From Octopus vulgaris (lineage: Eukaryota), in contig OX597817.1 of NCBI GenBank assembly GCA_951406725.2, positions 173,042,001-173,106,000 of the forward strand: a stretch of DNA of 64,000 bases, read 5' to 3'. Within the stretch, counting starts at the first letter, position 1; each line of letters begins with the position of its first letter. A program made the translations under genes and the position numbers. The notes below the pieces were generated by a model that was not told the origin of the DNA, did no database searches, and saw nothing but the letters and a program-made list of their open reading frames with translations. Positions 1 to 64,000 of this stretch are shown in pieces.

Positions 1-703
1 TGTCTAGCCTTGTCCTCTTCCCCTAGGGTCAGTCATTGATCCACCATTGGAGGCCTTAGTTTGGTGTGTTGAGGGACAAGGACAGCGCTCCTGTGCCCTT
101 CTTTGAACAGATCTTGTTTTTAGTTTTGATGGGTGCCCTCACACCCTCCTCAAAGATCCAGCATTTTTTTCTTTTTTACAAAAGCCCTGCAGCAATGAGA
201 TACGAATTGTGGGAGCAGGTTTTGGTGAAACTAGAAGCTCCCAATCTGGACCTGCACATTAGTGGCAGATGTAAGATGATCACTTCCTAGGACCTGGTGA
301 TAACCTAGGGACTCGGTCCTACATCTGTGACTGGGCAGGCCTATTTGGGAACACTGCTGCTCACCCTAAATGCGGAAGGCCCTATATGTGTATGTATGTA
401 TTATAACAATAATCCTTGGATAGAATTTAGAAATGTTGAATGCATTGCCAAGCACATTTCCACAAATCCCATATCTCTTAAGATCACAGCCCATATTCCT
501 GGGATGATTACAAATGTTTATAAATTCCATCCATGGATTATCATTATTATTACTATTATATTTATCCTACATTCTTTTGGTACAGCTCGATGCAACCCCA
601 AAAAAACTGGTTCACCAGTCTGCACCATTAGACTGTGGTCAGCATAATAGAATAGAAGCTTTATTTGCATATTCAAAATGTTTCCCATTAACAAATTTAA
701 AAG

Positions 704-742
<39 letters not shown>

Positions 743-744
<2 letters not shown>

Positions 745-1036
745 GAGGCGCAATGACCTAGTGGTTAGGGCAGCGGACTCGCGGTCGTAGGATCGCGGTT
801 TCGATTCCTAGACCGGGCGTTGTGAGTGTTTATTGAGCGAAAACACCTAAAAGCTCCACGACGCTCCGGCAGGGGGTGGTGATCCCTGCTGTACTCTTTC
901 ACCACTCTTTCTCTCACTCTTCTGTTGGCCTTCTCGCTTAGCCAGCGGGGTGGTGTCATTCGAAGGCTAAAACAATGCGAACGCATTGTGACCAGCAATG
1001 TGTAACAACATCTGATGGTCTGGTCGGTCACGTGAT

Positions 1037-1043
<7 letters not shown>
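743..1043 (+). mobile_element. tRNA-derived SINE (family C, tRNA-Arg-like head; possibly Octopus OR-type), CpG-intact
   Basis: A-box-like TGACCTAGTGG and B-box-like GGTTTCGATTCC; ends in CACGTGAT repeats running into (TA)n; the same head recurs at 36720 (+) and 39856 (-). Confidence 0.8.
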
Positions 1044-1110
<67 letters not shown>

Positions 1111-2674
1111 TATAGACATACACATGCTGCTGCTGCTTTCAATAGTTTCTAGTGTATGAGGGTCACTCATCATTATCTTCACATAAACTGTTTATTCTTG
1201 AGACGGATCATCTAAAAACTGGATGGTTTTCACTGCAAGTCAACAAGTTAAAATTATCGAAAGGAGCAGTGGATTGCATGTCGGACATTATTGTCACAAG
1301 GAGTGAAATATGATTAATTCATAGCTTTAAGATTTATTGATAATCAATGTGAGAATATTGCAAAACAAGTAAATGTTTGTTGAATAATTAAAAAATGAAA
1401 AAGATTAATTAATACTAAAATGTGTAAACTTAGATTAAAAAAACAGATTAATATTTCAATTTGCAAATTTTCAGGGGGATAAAAATGCAATTTATAAAGC
1501 AAGGATGAAATTTTATAGCAGATATGATAGAATTAGGAATGAAAACAGCTGCAACAGTCTCATGTTTAAATATTGAGCTAAATGTTATTTTTCATGGCCA
1601 TTCTGCAGCTCGTGATAGGTCAATTTATTTGAAATTATATGATGTTGTGTGCACAAATACACACAAGTACACACACACACACAAATAAATAAATAAATAA
1701 ATACAAATATAATCCCCACATCTACCAGCTAGATAAACAAGCAGTATACAGGGGCATATATACTCTGTAGAGTGGTTGGCATTAGGAAGGGCATCCAGTT
1801 GCAACCAAACCAAAACAGACTATGGAACTTGGTGTGACCCCTGGCCTTGCCAATTCCTGCCAAGCCATCCAACCCATACCAGCATGAAAAACAGACATTA
1901 AACAATGATTATTATTATTATTATGATGTTAAGTGATTATGATGATGATGATGATGATGATCAGGTACTCTAAAATCTTTTGGTGAACAAATGAATCTTT
2001 CGTTTGTGTACCTGGAGACTACTTCAAAGATCCAAGGTCTTTCCATGAAGATCAAATTAACTCTCTAAACTCAGACAGTGCAAGATTCATTTGCAATTAT
2101 TTGTGTTTCTTGCCTTCCATTCTGCCAAAAGCTAATCTTGCAAGCAAAGATGCGAAAACGGTAATGGCAGTTTGTTTCATTAATGCACTAACAAGTGCAA
2201 AATGAAGACAATAGAAATATTTCTTTGCTGGCTGAATTACACTGCAATATACTACAGAGGACATAGTTGAGATTTATTGAATAACGTAAGAGGATTTGCA
2301 GAAACACTATAGATAATCATTATTACTTTCATAACTTGTAATGTCAGAAAGTATGGAGATAATTCTAAGCTGCTTGCGGATTTGTGTTGTTAGCAGCGAT
2401 CCCCAGCAGACTCATAACAGTTTCCAGCTCTTTTGTGAGTTAATAATGGGCGTAAAGAATAACAAACACAGTTTTACCGCTCTAACAATGAACGAGTCAT
2501 TATATCATTACGAGAAATCTGATTTCACTGAGATATCAAAGAAAAGAAGCGCAAAAATCCATACAGCATTGATGAAGAAGTATTGGGAATAGCTACAAGG
2601 AAGGAAACACACTGCATTAAACACAATCTGATACGCAAATGGAAGATGCTATATCTTTATATAAATATATAAGG

Positions 2675-2736
2675 TGTATATATATATATATAAGATATAT
2701 ATATATATATATATCTTATATGAGATATATATATAT

Positions 2737-2777
<41 letters not shown>

Positions 2778-3174
2778 TATATACACACACATTCATATGT
2801 ATTAAAGAAAAGAGCAGGAATGTATGTATTTATAAATGTGTGTGTGTGTGTGTATATATATATGAGTGTGTGCATGCGCACATGTCTATCTCTATATATA
2901 TGTGTGTGTATGTGTATGAGCGTGTGTATCTGTTTTTGTATGTATGTATGCATGTATATATGTATGTATGCATGTATATATGTATGTATGTATGTATGTA
3001 TATATGTATGTATGTATGTATGCTTGTATATATGTATGTATGTATATATGTATGCATGTATATATGTATGTATGTATGCTTGTATATATGTATGTATGTA
3101 TATATGTACGTATGCTTGTATATATGTATGTATGCTTGTATATATGTATGTATGTATGTATGTACGTATGCTTG

Positions 3175-3208
<34 letters not shown>

Positions 3209-3240
3209 TGTATGTATGCATGCATGCATGCATGTATGTA
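2675..3240. repeat. Compound (TA)n/(TG)n/(TATG)n microsatellite
   Basis: Directly visible; accounts for the overlapping low-complexity ORFs. Confidence 0.95.
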
Positions 3241-3923
3241 TAAATTAAAGGTAAAAAGAAACAGGTAAAAAGGTAAAAACTGTAGACGTGCCAGGGGAAT
3301 GAACAATATTAACAATTTGAGAATAACTATGAAAAAAATAATATCAGATCAAGAAAGAGGAAAGAACTAATCATTATGATGCCTGCAAGGCAATTAGAAG
3401 AGACTTTATAGCGATGCCAAAAAAAAAAAAAAGAAAAACATATTGTGAAACCTAATTAGCTGAGTATAGATAGAAAATGCATGAAATAATAAACATTGCA
3501 GAGTATATAAAAGGAAAATAAATAAATAAGCAATTGCATTGAGATGGAAAAACCAAAAAGAAAATAATGTCAAGTTTTGCCACCATTGAGAGTACAAAAA
3601 ATTTGGAAGTAAACTGTAGGGGAGATAATTCAGGATTGGAGGGGAAATATGAGAGAATTAAGTTAAAGCATCTCTGAAATTTTTCCCTAGCGAATGGCAT
3701 ACTCTTTTATACTCTTTTACTTGTTACAGTCATTTGACTGTGGCCATGCTGGAGCACCGCCTTTAGTCGAGCAAATCGACCCCAGGACTTATTCTTTGGA
3801 AGCCTAGTACTTATTATATCAGTCTCTTTTGCCGAGCCGCTGAGTTACGGGGACATAAACGCACCAGCATCGGTAGTCAAGTGATGTTGGGGGACAAACA
3901 CAGACACACAAACATACACACAT

Positions 3924-3954
<31 letters not shown>

Positions 3955-4131
3955 TAAAAATATTAGGGAATAAATCCAAATTTACAGGGAAAAAAATCAG
4001 ATTTAGGATTAAATCCAATTTTATAGTAAAATATTATAAAATATTATTAGAGACAAAACCACTATTTTGCAAAACAAACAAGGAAAGACTTAATCAATAC
4101 ATAAAATTTTAATAAATAGTCAAAAAAACCG

Positions 4132-4174
4132 CCACTACAATTGTTTCTTGTCTTGATCGACAATCTTCAGGTGG
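4132..4174 (-). ncRNA. Minimal type I hammerhead ribozyme (mirror copy)
   Basis: Reverse complement reads CCAC-CTGAAGA-TTGTC-GATCAA-GACAA-GAAA-CAATTG-TA-GTGG. Confidence 0.8.
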
Positions 4175-4296
4175 ACTTCCAATCTAAAATATCAATATTT
4201 TAAAATATAAAAATAATAATTTTAAAATAATTAAAGTATGAATGAAAAAATATAAATATATAATCCATATATAACCTATATATAATCCATATATAA

Positions 4297-4650
4297 TATA
4301 AACGGCAGTTTGTCTGTGCTGTTTCTGTGTGTCTGTTTGCTTGTACCCTCACCCTGACCACGGCTATCAACCGATTCTGATGAAACTTGACACACACATA
4401 GCCCAATGTCATAATTCAAAACTAACGCAGCGAAAATTTTGAAAAGTTCCCCAATTCTGAAAAAAATCGATAAATTCGACATGGGGTCGAGAATCAGAAA
4501 CATAAACCGTCTAGGGGACGCAACTCCACCTTTTTTTACTCTCAAAAAAAATTTACCATCATTTTTTTCCATTTTTTGGCTATAACTCTCTAAAAATGCT
4601 TTATAGTTATTTCCCTTACAAACCTGAGCAACGCCGGGCGATACTGCTAG
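4297..4650 (+). mobile_element. Non-autonomous Helitron
   Basis: Ends CCTGAGCAACGCCGGG (hairpin)...CTAG followed by T; inserted between A and T with no TSD; absent from the mirror arm. Confidence 0.8.
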
Positions 4651-6593
4651 TCAATATATAAACAATATATAAACTAAAATAAACCTATCAACAATTAAAT
4701 ATAAAATATAAAATATAAAATATAAAACAAAACAAAAAAATAATAATAATATAATAATAAACTATATATACACCCATACACATATACCTAATTATATATA
4801 ACCATATCTAACTACATACACTAAATCACACACCTATATATATATCCCTATACATACACATAAAAACGTCTAGGCAACTATAAATAAATAAAATAGCTAA
4901 ATACTTCAACACAATACTTATTCATACTCCCACACACACACACATACAACCCACATTCACGCTCTAGAAAACGGACATCACTTAAAATTATGAACGGAGA
5001 AATGGAATAAATGGAATTAAAAATTATATTCACTTGGTAAAACGAACACTACTTAAAAATTATGAATGAAACAATGCAATAAAACAACAGACATCGCAAA
5101 TAGACACAAATTACTACGAATTCCTTAACAAACCTACCATGATAAACCAAAACCCATAAAAACATATAATGATAAAATCTCCCTTTACTAAACTCTGTAA
5201 CATACCTATATAGCAATCCCTAACCTAAACATTCACACACAAATACACACACGTAAACCACACACCCACGACATATACAAATACCCACACCACTTACACA
5301 TACCTATACATCAAAAATTATGAATGAAACAATGTAATAAAACAACCAACATCGAAAATAGACAAATTACCACGAATTCCCTAAAAAAACCATGATAAAC
5401 CAAAACTCTTAAAAACATATAACGATAAAATCTCCCTTTGCTAAACTCTATAACAAACCTATATAGCAATCCCCCTAACCTATGTTAAGTTGCTTGGTAA
5501 AGTAATTTTGTTTGGTGTATATGTTGAGGCTTATATGTACTTGTGGGTGTGTGTGAGTGGGGTGGGTGTTTGTATTTGTTATGGGTGTGTTGTTTACGTG
5601 TGTGTATTTGTGTGTGAATGTATAGGTTAAAGGGATTGCTATATAAGTATGTTATAGTGTTTAGTAAAGGGAGGTTTTATCATTTATGTTTTGTGAGTTT
5701 TAGCTTATCATGGTAGTTTTATAAAAGAATCCATTCATAATTTTTGTGTTTATTTGTCTGTGTGGGGTTCAGTGGGTTTTTGGAGTATATGTTGAGGTTT
5801 ATATGTATGTATAGGTATGTGTAAGTGGTGTGGGTATTTGTATATGTCGTGGGTGTGTGGTTTACGTGTGTGTATTTGTGTGTGAATGTTTAGGTTAGGG
5901 GGATTGCTATATAGGTATGTTACAGAGTTTAGTAAAGGGAGATTTTATCATTATATGTTTTTATGGGTTTTGGTTTATCATGGTAGGTTTGTTAAGGAAT
6001 TCGTAGTAATTTGTGTCTATTTGCGATGTCTGTTGTTTTATTGCATTGTTTCATTCATAATTTTTAAGTAGTGTTCGTTTTACCAAGTGAATATAATTTT
6101 TAATTCCATTTATTCCATTTCTCCGTTCATAATTTTAAGTGATGTCCGTTTTCTAGAGCGTGAATGTGGGTTGTATGTGTGTGTGTGTGGGAGTATGAAT
6201 AAGTATTGTGTTGAAGTATTTAGCTATTTTATTTATTTATAGTTGCCTAGACGTTTTTATGTGTATGTATAGGGATATATATATATAGGTGTGTGATTTA
6301 GTGTATGTAGTTAGATATGGTTATATATAATTAGGTATATGTGTATGGGTGTATATATAGTTTATTATTATATTATTATTATTTTTTTGTTTTGTTTTAT
6401 ATTTTATATTTTATATTTTATATTTAATTGTTGATAGGTTTATTTTAGTTTATATATTGTTTATATATTGATTATATATGGATTATATATAGGTTATATA
6501 TGGATTATATATTTATATTTTTTCATTCATACTTTAATTATTTTAAAATTATTATTTTTATATTTTAAAATATTGATATTTTAGATTGGAAGT

Positions 6594-6636
6594 CCACCTG
6601 AAGATTGTCGATCAAGACAAGAAACAATTGTAGTGG
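6594..6636 (+). ncRNA. Minimal type I hammerhead ribozyme
   Basis: Stem I CCAC/GTGG; core CTGAAGA; stem II TTGTC/GACAA; GAAA; palindromic stem III ACAATTGT; GUA cleavage triplet ending at 6632. Confidence 0.8.
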
Positions 6637-6724
6637 CGGATTTTTTGACTATTTATTAAAATTTTATGTATTGATTAAGTCTTTCCTTGTTTGTTTTGCA
6701 AAATAGTGGTTTTGTCTCTAATAA

Positions 6725-6784
<60 letters not shown>

Positions 6785-7538
6785 GATATATGATGGAATT
6801 CTTTCAGTTTGTGTCTACCAAATCCACTCACAAGGCTTTGGTCTGCCCGAGGCTATAGTAGAAGACACTTGCCCAAGGTGCCATGCAATGGAACTGAACC
6901 TGGAACCATGTGGTTGGTAAGCAAGCTACTTACCACACAGCCACTCCTACGCTACAACAAACTATCTGTTCATCATATTGATCTTTTGTTGGATGTTTTT
7001 ACTCCTGAAAATTGATGTAGTCTTATTTTCTTATAAACATTTCACTGATACACATTTGCAATATTACAATGATCCATTTTCTTTAGTTGATTACTTTTTA
7101 TACAACTAGATAACAGCCATGGAAAAAATCAAATATTCAATTAGCAACATTTTTGCTTTAGGTTTACTATTTAACATCACGACCATTTTGTCTTTGTTTT
7201 TGTTTAGTTTTTTCTTCCTTGCAACTTAATTACGATGAATTTTTTTTGACAAATTTTGGAGATTTGCAAGAGTAACTTTTTTTTACAGCTAGATGCCTTT
7301 CTAAATGTTAAGCAATCAATAATGCTAAACTAATTTTGATCCAGAGCAGCCAATAAAGGAACCGTTGCATGAAATGCAAGTATGACTATGCAGTTAAATG
7401 CCACCCAACCATGTTTTGGGTTTTGGGTTCAGTCCCACTGCAGAGCACCTTAAGTAAGTATCTTCCCATAAAGCCCCAGGCCAATCAATGCCTTATGAGT
7501 GAATTTGATATTTGGTACATGGAAACTGAAAGAAGTGC

Positions 7539-7573
<35 letters not shown>

Positions 7574-8880
7574 TGGACTCTCCTGTCAAAGACGGCATAT
7601 GAGTGTTCAGCTTTTGCTAAATGACCTGTGCAAATAATTTGTTTATAGTGATCAAATGTTCGTGCTGCATATCAGCTCACTCTCTCCATCAAATCAACGA
7701 TTGATGTCTGAACCATGCATCAAGTGTCAAAGCAATCACAGAGCAACATCAGATGAAGTGTTTTGCTCAAGAACAGTAGTTCTCAGGGAAATTCAGCATG
7801 ACACAGAAGCTGGTCCTTTGAAGCCGGTCCTTTGAATTACAGGCACAATTCATTTTTGCTAGCTGAGTGCACTGGAGTAACATGAAATAAAGTGTCTTGC
7901 TCAAGGATACAAAGCACTACCAGAAATCGAACTCATGATCTTGCAATCATAAACCGAATACCCTAACCACTAAGCCACATGTCTTCACGGATTGCACAGA
8001 GTTAATCAACCAACTGCTCATATGCTATGGGCCAGCATGACCAAGGCTAAAGAGGGCTACACAACAACAGCAACAACAACTATTACTTAGAAATGGAGAC
8101 GGTTGTCAACCAGGCAGCAGAAAATGAATGCAGAGATGGTTGTGCATCCTCATCGTTGTTTTAACATCCACTTCTTCTCCAAGCTTGCATAGTTTGGGCA
8201 GAGATTCATTGAGGCAGATTTTCTAAACCTGGATGCCCTTCTTGACACAAACCCTTACAAGCCTACTAGTGAAATTAACATTTCTGGTAGTGCATTGCGT
8301 CCTTGAGCAAGACACTTTATTTCATGTTACTTCAGTGCACTCAGCCAGCAAAAATGAATTGTGCCTGTAATTCAAAGGACCAGCTTTGTCACATTCTGTG
8401 TCATGCTGAATTTACCTGAGATATTTCCCTGAGATTTCCAAGCAAGGAAATATTTAAATATTTCCTGATGGCCAGACATGTTTTCATGGCAGATTGGAAA
8501 TGAATGGTGACACTCATTTACAACTATTGTGCAATGTCAGGATGGATACACACATGCACATGCACACACATACATGCTCATGCACGCACACATGCACACA
8601 CATACATGCTCATGCACGCACACATGCACACACACACTCAAAGACAGATATATATATAATCAAAAAGGTTAATGCCAATGAATGAGGCCAGCAGCATTCA
8701 TTCAACTAAGTTTTTTGTTCATGTAATTGGTGTTTGCTGGTCTTATAAAACAGGTGTACATCATATAAGACATTACTAGTAATTACATTTTCTGTATTTT
8801 CTTTTTTGTGTACATAGATATAAATACATAACACATACACACACACAAATATGATAAGCTTGTTTTAGTTTCCATCTACC

Positions 8881-9288
8881 TATTTCTTTACAACCCACAA
8901 GGAGCTAGACACAGAGAGGACAGACAAACAGATTAAGTCAATTATATCGACTCCAGTGCGTAACTGGTACTTATTTAATCAACCCCGAGAAGATGAAAGG
9001 CAAAGTCGACCTCGGCGGAATTTGAACTCAGAACGTAGCGACAGACGAAATACCTATTTCTATTTCTTTACTACCCACAAGGGACTAAACACAGAGGGGA
9101 CAAACAAGGACAGACAAATGGATTAAGTCAATTATATCGACCCCAGTGCGTAATTGGTACTTATTTAATCGATCCCGATAGGATGAAAGGCAAAGTCTAC
9201 CTCGGCAGAATTTGAACTCAAAACGTGACAGCAGACGAAATACCACTAAGCATTTCGCCCAGCGTACTAACATTTCTGCCAGCTCGCC
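8881..9288 (-). mobile_element. SINE family A (long-tail subfamily), tandem dimer, nested in a family B SINE
   Basis: Two body+tail units with one head; internal junction GAAATACC|TATTTC near 9055; host sequence TCTACC|AAATCC is interrupted. Confidence 0.85.
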
Positions 9289-10363
9289 TCGACCAAATCC
9301 ACTCACAAGGCTTTGGATGGCCCAAAGTGCCATGCAAAGGGGATTGAAACTGAAACCTCATGGTTGGAAAACAAACTTGTTACTACTCAGCCATGCCTGT
9401 GCCAACATTCAAGGACAAACATAATAACTGCAATAAGATTTAAGATCTAGACAAAGTGAGTAGTATTCTAGTATTTTAACCTCACAGCTTTTATAAGAAT
9501 ATAATTAGAGTATCAGAATCTGTTATCGTTTAGTAAACATTAATGAATATTATTAGGCAAAGTATTTTCTGGCTATGCAGCTTTTGAAGCTATTTCCTTT
9601 TTGTGTGAATGTAATTAATTACCAAAGAAATAAAAATAGATTATTCGATCTCAAAATGTTTATCTCTATTCATTGAACTTCCCAGCACCACTCAACAGGA
9701 CTTTCCTGAGGTTTTATTTCAATTTATTTTACTTGTGAAAAATCAATGTTTTATGCTGCATTAGCTAAATATTTGGTCCTTGTAAATTCAAAATGGGAAA
9801 AACTTGAGAAAGAGAAATGTTTTGAACGCTAGCAATCAGAACCAATAAATGTCATATAATTGGTATGATATCAGTCGGAATAATTGATAAGGATGAAATC
9901 GTTAAAAGTCTTGTACTTTATTACTGTCCAGCTAACTCCCCAACCCGCATAGATCAATAAGAAGACACCAAATCTTGTATACTATAGAAATATAATCTCA
10001 TTGAGGAGAAGTAAGGGGAAAGGAAATTTAGAATTACCAAATGATAAATGTCGATATCTAATAAGTAACATTGACTGAAAGAAACTATAACGTGCATAGC
10101 GGGAAAATAATACTACGGACAATAGCAATCTAGATCACACCTGTATGGCTGGGAAAAAAGTATGTTTTTAAATGGTCTTAAATGGTATGGTGGGGAGGGT
10201 GGGGATATCTCTTTAACCTTGTTTCAATACAATTAACAAAAAGGAAATATGTATACATTCATACATAAATGTATGAACGTACATATGCTCATAGTTAAGG
10301 AGCCAGTGTCGGTTTCAAAGAATAAGGGATACAACTTGTTCACTCAACAGAACTACTCCTTCA

Positions 10364-10398
<35 letters not shown>

Positions 10399-10564
10399 TA
10401 CAGGATGGACCATAAGTTATGCATCAAATGAGTTCAAAATTTTCTGAAATTGCAAAAGACATTTCGAATTTTTTTAAATTTAATGCAATAAATAAAACAA
10501 TGATGAATACGCAAGTAGTTGTAATGAGGAACAAAATGAAAAATAATAATAATAATAATAATAA

Positions 10565-11003
10565 TCATTTCTACTCTATGCACAAGGCCTTGAAAATTTT
10601 GGGGGAAGGGGGATAGTCAATTACATCGACCCCGGTGCATAACTGGTACTTATTTAATTGACCCTGAAAGGCTGAAAGGCAAAGTCAACCCCAGCAGAGT
10701 TTGAACTCAGAACGTAGCAGCAGACGAAATACTGCTAAGCATTTCACCCAGCGTGCAAACTATTCTGCCAGCTCACCGCCTTAAATAATCTTTTCTAGTC
10801 TAGATACAAGGCCTGAAGTTTTTCAGGAAGGGTGCCAGTCAATTAGATCGATCCCAGTATGCGACTGGTATTAAGTTATCCACCTTGAAAGGAAGAAAGG
10901 CAAAGTCGACCTCAGCGGAATTTGAACTCAGAGCATAAAGACAGACGAAATACCGCTAAGCATTTCGCCCAATGTGCTAATGACTCTGCCAGCTTGCCGC
11001 CTT
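10565..11003 (-). mobile_element. Two adjacent SINE family A copies (short-tail subfamily) in (AAT)n
   Basis: GAAAGGCAAAGTCRACC...TTTGAACTCAG...CTGCCAGCT body occurs twice; flanked by AAT repeats. Confidence 0.8.
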
Positions 11004-11569
11004 AGAATAATAATAATAATAATAATGTAATATAATGTAAAATGTTTTGAGGTTTTGGTGCATGACTTTTGGCCTCTGTGCATGCATGTGTGTGCACGCG
11101 TGCATGCATGTGTGTGTGTGTGTATACACACAGTGTACACTGCAAGTGGCTGTATAACCTATAGACACTGAAATTGCTTAACCTAATACTCAAACAAACT
11201 CAATTTTGAATTATAAGAACAATTGACTCAACAGGCTTCCACATAGTTTCCCTCCCCCCTTCAACCCAATTACATTCACTTGGTTTGGTAAAAGGCCAAA
11301 GTAGCCATGTTGTAAAAGGTGAGCAAAGAAAACATAATGTTGCATCAAGAAACTGAAATAAAACAGTGTTCAGAAAGTGATGAAAAAACAAATTGGTTTT
11401 GTGCATTAATATAACATTGGCTTTTCAATGATTTATGATATCAAGAAAGCAAATAAGCATTTAAAACAATTTCTGGTTTATTCAGGGACAAGTAAAAGTG
11501 TTGATGTGTAGCAAACACTTTTAAAATACAAAGTCTCAAACCTAGATGTTGTATGCAGTGTAATTTTAA

Positions 11570-12042
11570 CCCTTTTGATACTAATTCACCCAAAACCACA
11601 CTTGGTTCTGTAGTACAGACTTTCTGCCTTAAAGTGATCAAACTGAAAATTTCCCATTAAAATTTCATGTTAATTTGTTCCAAACAACAGCTTAATAATG
11701 ACACAGTTATTTTACTAAATTCTTCATATTCTTCATTATTTTTTAACTTAATTGAAAGAATGTAAAAAAAAAACAATGTATTTTAACAGAAGTATGCTAA
11801 CAGAAGAATTAAGTGGTTTAACCCTTTTGTTACCAACCTGGCTGAAACCAGCTCTGGCTCTGTAGTATAAATGTCTTGATTACATAAGTTCTGAATTAAA
11901 ACCTTCCACCAAACCTGAGTCACAATTTATGTTCCTGACACTAGCTGAATGATAAGTAAGTCATTTTACTAAATTCTTTGTTACATTTAAAGTAATTGAA
12001 AGAAACACAGAGCATCTCAAAATGAATACCGTAACGAAATGG
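11570..12042. mobile_element. Two adjacent piggyBac-like MITEs
   Basis: TTAA-CCCTTTTG starts at 11570 and 11822; TTAA at the ends; homologous to the intact copy at 33351. Confidence 0.75.
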
Positions 12043-13052
12043 TTAATGTAAAGTAAGTTGAAGGTGTGCCAATTTCAGACTCAACTGACATTGAAAAGGC
12101 CAAGCAGCTTCACAAGTCTATGAGTACCATAAAGAAATATTTGTTTATAGATGGGAAGATTAGAAACTTTGAAGCAGCTGAAAAATGCAGTTACGTATTT
12201 GGTGACCTGGTTAAAAAAGAAAAAACATGTTGGATTCTTTTTTCTTTTTTTTCTTTGATTTTTTTTTTTTTTTTAGGATAGAGTTTCAGTACATTGACAA
12301 ATCTGATCATTTGGGGCCACTTAGATTCCAAGGGTATTAGATTACAGGAATTGAACTGTGACATAAGTGAAACAATTCAGCTCCAGCTTAAATGATAACA
12401 GAAACACAAGGCCAAAGAATAATGATAATACCATAAGCAATTTTATGAAGTTCACTTCCCAGCTACATGGTTATGAGTTCAGTCCCACTGTGTAGCACTT
12501 TGGGGCAAGTGTCATCTACTCATTTACTATAGCCCCAGGCTGACCAATTGCAAAAGATTTGGTAGCTGGAATCTGAAAGAAGCTTATTATATGTATATAT
12601 ATATATATATATATGATGGACTTTCCAATTGAAGACAACATATGAGTGTTCAGCTTCTTTGCTGAACAACCTTCACAAATGACTGGTTTCTGGTGATCAA
12701 ATGTATGAGCTGCACATTAGCTCACTCCTTCCATCAAACCGACGTCGCCTGAACAGGTGCCCAAGTGTGCCACACGTCAGATGCTGAAATGATCGTAGAG
12801 CAACGTGAAATTAAGTTTTTTAGCTAAAGAACACAACACACTGCTCGGTAGGAATTGAACCCATCATCTAGCAATTGTGAGTGCAATATCCAAACCACTA
12901 GGCCACATACCTTCACACATACACACACACACACATATGGTCTCTCTTTACAGTTATCAGGACTGAGTAGTAAGCGTTTCTGCTAGAAGCACACCACTGT
13001 GCTGGAAACAGACCATAAAACAGTTGAACATTCATTTAGCAAGTCAAGATAA

Positions 13053-13453
13053 GTGTAGGAGTGGCTGTGTGGTAAGTAACTTGCTTACCAACCACATGGT
13101 TCCGGATTCAGTCCCACTGTGTGGCACCTTGGGCAAGTGTCTTCTACTATAGCCTCGGGCAGACAAAAGCCTTGTGAGTGGATTTGGCAGACGGAAACTG
13201 AAAGAAGCCTCTCGTATATATGTATATATATGTGTATGTGTGTGTATATGTTTGTGAGTCTGTGTTTGTCCCTCCAACGTCGCTTGACAACTGATGGTGG
13301 TGTGTTTACGTCCCCGTAACTTAGCGGTTCAGCAAAAGAGACCAACAGAATAAGTACTAGGTTTACAAGGAATAAATCCTGGGGTTGATTTACTCGACTA
13401 AAGATGGTGCTCCAGCATGGCCACAGTCAAATGACTGAAACAAGTAAAAGAGT
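13053..13453 (+). mobile_element. SINE family B, full length
   Basis: GGAGTGGCTGTGTGGTAAG head, central (TA/TG)n, tail ATGACTGAAACAAGTAAAAGAG. Confidence 0.85.
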
Positions 13454-13767
13454 ATAGTCCTGACTCTTAGCTAACTGTACCAGCTCTATATCTGTGAACT
13501 TGCAGGCATAGTCATACACCCACCCACCCACAAAAACACAGATATGCATTCACACAAATATGACTGACTTAATCCTTTTGGTATCAAACTGACTGAGATC
13601 ATCCCTGGTTCTACGATACACAAACTCCTTGTTTAAAAAGGATTGAAATTAAAACCTTCCAATAAAATTTCATGTTAATTTGTGTTCCAAACACCAGATT
13701 AAGAATAATATAGTTATTTTACTAGATTCTACATTATTTCAAGATTAATTTCTTCAAAAGAAATATT

Positions 13768-14145
13768 GGTACAGGAGTGGCAGTGTGGTAAGTAGCTTGC
13801 TTAACAGCCACATGGTTCCAGGTTCAGTTCCACTGTGTGGCACCTTGGGCAATAGTAATCTACTATAGTCTCAGGCTGACCATAGTCTTGTGAGTGGATT
13901 TAGTAGACGGAAACTGAAAGAAGCCTGTCATATGTGTGTGTGTGTGTGTTTGTCCCCCCAACATCGCTTGACTATCAATGCTGGTGTATTTATGTCCCCG
14001 TAACTTAGCGGTTCAGCAAAAAAGGACTGATAGAAAAAAGTACTAGGCTTACAAAGAATAAGTCCTGGGGTCGATTTGCTTGACTAAAAGCAGTGCTCCA
14101 GCATGGCCACAGTCAAACGACTGAAACAAGTAAAAGAATAAAAGA
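13768..14145 (+). mobile_element. SINE family B, full length
   Basis: Same head, body and tail as the copy at 13053. Confidence 0.85.
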
Positions 14146-15656
14146 ACAGTGACTAGTGACAAAAGGGTCGATTTATTAGCTGGTCCAAAAGTACCCCATA
14201 GCTCTTGAGTCCCTTCAGTAAATTTCATTTTATTGCAATCATTCCAATTAAGAGCCCAGTCTGTAGATAATTCAACTTTTCGCTGTGTCACTTCCTAGTA
14301 TTGTATCCTACATGTTGTGGCTTCTTTTGTTCTTTCCTTCATCAGCCTGGAACGACCTACATAAAGCTATTTGTCTTTTCCATTCATTCACTGAATCGCA
14401 GATATGGTTGTGTGGTTTAAGACGTGTGTTTCACAACCATGTGGTTTCAAGTTCAATCCCACTGCATTGCACAGTGGGCAAGTATCCCCTATAACCCCAT
14501 GGCAACCTATGCCTTGTGAATGAATTTGGCGGGTGGAAACTGTGTGGAAGCCTAGTGTGTGTGTGTGTATGTGTGTATTTGTGTTTAATCCCACACCAAC
14601 TGATACCCAGTGCAGTAACTTAGTAATTTGGCAAAAAGAACTGGAGTTAGTTGGCTCAACTAATCCTTTCAAGAAGGTGCCCCAACATGGCTGTAGTCCA
14701 ATGACTGAATCAAGTACAACAGTAAAAGATAATACACATATGCATGCACACACACACACACACATGTGCGCATACACACACACATGCATCTTTTTTTTAT
14801 ATTTCAAATAATAATTAAAGAACACATTTTCTGACATTTAACTCTTCAGCATTCGGTTTACTTTGTCAGATGTAAGTCAATGAAATAAGTACCAGTTACG
14901 CACTGGGGTCGATGTAATCAACTTAATACATTTGTCTGTCCTTGTTAGCCCCCTCTGTGTTTAGCCCCTTGAGGGTAGTAAAGAAATAGGTTATTGATTC
15001 AAGTTGTTTTTAATTAATCATGCATTATTTTTTTTAGTTTTGAGATTTTGATGATTTGACTGTTTATTTTTAGAATGACATTGTGGGGTAAGTGTGAGAG
15101 GCCAGATCTGGCCAGGTTGAACATAAAACAAATAGAATATTACGGCTTGATATGGCTGGTTTTTAAATGTTAATGACTAATGCAATTATAGTGACGTAGT
15201 CCCTATTGGTTTTGAGTCAAATCAGCCGGAGTAAATCTGGAGAGATATGCATTAAAATGAAATTAAAATAGAACGTATCACTTTACTATGGTCTCTGCAT
15301 TAGATTTATTCCTTTATCCAATGTTTGAACCAAAAACAAACAACGAAAAGAATATGTAAAAAGGAAATAAAAATAGAAACATTTCAAATGTTTGAATGTC
15401 ATTCTTTCTATCGACCTCTTTTATTGAAACCAAGGATTTGACTAGCCATCCTGATACAGATAGAACAGCTGCCTATTGACTAAACACAACCCCCCCAAAA
15501 AATCAATAAGTACTACAAAGTCAATATTACATATAAAACTAGAGTATAACACTTAACTACATGGTTGTTATAAAGAGAAGGAAGTCATTAGGCGAGTATT
15601 TAGACAAACGGCCTTGATAGAGATGTTAAATCTGTTTCTCTAAGTAGTGATAGCAG

Positions 15657-15705
<49 letters not shown>

Positions 15706-15987
15706 TAATTCGTTTATTGGCCACAAGGGCTAACAAAAATCAAATAAAACATGTAAGGATAAGATACAGGACGAAAGTTACAAAAAGGGTTTTGTCCGTT
15801 TGAAAAGTCCGTGTAAAAATGCAAGATAACAACGAAAATATAACAATTAAAACTCCCAATAGGGGGAGGCGCTTCGAAAGGTTACTCATGGAAAAACCCA
15901 TAAAAGCCATGGGAGCCTGGTCAAAAGGGGGGGTAGAGAGCCCCTTTCTCCTTTTATATTACCTTTTTTTTTACAGGTGTATCCTCA

Positions 15988-15988
<1 letters not shown>
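15706..15988 (-). mobile_element. 5'-truncated LINE-like 3' end (possibly L1/Tx1-like) within (AAT)n
   Basis: Minus strand ends GCCCTTGTGGCCAATAAA plus (ATT)n; homologous to 25492-25655 (+). Confidence 0.55.
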
Positions 15989-16031
<43 letters not shown>

Positions 16032-16040
16032 GTAATAGTA

Positions 16041-16076
<36 letters not shown>

Positions 16077-17323
16077 GTTTCATGTTTTGGCACAAAGTCA
16101 GCAATTTTGGGGGAGGGTGTAAATCAATTACATCGACCCCAGTGCTCAGCTGGTACTTATTTCATTGACCCCGAAAGGATGAAAGGCAAAGTCGACCTTG
16201 GTGGAATTTGTATTAAGACTAAACAATAAGTTGGAATTGTTAAGTCAGCAAAAAAACAACTTTCTGTCCCCTACATAAGATCAATTCTCAGACTAAAATC
16301 CACTGCATTACTTCAGCAAGGATCTGGAATATGGCAGACAATAACAAAAAGTCTACAATGAATCCTGTCTGTGCTATTTCCTTTCCAATCATAGATCTTT
16401 TGCCAATAAGAACTTTGTGCAGCTGTGTTGTGGTAGTTTTTATTTGTTACAAGACAAAAAGATTCACAAGAGCCTGACAATTAATGGGTGGAAAACTAGA
16501 TCAAGTACTTTAATCGATGTAACTGATGAAGCTTTTGTATGATATGAATACAAACTTTCACAGGCAACAGTGTCAGTGTTATTAAAGTGTGTCCTATTTA
16601 TGGCGAGAAACCACTACAGGGGAGAGATTATTACTTGGTAATTGATTGAAATACATTCAACCTAAATTTAAAAGTACTTTCATTAATAGAAACAAGCAGC
16701 TAAAATGCAAAAACCATTCAATTGTTGTAGTAGATTATACTTTTATAGTGTATGAGAGGTTAATTCAATAAACAGCAATGGTTTTAGAATAATATCAATT
16801 CACTAGAGGATCACTCTCTATATTGTTTGCTTGTCCCTATGTTATATTTTGAATGGTTTATCCTTTGATAATCATCATGAGTCAAATTTCTAGCAATATC
16901 ATGAATATCATTGAACTTGGGTTAAACCATTAATTCTAATGTATGACTCCAATACACTTATCCTTTGTTGCACCAGAAGACATAGAAGTAACAAAACGGA
17001 AATGAAACAGAGATAGACACACAAAAGACAAAGTGAATAGTATAAGTTCATACTAGCAGTGTACGGAAACTCACTTCATGTGTAGAGATAGCAAACAATA
17101 AGTCTACTCTTGATTCACCTATTTGTATCATCCTTATATTCAAACCAGTTATCAACAATGGCAAGGTTTCGGTACTTTCTTGTAGCAGCAGGCAAAGAAG
17201 CAAAACACTCATTCATAGTTGTAACCAAATAATTGACTTGTTATAAGTTATTTTATCAAATCATCAATTAATTTTGAAGACAAGGAAGAATTTAATTTAA
17301 ATAACTTTATCATTATTAAGCTA

Positions 17324-17648
17324 TTGTGTCTGGGGAGAGTCATTTTCTTTTTGTGCCTTATTATGTAACACACTCACCAGTAAAATTTCCATGTTTTTCT
17401 TATTTTTATTGTCCTAAAATTTCCGTTGCGTCTTGCAACCTTTTCGATAGTTTTCGAAACTATTGAAAAGGTTGTAAGATGCAACGAAAATTTTAGGAAA
17501 ATAGAAATAAGAAATAAGTGGAAATGATATCGGTGAGTGTGTTACATAATAAGGCACAAAAAGAAAATGACTCTCCCCAGACACAATAGAATATGCTTCA
17601 ACACACGAACTCATATAAAGAATCTTGCAAACCAAATCCAAAAACGAA
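17324..17648. mobile_element. Fold-back insertion (PLE-like inverted pseudo-LTR) with a 12-bp TSD, inside a TTAA MITE
   Basis: 17321-~17455 is the reverse complement of ~17456-17589; ATTATTAAGCTA is duplicated at 17312-17323 and 17649-17660. Confidence 0.7.
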
Positions 17649-18140
17649 ATTATTAAGCTAGTGTTTGGAATATAAATCAGCCTGAAATTTCAATGGAAGC
17701 ATCAAAATTGAATTACTTTAAAACAGGGAATTTGTATTGTAGAAATAAGGAAAGTTTTAGGTGGGTTGTTATCAAAAGAGTTAACCTTTTTCATACCAAC
17801 TCACCTGAAATATTGATGTAACAAAAAAAAATGTTTAATAATGTTATCGACAGATTTGTTGATAAAACATTATTAAATTTTCATTTTAATTAGATTTACA
17901 CAGCTTTATTTCCAGAGTTGTTGAATTATTGTTTATGCTCACTTCACAAACATGTCAGAATGGCAACATATTACAACAGATCTTAAGTTATATAAGCTAC
18001 ATTTTGACTGTTAACTAGAAGATCAAGACAAGCCATAGACACCGCATAAAATTTGTACCATGGGTTTAAGTCACTTGCATGACTGGTTGAAGAAAAACAA
18101 ACATTCAATGCCTTTTGTAGTACCAATGATTTAGAGGGAG

Positions 18141-18307
18141 CAAAAAGATTGCCTTACAAGTAAGGCAAAAAGATTGTCTTACAAGTGAGGCAAAAAGATT
18201 ATCTTACAAGTAAGGCAAAAAGATTGTCTTACAAGCAAGGAAAAAAGATTGCCTTACAAGCAAGGAAAAAAGATTGCCTTACAAGCAAGGAAAAAAGATT
18301 GCCTTAC
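18141..18307 (+). repeat. 25-bp minisatellite, ~6.7 copies (MAAAAAGATTRYCTTACAAGYRAGG)
   Basis: Units start at 18141, 18166, 18191, 18216, 18241, 18266 and 18291. Confidence 0.95.
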
Positions 18308-18432
18308 TGCTATTTTTATACAGTTAATTTTAAAGGGATTTTCTTTAAAAAAAAGGACACAAAATCATTTCTTCTAACTCGATAACTGGCAGCTCCACAA
18401 GTAGAGCTAACATAACATGTGATGAAGCATTA

Positions 18433-19150
18433 TGGATCTTTTCTATTTGGCTGTACCTGTGGAAAATATTAAAGTTTATTGAAAAATTTTAAATTTGATG
18501 TATTGATGTAATTTTCCATGCTGAATCTCAGGAGCTAATTCATTTTTTTTCAGAAAATTAAAAAAAAGAAGTTACAAAGGTTTAAAGTTTGATCATTTTT
18601 ACCCAGTCAGAGAACAGGATTTGGAAGCTGTCATTTTGTGTATGGCTGCACGTGTTGTCAACTGTAAACAAATGAGATATTGCCAGAATTTTGCTTTACA
18701 CACACCATATAACCCCTCATAATTTCTATATTTTTTGTAATTTTCAGGAAATTTTTGCAAATTTGTATTCTACATATGGGAATTCATACAATTATGCAAA
18801 AAGCAAGAAAAAAATTTGGTGCATGATTTAAGGCCTATTTAGCTATCAATTTTAGCATATCTCATACCTCATGTGTTTTAAGCATTTAATAAGTGAAAAA
18901 TGGCAACGTGGGTAAGCAGCTTGGCTTGTTACCTTGGAAACAGGCACCTACATATCTGTGGCTTTCAATTGGTTAAAATTATCCCAAATTTGCAAACTTC
19001 AAAAGCTAACTCTTTATTTATTGATTTGTGGTGAAAATGAATTTTATGGCAATGATTACCATACAAAACTACATCAACTCACCAAATATGAAATCGATTG
19101 GAAAAAAAATTGAAGAAATTGAAAAGTGGCAGTCAAAGAGAAAAGCTCCA
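18433..19150. mobile_element. Non-autonomous TIR element nested in the Chapaev-type relic
   Basis: Imperfect TIRs TGGATCTTTTCTATTTGGCTG / CAGTCAAAGAGAAAAGCTCCA; lies between the two blocks of transposase homology. Confidence 0.6.
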
Positions 19151-21313
19151 GTACTGTTAATTTCAAATCCTTCCCATTAAGGACTCAACTCCACGGAAGA
19201 TGAAACAAACACTAATGAACTGGACTTTCATCAGGTTCTGAATACACGTCAAACGAAAGTATAAGTTGAAATCTTTCCACACAAGAAAGCTTTAATGATC
19301 TTGTAAAAAATCTAGAACTATTAAAGATAAGGCAAAACTTCTCATCTGCCATTTGAAGGAAAGACACCTACTCGATGAAAGCAGCAGTGAGTTACTATAG
19401 AAAGTGAAAATTTGATTTTGCAGTGTGTGTCAAGGTGAATGGCTTTTCCATTATTGTTATGTTATTAATGGATATTTTTACAAGTTTTATCTGAAAGGGA
19501 TGTTGTATGTGAATGGTAATCTTTTATAGATTCATCTCTAGGAAATTTAAAAGCTGGTTTATAGCATAAAAGAAATTTAAAGCCATCTGTCCCCATAGAG
19601 CATTCAATATATTTAAAAGAATCATATGTAAACATGGAGGTCCTTTTTAAAGTAGTTCAGTACAATCATTACCAATGGAATGTTTGTGGAGAGCTTAATG
19701 TAACTGCTATATTAATGGGTATGCACAGGGAATTCACTGAACAGTGATGCTTTTTATGTCTGTGATACAGTTGCAATATTATAGAGAATTATAATAGAAG
19801 AGAATGGTCAAACAGGGCTTCCGAAACACCTAAAAGAAATGATTTTCAATCAGTTCCTTTAATCGATCCAAATAAAAATATAAATGCCATCTCTTCACAT
19901 TAAAACTTGGTTTAATAAAGATATTTATAAAGGCCATGGGTAAAGAAAATTCAAGAGAATTTCCAACTCTCAGAAATATTTACTAAATTAAATGCTACAA
20001 AAATTAAAGAGGGCTCTTTTTCTTTATATCGGATTGCAAAACCCAGAGGTATTATAAGATAGAAGTTTTCATGAAACGTTAACAGTACCTAAGAGAAAAG
20101 CATGACATATTTTCAAATGAGTCTGTGCTAGCATCTTAAGAAATTAAGATACTACCCTCGTTGATGGGTAACCTGCAGCACAGCTTGCAGGGCCCATGTT
20201 TCATTCCACATATGTATTCTCATACAGAAGATGTGTTAACTAATCTAATTAAAAACTTATTTTATTTATTAAACCAACTAATCACAAATTGCAGCATTTA
20301 AATACAAAAAACAAAAAAAAACAGAAAAAAAGGTAGGGGTTAAGCAGAAGATGGAGGGGGAGGGTGCAATGAGCCACCCCCCACCCCCCAGAACAAAGGA
20401 TGAGCTCAGCCATGTCCCATGGAGAATGGCCAACAACTCTTGCAGCAGCAACTATTCCATCTCACGGTAAAATAATGCAAAGGTAAAGTTTGAACCGATG
20501 TTCTTTAGATCAATAGTCCAGAACAATGATTCTACTATAATCTCTGGTATATCTTTATATCTAATTAAGATTTTTTTTTCGTCTAAGCAATAAAGGCAAA
20601 AGCAAAACTTATCAACAAGTGATCTCTTTTACAAGTGGTACTAATTATAGTTGAACACTCATCGGCACATTTTGGAGGATTCCATTGTTGCTAATACGAA
20701 AAGCCTACCATAAATACAATCATTCATGGAGAAACTCAGATAATTGGTATTAGCAAGAGATATGACTAAGAGCAGGCTAATTGGAGATTAAGAGTCTTAA
20801 TTTGCATGTTGCTTTTCCATAACCTATGTCTACATAGAGAACAAAGAAAATAGGGAACAATGATGGTCATAATAATACTGGTGGTGGTGGTGGAGGTGGT
20901 GGTGGAGGTAATGAATCCCATATTAATAGCAATGTGAGATGCATACAGTTAGAATAAGGAAGGGTTTGAGAGTTTATGTTAAAGTGTTGCAAGGTGCAGG
21001 GCTGGCTGTGTAGCAAGAAGTTTGCTTCGTAACCACATGGCTCTGGGTTCAATCTCAGTGTGGCATCTTGGACAAGTAACTTCTACTACAGACCCAGGTA
21101 AACCAAAGCCTTGTGAGTGGATTTGGTAGAAAGAAACTGAAAGAAGCTTGTGGTGTGTATATATTTGATGTGTGTATGTGTGTTTGTCCACCACCAACAC
21201 TTAACAACCAGTGTTGGTATGTTTACATCCTCATAACTTAGCAGTTCAGCATAAGAGACTGATCAAACAGGCTTTAAAAAGATAAGTAGTGGAGCTGATT
21301 TATTCAATTAAAG

Positions 21314-21555
21314 CAGTCATTCTCAGCCATTTGGACTCCTCTGATTCCTATTATATTAGGATGGACCCTCATAACCATTCTTTGTTTAAAAAACCCTATT
21401 ATATTTTTATAATTAAATATTATTAGGAATTGGATAAAATAAATCATTAAAATATTTTGTGTACTGTATAAGTATAACCAAATAATCGCACATAAATTTT
21501 AGCAAAATCTTCTATGGACCCCCAAGAGCCATAAGACCCTGGTTGAATACCACTG
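21314..21555. mobile_element. hAT-like MITE nested in a family B SINE (~20993-21620)
   Basis: Imperfect TIRs CAGTCATTCTCAGCC / GGTTGAATACCACTG. Confidence 0.55.
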
Positions 21556-22280
21556 GACCAAAGCATTTCAAGGTGGTGCCCCAGCATGGCCAGTCCAATA
21601 ACAGAAACAAGTAAAAGTGAGATGATAAAAGAAGATACTGACAAATTGTTGGAAAGGCCACCAAATGGTTGAAGTTCTGAAGTTTGGTAGCAAAAACATT
21701 CTACATTAGAAGGGGGAAATGGTAATTGATATGTATATAATGTGACTACGTCTGAGTGTATATTCGTATGCAGATTATAATTGTGTGTTGTGCAAATGTG
21801 AGCGTATGGATGTGTGCATAATATCACATGGTTACTTGTCTGTGCATTTATGTGTATAAGTATATGAGTATCATATTACAAATTAAGGAAGCAATTAAGG
21901 AAGTGTGTATGAATCTTAGTGGTTATTGTCCGGTTAGTGGTTTAGTAGTTTTTTGTCTACTAAATATTTATGTTGTCTGTGTATTTGTTTGTAAATGAAT
22001 CAATTTTCCTGCAAGTATCTGTTTACAGGTTAATTTAGGTGGCTGACTTTGGGCTTTCGCTCCACCGAACACCACCATCTGGCTTCCCTCTGGGTATCAC
22101 AGCAGAGTCTAGTTTGATGCAAACATTCAGGACAATGTTCTGGTTTGAGGAAAACTTCATTTTTCCCACCCATGAAAGTCCTGAAAATGGTCGTGCACAT
22201 GGCCCTTCCTCCTCAGAGTAGGTCATTAAAAAAAAGTATGAGTCTGGCTGTTTACCCACAAGATACATTGAATGTATATA

Positions 22281-22963
22281 ATCACATAAAAACACCCATG
22301 TAGTGTCACATAAAAGTGCCCATGCAGTGTCACATAAAAGTACCTATGCAGTGCCACATAAAAGTGCCCATGTAGTGTCACATAAAAACACCCATGTAGT
22401 GTCACATAAAAGTGTCCATGCAGTGTCACATAAAAGTGCCCATGTAGTGCCACATAAAAGTGCCCATGTAGTGCCACATAAAAGTGCCCATGTAGTGCCA
22501 CATAAAGTGCCCATGTAGTGCCACATAAAAGTGCCCATGTAGTGCCACATAAAAGTGCCCATGTAGTGCCACATAAAAGTGCCCATGTAGTGCCACATAA
22601 AAGTGCCCATGTAGTGTCACATAAAGTGCCCATGCAGTGTCACATAAAAGTACCTATGCAGTGACATGTAAAAGCACTCATGCGACACCATGTAAAAGCA
22701 CCCATGCAGCGCCGCATAAAAACACTTATGCAGTGGCACATAAAAGTACCCATGCAGTGCCACATAAAAGCACTTGTGTAGTGCCACATAAAAGCACCCA
22801 GCACACTCTGTAAAGTGGTCGGCATTAGGAAGGGCATCCAGCTGTAGAGACCCTGCCAAAACAAACTGTTGGTGCAGCTCCCCAGCTTGCCAGCTCTGGT
22901 CAAACCGTTCAACCCATGCCAGCATGGACAACAGATGTTAAATGATGATGATGATGATGATGA
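22281..22963 (+). repeat. 24-bp minisatellite (~21 copies, CATGTAGTGCCACATAAAAGTGCC) fused to a SINE family D 3' end
   Basis: The array grades into GCACCCAGCACACTCTGTAAAGTGGTCGGCATTAGGAAGGGCATCCAG...(GAT)n. Confidence 0.9.
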
Positions 22964-23296
22964 TCTGATTCATTGAAATCTACTCAAAAGCAAGAGCAAA
23001 CATGTCACCAATTCCTCACGAACCACTGACCTCAAGATAATGGAAATCAAATGGTTAAGTAAATATGGTAGACATTGCCAGCCTTATCAACCAGCATGGA
23101 CAGACCTCTCCTGGTAAAGGATGTTTAGATCATTTACAAGAGCAACTCAAATACAAATAACCCTTCAGGTGATCTTTGAGCAAAAGCTCTACATTTGTGG
23201 CCCTGGATTACTAAAGCTCTCCTTGTCTGTGCTCATTCTGAAGTTAACAACTTTGTTAAATTGATTTTTAATCTATTGAGTAGAGAATTGGGAGAA

Positions 23297-23785
23297 GCAG
23301 CAGCAGCTGCCGTCCAAGAATTTGGACCTGGAGATCTCCATTTCCAGTGACTTCGAGGGCCACCTCCCAGTGGTATCGGGCATCAACAAAGAGCCATCGA
23401 CTACAACAAGACGACCAAAGTTTTTTTTTTTTCCAAGGTCTGGTGTCTCCCGTCCCTAACCCTAGACCATCACCTAATCACCTTTACCCGTCTTGTTGCC
23501 TAAGAAGAAGAAGAACAACAACAGCAGCAGCAGCAGTAGTAGTAGCAGCAGCAGCAGCAGCAGCAGCCGTCCAAGAATTTGGACCTGGAGATCTCCATTT
23601 CCAACGACTTCGAGGGCCACCTCCTAGTGGTGTCGGGCGTCAACGAAGAGCCCGTGACTACAACAAGACGACCAAAGTTTTTTTTCTAAAGTCTGGGGTC
23701 TCCCGCCCTTAAGCCCTAGACCATCACCTAATCACTCTTACCCATCTTGTTGCTTAACAACAACAACAACAGTAGCAGCAGCAGA
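23297..23785 (+). repeat. Tandem duplication of a ~195-bp GC-rich unit separated by triplet microsatellites
   Basis: GCCGTCCAAGAATTTGGACCTGGAGATCTCC...TCTTGTTGC at ~23309 and ~23566. Confidence 0.9.
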
Positions 23786-23959
23786 AGGAATGTTTCTCAT
23801 TCTCTCAAAATATAAAAATGTCTTAAGCCAACCCCAACATACAAAGACTTATTATTTTCCTGTGAAACAAACCAATCCATCTTCTCTTGCTGTTCACTCA
23901 TTTTTCTCTCTCTTTTGAATTCTGTACATTTGAACCATAGATTGGCAGTAGCGGCGGCG

Positions 23960-24400
23960 GCATTTCATCTTGTGTTCGATAATTTATTTGGTTTCCTTCT
24001 TGACCACTTCTTCCCCTCTGTCCGTATTTATGCCTCTGATGACTAATGAGGCCAATTCTTGCATGGAAGCGTCTGTTGCAAAGTTCATAGGGGATCCGTG
24101 GTGGAGGCTTTGGTCGTTGCAGCCTCATTTTCTTTCTTGTTGTTTCTCTTCCTCTGTCATTCAGCTTCAAAATGATTTGTCACAGTGGAGATGGTACGAT
24201 GCCAGCCAGGCCGGTCCAGAGCATCAATGTCCCAGGCTTTGGGATCGATTCCAGTCAGTTTTAGGCTTGTATCCTTGTATCAAAGGAGAGGATGGCCACG
24301 GAGTCTTCTTCCAGTGCACAGTTCACCATATAAAATTTGATGCAGCAGCCTGATTTCTTTCATCTTCTCTACGTGGCCCACCCATCACAGATGATAGGTA
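23960..24400 (-). pseudogene. RTE-clade LINE ORF2 C-terminal fragment
   Basis: Minus-strand WVGHVEKM..RLLHQILYGEL..GRR.RG..L*YKD and terminal CNRRFHARIGLISHQR motifs. Confidence 0.85.
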
Positions 24401-24856
24401 CTGAACTAGCAACTCAGGAGTTTTGAGTCTGAATTCTGTTCCAAAAGTTTTGTTATGTCACTGAGCTATGCACACACTTTAGATCATATGGAGAACAGGA
24501 ACCAGATTATTTGGAAATATAACCTATAGGAGAATAACCCCTCCAGTGTAAAATTTATCTCTTATCCAACTGATGTTACACAATTAAAGACAATGGCCTG
24601 TCTTGAAGCTCTAGGAGATATTTATCATTTGCCTTCAGCAATACCAATATTGGTTAACCAAATTACAGTTGATAGAAATTTGATGGAATATAAAACCCAG
24701 AAGTGTGAAGCTTCAAGAACTAATATTAACTGGATATTTAGAGGACGTGGAACTGGTCGATAACATTGGAACAGTTAATAACAACACCACTTTAAATTAA
24801 TACAATACGGTTTTAAGTTAAGCTGATTCAGATACAATAAAATATCTATATATACC

Positions 24857-25085
24857 TATTTCTTTATTACCCACAAGGGGCTAAACATAGAGGGGACAAA
24901 CAAGGACAGACATAGGTATTAAGTCGATTACATCGACCCCAGTGCGTAACTGGTACTTGATTTATCGACCCCGAAAGGATGAAAGGTAAAGTCGACCTCG
25001 GCGGAAGTTGAACTCAGAACGTTGCTGCAGACGAAATACCGCTGAGCATTTCGCCCGGCATGCTAACGTTTCTGCCAGCTCACCG
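24857..25085 (-). mobile_element. SINE family A (long-tail), full length, 11-bp TSD CTATATATACC
   Basis: TSD at 24846-24856 and 25086-25096; CpG-intact. Confidence 0.9.
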
Positions 25086-25096
25086 CTATATATACC

Positions 25097-25490
25097 GTTT
25101 ACATTTGTTGGAGCGGTGTCCTCATCTTAATTGTTGCTTTCACCATGTTTAGGCTGTGTACAATCCAACCTCAATCAGGTGTCTTGCAATTCACCTGAGT
25201 GCCTTGCCTCAGAGTGAACTCGGAATCTCTAGGTGACTGCATTGCATTAACCAAAGACTTTATCTGCTACATTATGTCCATAAGCAGTGACGGAGTGAAT
25301 TTTTAAGGCTTACAAACCTCTCTTGATGTCTTATGTCAACTCCATACCAATTGCATAATACAATTTTATATTTCTGAGACAAAGGATTTATATTATGTAC
25401 ACTATTCTCATTAGTCAGATTGGTACCCTCAACTTGATTGTTGCTTTCCCTATGTTTCAGCTGTTGTATGCTCCAGCCTTCTTCAGGTGT
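25097..25490 (-). mobile_element. Degraded tandem PLE-like repeat with two decayed hammerhead motifs
   Basis: Reverse complements CAC-CTGATTGA-GGTTGG..CAGCC-TAAACATG-GTG (25141-25182) and ACAC-CTGAAGA-AGGCTG..CAGCT-GAAACAT (25452-25490), ~305 bp apart. Confidence 0.55.
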
Positions 25491-25491
25491 T

Positions 25492-25680
25492 TTCTCCCCC
25501 TATTGGGAGTTTTTCGTTGTTATAATTTTTGATTGTTACACTGTTTCTACACGATTTTTTCACAAACGGACAAAACCCTTTGTAACCTTTCGTCCTGTTT
25601 TGTCCCTTTATGTAATAATTGATTTTTGTCAGCCCTTGTGGCCAATAAAAGAATTTATTATTATTATTATTATTATTATT
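25492..25680 (+). mobile_element. LINE-like 3' end with AATAAA and (ATT)n tail
   Basis: Homologous to 15706-15988; shares its terminal motif with the SINE A long tail. Confidence 0.55.
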
Positions 25681-25682
25681 AT

Positions 25683-25753
<71 letters not shown>

Positions 25754-26598
25754 TGAAGAGGAGGAGGAGAGAAGAGAAGGGAGAGGAGAAGAATGAGAAT
25801 GGTAAATTATGGGTATTAATCTCAAAAGATACTCTGGACTAAAGCACTTACATTAATTTAATATCAATGAGATAAGCTTTGCATACAGATAATTGTCCCA
25901 ATATTGCTGCCAGACATGGTTCTAAATATGAAAAAGAAGTATAGAATTTAAGTTCTTTCGCAAGTTTAATTAAAAACTAATTACATTTATAATCACTCTA
26001 TAATAACTGCTGTCAGATTTCATCTAATTTATGTCAAATGAACTACTTTGGATAACAACAAATAAAATAAAATATTTGCTATGCACCACATCTATCTTGG
26101 TCAACTCTTGTGGGTTAAAGGAACCATCAAAGATTACTGCAATAAATCTTCCCACTCTAGATTAAAGCTAACTTTTCCTTGAATATGTCAAAACTTCTAA
26201 CCTTATACATGAATGGCAAATTCTGTCTGTTTGTTACCACTTTGCTGCCTACACCCGTGAACCAATCTTGACAAAACTTTGCATACATGTTAAACTAACA
26301 TCCAGATGAATTATAGGCTGATTTGATTTCAATAAAAAATATATAATAGGCCCCCTAGTGGTGGTGATGGTGGTGGGGCTATTAGTTGATAAAATGAGAA
26401 GGCTGCAAGAGTGTTATTATGAGAGAAATATGGTGGCATATTGAGTGTGGCTGATATCAGGGAAGAGGAAATCAAAGTTGTGTAAGCAATAAATATGGAG
26501 TGGAAGTGGGATGATAACATTAATACAGCTGTCATTCAGGGATATACATATGATGCTGCATACATACTTTCGTAAATACATAGATACATGCATACATA

Positions 26599-26636
<38 letters not shown>

Positions 26637-26926
26637 GCACACACACACACGCACATACAAATAAATAACTTAAAAGATGCTGAGGAAGGGAAAGAATGGT
26701 GGGTGTGAGGAATACGTAGCTTTAAGGAGAGAGGGGTTAAGTTGGCAACAATTGTTCACAGGTGGCTTTTTCTTGAAGAATTTTTAGTCAAATGAATCGA
26801 CCCCGGTACTTATTTTTTGCAAACCTAGTACTTATTCTATCAGTCCCTTTTGCTGAATCACTAAGTTACAGGGATGTAAACACACCAACACTAATTGTTT
26901 AGTGGTAGTGAAAGACAAAGATATGA

Positions 26927-26957
<31 letters not shown>

Positions 26958-27102
26958 ACAGGTTTCTTTCAGTTTCTGTCTACCAAATCCACTCACAAGG
27001 CTTTGGTCAGTCTGAGGCTATAGTAGAAGACACTTGCTCAGGGTGTCAGTGGGACTGAGCCCAGAATCATGTGTTTGGGAAGCAAGCTTCTTACAACACA
27101 GC

Positions 27103-27139
<37 letters not shown>

Positions 27140-27361
27140 GTTTCCTTGCTTTGACTTTATGTAACAGTAGTAAAATAATGTCACTGACAAATAGACAGTG
27201 CCCTTCATTTCCAATTTTCCATGGAAACATGTCTGGCCAGAGGGACTATTATGCTACCAAGGAATGGGTGAGGGTTGGCGACAGGCTAGGCATCTGACTG
27301 CAGAAAATCCACAACAAATTCTGTCCAATCATTCAAGTATGGAAGAGTGGACATTATCATA

Positions 27362-27393
<32 letters not shown>

Positions 27394-27592
27394 CATTATT
27401 ATTAAGATGGTGAGCTGGCAGAATTGTTAACATGCTGGATGAAATGCTTAGCGGTATTTCACTCGTTGTTACGTTCTGAGTTCAAATTCCATCAAGGTCG
27501 ACTTTGCCTATCATTCTTTCAAGGTCGATGTGATCCCCTCCCCCAAAATTGCTGTCCTTGTGGCAAAATTTTAAACCATTATTATTATTGTT

Positions 27593-27624
<32 letters not shown>

Positions 27625-28149
27625 AAGAAGAAGAAGAAGAAGAAGAAGAAGAAGAAGAAGACGTTATCTACTGAATTACATACTCTCAACTAAAGCTCAC
27701 ATCTACAGAGAAAGCTATTCAAGTACAATGGATGTACTAAGATTGTGTCGTCTTATCCACAATGCATATATTTGAATAAATTTCAGGTAGGTTTTACAAA
27801 ACTGCTTATATCTTGAATTTTCCATAGTATTTTGATTTTTGTTTCATTTTGTTGTTTGTCTTCTTTTCTCCTTCTAAAAGTAAATGTATATGAAAATAAA
27901 GTCTAAACTGATGTGAAATCCACCGGGGTTCCTCAAAATAAATACCGATGCCTGTTGTGCATCTTTGACAAAATTGGAAATAATAATATCTATTTATAAG
28001 AACACTAAAATAATCTGTCAAAAATGACAAGGTAAAAGTAGAAACGTAGTCCTATGCAAGTATGAATATCACAGATATAACAACAATGTACAAAAGAAAG
28101 AACTGCATGCACTACGTGTTCAGATATACCATTAATACAGTAGTCATCC

Positions 28150-28620
28150 CTATCTTGCTCAGAACATTGACCTCCTGGAATCTGTCCAGAGACGTGCAAC
28201 CAAACGCATACCCTCCATCAGACACCTACCATATTCTGAGCGCCTTGTTTCCCTGGGCATGGATTCACTGAAGCTCCGGCGTCTGGCGACGGACTTGGTA
28301 AGCACCCACAAGGTTATCAACCACCTCACCAACAACAACACTGAACACCTTTTTGATCTCCATGTGTCTAACACACGTGGACATGCCTACAAAGTCAGAA
28401 AACAGCACAGCTCCCATGACTTTCGGAAACATTTTTTCACGCTCAGAGTTGCTGAAGCGTGGAATAAACTGCCTGCGTCAGTTGTTGACTGCCATGACAC
28501 TACATCCTTTAAGGCCCTCATGCTTCCCGAAATCCGTCGAAACTACACCTGATTATATATACACTTTAGATGAGTTGTAGTACACCTGAGCACTGTACAC
28601 AATTATTATTATTATTATTA
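28150..28620 (+). pseudogene. CR1-clade LINE ORF2 3' fragment, 5'-truncated, with (ATT)n tail
   Basis: IDLLESVQRRATKRIP..LPYSERL..LGMDSLKLRRL..DL..HK..TRGHAYK..RKHFFTLRVAEAWNKLP; frame open to the stop at 28552. Confidence 0.9.
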
Positions 28621-28771
28621 TATATTACATATATATATATATTACATATATATATATATTTCAACTGTTCTATACAGCTTATAAGGTATTGTCATTTGAA
28701 TAGATGGGATTTATTTTATAAAACAATGCTCAAGCATTGTCTTATGTAACAATGTTTCAACACTTACAATA

Positions 28772-28802
<31 letters not shown>

Positions 28803-29682
28803 ATATATATATATATACATATTTATATATACATCTATCGCTCTCGCTCTCTCTATCTATATATATATACACATACATATATATATATACATACATATAT
28901 ACACATACATACTAACATAAATATATATACACATATATACATACTAACACACACACATACATACATATATACTCACATACATTTATACACACATATATAT
29001 ATACACACACATATATATATACACACACACATATATATATATATTAATATATACAACTGGTTTCCTGCATAGCTACAGAATCAAATCTGAAAATCAAAAA
29101 TTCTCTCCACCCAACCTCTGTTCATGACTGATAAATCAAATTAAAAACAACCAATATACTTATTGACTTTATATGAAAATCTGGTCTATTTTGCATAATG
29201 TTCAGTTCAAGCAATCTAGCTTTTGCCACTTTCAAAGCTGTTTAGGCTAGAACTACACCTGTTTCTAGGAAAAAGATGTAGTACCCCCTCAAAAAAAAAA
29301 AATAATAATAATAATGTGAGATTATCAATGCCCTCAACACAAGTATATTTCAAATCTGTTAAATAGGATTGACGAGATGCAGGCATAGCTAATGTGGTTA
29401 AGACGTTTGCTTTGCAACCATGTAGTTTTGGGTTCAGTCCCACAATGTGGCAACTTCTACTAAAGCTCTAGACTAACCAGTACCCTGTGAGTAAATTTGG
29501 TAGATGGGAACTGTGCAGAACTCTGTGTGTGTTTGTCTCCACCACTTAGTTAATGGTTTTGCTTTATTTATATCTTTGTAACTTAGTGATTCGGCCAAAA
29601 AGATTGATAAAGCAAGTAAAAGAGTATAAGGTTCAATGAGTTCACCTCAAGATCCTGAGCACAGGATTCAGTCTTTGTTGTT

Positions 29683-30098
29683 ATGTGGTGATTTGTGTGC
29701 CTCAATGACCCTGAGAACTATGCCTGTGGAGTGCAAACTCCTGGTAGCACCTCACTCCCTACCATGCTGAATAGGTCAAAAGATAGAGGCCCCATCTAAT
29801 ATGGACCATCTCTTCTCAAAGGTAAAAAAAAAAACATCCCTACCTAGAAAAAAGCAAAGGTTCAGAAGCATCAATGATAATTCAAAACTGACAAGACCTG
29901 GGAACAAAAAACAAAAACCCACAAGGGAGGTAGTAAAGGGGAGACCCTAAAAATAGCTGGTGTTGGGATACTGAGGTAGAAGTGAAAAAGCAGGGATCAA
30001 ACAGGATGGAGCAGAAAAGACAGCCAAGGTCAAGAACAGTGGAGAAAAATCATTGATGGTCTTTGCTCCATGCAGAATGAAAGGCTTATGTAAGTAAG
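29683..30098 (+). mobile_element. Internally deleted RTE-like retroelement (5' UTR-like part joined to a 3' end)
   Basis: TCAATGACCCTGAGAACTATGCC...CCTGGTAG 5' motif; 3' end TTTGCTCC...GAAAGGC followed by (TAAG)n. Confidence 0.45.
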
Positions 30099-30760
30099 CG
30101 ACCTCAAGGCTTGCTTCCACAAAACTTGAACTCAAAGAAATTGTGGAGAGTCAACAGACAACATTACCCTCACGCCAGAAGAATATAAATGGATTGCAAT
30201 ATCTCTTCAGTGAACAATGATCAGATTTGAAATTCAATTATTGATGACTATTACCAGACTAAACGAAGCAATAGAGCAAATAGCGTTTAGACATTTCTTT
30301 GAGGAGATATGAAAACAATTAATCAGTCTACAATAGAGAAAAAGCATAAACATATATCTAGTGCCAATCATTTTGTCTACCTTTTACAAACTTTACAATT
30401 AAGCAGTCATCCCTGGCAACAAAATAGTAAATGATTCATTTGTAATATGCCGCATACTGTGGAAGGTTTTGTTAAGAGGAAATCTGATAACTTCTAAAGT
30501 TTGAAATAAAAGTGTTTGTATATACATCATCATCATCATCATCATCATTATTATCATTATCATTGTTTAACGATTGGCCTCCATGTTGGCATGGGTTGGA
30601 TGGTTTGGTATGGAGCTGTCCAGACTCCAACTGTCTGTTGTGGTGTGATTTCTACAGCTGGATGCCCTTCCTAATGCCAACCACTTAACAAAGTGTGCTG
30701 GGTGCTTTTTAGGTGTCACCATCATGGGTGTGTTAACGCAGCACCAGCACAGGTACTTTT

Positions 30761-31460
30761 TAAGTGGTATCAAAAAGTTCCCAAACTAGTACTGCAGTGC
30801 ACCAACAGATGGCAGCACACGGTTGCATGCACAGTGAGAACTAGCTGTGACTTTCATGAGGCAGTGTGCCAAGTGACATTACTGTGTTTTCTTCACAACT
30901 TGTGAAATTTGTGTTTTTGTGGTCACATGTATGTTGTAGTCTGATTTTGTCATGGAGAGAAACAAAGAGCCAACATAAAATTTGGTGTTAAACTCGGGAA
31001 GTCTGTTACAGAAACATTGAGCATGTTTTGGCAAGCTTACAACCACACATCAATGGGTCGTAAGAAATGTTTCGAGTGGCACAGGTGCTTCAAAAGTGGA
31101 ACACAATGAGTGATCTGGAAGAGCTTCCATGAGTGTCACCCCCAGAAATGTGGTACTGTGCATCAAGAATTCGTTCCCAAAAGACAGACCATCAATCAAC
31201 AGTTCTACTGAAATGTTTTAAAGAATTTGAGGGAGGACATTCAGTGGAAGTGACCAGATCTGTGGAGCACAAAGAACTGGATTCTTCACTGAGCTCACCA
31301 AAAACAACATGATATCACTTCCACACCCATCTTATTTGGACTTCCATCTCTTCCTCAAGATGAAAATGCAGCTCCTAAGTTGCCATTTTAACCTCATTGT
31401 TGAGATCCAGAACATATAACAGGAAGTCCTCAACTTGCTTACAGAAAACGACTTCCATAG
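30761..31460 (+). pseudogene. Degenerate, internally deleted mariner transposon
   Basis: ANIKFGVKLGKSVTETLSM..QAY; CFEWHRCFKSG; VHQEFVP..QTINQQFY; PDLW..KNWILH; HP.Y..DFHLF.KMK. Confidence 0.85.
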
Positions 31461-33350
31461 AAAATGAATTCTATAGAAAATGAATTCTATGGCTAGACCA
31501 AGAATGAGATGATTGGATGATATCCAGTCTCAATTCATCACAATGGGAATACAGCCATAAAGTCTGATGTCAGTTGTTTCCAGTAGGACCCTATGAAGTG
31601 GGTGCTTGAGGACTCAACCCCAACAACCCTCCAAGGATAGCAGGCAGAGAAGATAAATGGATGGATGGATGATAAAAGAGCAGAAGTTACATAATCACTT
31701 TCATCACCTTACGGATGTTTCAGTTGTAAGAAACCAGGCATCCACTTTGAGTACCATTGTGACATCTTGCAGATTCATCAGAACCGTTTGAATAGCTCTG
31801 AGAAAGCTATATGCTGGTCCTGGTTTCAATCCTGGACTCCAGCAGCTCAAAGAAATGTCTTCTACTATAGCTACAGTTTGAATCATGCCTTGTGTTTGTA
31901 TATGCTCATCGTTAGTAGACTTAAACCATTACCTTTCTTCATACCACTATATGGTCCTTAAATACCTTTAGTAGAGCCCACTGTGTCACAAGCATTCAAG
32001 TTATGTTTTCAGACTAAAGACATCTTGGTCTTTAACCTTTTGTTATCATATTTCTGCAAAACTATCCAGCCTTTGTTTCAATTCATTTTGAAAACAATAA
32101 CGTGTGATTGATGCTTTGTTATTTAGCACCACTGGAACTATTTCGATAGCACTAAACATAATACAGAGATGGAATTGTCCTTTAGCAAGCATACTTCTAA
32201 AAGAGAGATGAAAAAATCATTTTAAAAAATGAATACAAAGGGACAATATCACTTGTTACTTTAAACTTAACAAGCCATAAATGAGGTTATTGCAAAGAAA
32301 ATATGTTATAAGGTGAAAGTTCAGGTAGAAAATTATGGAACAGATGTGAGTAAATGGACAAAGTTGCTGGCAATTTGATTATTATTTCCAACAGATATAA
32401 ACAAAAACCTCTTTGATGGTTATTAATACAAGAGCGAAACTTATAATTCACTAATAGATTTCATGACAGATATCAACTATAAACTAGCAATCTAAAATAG
32501 GAATCAATATCTCAGATGGTACAGTATTTCTGTGACATTTAAGCATTTCTGAAGCAAGCGTTCATTACTGGACACTTTAGTAGGAAATGGTACAGGATTC
32601 AAAAGTCAAAATTATAAACTTTATCACAGACTGTACCCTTAATGTGAATTAACATTACTAGCTTCAGTCAGTTTGAAAATAAGAATCAACTTCAGTTTGA
32701 CAAATGAGTGGTTGACATTAAAATGAGCATATATTGTAAAATATGTCAGCAATTTGAAGAAATATATCAATTTGTAGAACCTTGATTCCAGTGAAAGCAT
32801 GGAAAACTGGATGAAAACATGTAACAGGTATCCATTTTTACAACCTTTCATAACTTTTGAATTTTTGAAATCATCATCATCATCATTGTTTTTTGACATC
32901 CACTATTCCATGCTTTCATGAGTCAAACAGAATTCAGCGAGGGAGATGTTTTGTGGTTAGATGCCCTTCCTGTTACCAATGCTTACTTGTTTCCAAGTAA
33001 GGTAAAATTTCTCAATGGTTAGGCATGATTTTCAAATGGTAAGTTGGAAACAAAGAATAGTCATTTACAAACATCACATGATGCTAAGACAAAGAAGACA
33101 CATACTTTGTGAGTGTGTGTATGTGTGTGTATGAGTGTGTATGTGTACACATACACATGACAGTCTTCCTTAACTCTCCTACCCAATCCAAGAAAGGCTT
33201 TGATCAGCTCAATTTACAAAAGACACTTGCCCAGTGTGCCATGCAGTGGGACTGAACCTGAAACCACATGGTTGGGAAGCAAACTTCTTAACCACATAAC
33301 TAAGACTGCATCTATTCTTAACAACACAGCTGCCTGACATATTTGTTTAA

Positions 33351-33570
33351 CCCTTTCGTTACCAACCCGGCTGAAACCACCTCTGGCTCTGAGTACAAAT
33401 GTCTTGTTTTCATAAGTTTGGAATAAAAATCTTCCACCAAACCTTAGTCACAATTTATGTTACTAACACTAGCTTCATGATAACTAAGCTATTTTACGAA
33501 ATTCTTTGTTATATTTAAAGTAACTGACAGAAACACAGAGCATCTCAAAATAAATACAGTAATGAAAGGG
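33351..33570. mobile_element. piggyBac-like MITE, intact
   Basis: TTAA|CCCTTTCGTTAC...GTAATGAAAGGG|TTAA. Confidence 0.9.
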
Positions 33571-34202
33571 TTAAATTTATAAATCAAGCAAGAGATGATT
33601 TCAATTTCTTATTCTTAATTCTACACTTATAAAGATGCCCTGTGCATACATACTTTTATGTACGACCTGTCTTTCTGCTGTCCATCATTTTACAAGTTGC
33701 TCTTTGACCATTTAAAAAAATATAGTGTAAAACTCTCTTCAGTCATGAATGATCATGGTATTGCACTCAGAAAGTTACCTTCCAAGGTACAAGTCCAGGC
33801 AAAGTTGTTTATGGAAGACCTGCAGTCAACCATGCATACCATGTCATTTCTGCTGCTGAGTGAACTGGAGCAACATGAAATAAAGTGACTTGCTCAAGAA
33901 CACAACACACAGCCTAGTCCAGGAATTGAACTCCCTACCTCATGATTGTGAGCCGATGCTCTAATTACTGAGCCAAGTCACAAATTCCTCACCTTTGAAC
34001 ACTGTTGGGGAAATACACAGTGTGGGCCATCTATTATGTAAGCCTGTTCAACAATGGCTCTGATAATGTCTAACAGACTCAACTTCGACTATTTCCTTAA
34101 ATTCAAAACTAACTTCCTTATAATAACTTCAGAACAGTCCAAAATTATTGGATTATAAATAGCTTTAATCACAGATTTAGCAAAGATTTTTTCAGAGCTA
34201 TA

Positions 34203-34605
34203 GGCGCAGGAGTGGCTTTGTGGTAAGTAGCTTGCTTACCAACCACATGGTTCCGGGTTCAGTCCCACTACATGGCACTTTGGGCAAGTGTCTTCTACTA
34301 TAGCCTCGGGCCGCCCAAAGCCTTGTGAGTGAATTTTGGTAGACAGAAACTGAAAGAAGCCTGTCATATATATGTATATATGTGTGTGTGTGTTTGTGTG
34401 TCCATGTTGCCCCCCTCCCAACATCGCTTAAAAACCAATGCTGGTGTGTTTACGTCCCCATAACTTAGTGGTTCAGCAAAAGAGACTGATAGAATAAGTA
34501 CTAGGCTTATGAAGAATAAGTCCTGGGGTCGATTTGCTCGACTAAAGGCAGTGCTCCAGCATGGCCGCAGTCAAATGACTGAAACAAGTAAAAGAGTAAA
34601 AGAGA
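34203..34605 (+). mobile_element. SINE family B, full length
   Basis: Canonical head, body and tail. Confidence 0.85.
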
Positions 34606-34648
34606 GCTAATTAAATGACTGAGATCCATTTCTCTCTGAAATTAAAGC

Positions 34649-35333
34649 TTAATTCTTTTTGTTACCAATCATCCTCAGACTAACCTTGATTCACTGATGC
34701 AAACTCCTTTCTAATCCAAATTAAAACCATCCATCAAATTTTGTGTTAATTTATACTCCAAACACAAGATTAATAATGACGATATTATTTAAATATTAAC
34801 TTTTTCATTATCTTTAAAATTAGTTGAAACAAAGACATTGCATTCAACAGAAATATTATAACAAAAGGTCGGAATAATCTAAATTAAAAGTTTCCAATAA
34901 AATTTCATGTTAATTTATGTTCCAAACACCAACTTATTAATGTCAAAATTATTTAACGAACTTCATTATTTTCAAAATTAATTGCAACAAAGACTGTATT
35001 TCAACAGAAATATATAGCAACAAAAGGGTCAAAATGATTTAAATTAAAACCATCCATCAAAATTTCACGTTAATTTGTATTCCAAACACCATCTTAATAA
35101 TGAAGTTATTTTACTAATTACTCTTTTACTTGTTTCAGTCATTTGACTGCGGCCATGCTGGAGCACCACCTTTAGTCAAGCAAATCGACTCCAGGACTTA
35201 TTCTTTGTAAGCCTAGTACTTATTCTATCGGTCTCTTTTGCCGAACTGCTAAGTTACGGGGACGTAAACACACCAGCATCAGTTGTCAAGCGATATTAGG
35301 GGAACAAACACAGGCACTCAAACATATACACAC

Positions 35334-35375
<42 letters not shown>

Positions 35376-36415
35376 GAGCAAACCCCACCCCCATCCAATG
35401 GATGGTGCTAAGTTGTCAAACATTTAAACCAAATTTCCTCAAAACAACTTGTCCAACCTTTGAGAAACACTGATTTAACCTAAATTTGAGACACCAGCAA
35501 AAGAAATAAAAATAGACTTGTTTTCTATTCCAAAGAAAAACGATTTTATTCACACAAATATGCAACTGAAGAGTTTAAAGTACCAGTAATGATAAGGCTG
35601 TTGACTGGGAGAATACAAATTGATCGCATTCTCACCTGGAATCAATTTTTGTAATTTTTTCAAGACTTATACACGCCCTGATACCATCGGTATCTACATA
35701 TCAAATTTGAGCATAATCGGATAAAGGATGCTCAAGATCCTAGAAGACACACAGACAGACAGAACAGATTTTATATAATAGATATACGACGGGTTTCTTT
35801 CAGTTTCTGTCTCCCAAATCCACTCACAAGGCTTTGGTCAGCCTGTGGCTATAGTAGAAGACACTTGCCCAAGGTACCACGCAGTGGGAATGAACCCGGA
35901 ACCATGTGGTTGGTAAGCAAGCTACTTACCACACAGCCACTCCTGTGCCTTTTTCATTATTTTCAAAATTAATTGAAACAAAAGCAAAATCGGAATCGAA
36001 ATTGAACCAATCCTATGACTGGCACCTGGCAGATACCAGGACCCCTGGACTGGAGATACATAAAAAGCACTATCCGAATCGTGGCCGATGCCAGCGCCGC
36101 CTCGACTGGCTTCCGTGTCGGTGGCACGTAAAATGCACCAATCCGCCCATAGCCGATGCCAGCCTCGCCAGGCACCAGTGCAGGTGGCACGTAAAAAGCA
36201 CCCACTACACTCTCGGAGTGGTTGGCGTTAGGAAGGGCATCCAGCTGTAGAAACTTTGCCAGATAAGACCGGAGCCTGGTGCAGCCTTCTGGCTTCCCAG
36301 ATCCCCGGTCGAACCGTCCAACCCATGCTAGCATGGAGAACGGACGTTAAACGATGATGATGATGATGATGAAAAGCAGTCTATTTCAACAGAAATACGG
36401 TAACTAAAGAGTTAA
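34649..36415. mobile_element. Nested cluster: tandemly repeated TTAA-MITE interior containing SINE B (35121-35949, -), a Helitron fragment (~35375-35783, -) and SINE D (~35990-36372, +)
   Basis: MITE interior is repeated about three times and resumes after each insertion; Helitron 5' end A|TCTATTATATAA on the minus strand. Confidence 0.65.
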
Positions 36416-36719
36416 ACTATTTACAACAAATGAAATAAAATCTGACTCTAGACACCATCAAAATTAATATTTAATTTGTTTGACTTTATGTACATTCCAC
36501 CTATGAAGTAGTATTGTTAACAGGAGACTAATAAAGTTGGATTATCTTAGAGTATATAATGTCGAGTTAATAAAAAATTTAACTATTTCAGTCAGATTTC
36601 ATCAATCATCATAATTAGGATGAGTGATGTAATAACCTCAACAGGAATTAAACCAAAGCTGATGTAAACATTAGCAGTTTCATTGGTCTAATACTCACTT
36701 GACCATACTGGTATGGATT

Positions 36720-37027
36720 GTGGAGGCACATGGCCTAGTGGTTAGAGCAGTGGACTCGCAGTCGAGAGATCGCGGGTTTGAATCTCAGACCATGCGATGT
36801 GTGTGTTTATGAGCGAAACACCTAAGCTCCACGCGGCTCTGGCAGAAGGTAATGGCGAACTTCTGCTGACTCTTTCGCCACAACTTTCTCTCACTCTTTC
36901 CTCATGCATCTTGCAGCTCACCTGCGACGGACCGGCGTCCCATCCAGGTGGGGAACCTATACACCAAGGAAACTGGGAAACTGGCCCTTATGAGCCATTC
37001 ATGGCTCGAGAAGGAACAAACAAACAA
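36720..37027 (+). mobile_element. SINE family C variant with (AAAC)n tail
   Basis: Same tRNA head as 743; different 3' tail. Confidence 0.75.
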
Positions 37028-37969
37028 ATGCATACACAAGATGGGCTTCTTTCAGTTTTTGTCAACCAAATCTACTCAAGGTTTTGGCCAGCTCAGGGCT
37101 TTAGAAGAAGACAGTTATTTCCTCCGCCAAGGAAAGGGGTTATGTTTTCATTGGCTTTGGTTTGTCCGTCTGTCCGTCTGTGTGCAAAATAACTCAAAAA
37201 GTTGTGAACAGTATTTGATGAACCTTGCAGGAAAAGTTGGCAATGACAAAAGGAACAGATGATGAAATTTTGGTAGTGATCCAGGAATTTTTATAGATTC
37301 TTGAAGGATTTTTCATTTGTTATATTTACTTTACATGAAGTATTACAATGTTATGTTCTTTGAATATCTCCCTTGAAAACACGTTCATCGTTTACACATA
37401 ACCTATGGTGGTGTTGTTGTTTCTAAAGTTTATTTTTGTTTATCTATTAGTAATTTTACTCATGTATCTATCTTGAAATTAGTTGCTTGGCAGAGTTCTG
37501 CAGAGGATGACATGAGAAGCCTTGACTATTGGGATGATTCCTGTGTTTAAAGGGGGTTTTTTTTGTATCATATGGCTATGTTATTTTTTTTTTACCCCTG
37601 CCAAGGAGGTTATGTTTTTGCGAGTGTTGCTGACTCAGAGATTTTGTGATTGATGAATAACAAATCATTGATACTTCAATCTGAAGACTGACACAGTTAG
37701 CTGTGGCTCGTTTTTCTAATAACTGACAAAATGGATTAAAAATCACAAAATTATTAAAATATCTTAGCAGGGACTGAAATAATTGGTTCTGTTTTGTTGT
37801 TTTTTCTTTATAGTGTGTGTGTGTATGTGTGTGCGTGTGTGTGTGCACGTGCATGCATGCATGCCTATATGCAATTTAATCATGTGTAACAGTGTGTAAA
37901 GATGGAGAATTTTAGCTTTTACACAGCAAACAAATCTTGATGGCAAATCACTGAAATGACTATCATAAC

Positions 37970-38262
37970 TGCCATCATCATCACCATCATCACCACCACC
38001 ACCACCACCACCACCACCACTACCACCACTACTGCTGCCACCACCACTGCAACCACCACCACTGCAACCACCACCACCACCACCACCACCACCACAACCA
38101 CCACCACTGCAACCATCACCACCACCACTGCAACCACCACCATCACCACCACTGCAACCACCACTGCAACCACCACCACCACCACTGCAACCACCACCAC
38201 ACCACCACTGCAACCACCACCACCACCACCACCACCACCACTGCAACCACAACCACCACCTC
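37970..38262. repeat. (CAC)n / CACTGCAAC triplet-repeat tract
   Basis: Directly visible. Confidence 0.9.
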
Positions 38263-38867
38263 CAAAATGAAACTGTGATGTGATGCATTATAAAAGCATA
38301 TCATCCACAAAGATGTCAATTGATAATTTTGAATCAATTTCTTTAACATTAGTAATGCCCTTAGTAATACACATGACTATCATAATGAGTGTAGGGCATT
38401 TACCCCACCCCCACATGGACAATTACCCCTGAGGACAATAGATGATGATTTAAAACTTCTCAATATATATATATAAGATTCAGCAAGCCAAGCGAGACCA
38501 TAACTTTGTGGCCTATGCCCCTGGCATAGGTCACGAAGTTATGGTCTCGCTTGGTCAAGTACTAGTTCAATGGTATTGACTAAAATCCACTCTCCTAAAA
38601 TTACTGGTCTTGTGCCAAAAGTTGAAACCATTCTGGCAGAATTGTGGCATTTTGGCTGTCTTTACTTTCAGAGTTCAAATTCCATCAATTTTGCCTTTCA
38701 TTCATTCAGGGTTGATAGATTAAGTAGCAGTTGAGTACGGGGGTCGATATAATCGATCATGCCCCTCCTCCAAATTTCAGGCCTTGTGCCTATAGTAGAA
38801 AGGATTATTATCATCATCATTATTATTATCATTATTATTATCATCGTCGTCATCATCATCATCATTA

Positions 38868-39282
38868 GGATCTTTTCGGTTTGAACAGCAGCTTTTTAAA
38901 AATAATTTCCACGTAACTAACCACTTTTAAACTTCGTATACTGGTAGAATGTGTTTATAAAACATCTTTTTCTCTTGGCTTTATTGAGAAAATTCTATAG
39001 TTTGTAAGATATTTGTTGTTCTTTTTTCTTCAATTTCTGCAATTTCAACTAATCACTGGCACTGAGGTAAAAAACATTCTGTGCCATATGAATATGTCCC
39101 TCGTTTAAGAAACAGATTGGGTTTATTCACATTTCTGAAGAAAAAAAGAAACCCTTTCCCCCACCCTTAACCCTAATCCTAAAACAGATTGAAATGCAAT
39201 AGATCGATACTAGGGTCATAATTATGGGTGACAATTTCATATGACACCGCTAGAAAAACTGCCATTCAAACTGAAAAGATCC
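38868..39282. mobile_element. PIF/Harbinger-like MITE
   Basis: TTA|GGATCTTTTCGGTTTGAA...TTCAAACTGAAAAGATCC|TTA (TIRs plus a TTA TSD). Confidence 0.75.
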
Positions 39283-39469
39283 TTATTATCATTATCATTA
39301 TTATCATCATCATCATTATAATTATTATTATCATTATTATCATCATCATCATTATCATCATTATCATTATTATCATTATTATTACTATTATTATTACTTA
39401 TTATTATTATTATACTGAAGGCAGCGAGCTAGCAGAATCATTAGCACACTGGATGGGATGCTTAGCAGT

Positions 39470-39856
39470 GTGGAAGCACTCCGTCGGTTATGACGATGAG
39501 GGTTCTGGTTGATCCGAATCAACGGAACAGCCTGCTCGTGAAATTAACGTGTAAGTGGCTGAGCACTCCACAGACACGTGCACCCTTAACGTAGTTCTCA
39601 GGGATATTCAGCATGACACAGAGAGTGACAAGGCCGGCCCCTTGAAATACAGGTACAACAGAAACAGGAAGTAAGAGTGAGAGAAAGTTGTGGTGAAAGA
39701 GTACAGCAGGGATCACCACCACACCCTGCCAGAGCCTCATGGAGCTTTTAGGTGTTTTCGCTCAATAAACACTCACAACGCCTGGTCTGGGAATCGAAAC
39801 CGCGATCCTATGACCGCGAGTCTGCTGCCCTAACCACTGGGCCATTGCGCCTCCAC
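39470..39856 (-). mobile_element. SINE family C with 11-bp TSD, nested in the head of a SINE A copy (~39417-40030, +)
   Basis: TGCTTAGCAGT at 39459-39469 and 39857-39867. Confidence 0.85.
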
Positions 39857-40214
39857 TGCTTAGCAGTATTTCACCTGTCACTACAATCTGAGTTCAAATT
39901 CCATTGAGGTTGACTTTGCCTTTCATCCTTTTGGGATCGATAAAATAAGTACCAATTGAACTCTGGGGTCAATGTAATCGACTCATCCCCACTGCCTAAG
40001 AGCTGTCCTTGTGGCAAAAATTTGAAATTATTATTATTATTATACTTCCAGTTGGAAGGCTAAAATGTCGGTGGAAGCATGACAGGTATTTTTATTATCA
40101 AAACTACCGTCTTCATTGATATTATTGTTTCAAAGGGAACCCAAGACAATAGTCTTTGTCCCCAGAAAAAAGAATTAAATAATATTTGGTCTTTGTGCCC
40201 AAATATTAGTATTC

Positions 40215-40557
40215 ATGAAATGTTTTCACGCTTGCAAGCAAAAAATGGAGGAACGTAGCTTTCTAATGCAAAACAAACCAGTTTGTGACAGCATAAAAAG
40301 TCATGGAAATGTAATTTTCACTGATACAGGTAACAATTTCGAGGACAAAATTGATAAGAAATCCAAAAGCACCACAGGCTCTATAGACAGTGATAAAATT
40401 AATCACAAAGAACAAAGAAGTAATACGACAGAGAAAAGCAACACAATGGGAAACACACAATCACTTGATTGTCGAATAGACAACAAAAATGTAACTGTCA
40501 AAATCCCAAACAGAAATAATGTGGAAAATACCATGATAACAGAAAATAGCAGCAGAG
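40215..40557 (+). CDS. Putative coding exon of an unknown gene (K/N/S/T-rich, likely disordered)
   Basis: 114 non-repetitive open codons in AT-rich unique DNA; in-frame stop upstream of the ATG; ends at GAG|GTAAAG donor-like site; no recognisable domain. Confidence 0.4.
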
Positions 40558-40729
40558 GTAAAGAATAGGCACACCACCTGTTTTCGGCATAACCCTAACC
40601 TTAATCGTAACCCTAACTGCCAAAAATGGGTGGTGTGTGTATTTTTTACTTTCACTGAAAAAACAATTCCAGTAACATGGAGCAGAGAAGCTTAACGGAA
40701 AACAATAAGAGAACGAATTATTATTATCA

Positions 40730-40770
<41 letters not shown>

Positions 40771-41325
40771 GAGTGAGAGAGCAGTGCATGTCATCAAAAT
40801 GACACTGGGGTAAAATATATGAAGCCCAGTATACCCATCATGACTACTTGTCTGATAAGGGTACACCAGGCACATGCATCACAACCATATGTGTGCAACA
40901 TGGTGATCTCATATCAAGATAAACAGCGCATGACCTTGCAGGTGGAGCCCAGTTAGAATTTTCATCTGTTCGAGTAGCCCATCCCGCTCAAAAGGTCCCT
41001 GAATAAAGATTGTTTAAGGATGTTGAACGAACCACCCATGTTTCCAAAGGTAAATTATCCAAACCACCAAGAATTCCTTTCAACACATGGCTATGATGCT
41101 CCCCACTACTTCTGCTCGTGGTCAGAGATGCACATATTGTCAGCCACTAAGGGACATGCTCAACTGGTTAAAGTCAAACAACTGACAAGCAAATCTGTGG
41201 TATTGAGCAGAATATTTGCTGTAGCCCATCTTCTTTATCTAGAAAAAACAATGTACATGATAACACTTCCAATCAGTTAAGATCAGAAGCCATGTGAGCC
41301 ACTGTCTGGTACTGCATCAGGAACC
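40771..41325 (-). mobile_element. Non-coding interspersed element embedded in (TAT)n, possibly Dong-mobilised
   Basis: ~550 bp of complex sequence sharply bounded by long (TAT)n tracts, adjacent to the Dong fragment. Confidence 0.45.
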
Positions 41326-41354
41326 AGAATTTATTATTATTATTATTATTATTA

Positions 41355-41389
<35 letters not shown>

Positions 41390-42620
41390 TCTAAATTTAG
41401 CTTTTGCTTTGTACAAGTTGACTCCAGGTTTCACCCAGAGACCTCAAGTGACAAGTTAGAAGTTCAAGTTGGTTTTATTATTATTATATAGGACAGTGGT
41501 TTGGCAAAATCTCCAGAGCATTGTTCTAGAGAATGTCTGTCAAAACATAAGTAAATTAGAAGTTTGTTTTAAAAGTAATTTGATAAGATGATAGTCCCCT
41601 GTTAGATGGCAGTAAAAGATGTTTGTTGTTATTTGAAAAGTATTTTGATATTGTTTACGGGTTAAAGTATTTTAACAGAGTTTACGGATTACAGAGACAA
41701 TATTTTACGTATGATATGGGCAGTTCCCATGAACACTATTTTTTTAATTTCTTCCATTTGGGGATTTCCTGGTATCTGAGTTAGGTAGCAATCAGCCCCT
41801 TTTGCTATCATTCTTAGGGCACCTATGACAACAGGTATTGTTTTAGTCATGAGGTTTCACATTTTTCCAATTTCTATTCCAAGATCTTTATACTCATTCA
41901 GTTTTTGGTAGGTCTTGACAGATACATTTATGCTGATTGGGTCAGTCATGTCAATGAGGAGGCATGATTTTTGTCTGAAGTCCTTCAATATAATGTCTGG
42001 CTTATTCTCATATATCTTTCAGTCAGTTTGAAAACTGAAGTTCCAAAGGAGTGAGATGTGGTCATTATCAAGCACTGGCAGTGGTTTTTATCATGGGGCA
42101 GGTCCAAGTCTTTGCAAATTACCCAGTGAATATACTGTGCTGCTCTGTCATGCCTGTTGAGATACTCTGTAGGCCCAAGAAGACTGCACTTGGAGACAAC
42201 ATGATCGATGGTTTCATTTTGTTGTTTACATACTTGACATTTTGGGTAACTGCCATTCTTTAAGTCTTTAAGATGTTGGCCTGGTATCTTCTTGCAGGTA
42301 GGCATTGATCTTGGGCTGCTATGATAAACCCTTCTGTCTTTGATTTTAAGCCAGAAGACATTAACCACTGATGGGTAAGGGCTGTGTCAACATCAGTATT
42401 ATTAGCTCTTTCTGGGTATTGGCTCTTGAGAGGTTTTTCTTGCCATTTATCACTAAGAATATCTAAGGCAGCAGTTTTAGTACGGGTCTTCATATGCTTA
42501 GCTTTTTCTGTGTTTGCTTCCATTACGCCTAATTCTGGGATTTGTTGTATTTGAAATTCACTTAGATATTTCTTTGCCCAATTTGTTGCTGAGTATGATG
42601 TTTTCTTATTTTCATGTTGT
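41390..42620 (-). pseudogene. Dong/R4-clade non-LTR retrotransposon 3' fragment (zinc knuckle plus restriction-like endonuclease)
   Basis: WQEKPL..QY, QWL..SGLKSKTEGFIIAAQDQ, KCQVCKQQNETIDHVVSKC, YLNRHD, NKPDIIL..LLIDM, K..EYKDL..EI, IPVVIGAL; 3' end runs into (AAT)n. Confidence 0.9.
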
Positions 42621-44194
42621 CTTATTATTATTATCATCATCAACAAACTGGCAGAGTTGTTAAAGCACTAGAAAATGCTTTGCAGTATTTGTTCTGGCTC
42701 TTTACATTCTGGGTTCAAATCCAGCCAAGATTAGTCCTTTCAGGGTCAATAAAAAAAGTACCACTCAAGTACTGGATTGATGGTCTTGTGTCTGAATTAG
42801 TAATAATTATTTATTTGTATTCGATTAAGCCAGTGAATTAGCATAATGGATGGCATTAGATAGAATACCTCAAAGTATTTGTTCCGACTCACTGTACTTG
42901 ACAGGTACTTTATTGATTCCAACAGGATGATAGGCAAAGTTGACCTCAACAGGATTTGAACTCTGAATACAAAAGAGTCAGAAAAAAGTGCCGGGAAGCA
43001 TTTTGTCCAACATCCTAATGATTCTGCCAACCCTACACCTTAACAATAATAATAATCCTTTCTATAAGAGGCACCAGGTCTGAAATTTGGGGGAGGGGAT
43101 AGGTTGATTACATCAACCCCAGGGCTTCAATGGTACTTAATTTACTCGTTTCTATTCAAGGCACAAGGCCTGAAATTTTTGGGGAGGAGGTGCCAGTTGA
43201 TTAGATCAACCCTAGTATGCAACTGGTACTTAACTTATCGACCCCGAAAGGACGAAAGGCAAAGTTGACCTTGGCGGAATTTGAACTCAGAAAAGACAGA
43301 TGAAATACTGCTAAGCATTTTGTCCAGCATCCTAACAATTCCGCCAGCTAACCCTTTCTTTCTAACAGAGCAAGCTGACGGAATCGTTTGCATACCAAGT
43401 AAAATACTTAGAAGCATTTCATCTATCTTTGTGTTCTGAGTTCTGAGTTCAAATGCTGCTGAGGTTGACTTTGCCTTTTATGTTTTGGGGGGTCAATAAA
43501 ATAAATACCAGTTGAGTACTGGGGTTCACACAATTGACTTTTTCTCTCCCCAAACCTTTCTGGTTTTGTGTCATAATTTGAAATCAATGATTCTTTCTGA
43601 TTTTCACACAAGATCATCAATTTGAAGAAAGAGAGAAACATAATTACATCAACTCAGCACTTGACTGGCATTTTATTTTTTCTCGATCCCAGAAGGATAA
43701 AAGGCAGAGTTAATCTCAGATGGATCTGAATTCAAACGGTAAAAGAGTCGGAGAAAAACGCCATTGAGCATTTTGCCTGATATGCTACCGAGATAATTTG
43801 AAGTGAGAACCGTTCAAAGACATTAAAGACTACAATGTAAGTCTGTGTATAGACACCTGTCATCTTCAATATATTCTTTGTGCATATATTAAATTATGCT
43901 ACCAAAAATCTGAATCATTGGTGGTTGGTTTTGACATGCAGGAACCCAAGACCAGAACAAAAAAAAAAAAACAATCCCACCCTCTGCAATCAAAATCCTT
44001 GGTGTAGGAGGAGAGCGAAAAGATATATGTTAAAAGATGAGTCATTTTGTTATTGATCCGTTTGTGAAGATAGTAGTTAAATATTGTGTATTGTTTCTTT
44101 TCTTGTTGTTGTTGCTGCTGTTGTTTTTGTTTTTTTTATTACAATCAGGCTACAGAAAATAGAAATACTGAACTGGCAATCACTATCATATCCA

Positions 44195-44652
44195 CTGCCA
44201 TGGCCACCACCACCAACACCATCAATGTTACAACCATCACCAACATCATCACTGCTACTGCTTCTACCACTGCTACCTTTGCCACCACCACTACCACCAC
44301 CACCACCATCATCATCGTTACTGCCATGGCCACCACCACCAACACCATCACCATTATTATCATCATCACCACAGCCATTATTGGCATCATTGCCACCACT
44401 GTCACCACCATCACAACCATAACTGCCAGTACAAAGTACAATTACCACCACCACCACCACCACCATCACCACTACCACCATCATCATCATCTGCCAGTAC
44501 AGCTGCCACCACTACAACTAACACCACCACCAGTACAACTACAACTACCACCACCACCACCAACACCACTGCCACCACTGCCAATGCTGTCACCACCACT
44601 ACCTGCACCATCACCTGCCACTACCACCACCACCACCACCACCACCACCACT

Positions 44653-44683
<31 letters not shown>

Positions 44684-44744
44684 TCATCATCACTGCCAAT
44701 GCTGTCACCACCACTACCTGCACCATCACCTGCCACCCACCACC

Positions 44745-44790
<46 letters not shown>

Positions 44791-44893
44791 CTGCCAATGC
44801 TGTCACCACCACTACCTGCACCATCACCTGCCACTACCACCACCACCACCACCACCACCACCACTACCACCACCACCATCATCATCATCATCA
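44195..44893. repeat. (CAC/CAT)n tract with three higher-order copies of ACTGCCAATGCTGTCACCACCACTACCTGCACCATCACCTGCCAC
   Basis: Copies near 44577, 44692 and 44790. Confidence 0.9.
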
Positions 44894-47366
44894 AATACAG
44901 TGTAAGCAATAAATAGGTACCGAAATGATTGAATTGAAAAATATGTGTATCTTCAAATATTTCAGCAAAGTGCTTTCTGACCACATGATATTGGACTCGG
45001 AAATTTCATACTGAATCAACAGTCAGCAAATTCCTTGGAACTTCTATCATAAAATAGCGATGACAACATTCTGCTGCTCACCAATATTGAAATATATATA
45101 TTTACAGAGGCCTCTTTTCAGAATGGATTAGATGTATCTTTAGGTCTTAAAAGAGATGGTTTGAATGATTGATTTTACATCAGCTTATTAAGATCAATAA
45201 AGAGGAATGCAAATAGGACAAAGTGTGAAAATTGTGAAGGCAAACATTACAAGCCTATATAACTGCTAATAAAAGAAACCAAAACAAGCCAATAAGAGAG
45301 CAAATACATGGTCAATCAACATGCTAGAAATCGCAGTCAAATCTCCCTAAAATCACACCTCGTCATCATTATCATCATCCTATAGGCCAATACATGCCAG
45401 CAAGGAATATGGACATTCAAATGATGATGCTTCAATACCTACTCTTCCATGTTGCAAACGTGTTAGATGAAAGTCAAACACCGCCTTCCAGTCCCTTGTC
45501 TACGCACCGTGGCCACACTTTGACTGCTGTGGCGGCATCCTGCATGCCCGCCGTAGTCCCATGTCCGACACAGCCACTGGCAGCTCAGCCGCCGACTGCG
45601 ACCACGATTGCTGGTTGTTATGCTGCTCATCCAATTGCCTTTCCGCCTCTCTGCCACGCTGCCACGCATCACCTGCTTTTCACCAAGAGCTCCATGCTCT
45701 CGTGCTCATGATCATTCGTAACGCACAAAACTTCACGGTCTTGCGCGCATCAACGTGGACGCCACCACGACCAATGCTGGCAGCCTCTCGGCTGTTGCAG
45801 GCAGAACCGCGTGATCCACGTGGTTGATACCATGACGTGGTCCGTCCTGTAGATTTACAGGTCAGGCCACGCGGAACAGCCACACTCTAGGTGACTGTCG
45901 CACCCCAAGGGGGTTCTGACTACATTAAGGGGTACGACCTGGCAGGTCGATGTCTCCAGTGTTGGCAGCGTTGCAGCAACAACGATGAGAGTATGTCAGG
46001 GCAAAATTTTCTTCGGCCCAATGCCTACAAACAGCCCAGACATACTTTTGTAGTGAGCTGCAAGTGAAGTTAGCAAAGCCATTGCTTACAAGCTGGAAGG
46101 TGAAACATATGTAGGCGTGTAGACAAGAGAAATATAAACACACTCACATGAACACACACACACACGCACATACACACAGTTATAAACAAAAAAGCTAGGG
46201 CAAGTTTTTTTATTGCATCAATCTACATTTGTTTCATGTGAATCTGATGAAACAATTATAAATTGATGTAGTAAAAAGATTTTTGAACGCATTCTATGGA
46301 TATTAGTGGATTTTCAGACAATTGTTTAACAAAACAAACAATTTCCAGGTTACTGCCTTGTCTGATAGCCTGTACCCATGGATGAGCTTAATATAACTTT
46401 ATTCAGGGTTAATACCTAAACGAAATTTTACATATATATATACACACACACACATACACACACACTTAGACAACAGCCTTCTTTAGTTTCTGTCAAACAA
46501 ATGCACTCAAAAGCCTTGGTCAGTCTCTGTGTGTGTGTGTGTGTGAGAGAGATGGGGGAAGAGGGACAGAAAGATAGAGATATAGATAGATTGACAACCT
46601 ACTTCTTTCAGTTTCTCTCTGCCAAATCCACTCACAAGGCTTTGGTCAGCCTGGGTCTATGGCAGAAGATACTTGCACAAGATGCCACAGTGAATGTAAA
46701 TCCAAAACTATATGGATGGAAGGCAAATCCCTGAACCACACAGCTATGTATACATCCATAATTCATCTTTAAAAAGAAAAAGGCACACTGGATAATGTAG
46801 TCCTAAGTAAACTATACCTGAACAAACAAGAAATAAGGGTATTCACAGCTGAACATTTTTGATCATAGGCCTGCTATGTCTGATCTGACCTGATTCTAAA
46901 ACAGCAACAAGTATTAAAGCTATGACTGCAAAAGAAATCTCAATCTTGATGGGTTAGTCATATAATTTGGAATATAGAACTATTGCTTTCCAGAACAAAG
47001 GCTACATGCTGAAGTAAATACCATTATAGAAGTAAGTGGTCAAACAAGAAAATTACTTAGAAATGAACTTGTCCAAAATGATACAGACCAAATCAACTAA
47101 AGAAGTCCACCTGAACCAAACTGATCACTTTCTCATCCTGCTTTTGGAAAATAACATTTTAAACTGTTTCCTGAAGACATGAACTGAATTTAGATAAATC
47201 ATTAACTGTTTTCCATAAGCATCTAAAATGTGTGTATGTGTGTGTGTGAATCTCCCTCTCTCTCTCTCTCTCAATATATATATATATATGTATGTATGTA
47301 TGTATGTATATCCACACACACAAGTATTCATATATATGCATATATATATATATATATATATATCAC

Positions 47367-47418
<52 letters not shown>

Positions 47419-48030
47419 CATGTAAATATATATATGCATATATACATATATATAATGTGTGTGTGTATATATATATATATACACACACACACACATATAA
47501 ATCATTACCATCATCATCATCACTTAATGTCTTCCTTGCATGCTGACATGAGTTAGATGGTTGAACAGAAGTTGGCAAGTGAGAAGACCATGCCAAGCTC
47601 TGCTGTCTGCTTTGGTATGGTTTCTATGGCTGGGTGCCCTTCCTGACACCAATCACTTTACAGAATGTACTGGGTGTTTTTTTTACATGGAACCAGCAGT
47701 AATGAGGTCCACCAAATAATTTGCAAGACAAGATCTCTTCAACTGAGGGGAGAGTAGTAAAGAAGAAGTCTTTGTTGCCAGTCGAGAAGAGATCAGAGCA
47801 TGAATAGTTACCTTCTCTATCATGAAACCAGGAAAATGGCTCACAAGAGCCATTTTCCTGGTTTCATAGCATATATATTCCACACCTGGATTGGATGCTA
47901 GTCCATCGCAGGATTACTGATTTTTGCCACCTGAAAGGGCTGGAGCAAAGTAAAACTAAGTGTTTTGTTCAAGAATACAACACGTCACCTGCATCAACAT
48001 AAATATAAGTATACACACATATGTATTACC

Positions 48031-48258
48031 TATTTCTTTACTGCCCACAAGGGGATACACACAGAGGGGACAAACAAGGACAGACAAACGGATTAAGTCG
48101 ATTACATTGACTCCCAGTGCGTAACTGGTACTTAGTTTATCAATCCTGAAAGGATGAAAGGTAAAGTCAACCCAGTGGAATTTGAAATCAGAACGTAACG
48201 GCAGATGGAATACCGCTAAGCATTTCGCCCGGCATGCTTACGTTTCTGCCAGCTCGCC
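48031..48258 (-). mobile_element. SINE family A (long-tail)
   Basis: TACC|TATTTCTTTA start; full body and head. Confidence 0.85.
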
Positions 48259-48834
48259 ATTTTTGCCTTGATTACTATTAGTGTCATTTTAATGCATATT
48301 TATCTGTGTTGGAAAGATCAGGCAAAGAGCATGTCTTGATTTCTTATCATTTCATCTATAAAGCTTAATCCTAAATACAATCAAGAAAGTGGCTAGCTAA
48401 GTACAACACTACAGAAGATATGAGAATTTTCAAGGAAGCAATAATAAACCCAAGACCTTCTTATCGATGTCTTTAATCGATAATGTTGTCTTTGATCATA
48501 ATGCTATAAAAAATCCAGTCTTCTTTAGACAGAAAGAAAGAGCACATGATTTGAGGGCAGCTGGAATTATACTTTCTTCTGCAGATTTTCATCAGGGATA
48601 ATGAGCAAGGCATTACTTATCTTACTGATTATAGGATTTGAGCAGCATGTTCCATCATTATGTCTTTCAAAGCTAATAATATCTGGGGTCACTGCTCATA
48701 TTGTGGTCATTAGGGTTTACACTCACATCTGCCCTTAAAGCACAAATAGAAATAGGAAGATTCTGGGAGACTTCATTTGGGAATATTTGTAGCAGTCTCT
48801 GGCTTGAAGAACTTAGGAAGACACCAGTATTAGG

Positions 48835-49270
48835 TTGATTAAATTGACCCCAGTAGTTAATAGTAAAGTTGACAATGGCAGGATTTAAATTTAGAATGTA
48901 GTCATAATTAAATACTACAAGGCACCTAGTTGATTAAACTAACTCCAGTACTTGATGGAAAAGAAATGCTGACTTTGGCAGGATTTGAAATTAGAACATA
49001 GAGATTCATAACTAAATACTGCACAGCATTCACTTGATAAAATTTAACCCTAGAACTTGACAGAAAAGTAATGTTAACTATAGCATGATTTGAAACTAGA
49101 ACATAAAGATTCATAACTAAATACAGCAAGGAATATATTCAGTTGATTTAATTTAACCTCAGTACTTGAGAGAAAAGCATGGTTGACTCTGATAGGATTT
49201 GAACTGAGAATGTAGAGATTTGTAGCTACAAGGCATTTTGTCCGATGCTCTTACAATTCTGCCAATCTAC
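48835..49270 (-). repeat. Degenerate ~100-bp tandem repeat (4 units) derived from the SINE A body
   Basis: Recurring TTGATWAA..CCAGTA..GTTGAC..GGATTTGAA..AGAA..TAAATAC units. Confidence 0.65.
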
Positions 49271-49881
49271 CATCATGGATGAAATACTTTCAAACAAATC
49301 AATTTGAAATCTTTGATTCTCGTGTGCCTCGTTTTGTGTCAAAGTGACTTAAGCATGCAACAGAAAGATAAAATGAGTTAGATGGACAGGCTCTGAAAAG
49401 GCTTGGGTTTTTGATGTTTCAAAGAAGCGTCAGAACTCAATGCCATCACAATGCATGAAGTCATCTCATTTAACAAATCATATTAATGATTTTTTGTGCT
49501 GACATACACCATAACTGGTTTCCGTTACTTTTTCCTTTTTTAACTGAGAGATTGATTGAAATGGTTTTCCTTTGTCTTATTTCAGAAGATGGTACGAAAA
49601 AGATGGTTTGCTCTTTTTTCTTTATCTTGTTCCAGTCATTGGACTGTAGTCACGCTAGGCACCACCTTTAAGGGTTTCAATCAATTACATCAGCGATAGT
49701 ATTCATTTCAGTTTGGTTCTTCTATAATTGATTCATATTTATTGAATGGGTAAATTACACAGTTTGTTTTACATGGTCAAACATTAACATATATACACAC
49801 ACAGCCACACACACACAGATAGAGACAGATGGATATAAATATATATACATACATATACATAAATACATATGTGTGTGTATC

Positions 49882-49931
<50 letters not shown>

Positions 49932-51084
49932 TATAAATATATGCATACATACATATAAATACATGTATGTATGTATATGTATATATATATATATATATGC
50001 ACACACACACACATGCATACACATGTCTTTATAGTTGTGTTTATCCTCCACTTCTGCTTGATAACTGGTGTTGGTTTGTTTATGTCCCCATAACATGGTA
50101 TTCAGCAAAACAGACCAACGCAATAAGTACCCAACCTAAAAATATATACAGGGGTTGATTTGTTTGACAAAGCCTTCAAGGTGGTGCCCCAGCATGGACA
50201 CAGCCCAATGATTGAAACAAGTAAAAATAAATGTAAAAAAAACGTGAAATTATGCTTCACTGAAGAGGTCAAATAAGATTGAAACATGCCTACAGTGATC
50301 AACATATTACTAAAGATTAAACTCACTCACTACAATATTCCATATTTAATAAATTTAGGTTCTAATGTTGATTCCTCTGCCCCCTTTTTATCCCTACCAA
50401 AATTTAGATGCAAGGATGGCTGTGTGGTTAGGAAGCTCTTTTTGCAGCCACATGCTTCCAGGTTCAGTGCCACTATATGGCACCTTGGACAAGTAACTTC
50501 AATTATAGCCCCAATGCGGAAGCTCATCAAATGTGTGTGTGTGTGTGTGCCTTTGTGCCTTTGTGCCCCACCACCACTACTACTTGACAACTAGTAGTGG
50601 CTTATTTGCATACTTATAACTTAGCAGTTCAGCAAAAGTAACCGACAGAATAAGTACCAGACTTTAAAAAATCGTACTGGGCGGGGTGGGGTGGGTCAAT
50701 CTATTTGACTAAAACTCATCAAGGCAGTGCCCCAGCATGGCCATAGTTCAATGACTGAAACAAGTAAAAAAAAGAAAGAAATAAAAGATAATTGTTTCCA
50801 TCATTTAGATTGTAATTTTAATCAATTAAAATTCCTTGGTTTTCAACATTAAATACACTGGCATCTGCTTTTATTATATTTTACATTCTGTATGTCTACT
50901 ATTGGAATGTCTACTATTACAGTATGACTTCCTAACATTACTTACTTTAGTGTTCAAGAGATGATACTATCTCAACCTTTTCTACTGCTTCTACAAAGCA
51001 ACTAGTTTTTCAGAGTAGGTTTATAAAAGAATAGCGCTCAGAGCTCAGGAACACTACAATTCATCAGGAAAGGGTTTATTGACT

Positions 51085-51516
51085 GGCATCCGTGCTAGTG
51101 GAGTGCTAAGAGCACCATCCGAGTGTGATGGCTTCCGTGTCGGTGGCACGTAAAAAGCACCATTCAAGCGTGATCGTTACCAGCGTCACCTTACTGGCAC
51201 GTGAAAAAACATTCAAGTGAGGTCGTTGCCAGTGCCGCTGGACTGGCTCCTGTGCAGGTGGCCTGTAAAAAACACCATTTGAGCGTGGCCGTTGCCAGTA
51301 CCACCTGACTGGCCCTTGTGCCAATGGCACTTAAAAGCACCCACTACACTCTCGGAGTGGTTGGTGTTAGGAAGGGCATCCAGCCGTAGAAACTCTGCTA
51401 GATCAGATTGGAGCCTGGTTCAGCCATCTGGTTCGCCAGTCCTCAGTCAAATCGTCCAACCCATGCCAGCATTGAAAGCGGACGTTAAATGATGATGATG
51501 ACGATGATGATGATGA
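51085..51516 (+). mobile_element. SINE family D (RTE-like (GAT)n tail) with internal diverged tandem repeats
   Basis: Four GGCACGTAAAAAGCACC-like motifs, then TTAGGAAGGGCATCCAG...AACCCATGCCAGCAT...(GAT)n; other copies at ~1760, 22800, 30560, 36190, 54715 and 59100. Confidence 0.8.
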
Positions 51517-51659
51517 CTGAAACCAATCAATCAAATAAAGAAAGATAGCTTTAATAGCCAAAAGTTAGTCTATAATCCACAGAATGAAACAAATAATGGC
51601 AGACAAAAAGGAACAGTAAAAGACCCATAAAGAGGAAAGGGTGCATATGGCATATTAAT

Positions 51660-51945
51660 GAAGCATGGAACCTTTGAAGGATTCAGTGTCCTGAGAGCTA
51701 TACCAATGCAGGAGAGTTCATTCTGTAGTTCAACAATTCTGAGCATAAATAAAATATTTCCAAAAGTAATGTTGTGGATTTTTTTTTTTAATTTTTAGTT
51801 TTATATTTTACTTTATAAGCATGTCCACAAGTGGTTGAGGTATTGAATTCAAAATGGTTTCCAAAGTTGTTGTTGAATAGATGGTGGATAATCTTGTAAG
51901 CGTCTACCAAGTCAGCCATTAGACATTACTCCATTCAAGTACTCC
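51660..51945 (-). pseudogene. Older CR1-clade LINE 3' fragment, same family as 28150
   Basis: Minus-strand ADLVDAYKIIHHLFNNN..TCGHAYKVK aligns to TDLVSTHKVINHLTNNN..TRGHAYKVR. Confidence 0.7.
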
Positions 51946-52142
51946 CAACTCATTTGTTCCTCCGCCTCCTCCTCCTTTTACCATTTGTCTAGAATCTGGT
52001 AGGTGTCAGTCTTTTCTAATTCCCTCCCTGCACACATCTTCCCTGACTAGGGAATATTCAAGAAAAACATTAACATTGAGGGTTTGGGAAGGCCATGGAG
52101 CACAACTCCTGATTAAAGAAACCATTATTATTATGATTACTA

Positions 52143-52530
52143 AGGCAGCGAGCTGGCAGAATCATTAGCACACTGGGTGAAATGCTTAGCGGTATTTTGT
52201 CTGCCGTTACGTTCAGAGTTCAAATTCTGCCAAGGTCGACTTTACCTTTCATCCTTTCGGGGTCGATTAAATAAGTACCAGTTATGCACTGGGGTCGATA
52301 TAATCGACTTAATCTGTTTGTCTGTCCTTGTTTGTCCTCTCTGTATTTAGCCCCTTGTGGGTAGTAAAGAAATAGGTATTCAAATTCCACCGAGGTCGAC
52401 TTTGCCTTTCATCCTTTCAGGGTCGATAAACTAAGTACCAGTGAAACACTGGGGTCGATGTAATTGACTGGTCCCTTTCCCTAAAATTTCAGGCCTTGTG
52501 CCTATTGTATAAAGGATTATTATTATTATT
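52143..52530 (+). mobile_element. Chimeric SINE A: a long-tail unit followed by a short-tail body
   Basis: Junction AAAGAAATA|GGTATT at 52374/52375. Confidence 0.8.
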
Positions 52531-53127
52531 AATAAAGCAACAAGTTGGCAGAGTAATTAGCACACCTGACAAAATGCTTAGAAACATATCATCCGTCTTT
52601 ACATTCTGAGTTCAATTTGCAGCAGAGTCAGCTTTGCCTCTCATCCTTTCAGGAGTCGATAAAATAAGTACCAACTGAATACTGGGGTCTAAGTAATTGA
52701 CTTACTCTGAAATTGCTGGCCTGGTGCCAAAATTTGAAAACATTATCATTATTACAAATACAGCATCATTACTACATTGGACAAAATGGTAAGTGGCATT
52801 TCCTCTATGTCTTTACATTCTGAGTTCAAATCCCATCAAGGTCAACTTTGCCTTTGACTTTCTTGAGGTCAATAAAATAAAGTACCAGTCAAGTACTAGT
52901 ATCAATGGTATTGACAAAGCCCTAACCTTCAAAATTGCTGGTCTCATACCTAAATCAAAAACCGTTATTTCAGGATGATATGGCTACTGTTTCTAGCACT
53001 TTAAATGACCCATATAGAGGTTCCAGAAAGGCTGCCTGTAAATTGAACAACTTTAAACAGTTTATCAAAATATTTGGTCATTTCAGAGTTGTACTTGTTT
53101 GGCAAGCTTTGTGAGAATGTGTACGTG

Positions 53128-53198
<71 letters not shown>

Positions 53199-54156
53199 AA
53201 ATGGTTTTTCCACAATGTGATTGCATTTTGGTCATTTATTATTTATGAAGTCCAAAATAAACAAGAAGGCATTTGTCCTTAAACAAATTCCTTATAGCCA
53301 AAATGATTATTTGGCAGAAGGGGTTGCATGCACGTGTGCGTGTATGCGTGTGCTATATTAATATTTTCTGGAGTTCTACAATGTTGTTGTTTAATCCCAG
53401 GCCGTCCCTGACCAAGCAAACCTGTGAATAAAAGCATTTAAGCCATAACCAATAAACCATTTTTTTCCAGGTGTAATCAATTGAGGACTGTGCTATTCAA
53501 TGCACCTACCTGTTCTCTTTCAAATGATGGCAATGACACACAAACACTTAAAAAAAAAAGACAAATGCTGGATGACTTAGTAGAAAGAAAATATGAATAA
53601 TAAACCGCAGCACAAAATTATCCTCTATTTTGATTGAAATAATCTTTCCTTTCTTTTTTTCTTTTTTCCCAAACATGTTCAGTGGTTGTTTGTAAAACAC
53701 CATTCTGTGAAAGAGAGCAATAAGCTACAAATGTCTCATTCTAGATTCTCTGTGTATGTGGTCTGAAGGAAGCCTTTGGATTTACAATTCAAACACGAAT
53801 ACAAATGTAAATGTATGGACTACATGGTTCACAACGATTATCACTGGTCAATCTAGTTAGCCGAGTTGTTTTTTTACTATAGTGCTCGGAAAAGTATTTG
53901 CATGGATTTTATTATCCCTACTCTTTTGTGTTGTGGGCATCCAACCATAGCAACTATGCCAAAGCAGACAGCAGAGCTTAGTGCTGTTTTCTGACTTGCC
54001 AGTTCCTGTCAAACCATCCGACCCATACCAGCCAAAAAAACAGATGTTAAATGACAATGATAAATATGTATGTAAGTATGTATGTATGTATGTATGTATG
54101 TATGTATGTATGTATGTATGTGTGTGTGTGTGTATATATGTGTGTGTGTGTGTGTA

Positions 54157-54258
<102 letters not shown>

Positions 54259-54994
54259 ATTTATTATTTATGAAGTCCAAAATAAACAAGAAGGCATGTT
54301 GAGAGTCAACGGTCATCCAATAAATGTCTTAAGGCTGTATCATGCACGGGGACATAGAAATAATCGGACTGAATACCCGATCGCATGGTTAAACCATTGG
54401 GAGTGAAGGACTCCTAGCCATTGTTAGGGCATCCTTCTAAGAGAAGGTAACTCGGGAAACTGGGATAACTCCGATATAAAACCTGTGGCTCAGTGGTTAC
54501 CGATGATGTTGACTTGTTCTTCTTTTCGGATTATGGCTGCTGTTGCTTAGTGAGTGGGATTGACTCAGTGCACAGCCTTTCCTCACTTTAAAAAAAATCT
54601 TCTTGCACAGGCATTGCACGATAACAACATTGATTAAGCTTCGTGCAATGACCATACTCGATAACGAGGGGGCAGCCACCAAGTATGTATGTATGTATAT
54701 ACATACATACATACACTCACGGAGTGGTTGGCGTTAGGAAGGGCATCCAGCTGTAGAAACATTGCCAGATAATACTGGAGCCTGGTGCAGCCTTCTGGCT
54801 TCCCAGATCCCCGGTCGAACCGTCCAACCCATGCTAGCATGGAGAACGGACGTTAAGCGATGATGATGATACATACATACATACATACATACATACGTAC
54901 GTACAGGCATGGCTTTGTCATTAAGGACTCTCGTTTCATGATCAATGTGTTCCCGGTTCGACAGCACTAGGCGGTATCTAAAAATATTATTTTA

Positions 54995-55177
54995 GGCACA
55001 GGAGTGGCTGTGTGGTAAGTAGCTTGCTTACCAACCACATGGTTCTGGGTTCATTCCCACTGCATGGCACCTTGGGCAAGTGTCTTCTACTATAGCCTTG
55101 GGCCAACCAAAGCCTTGTGAGTGGATTTGGTAGACGGAAACTGAATGAAGCCTGTCATGTGTGTGTGTGTGTGTATA

Positions 55178-55241
<64 letters not shown>

Positions 55242-55495
55242 TGTATGTATGTATGTATGTGTGTGTGTGTGTGTGTATATGTTTGTGTGTCAGTGTTTGT
55301 CCCCACCACCATCACTTGACAACCGATGCTGGTGTGTTTATGTCCCCATAACTTAGCAGCTCGGCAAAAGAGACCGATAGAATAAGTACTAGGCTTACAA
55401 AGAATAAGACCTAGGGTCGATTTGCTCAACTAAAGGCGGTGCTCCAGCATGGCCGCAGTCAAATGACTGAAACAAATAAAAGAGAAAAAGAGTAT
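54995..55495 (+). mobile_element. SINE family B, full length, expanded internal microsatellite
   Basis: Canonical head and tail. Confidence 0.85.
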
Positions 55496-56081
55496 ATGAG
55501 CCTTTGAGAGAAATTTGGCAAGATGAAACAACACTGCTTTCAGGTTCCAGGAGATGGGTTTCCACTAGAATTTCAAAGGAAATCTGTTGGGCTTTGTTGT
55601 TGCAGAGAAAGGCCCAGCAGATAATCATGGGCTCTCTTGGTTCTCTGGACCCTGATATGTGTTCCAGATGAACCACTCCCCTTATTAGAAGCTCTAGGTC
55701 TGTGACAGTATGAAGAATGTTGTTTAATGTATTTCAAAGTTCGCTTGATCTGTTGTAGAAATATGGGACCAAGACAGGGATAGTGTAATTGAAAGAGACT
55801 AAAATACAAGACCATATGCACACACACACACACACACACACACATGCATGCACACATACACATATATACAAGCAGTCTCCAAGTTACAACAGCTCAATTT
55901 ACAATCATCTGTTGTTATAAACCAACCTGTGTATATTAAAAATTCAAGTGAGATAAAATGGTAATAATGAGAGGATGGGCTGTTGGTAATACACATCAAA
56001 AGAGACCGCATTCCCAGCAGTGATTTTGGTTTGAGGAAAATCAATGCTACATTAAAACAATTTTAAATCTTATACTAGATA

Positions 56082-56720
56082 GGCGTAGGAGTGGCTGTGT
56101 GGTAAGTAGCTTGCTTACCAACCACATGGTTCTGGGTTCATTCCCACTACATGGCACCTTGGGCAAGTGTCTTCTACTATAGCCTTGGGCCAACCAAAGC
56201 CTTGTGAATGGATTTGGTAGACGGAAACTGAAAGAAGGCCATCGTATATATACTGTCCCTCTCGTGTCTGACCACTGTCCGAAGTCAGGACGCCATGATA
56301 GATCGTTAGCTCTTACACGCATTTTTTTCTCTCCTTGTTTCTTTTCGGTATATCTTTCTGTCGAAGAGCGTAGGCTCGAAACGTAAAAGACTTTTTCTAT
56401 TTCTATTCCTGAGCGCTATACTAATACATTTGTTTGTTTGTACTCCACCTGCCTTCGTCTTTTGTTTATTTTCATAAACTTTCCCATTATATATATATAT
56501 ATATATATATATGTTTGTGTGTGTGTGTGTGTCACCCAACATCGCTTGACAACCAGTGGTGGTGTGTCTACGTCCCAGTAACTTAGTGGTTCGGCAAAAG
56601 AGACCGGTAGAATAAGTACTAGGCTAACAAAGAATAAGTCCTGGGGTCGATTTGTTCGACTAAAGGCGGTGCTCCGGCATGGCCACAGTCAAATGACCGA
56701 AACAAGTAAAAGAGAGAGTA
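56082..56720 (+). mobile_element. SINE family B with a PLE-like insert (56253-56488) in its (TA)n
   Basis: SINE halves flank ~235 bp of unrelated sequence bounded by TATATA. Confidence 0.8.
56353..56390 (+). ncRNA. Minimal hammerhead-like motif with a variant core
   Basis: TCTTT-CTGTCGA-A-GAGC-GTAG-GCTC-GAAA-CG-TA-AAAGA; core CUGUCGA departs from CUGANGA. Confidence 0.55.
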
Positions 56721-56973
56721 TAACGAGTTTATAATGTGTCTTAACTTGTTTTATTTTATTTACAATTTTCTGTGTTATTGTCCTCATAACTTTGCCTCCA
56801 AAATGAAAAGCCTACACAAATGACAGCAATACTCAGAATCAAATGACCATAATTGAAATTAAAGTAGCAATAAAGTTGGTAGTAGCAGTGAGAAATAAAA
56901 TACCAACAGCATTGGAAAAAAACATTATGCAACAGTTGGTCAACGATTGGGATAATTTTGAGGATAAGTTTAA

Positions 56974-57414
56974 TCTTTTCAATGCCAGCTTGCCTATGAC
57001 TGCTCCCGGTTCCTTGGTTCTATGACACAAACTCTGTTTTAACCCTTTTATTACGAAATTTCAAATGAAATATATCGCTTTTCTTTCAGTTAATTTTGAA
57101 AATAATGAGGAATTTAGTAATCTTGTCATTATGGAATTGGTGTCTGAAACATAAAGTAACATGAAGTTTTAATGGAAGATTTTAATTTAGATCCCTTTAG
57201 AAGAAGGAATTTGTATCAGAGGGCCAAGGGCAATCTCAAGTGGGTTGGTATCAAAAAGGTTAAAGTGATTTAAATGAAATCTTTCCCTCAAAATTTTAAG
57301 TTAATTTATGTTTCTAACGCCAGCTCAATAATAAGTTGTTTTACTAAATATTTCATTATTTTCAAAATTAATTGAAACTAAGTCAATGTATTCCAACAGA
57401 AATATGGTAAAAAG
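56974..57414. mobile_element. TTAA MITE with a same-family copy (57043-57259) nested in the opposite orientation
   Basis: TTAA duplicated at 57039-57042 and 57260-57263. Confidence 0.7.
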
Positions 57415-57503
57415 TTAAAGGGCAAAGCAAGAATAATGGAAAAAGTCACAGCCATTGTTCCAATGGAAACAATGATATTCACTAAAGCAATTCAGTGGTT
57501 TAA

Positions 57504-57944
57504 CACTTTAGTATTCAGGTTAGTTACTCAAATGTAATGCTTATTTATTCACATTGTTTGAATTAATTGTGCATTATCTCATAGCTTTGAGATTTTGATA
57601 TGATTGTTTAATTTTAGTATGATATTGTAAAAAAGGTGTCAGAGGTCAGATCTGGTCTGTTTGAACATAAAACATATAGACTATTTAAACTGGATCTGGC
57701 CAGTTTAACCCTTTAGCATTCAAACTGGCCATATCAGGCCGAAATATTTAACCTGTTTTATGTTGAAATTGGTCAGATCTGACCTCTCACACCTACCCTA
57801 CAATGTTGTTCTAAAAGTAAACAATCACATGATCAGCATCTCTGAATTACAAAATAATGCACAATTAATTTTAAAACAATATAAATAAACAAACATTACA
57901 TTTGACAAAATAATCTGAATATTAAAGGGTTAAATGCCCAAGGG
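57504..57944. mobile_element. Second TTAA MITE family with a same-family copy (57709-57929) nested in the opposite orientation
   Basis: TTAA|CCCTTTAGCATTCA...TATTAAAGGG|TTAA inside the terminal region of the outer element. Confidence 0.75.
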
Positions 57945-58109
57945 TTAATTATTGAAATGTAAAGGCTATTAAGAATTTGGTTGGATGATCAAAATCAGTG
58001 GCCTATTCCTATTAGCCTTGGTTTAATCTAAGAAAAGTCTTGAAATGTTTGCAATGATTTAAAAATTGCATAAGTGGCAAAGGAAGAGGATTCTGAAGAA
58101 GATTTTGTG

Positions 58110-58718
58110 ATGAATTTTATTCTTTTATTCTTTAACTTGTTTCAGTAATTTGACTGCGACCATGCTGGGGCACAACTTTTAGTCGAACAAATTGACCCCA
58201 GGACTTGTTCTTTGTAAACCTAGTACTTATTCTATCGGTATCTTTTGCTGAACTGCTATGTTACAGGGATGTAAACACGCCAACATCAGTTGTCAAGCAA
58301 TGGTGATGGTGAGAGAACACAGACACACACACAAATATATTTCTTTATTGCCCACAAAGGGCTAAACATAGAGGGGACAAACAAGGACAGACAAAGGGAT
58401 TAAGTCGATTACATCGACCCCAGTGCATAACTGGTACTTAATTTATCGACCCTGAAAGGATGAAAGGCAAAGTCAACTTCAGCAGAATTTGAACTTAGAA
58501 CATAACGGCAGATGAAATACCGCTAAGCATTTCACCCGGCGTGCTAACATTTCTGCCAGCTCACTAGGCTTCTTTCAGTTTCTGTCTCCCAAATCCACTC
58601 ACAAAGGCTTTAGCGTGAGGCTATAATAAAGACACTTGCCCAAGGTGTCATGCAGTGGGACTGAACCGGGAACCATGTGGTTGGGAAACAAACTTCTTAT
58701 CACACAGCCACTCCTGCA
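58110..58718 (-). mobile_element. SINE B with nested SINE A (58338-58563)
   Basis: Both consensus sequences are recognisable. Confidence 0.75.
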
Positions 58719-59732
58719 ATCATTTTAAAGGGAAGGTAAATTTACACAATATTAGTTTCAAATTTTGACACAAGGCCAGCAATTTCAGGAGAGGAGTCAA
58801 ATCAATTACAGTGCTCTCTCTCTACTGGTACTTATTTTACAGACCCTGGCAGAATTTGAACCCAGAATGGGAAAATGGACAAAATGCCGCCAAGCATTTT
58901 GTCCAGCATGCTAAATATTCTAGCAGCTCACTGCCTTAGATTTGCACAATATTACAGAGTGAAGTGAAAGAGCGAATGTCAATGTATTTGTTACGAGTGA
59001 ATTTAGTTAAATGTTGAGAAAATAATTAAGGAAAGAGATTATTTGCCAGATCAGATATTTAAGGCTTTGGCATTCAGATTACTGTGTCAAATATATCATC
59101 ATCATTTAGTGTCTGTTTTCCATGCTGGCATGGGTTAGACGATTTGACTGAAAATGGTAAGCTGGAAAGTTGCACCAGGATCCAATCTGATTTGGCATGG
59201 TTTCACTGGCTGGATGCCCTTTTCCTAACGCCAACCACTCCAGGAGTGTAATGGGTCTTTTTTACATGCCACTGGCATGGGTGTCAGTTATGTGACACAA
59301 ATATGTTTTCACTTGGCTTGATGAGTCTTCCCATATTGCCAAAGGTCTCAGTCACTTATCACCTCCATGAGGCCCAATGTTCAAAGGGTGCTTTTCACAT
59401 GCCACTGACATGGGTACCTGTTACATGACACCAGCATTGACCATGACTACAGTTTTACTTGGTTTGACAGGTCTTCTCAAGCACAGCATATCGCCAAAAG
59501 TCTTGGTCACTTGTCATTGCTTCAATGTTTACCTATTTACATCATTTTGAATTAACCCTGCATTGCTTTGAGATTTTGAAACAACATTGAAGGGGTAGGT
59601 GTGAAAGGCCAGTTCTAGCCAGTTTGAACATAAAACAGGTAGTATATTTGAACTAGATATGACCAGTTTAAATGCTACAGGGTTAATGTAGCCAAGACTG
59701 GCTTAATTTGGTGGGGGGATAAAAAAGAATGC

Positions 59733-60122
59733 TTACTCTTTTACTTGTTTCAGTCATTTGACTGCGGCCATGCTGGAGCACCACCTTTAGTCGAACAAAT
59801 CGACCCCGGGACTTATTCTTTGTAAGCCTAGTACTTATTCTATAGGTTTCTTTTGCCGAACTGCTAAGTTATGGGGACATAAACACACCAGCATCGGTTG
59901 TCAAGCAATGCTAGGGGGACAAACACAGACACACTAACATACACACACACATATACATATATACGACAGCCTTCTTTCAGTTTCTATCTACCAAATCCAG
60001 TCACAAGGCTTTGGGCAGCCCAAGGCTATAGAAGAAGACACTTGCCCAAGGTGCCACACAGTGGAACTGAACTCATAACCATGTGGCTGGTAACTAAGCT
60101 ACTTACCACACAGCCACTCCTT
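59733..60122 (-). mobile_element. SINE family B, full length
   Basis: Reverse complement of the canonical element. Confidence 0.85.
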
Positions 60123-61675
60123 TGCATATATATATATCTGTTATCTTTTCCTTGTTTCAGTCATTTGACTGCGGCCATGCTGGGGCACCACCTTGAAGGA
60201 TTTTTTTAGTTGAACAAATTGACAAGAGGAGTCATTTTTTTAAAGTCTAGTACATATTCTATTTTTCTCTTTTACTGAACCACTAACTTACACAGATGTA
60301 AACAAACCAATACCGGTTGTCAAGCAGTGGTGGGGGACAAACACAGAAACACACACATAGATGTATATATATGACAGGCTTCTTTCAGTTTCCGTCTACC
60401 AAATCCACTCACAAGGCTTTGGTTAGTCACACTTGCACCTAAAAATACGCAATGGATGCATATGCATATGGCAAGAGTTCTTGCTCCTTCTTCAGTACCA
60501 TATCCAAATACGATGGGCTTCTTTCAGTTTCTCCCCATCAAATCCACCCACAAGGTTTTGGTTAGTCCAAGGCTATCGTAGAAGATACTTGCCTAAGATG
60601 CCACACAGTGAGACTGAACTCAGAACCTTGTACTTTGGAAGCAAGCTCACTGTGTATATATGCATAAACGTCATGTGACATCCAAACCATGTCATGTTCA
60701 GGTTCTTCCATAATCCTGGGCAACTGCTTGAGTTGCTGGAACATTCAACTGATCCTGTACCCCACCACACATAAACATGCTCACATTCTCTCTCAATAAT
60801 CAATACATTTATTATTTTTGTTTCTAATTTAGGCACAAAGCCAGTAATTTTAGGAGAGGTGCACTTCTCCAGTATTGTATTTTCCTGACCCTGAAGGTAT
60901 GACAGGCAAGGCTGGTCTCAACAGAATTTGACTTTGCCTTTCATTCCTTTGGGGTCGTTAAAATGAGCACCAGCTAAGCCCTCTTCTCCTAAAATTGCCA
61001 GCCTTATTCCAAAGTTTGAAACGATGAAGATGGTGAGCTATCAGAACATTAGCATGCTGGATTAAATGCTTAGTGGTATATTTTCCAATTTAACTCGGTA
61101 AGTATAAATTCTGCTGAGGTCAGCTTTACCTTTCATCCCCTTAGGGTTGATGAAATAAAAGCACTACTTTAGCGCTGGGGTTAATGCAACTGATTAGCCT
61201 CTCCCCCAGAATTTTAGGCCCTATGCCTAAAATTTTGATATTGCTCTTTGTGACTGGTTTAGTTTTGTTAATATCAGATCACAACCTGTGCTCTAGCATG
61301 AGAAACATTCTTGTCTCTACTCCTATTAAGATCCTTCCAGGTTGTTCCAAATCCCCCTTCCTTTGTGTCAAAGACTTTCCGGTAAATTCTGTCTGATCTA
61401 AGTCAAGAGTTTTCTGCACTACACCCACTCCTTATCAAAATCTAATTTTACCCTCAAATTCCTCGTCACAGTTCCCGAAACACCAATAATAATCGGAAGG
61501 ACTAATGAACCTAGCCAATTTCCTCTCAGTTATAAACACGTTTATTACGAATAAAAGAAATTATGGCATCATCATCATCATTAATATTATTATTATTTCA
61601 ATACGTTTATTACATTCAAAAGCCGCCGTGGTCAGCGTTGTCTTTCATCATTCTGGGTCGATAAAATAAAGTACC

Positions 61676-62264
61676 TATTTCTTTATTACCCACAAGGGGC
61701 TAAACACAGAGCGGACAAACAAGGACAGACATAGGTATTAAGTCGATTATATCGACCCCAATGCGTAACTGGTACTTAATTTATCGACCCCGAAAGGATG
61801 AAAGGCAAAGTCGACCTCGGCGGAATTTGAACTCACAACGTAACGCAGACGAAATACCTATTTCTTTATTACCCACAAGGGGCTAAACACAGAGCGGACA
61901 AACAAGGACAGACATAGGTATTAAGTCGATTATATCGACCCCAATGCGTAACTGGTACTTAATTTATCGACCCCGAAAGGATGAAAGGCAAAGTCGACCT
62001 CGGCGGAATTTGAACTCACAACGTAACGCAGACGAAATACCTATTTCTTTATTACCCACAAGGGGCTAAACACAGAGCGGACAAACAAGGACAGACATAG
62101 GTATTAAGTCGATAACATCGACCCCAGTGCGTAACTGGTACTTAATTTATCGACCCCGAAAGGATGAAAGGCAAAGTCAACCTCGGCGGAATTTGAACTC
62201 ACAACGTAACGACAAGCGAAATACCGTTAAGCATTTCGCCCGGCGTGCTAACGTTTCTGCCAGC
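61676..62264 (-). mobile_element. SINE A long-tail trimer (183-bp period, single head) inside an older opposite-strand SINE A; TACC TSD
   Basis: Units start at 61676, 61859 and 62042; TACC at 61672-61675 and 62265-62268. Confidence 0.9.
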
Positions 62265-63857
62265 TACCAAACAAGTGGTGAGGTCGATGTAACCGATCAG
62301 CCCTCGACCCCTAAAACTGCTGGCCTTGTATTAAAATTTGAAACAATTATTATTTCTACCACATACTAAGACATGTGACTGACTGACGCTAAATATGAAC
62401 CGTGAGCAACTGCTCCGACTTTAAAATTAATGCAAGAACAACTCTTCTTTCGTAACCCGGTGACTGTCTTTGTGTGTGTACGCTTAGGTGCACACGGTCA
62501 CACGAGTGAGAGAAAGAAGAACAATGCTTTGACAATTTAAATCTTTTTGAATCCGACGAGTCACAATTTTCATTTCTTTAATAATCTTGTCCATGGATTA
62601 TCACGTAGATCTATACGTTATTTTAGTTTTAGGCAAATACTTATAGATCTCTCTCTCTCTATATATATATATAAACTACGAAATTTTATATATTTACAGC
62701 ATATTGCATGACGATTTTTGGTCTATTTCTTTTCAGTCCAACGCATGTCACCTGTGAAATGTCACGGCTGACACACCTATCATAGTTTCGTCACCACTGA
62801 TTTAAATCCACTTGGCTCCTTACATAATTACTGATACCCATTGTCACACACACACACACGACTTTAATTCTTGACTTGATTAAACATTTCAGCAATCAAA
62901 TTATAATCAACAGGATCTAAAGATGGAAAGTTGATCCAAATAAGGGGTCACACTGATCCCGAAGGTAACATCGGAATATTTGTTTATACTGTAACGATTG
63001 TCAACCTTATTTACATTAAATATCATCACTAGTCATCGATAATGTGTTCACAGGTAATTGATTACATTAAATCCAATCAGTGTTTTTGCAGAAACATTCA
63101 AAGTGTCACCTGCATATTGATTAACAGGTTTAATCATCAAAGACTAAAGTCGAAATGACACTTTCATCCTTCAAACATTTTTAAAAGAATGTTAAATATT
63201 CCATGCTGAAAGTCATCAATTAAGTGATTTACTTTTCCTGTTTTTCAATTAATAATCGACCCACAAAGTCTGAAAGTCATTCATAAAATATCTTGTTTTT
63301 CCATTTTTTTAAATTAATAATCGACATTGAGAAATAATTTATGTTTCGCTCTTTTTTTTTAAATAATTATTAATCGACATATAAAGGTAAAAATAGAAAT
63401 CCATTTATGATTAGTTTTCCCTATTTTCTTACTAATTTATAAATCAACAACCCTTTCGTTATTACATTTCTTTTGAAATAAACTGCTTGTATTCCAGATA
63501 ATTTTGAAAACAAAGAAGATAGTAAAATAACTTTATTATCTATCAAGTTGGTGTTTGAAACAGATTAACCTGAAATTTTTAATGGAAAGGTGCGTTTTTT
63601 TGAGATCCCTTTAAAACAGTAAGTTTGTAAGGTAGAACGAAAGGTCGGTTAAACATAGAACAGAAAGTAAATAACTACCGCAGTAGGTTATATACGAATT
63701 ACATATCAAACGCAAAATATTTTACTCAGACTGCGATAGGAGCTCGACCTTGCACGATATCATCAGTTTATTAGAGGGATATTTATTGAATGACTCCTTA
63801 AGACACGATTCAGTGCTTTACAGGTGCTCATTTTAACGCAATTCCAATTAGCCGCCT

Positions 63858-63960
63858 ACTCACCTCAGTCACACCGCATGACTGGATTTAAAAAGTGACG
63901 TACGCCACACAAATTTAGAAACCCTAAAGTCACCTCAACCGGCTGGTTGCTATGGTGGTT
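63858..63960 (-). promoter_or_regulatory. Candidate promoter and short first exon of a minus-strand gene
   Basis: Consensus donor GAG|GTGAGT at 63864/63863 (-); CRE-like TGACGTA at 63896-63902; X-box-like GTTGCTATGG at 63946-63955; locally CpG-richer unique sequence. Confidence 0.35.
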
Positions 63961-64000
63961 TTTTTTTTCTTAAAGAATTTGCAATAGTTTCCAATTTTGT

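What the first reader, a model, noticed from the sequence alone, without database searches (positions are those of the whole stretch)
3950..6728. 2.7-kb inverted duplication carrying two near-intact hammerhead ribozymes, with no protein-coding capacity
Seen: two ~900-bp arms are near-perfect reverse complements, each ending in CCAC-CUGAAGA-UUGUC/GACAA-GAAA-CAAUUG-UA-GUGG, and the whole sits in the (TA)n of a SINE. Established: Penelope-like elements carry minimal type I hammerheads with palindromic stem III that cleave as dimers, and often form inverted pseudo-LTRs. Inference: this is a non-autonomous PLE or retrozyme-like element. A transcript from either strand would form a long dsRNA hairpin (a potential ADAR substrate) with a self-cleavage site at its 3' end. 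The first pair of stem II is U-A rather than the usual purine-pyrimidine pair, which may reduce activity.
Basis: partly seen in the sequence, partly recalled or inferred. Interest (0 to 1): 0.75.

Follow-up and report, generated by a model that had tools for sequence, protein, structure and literature searches.

The report
Penelope retrocopies reveal intron-retention rule
This is a back-to-back double copy of the end of a young Penelope-type jumping gene, made mostly of a stretch that is likely the element's own unspliced intron; its hundreds of sister copies, some with and some without that stretch, likely record why these elements keep introns and how both ends of a DNA break copy one RNA.

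Summary
The inverted repeat and both hammerheads are real. It is not a retrozyme or a non-autonomous family: it is one 5'-truncated, head-to-head insertion of a young autonomous Hydra-clade Penelope-like element (6.0-6.8-kb unit, 839-aa RT/GIY-YIG ORF, 1,540 exact end matches) in the (TA)n of a SINE, with a later Helitron-like insert in one arm. The locus is ordinary; the family is informative. The arms lie almost wholly inside a 1,829-nt GT-AG intron that 423 other copies lack precisely. Intron-less copies stop at an initiator-like A, 32 of 44 with an extra G (cap signature); all 100 listed intron-containing copies spanning that point carry the templated C. So the intron is spliced next to the cap and mostly kept in the read-through 3' repeat. 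In head-to-head pairs both arms share splice state (45 of 45 classifiable) and only one carries the 80-nt tail (50 of 53), fitting twin priming on one sense RNA and contradicting a published antisense-template model. 5' ends pile up just 3' of the ribozyme cut (22 versus 2), hinting at cleavage in vivo. The U-A pair is normal for Hydra hammerheads. No RNA evidence was obtained.

The parts
3699..3923 (-). 3' half of the host SINE-like repeat (target; not part of the insertion)
   Evidence: many window copies, 80-90%; contiguous with the other half in the copy at 34204-34606; name 'octopus SINE' is recalled, from no call
3924..3953 (.). (TA)n target, left part
   Evidence: 108 of 113 family 3' ends abut (TA)4+
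3953..4030 (-). ~80-nt tail, present on the left arm only; ends at the distal initiation site (+179 to +183 from the ribozyme cut); it is the start of the ORF's 5' UTR in full units
4132..4174 (-). Left type I hammerhead, family-type sequence; predicted cut after 4136
4184..4185 (-). 3' splice site AG of the retained intron, left arm
4186..5482 (-). Left arm: 3' part of the element's 1,829-nt intron (with the insert and the deletion below)
   Evidence: maps to L243 7040-7211 and onward, donor at L243 6605, acceptor end 8432
4297..4650 (+). 354-bp Helitron-like non-autonomous insert (between A and T, ends CTAG, short GC-rich palindrome near the end; TC start not seen at the alignment-defined boundary); later insertion into one arm
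   Evidence: 1,948 candidates, 40 scored at 96-100%; 12 of 12 copies end CTAG followed by T
5311..5312 (-). Junction of a ~435-nt deletion inside the left arm, unique in the assembly
   Evidence: (1 exact match, this locus)
5481..5483 (.). Inversion junction; the two 5'-truncated arms overlap by about 2 nt (TA)
5481..6584 (+). Right arm: 3' 1.1 kb of the retained intron, ending in the acceptor AG at 6583-6584
6594..6636 (+). Right type I hammerhead; predicted cut after 6632; a private T>A at 6640 favours a shifted stem I
6637..6729 (+). End of the right arm at the proximal initiation site (+97 to +105, boundary blurred by TA); no tail
6730..6776 (.). (TA)n target, right part
6777..6953 (-). 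5' half of the host SINE-like repeat (target)

Best explanation
The locus is a 5'-truncated, head-to-head insertion of a young autonomous Hydra-clade Penelope-like element, whose two arms were likely primed from the two ends of one cut in (TA)n and likely copied from one unspliced, uncleaved read-through RNA. SHOWN: family, unit structure (HHR-5'UTR-ORF-3'UTR-start site-23-nt exon-1,829-nt GT-AG segment-HHR), two fixed 3' ends 80 nt apart, one per arm, and three classes of copies (segment precisely absent, segment present, starting just 3' of the cut). INFERRED: an RT/endonuclease dimer binds the RNA just downstream of the hammerhead, cuts both strands and extends each 3' end from one of two sites; both cDNAs run towards the RNA's 5' end over the same stretch and are joined through short microhomology, giving an inverted repeat with a tail on one side. 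If it binds the capped, spliced 5' end of the mRNA the product is a 150-250-bp intron-less copy that stops at the cap; if it binds the downstream repeat of a read-through transcript, where the same donor is no longer cap-proximal and is mostly unused, the product keeps the intron and, when long enough, the promoter and ORF. This copy is of the second kind and stopped inside the intron, so it is predicted to be dead; a Helitron-like element inserted later.
For: Autonomous partner: tandem HHRs flank an intact ORF in L237, L238, L239, L243; P0001 has DKT, YRDD, CxCx5C, CxxC/CxH and no CCHH. Intron: GTAAGT...TTTTAG, 1,829 nt; 45 intron-less versus 28 intron-containing arms of 81 on contig C1 (8 unclassified), 4 of them joined at a second GT 4 nt downstream; 423 exact junctions genome-wide, control 0; exon-1 variants seen in short copies also occur in long units. 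Cap: all 45 C1 intron-less arms stop within 23 nt of the donor; of 44 that reach the A of TCACTTC, the base before is G 32, T 6, C 6; of 103 intron-containing matches all 100 listed have C; Fisher p 7.6e-29; an extra G marks capped templates in L1 insertions (PMC11702581). Twin priming: tail on one arm in 22 of 23 simple C1 pairs and 50 of 53 pairs; both strands are cut and extended from two internal sites in vitro for a Poseidon PLE (PMC11167929); the tail-less arm reaches further 5' in 15 of 44 pairs, which a fold-back of one cDNA cannot give. One template: 27 spliced/spliced, 1 alt-donor/alt-donor, 17 unspliced/unspliced, 0 mixed, 8 unclassifiable of 53; 1-nt subfamily marker concordant in 46 of 47; the window's arms differ by 1 substitution while the nearest other copies differ by 4.
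Against: No RNA reads: splicing, capping, cleavage and transcription are all read from DNA fossils. 6 of 44 intron-less copies extend upstream of the start site (three checked: about 25, 120 and 285 nt), so splicing of upstream-started RNA is rare, not absent. For most of the 21 G copies inspected the G could also come from the partner arm's microhomology; only about 3 are free of that doubt, and copies with A at that place were not counted. One pair (L177) is discordant at the subfamily marker; one pair joins a spliced arm to an arm starting at +9. The 53 pairs are not a random sample. Concordance could also come from two RNAs in the same state. No target-site duplication can be read in (TA)n. 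The junctions of this very copy were not bridged by any listed contig of four other runs, so an assembly error at this locus is not excluded by independent data, though the same layout recurs at dozens of loci.
Confidence: 0.8

Rival explanations
1. Same family and twin priming, but the two arms are copied from two RNA molecules held together (for example through the palindromic stem III of a double hammerhead or by the protein dimer) that happen to share processing state.
For: Stem III palindrome pairs between two molecules in the dimer fold (-8.4 kcal/mol) and is kept by G-U or double changes in older subfamilies (ACAATTGT, ACGATTGT, ACGATCGT); L177 differs at the subfamily marker between arms; two RTs on one RNA 80 nt apart need strand displacement, untested.
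Against: 0 mixed pairs of 45 although both classes are common (45:28 on C1; permutation p<1e-5 for unspliced pairs); the rare +4 isoform is on both arms of L177; pairs starting 3' of the cut, which lack the palindrome, are just as concordant (6 of 7).
Confidence: 0.2
2. Fold-back: one cDNA (or an antisense RNA, as proposed in PMC3846280) self-primes and copies itself; the intron is kept because the template is antisense.
For: Palindromic or microhomology junctions are common; one identical hairpin-like junction recurs in 8 of 30 loci; tail arm is the longer one in 20 of 44 pairs.
Against: 28 pairs have the intron precisely removed on both arms and many carry the extra G, which an antisense template cannot give; in 15 of 44 pairs the shorter arm carries the tail that the longer arm lacks.
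Confidence: 0.07
3. One reading: a non-autonomous, retrozyme-like element whose transcript forms an edited hairpin and cleaves itself.
For: No ORF in the locus; hairpin of about 960-1,000 long-range pairs if transcribed; inverted Penelope copies do yield siRNAs in transgenic flies (PMC3681739, passages).
Against: Each part maps colinearly on autonomous units; both junctions are private to this locus (for the deletion); no tandem monomers; start site and exon 1 absent; hammerheads sequestered in the duplex.
Confidence: 0.04
4. The intron-less short copies are not spliced mRNA ends of the autonomous element but a separate SINE-like deletion derivative that spreads by itself.
For: They are the commonest class (423 exact junctions) and keep the initiator; an internal promoter is known for Penelope (PMC2377424, passages).
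Against: Boundaries are exactly GT...AG without microhomology, two donors share one acceptor, and the junction occurs in both subfamilies and with several exon-1 variants found in long units. Secondary amplification of some short copies is not excluded.
Confidence: 0.08

Closest known systems
Hydra clade of C-terminal EN+ Penelope-like elements (Craig et al. 2021, PMC8557442; includes Hydra-1_Obim, 2,507 bp)
   Same: Single RT + GIY-YIG ORF with DKT, YRDD, CxCx5C, CxxC/CxH, no CCHH; type I hammerhead with a U before stem II; (TA)n targets; partial tandems; inverted 5'-truncated copy; tail on one end.
   Different: Unit 6.0-6.8 kb against generally <3 kb; 1.8-kb 5'-UTR intron (none mentioned for Hydra in the section and tables read); tail ~80 nt against 30-40; KWK for RWK; Asn-rich insert of about 100 aa; hammerhead and protein differ from Hydra-1_Obim, so a different family.
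Penelope of Drosophila virilis (PMC2377424; PMC4209133)
   Same: Start site, short first exon and intron inside the terminal repeat; acceptor just 5' of hammerhead stem I; intron kept in long genomic copies.
   Different: 75-bp intron 46 bp from the start there; here 1,829 nt, 23 nt from the start, and hundreds of intron-less genomic copies with a cap signature, which the passages read do not report.
Poseidon PAc in vitro (Frangieh et al. 2024, PMC11167929)
   Same: Both strands cut and extended; two internal initiation sites that define the tail; uncleaved RNA is the main template.
   Different: There no difference in start site between strands and no reads ending at the cut; here the two ends of one insertion use different sites in 50 of 53 pairs, and a class of copies starts just 3' of the cut. 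ORF starts 239 nt after the cut, not inside the ribozyme.
L1 twin priming (as described in PMC11702581)
   Different: L1 arms copy adjacent, non-overlapping parts; here both arms copy the same stretch, so the product is a true inverted repeat.
Metazoan non-LTR retrozymes (bioRxiv 10.64898/2026.07.22.740005)
   Same: Type I hammerhead, no ORF in the copy, link to PLE terminal repeats.
   Different: Defined as tandem monomers with one hammerhead each; this locus has none.

Membership tests
EN+ Penelope-like element, Hydra clade | Single ORF with RT and C-terminal GIY-YIG | tested here: met
   P0001, 839 aa, YRDD and VVY...YIG; Pfam itself gives no hit for P0001 and GIY-YIG for only 1 of 22 homologs; not in this copy, which is truncated
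EN+ Penelope-like element, Hydra clade | DKG modified to DKT | tested here: met
   QSDKTRNLY
EN+ Penelope-like element, Hydra clade | N-terminal RWK motif | tested here: inconclusive
   RIKWKAF: K in place of R at the aligned column; most of the 21 homologs have RW
EN+ Penelope-like element, Hydra clade | CxCx5C linker, CxxC and CxH in EN, no CCHH | tested here: met
   CTCRDKSNC, CYLC, CRH; no CCHH in the EN core
EN+ Penelope-like element, Hydra clade | Canonical type I hammerhead in the terminal repeat | tested here: met
   core, stem I, 4 pairs of stem II and stem III invariant in 10 of 10, loop II variable; covariation not significant (335 of 500 shuffles)
EN+ Penelope-like element, Hydra clade | Insertion into (TA)n | tested here: met
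   108 of 113 ends
EN+ Penelope-like element, Hydra clade | Placement inside the clade in an RT tree with reference sequences | not tested
   only motif comparison by eye with Fig. S7 text
EN+ Penelope-like element, Hydra clade | Short unit (<3 kb; descriptive, not defining) | tested here: not met
   HHR-to-HHR 5,996, 6,297, 6,310, 6,340, 6,829 bp
Non-LTR retrozyme | Two or more tandem monomers, each with a hammerhead | tested here: not met
   two hammerheads on opposite strands, no tandem unit
Non-LTR retrozyme | Family encodes no protein | tested here: not met
Non-LTR retrozyme | Circular RNA | not testable with these tools
   no run on record as RNA
Spliceosomal intron | GT-AG boundaries removed precisely in RNA-derived copies | tested here: met
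Spliceosomal intron | Spliced RNA reads | not testable with these tools
Active hammerhead ribozyme | Self-cleavage at the predicted site | tested here: inconclusive
   5' ends 22 at 0..+38 versus 2 inside the ribozyme (p 3.6e-5), 6 of 7 such pairs concordant; but starts exactly at +1 (6) are no more frequent than at +2 (6 matches, 4 true truncations) and the active fold is not the minimum-energy fold
Non-autonomous Helitron (insert 4297-4650) | CTRR 3' end, insertion before T, subterminal palindrome, 5' TC | tested here: inconclusive
   CTAG then T in 12 of 12; TC-rich start in 11 other copies, not at this copy's boundary; no autonomous partner sought

The most novel reading that the evidence does not exclude
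This family is a natural record of the whole Penelope cycle: the same intron is spliced when it lies next to the cap and skipped by the spliceosome when it lies in the read-through 3' repeat, which explains why Penelope-like elements keep introns; one RT dimer primes both ends of a break at two sites on a single sense RNA, which explains inverted pseudo-LTRs and one-sided tails; and a third class of copies comes from RNA already cut by the hammerhead, the first sign that a PLE hammerhead cleaves in vivo.
Probability: 0.45. Interest if true: 0.8.

Novelty: new variant of a known kind. Interest (0 to 1): 0.64.

Why it matters
Papers read here call three things open: the significance of intron retention, the origin of tandem/inverted structures and tails, and the role of the hammerhead (PMC8557442, Discussion passages). 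An antisense, self-priming template was proposed to explain the first two (PMC3846280, Discussion). This young family gives countable genomic evidence for a sense, capped template, position-dependent splicing and paired use of two initiation sites, and it supplies intact ORFs, a mapped start site, splice sites and initiation sites for a direct test. It also shows that most 'solo' hammerhead copies of such a family are processed 5' mRNA ends. The single locus in the window has no sign of function.

Tried and rejected
Rfam scan: no hammerhead model hit. Pfam and PDB sequence searches: no informative hit for P0001 or its profile. Single-strand folds: z-scores -1.2 to +0.4, active fold not favoured, uninformative for a minimal hammerhead; my hand-built extension of stem I scored worse and was dropped. 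Covariation on 10 hammerheads not above shuffles; conservation among 177 young arms is biased by the search seeds. Enrichment of starts exactly at the cut: not seen against the +2 control. Sequencing runs: no RNA holder listed; contigs of four runs cover both sides of, but no listed piece bridges, the two private junctions (proves nothing). No host exon recognised among 45 ORFs of 110 aa or more in the window (by eye), so intron versus intergenic position is unknown. Idea that a 14-nt palindrome upstream of the hammerhead causes the junction hot spot: dropped, since that stretch is absent from the short copies. Earlier scan notes by place, by first word set and by sequence gave nothing relevant. 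Six literature searches listed no report of intron-less or capped PLE genomic copies; Arkhipova 2003 and 2006, Evgen'ev and Arkhipova 2005 and Pyatkov 2004 were not read and may bear on this, as may the unread supplements of PMC11167929 and the closed supplements of the bioRxiv preprint.

Full report
Observation. The window lies on contig C4 of a 2.8-Gb assembly, probably an octopod (inference: nearest named homologs are from Argonauta and Octopus; the SINE type is recalled). Two arms face outwards: 3953-5482 on the minus strand and 5481-6729 on the plus strand. Their shared part aligns over 927 columns with 1 substitution and 8 gap columns. Each has a full type I hammerhead core (6594-6636; 4174-4132). 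The left arm also has an 80-nt tail, a 354-bp insert and a ~435-nt deletion. The whole interrupts the (TA)n of a SINE-like repeat.

Family. A 186-nt query gave 1,085 candidates, the 40 scored all 99-100% identical. Exact counts: 492 for the 43-nt ribozyme, 1,540 for a 24-mer at the short end, 673 of which read on into the tail; reversed controls 0. Long copies carry an 839-aa ORF (P0001); of the 60 matches listed, 7 cover residues 1-839 without stops at 97-100%. In L237, L238, L239 and L243 two hammerheads flank an intact ORF, 6.0-6.3 kb apart. P0001 shows the Hydra-clade motifs of PMC8557442 (section 11 and supplement passages), and the ribozyme parses like the Hydra rows of File S2, most of which have a U before stem II. 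It differs from Hydra-1_Obim. In 10 ribozymes from young and older subfamilies the core, stem I, four pairs of stem II and stem III never vary, loop II does, and the questioned U-A is UA in 5, AU in 1 and unpaired in 4. So the locus is a truncated copy of an autonomous element. Inverted 5'-truncated copies, one-sided tails and opposite-strand hammerhead pairs are already described (PMC8557442 passages; PMC4209133 parts 1-2).

The intron. I fetched all 71 clusters formed by the first 100 matches on contig C1 (plus four loci held). Many short copies lack, exactly, a 1,829-nt segment that begins GTAAGT and ends TTTTAG 47 nt before the cut. Of 81 arms with the 5' half of the ribozyme, 41 use this donor, 4 a second GT four bases on, 28 keep the segment, 8 are too short to class. 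The junction 20-mer has 423 exact matches. The window's arms lie inside this segment: donor at L243 6605, arms from 7040 and 7319, acceptor 8432; neither start site nor ORF start is in the window.

The cap. All 45 intron-less C1 arms stop within 23 nt of the donor, at or after the A of TCACTTC. Genome-wide, 44 intron-less matches reach that A with a non-A base before it: G 32, T 6, genomic C 6. Of 103 intron-containing matches, the 100 listed all have C. Fisher p = 7.6e-29. An extra G is the known mark of a copied cap in L1 (PMC11702581 passages). Limits: the A class was not counted; in most of the 21 G loci inspected the partner arm could supply the G; three C-type loci extend about 25-285 nt upstream. 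Reading: the intron is spliced when cap-proximal and mostly kept in the downstream repeat of read-through RNA, the only template that can yield a full copy. That the cap-binding complex promotes first-intron removal is established (PMC7462061 passages); its role here is inference. Penelope of D. virilis has the same order of start, short exon, intron and ribozyme (PMC2377424 passages), where retention was put down to selection.

How the inversion forms. 3' ends fall at two sites, +99 to +116 (61 of 113) and +179 to +183 (51 of 113), one other; 108 of 113 abut (TA)4+ (arms under 88-89% identity or under 35 nt were dropped, and two pairs split over loci were not counted). In head-to-head pairs one arm has the tail and the other not: 22 of 23 by coordinates, 33 of 35 in the C1 sample, 50 of 53 in all loci held (not a random sample). 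Splice state agrees in 45 of 45 classifiable pairs, 8 unclassifiable; a 1-nt subfamily marker agrees in 46 of 47. The tail arm reaches further 5' in 20, the short arm in 15, equal in 9 of 44 short pairs chosen from C1. A fold-back cannot put a tail on the copy that the original lacks, and an antisense template (PMC3846280 Discussion) cannot be spliced or capped. In vitro a Poseidon protein cuts and extends both strands from two internal sites and is predicted to be a dimer (PMC11167929 parts 1-2). I therefore favour twin priming on one sense RNA (about 0.65), with two like-state RNAs as the main rival. Earlier AI notes on other families reach the twin-priming and run-off ideas too; they are not independent support and their summaries mention no intron or cap.

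The ribozyme. Most copies hold it whole, so uncut RNA is the main template. But 22 arms begin at 0 to +38 against 2 inside the ribozyme (p 3.6e-5), and 6 of 7 pairs with such an arm have it on both sides (permutation p 2e-5), as expected for a cut template. Against: exact starts at +1 are not enriched over +2, most starts lie at +7 to +26 where RT could stall at the stem base, and the active dimer fold is 6.6 kcal/mol (left) and 12.4 kcal/mol (right, with its T>A at 6640) above the minimum. I put cleavage in vivo at about 0.55.

This copy. If read through it would fold into about 960-1,000 long-range pairs with all 43 ribozyme bases paired to the other arm. Nothing shows that it is transcribed, edited or useful. 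The deletion junction is unique; the insert belongs to a separate family of Helitron-like repeats.

Papers seen: PMC8557442 (abstract, passages, section 11, supplement tables and passages); PMC11167929 and PMC4209133 (parts 1-2 of 4); PMC3846280 (passages, Discussion); bioRxiv 10.64898/2026.07.22.740005 (part 1 of 5, passages); PMC2377424, PMC13282606, PMC11702581, PMC7462061, PMC3681739 (passages). Searches listed no report of intron-less, capped PLE copies; key subscription papers were not available.

Verdict. The locus is a dead copy of a known kind of element. The family is a new, long, intron-bearing Hydra variant whose copies make three open questions of Penelope biology countable and testable. 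Interest 0.64.

Noticed in passing
window 4297-4650; L032-L042: Young Helitron-like non-autonomous family of ~350 bp, 1,948 candidates, 96-100% identical; autonomous partner not sought.
   Followed up: partly
P0001 residues ~490-610: Asn-rich insert of about 100 aa between RT thumb and linker, like the N-rich inserts reported for rotifer Penelope ORFs (PMC3846280).
   Followed up: no
L122, L132, L136, L138-L139, L240: A subfamily carries tandem duplications of a ~1.75-kb block holding the start site, exon 1 and most of the intron (two or three promoters per unit).
   Followed up: no
L229:1588 and 6674; L241:887, 6490, 7725: Older or diverged units have GA instead of GT at the main donor while the +4 GT is kept; whether their short copies use the +4 donor was not checked.
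   Followed up: no
L194, L200-L202, L204, L209, L210, L213: An identical inversion junction recurs in 8 of 30 loci; two cap-ended cDNAs could anneal there as a symmetric 6-bp duplex with two G-A mismatches, which needs the cap-derived base.
   Followed up: partly
L191/L192: Both arms of one pair begin exactly at the predicted ribozyme cut, separated by a 6-nt palindromic filler.
   Followed up: partly
177 arms held; L235: Stem III palindrome changes A>G in 56 of 177 arms (G-U in the dimer) and by a double change in an older subfamily that restores a perfect palindrome.
   Followed up: partly
L227, L228, L229, L234, L235, L224-L226, L231-L233: Several older subfamilies of the same element (80-94% protein identity) with different loop II sequences.
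   Followed up: partly
The family (or the insert) is held by runs under four organism labels (A-D), so it is not private to this assembly.
   Followed up: no
window 61672-62225, 22283-22794, 18140-18307: Tandem arrays of 183 bp x3 (98% identical, SINE-like), 24 bp x21 and 25 bp x7.
   Followed up: no
window 28136-28552 and 41985-42667: Fragments that look like ends of LINE ORFs (by eye, from recalled motifs).
   Followed up: no
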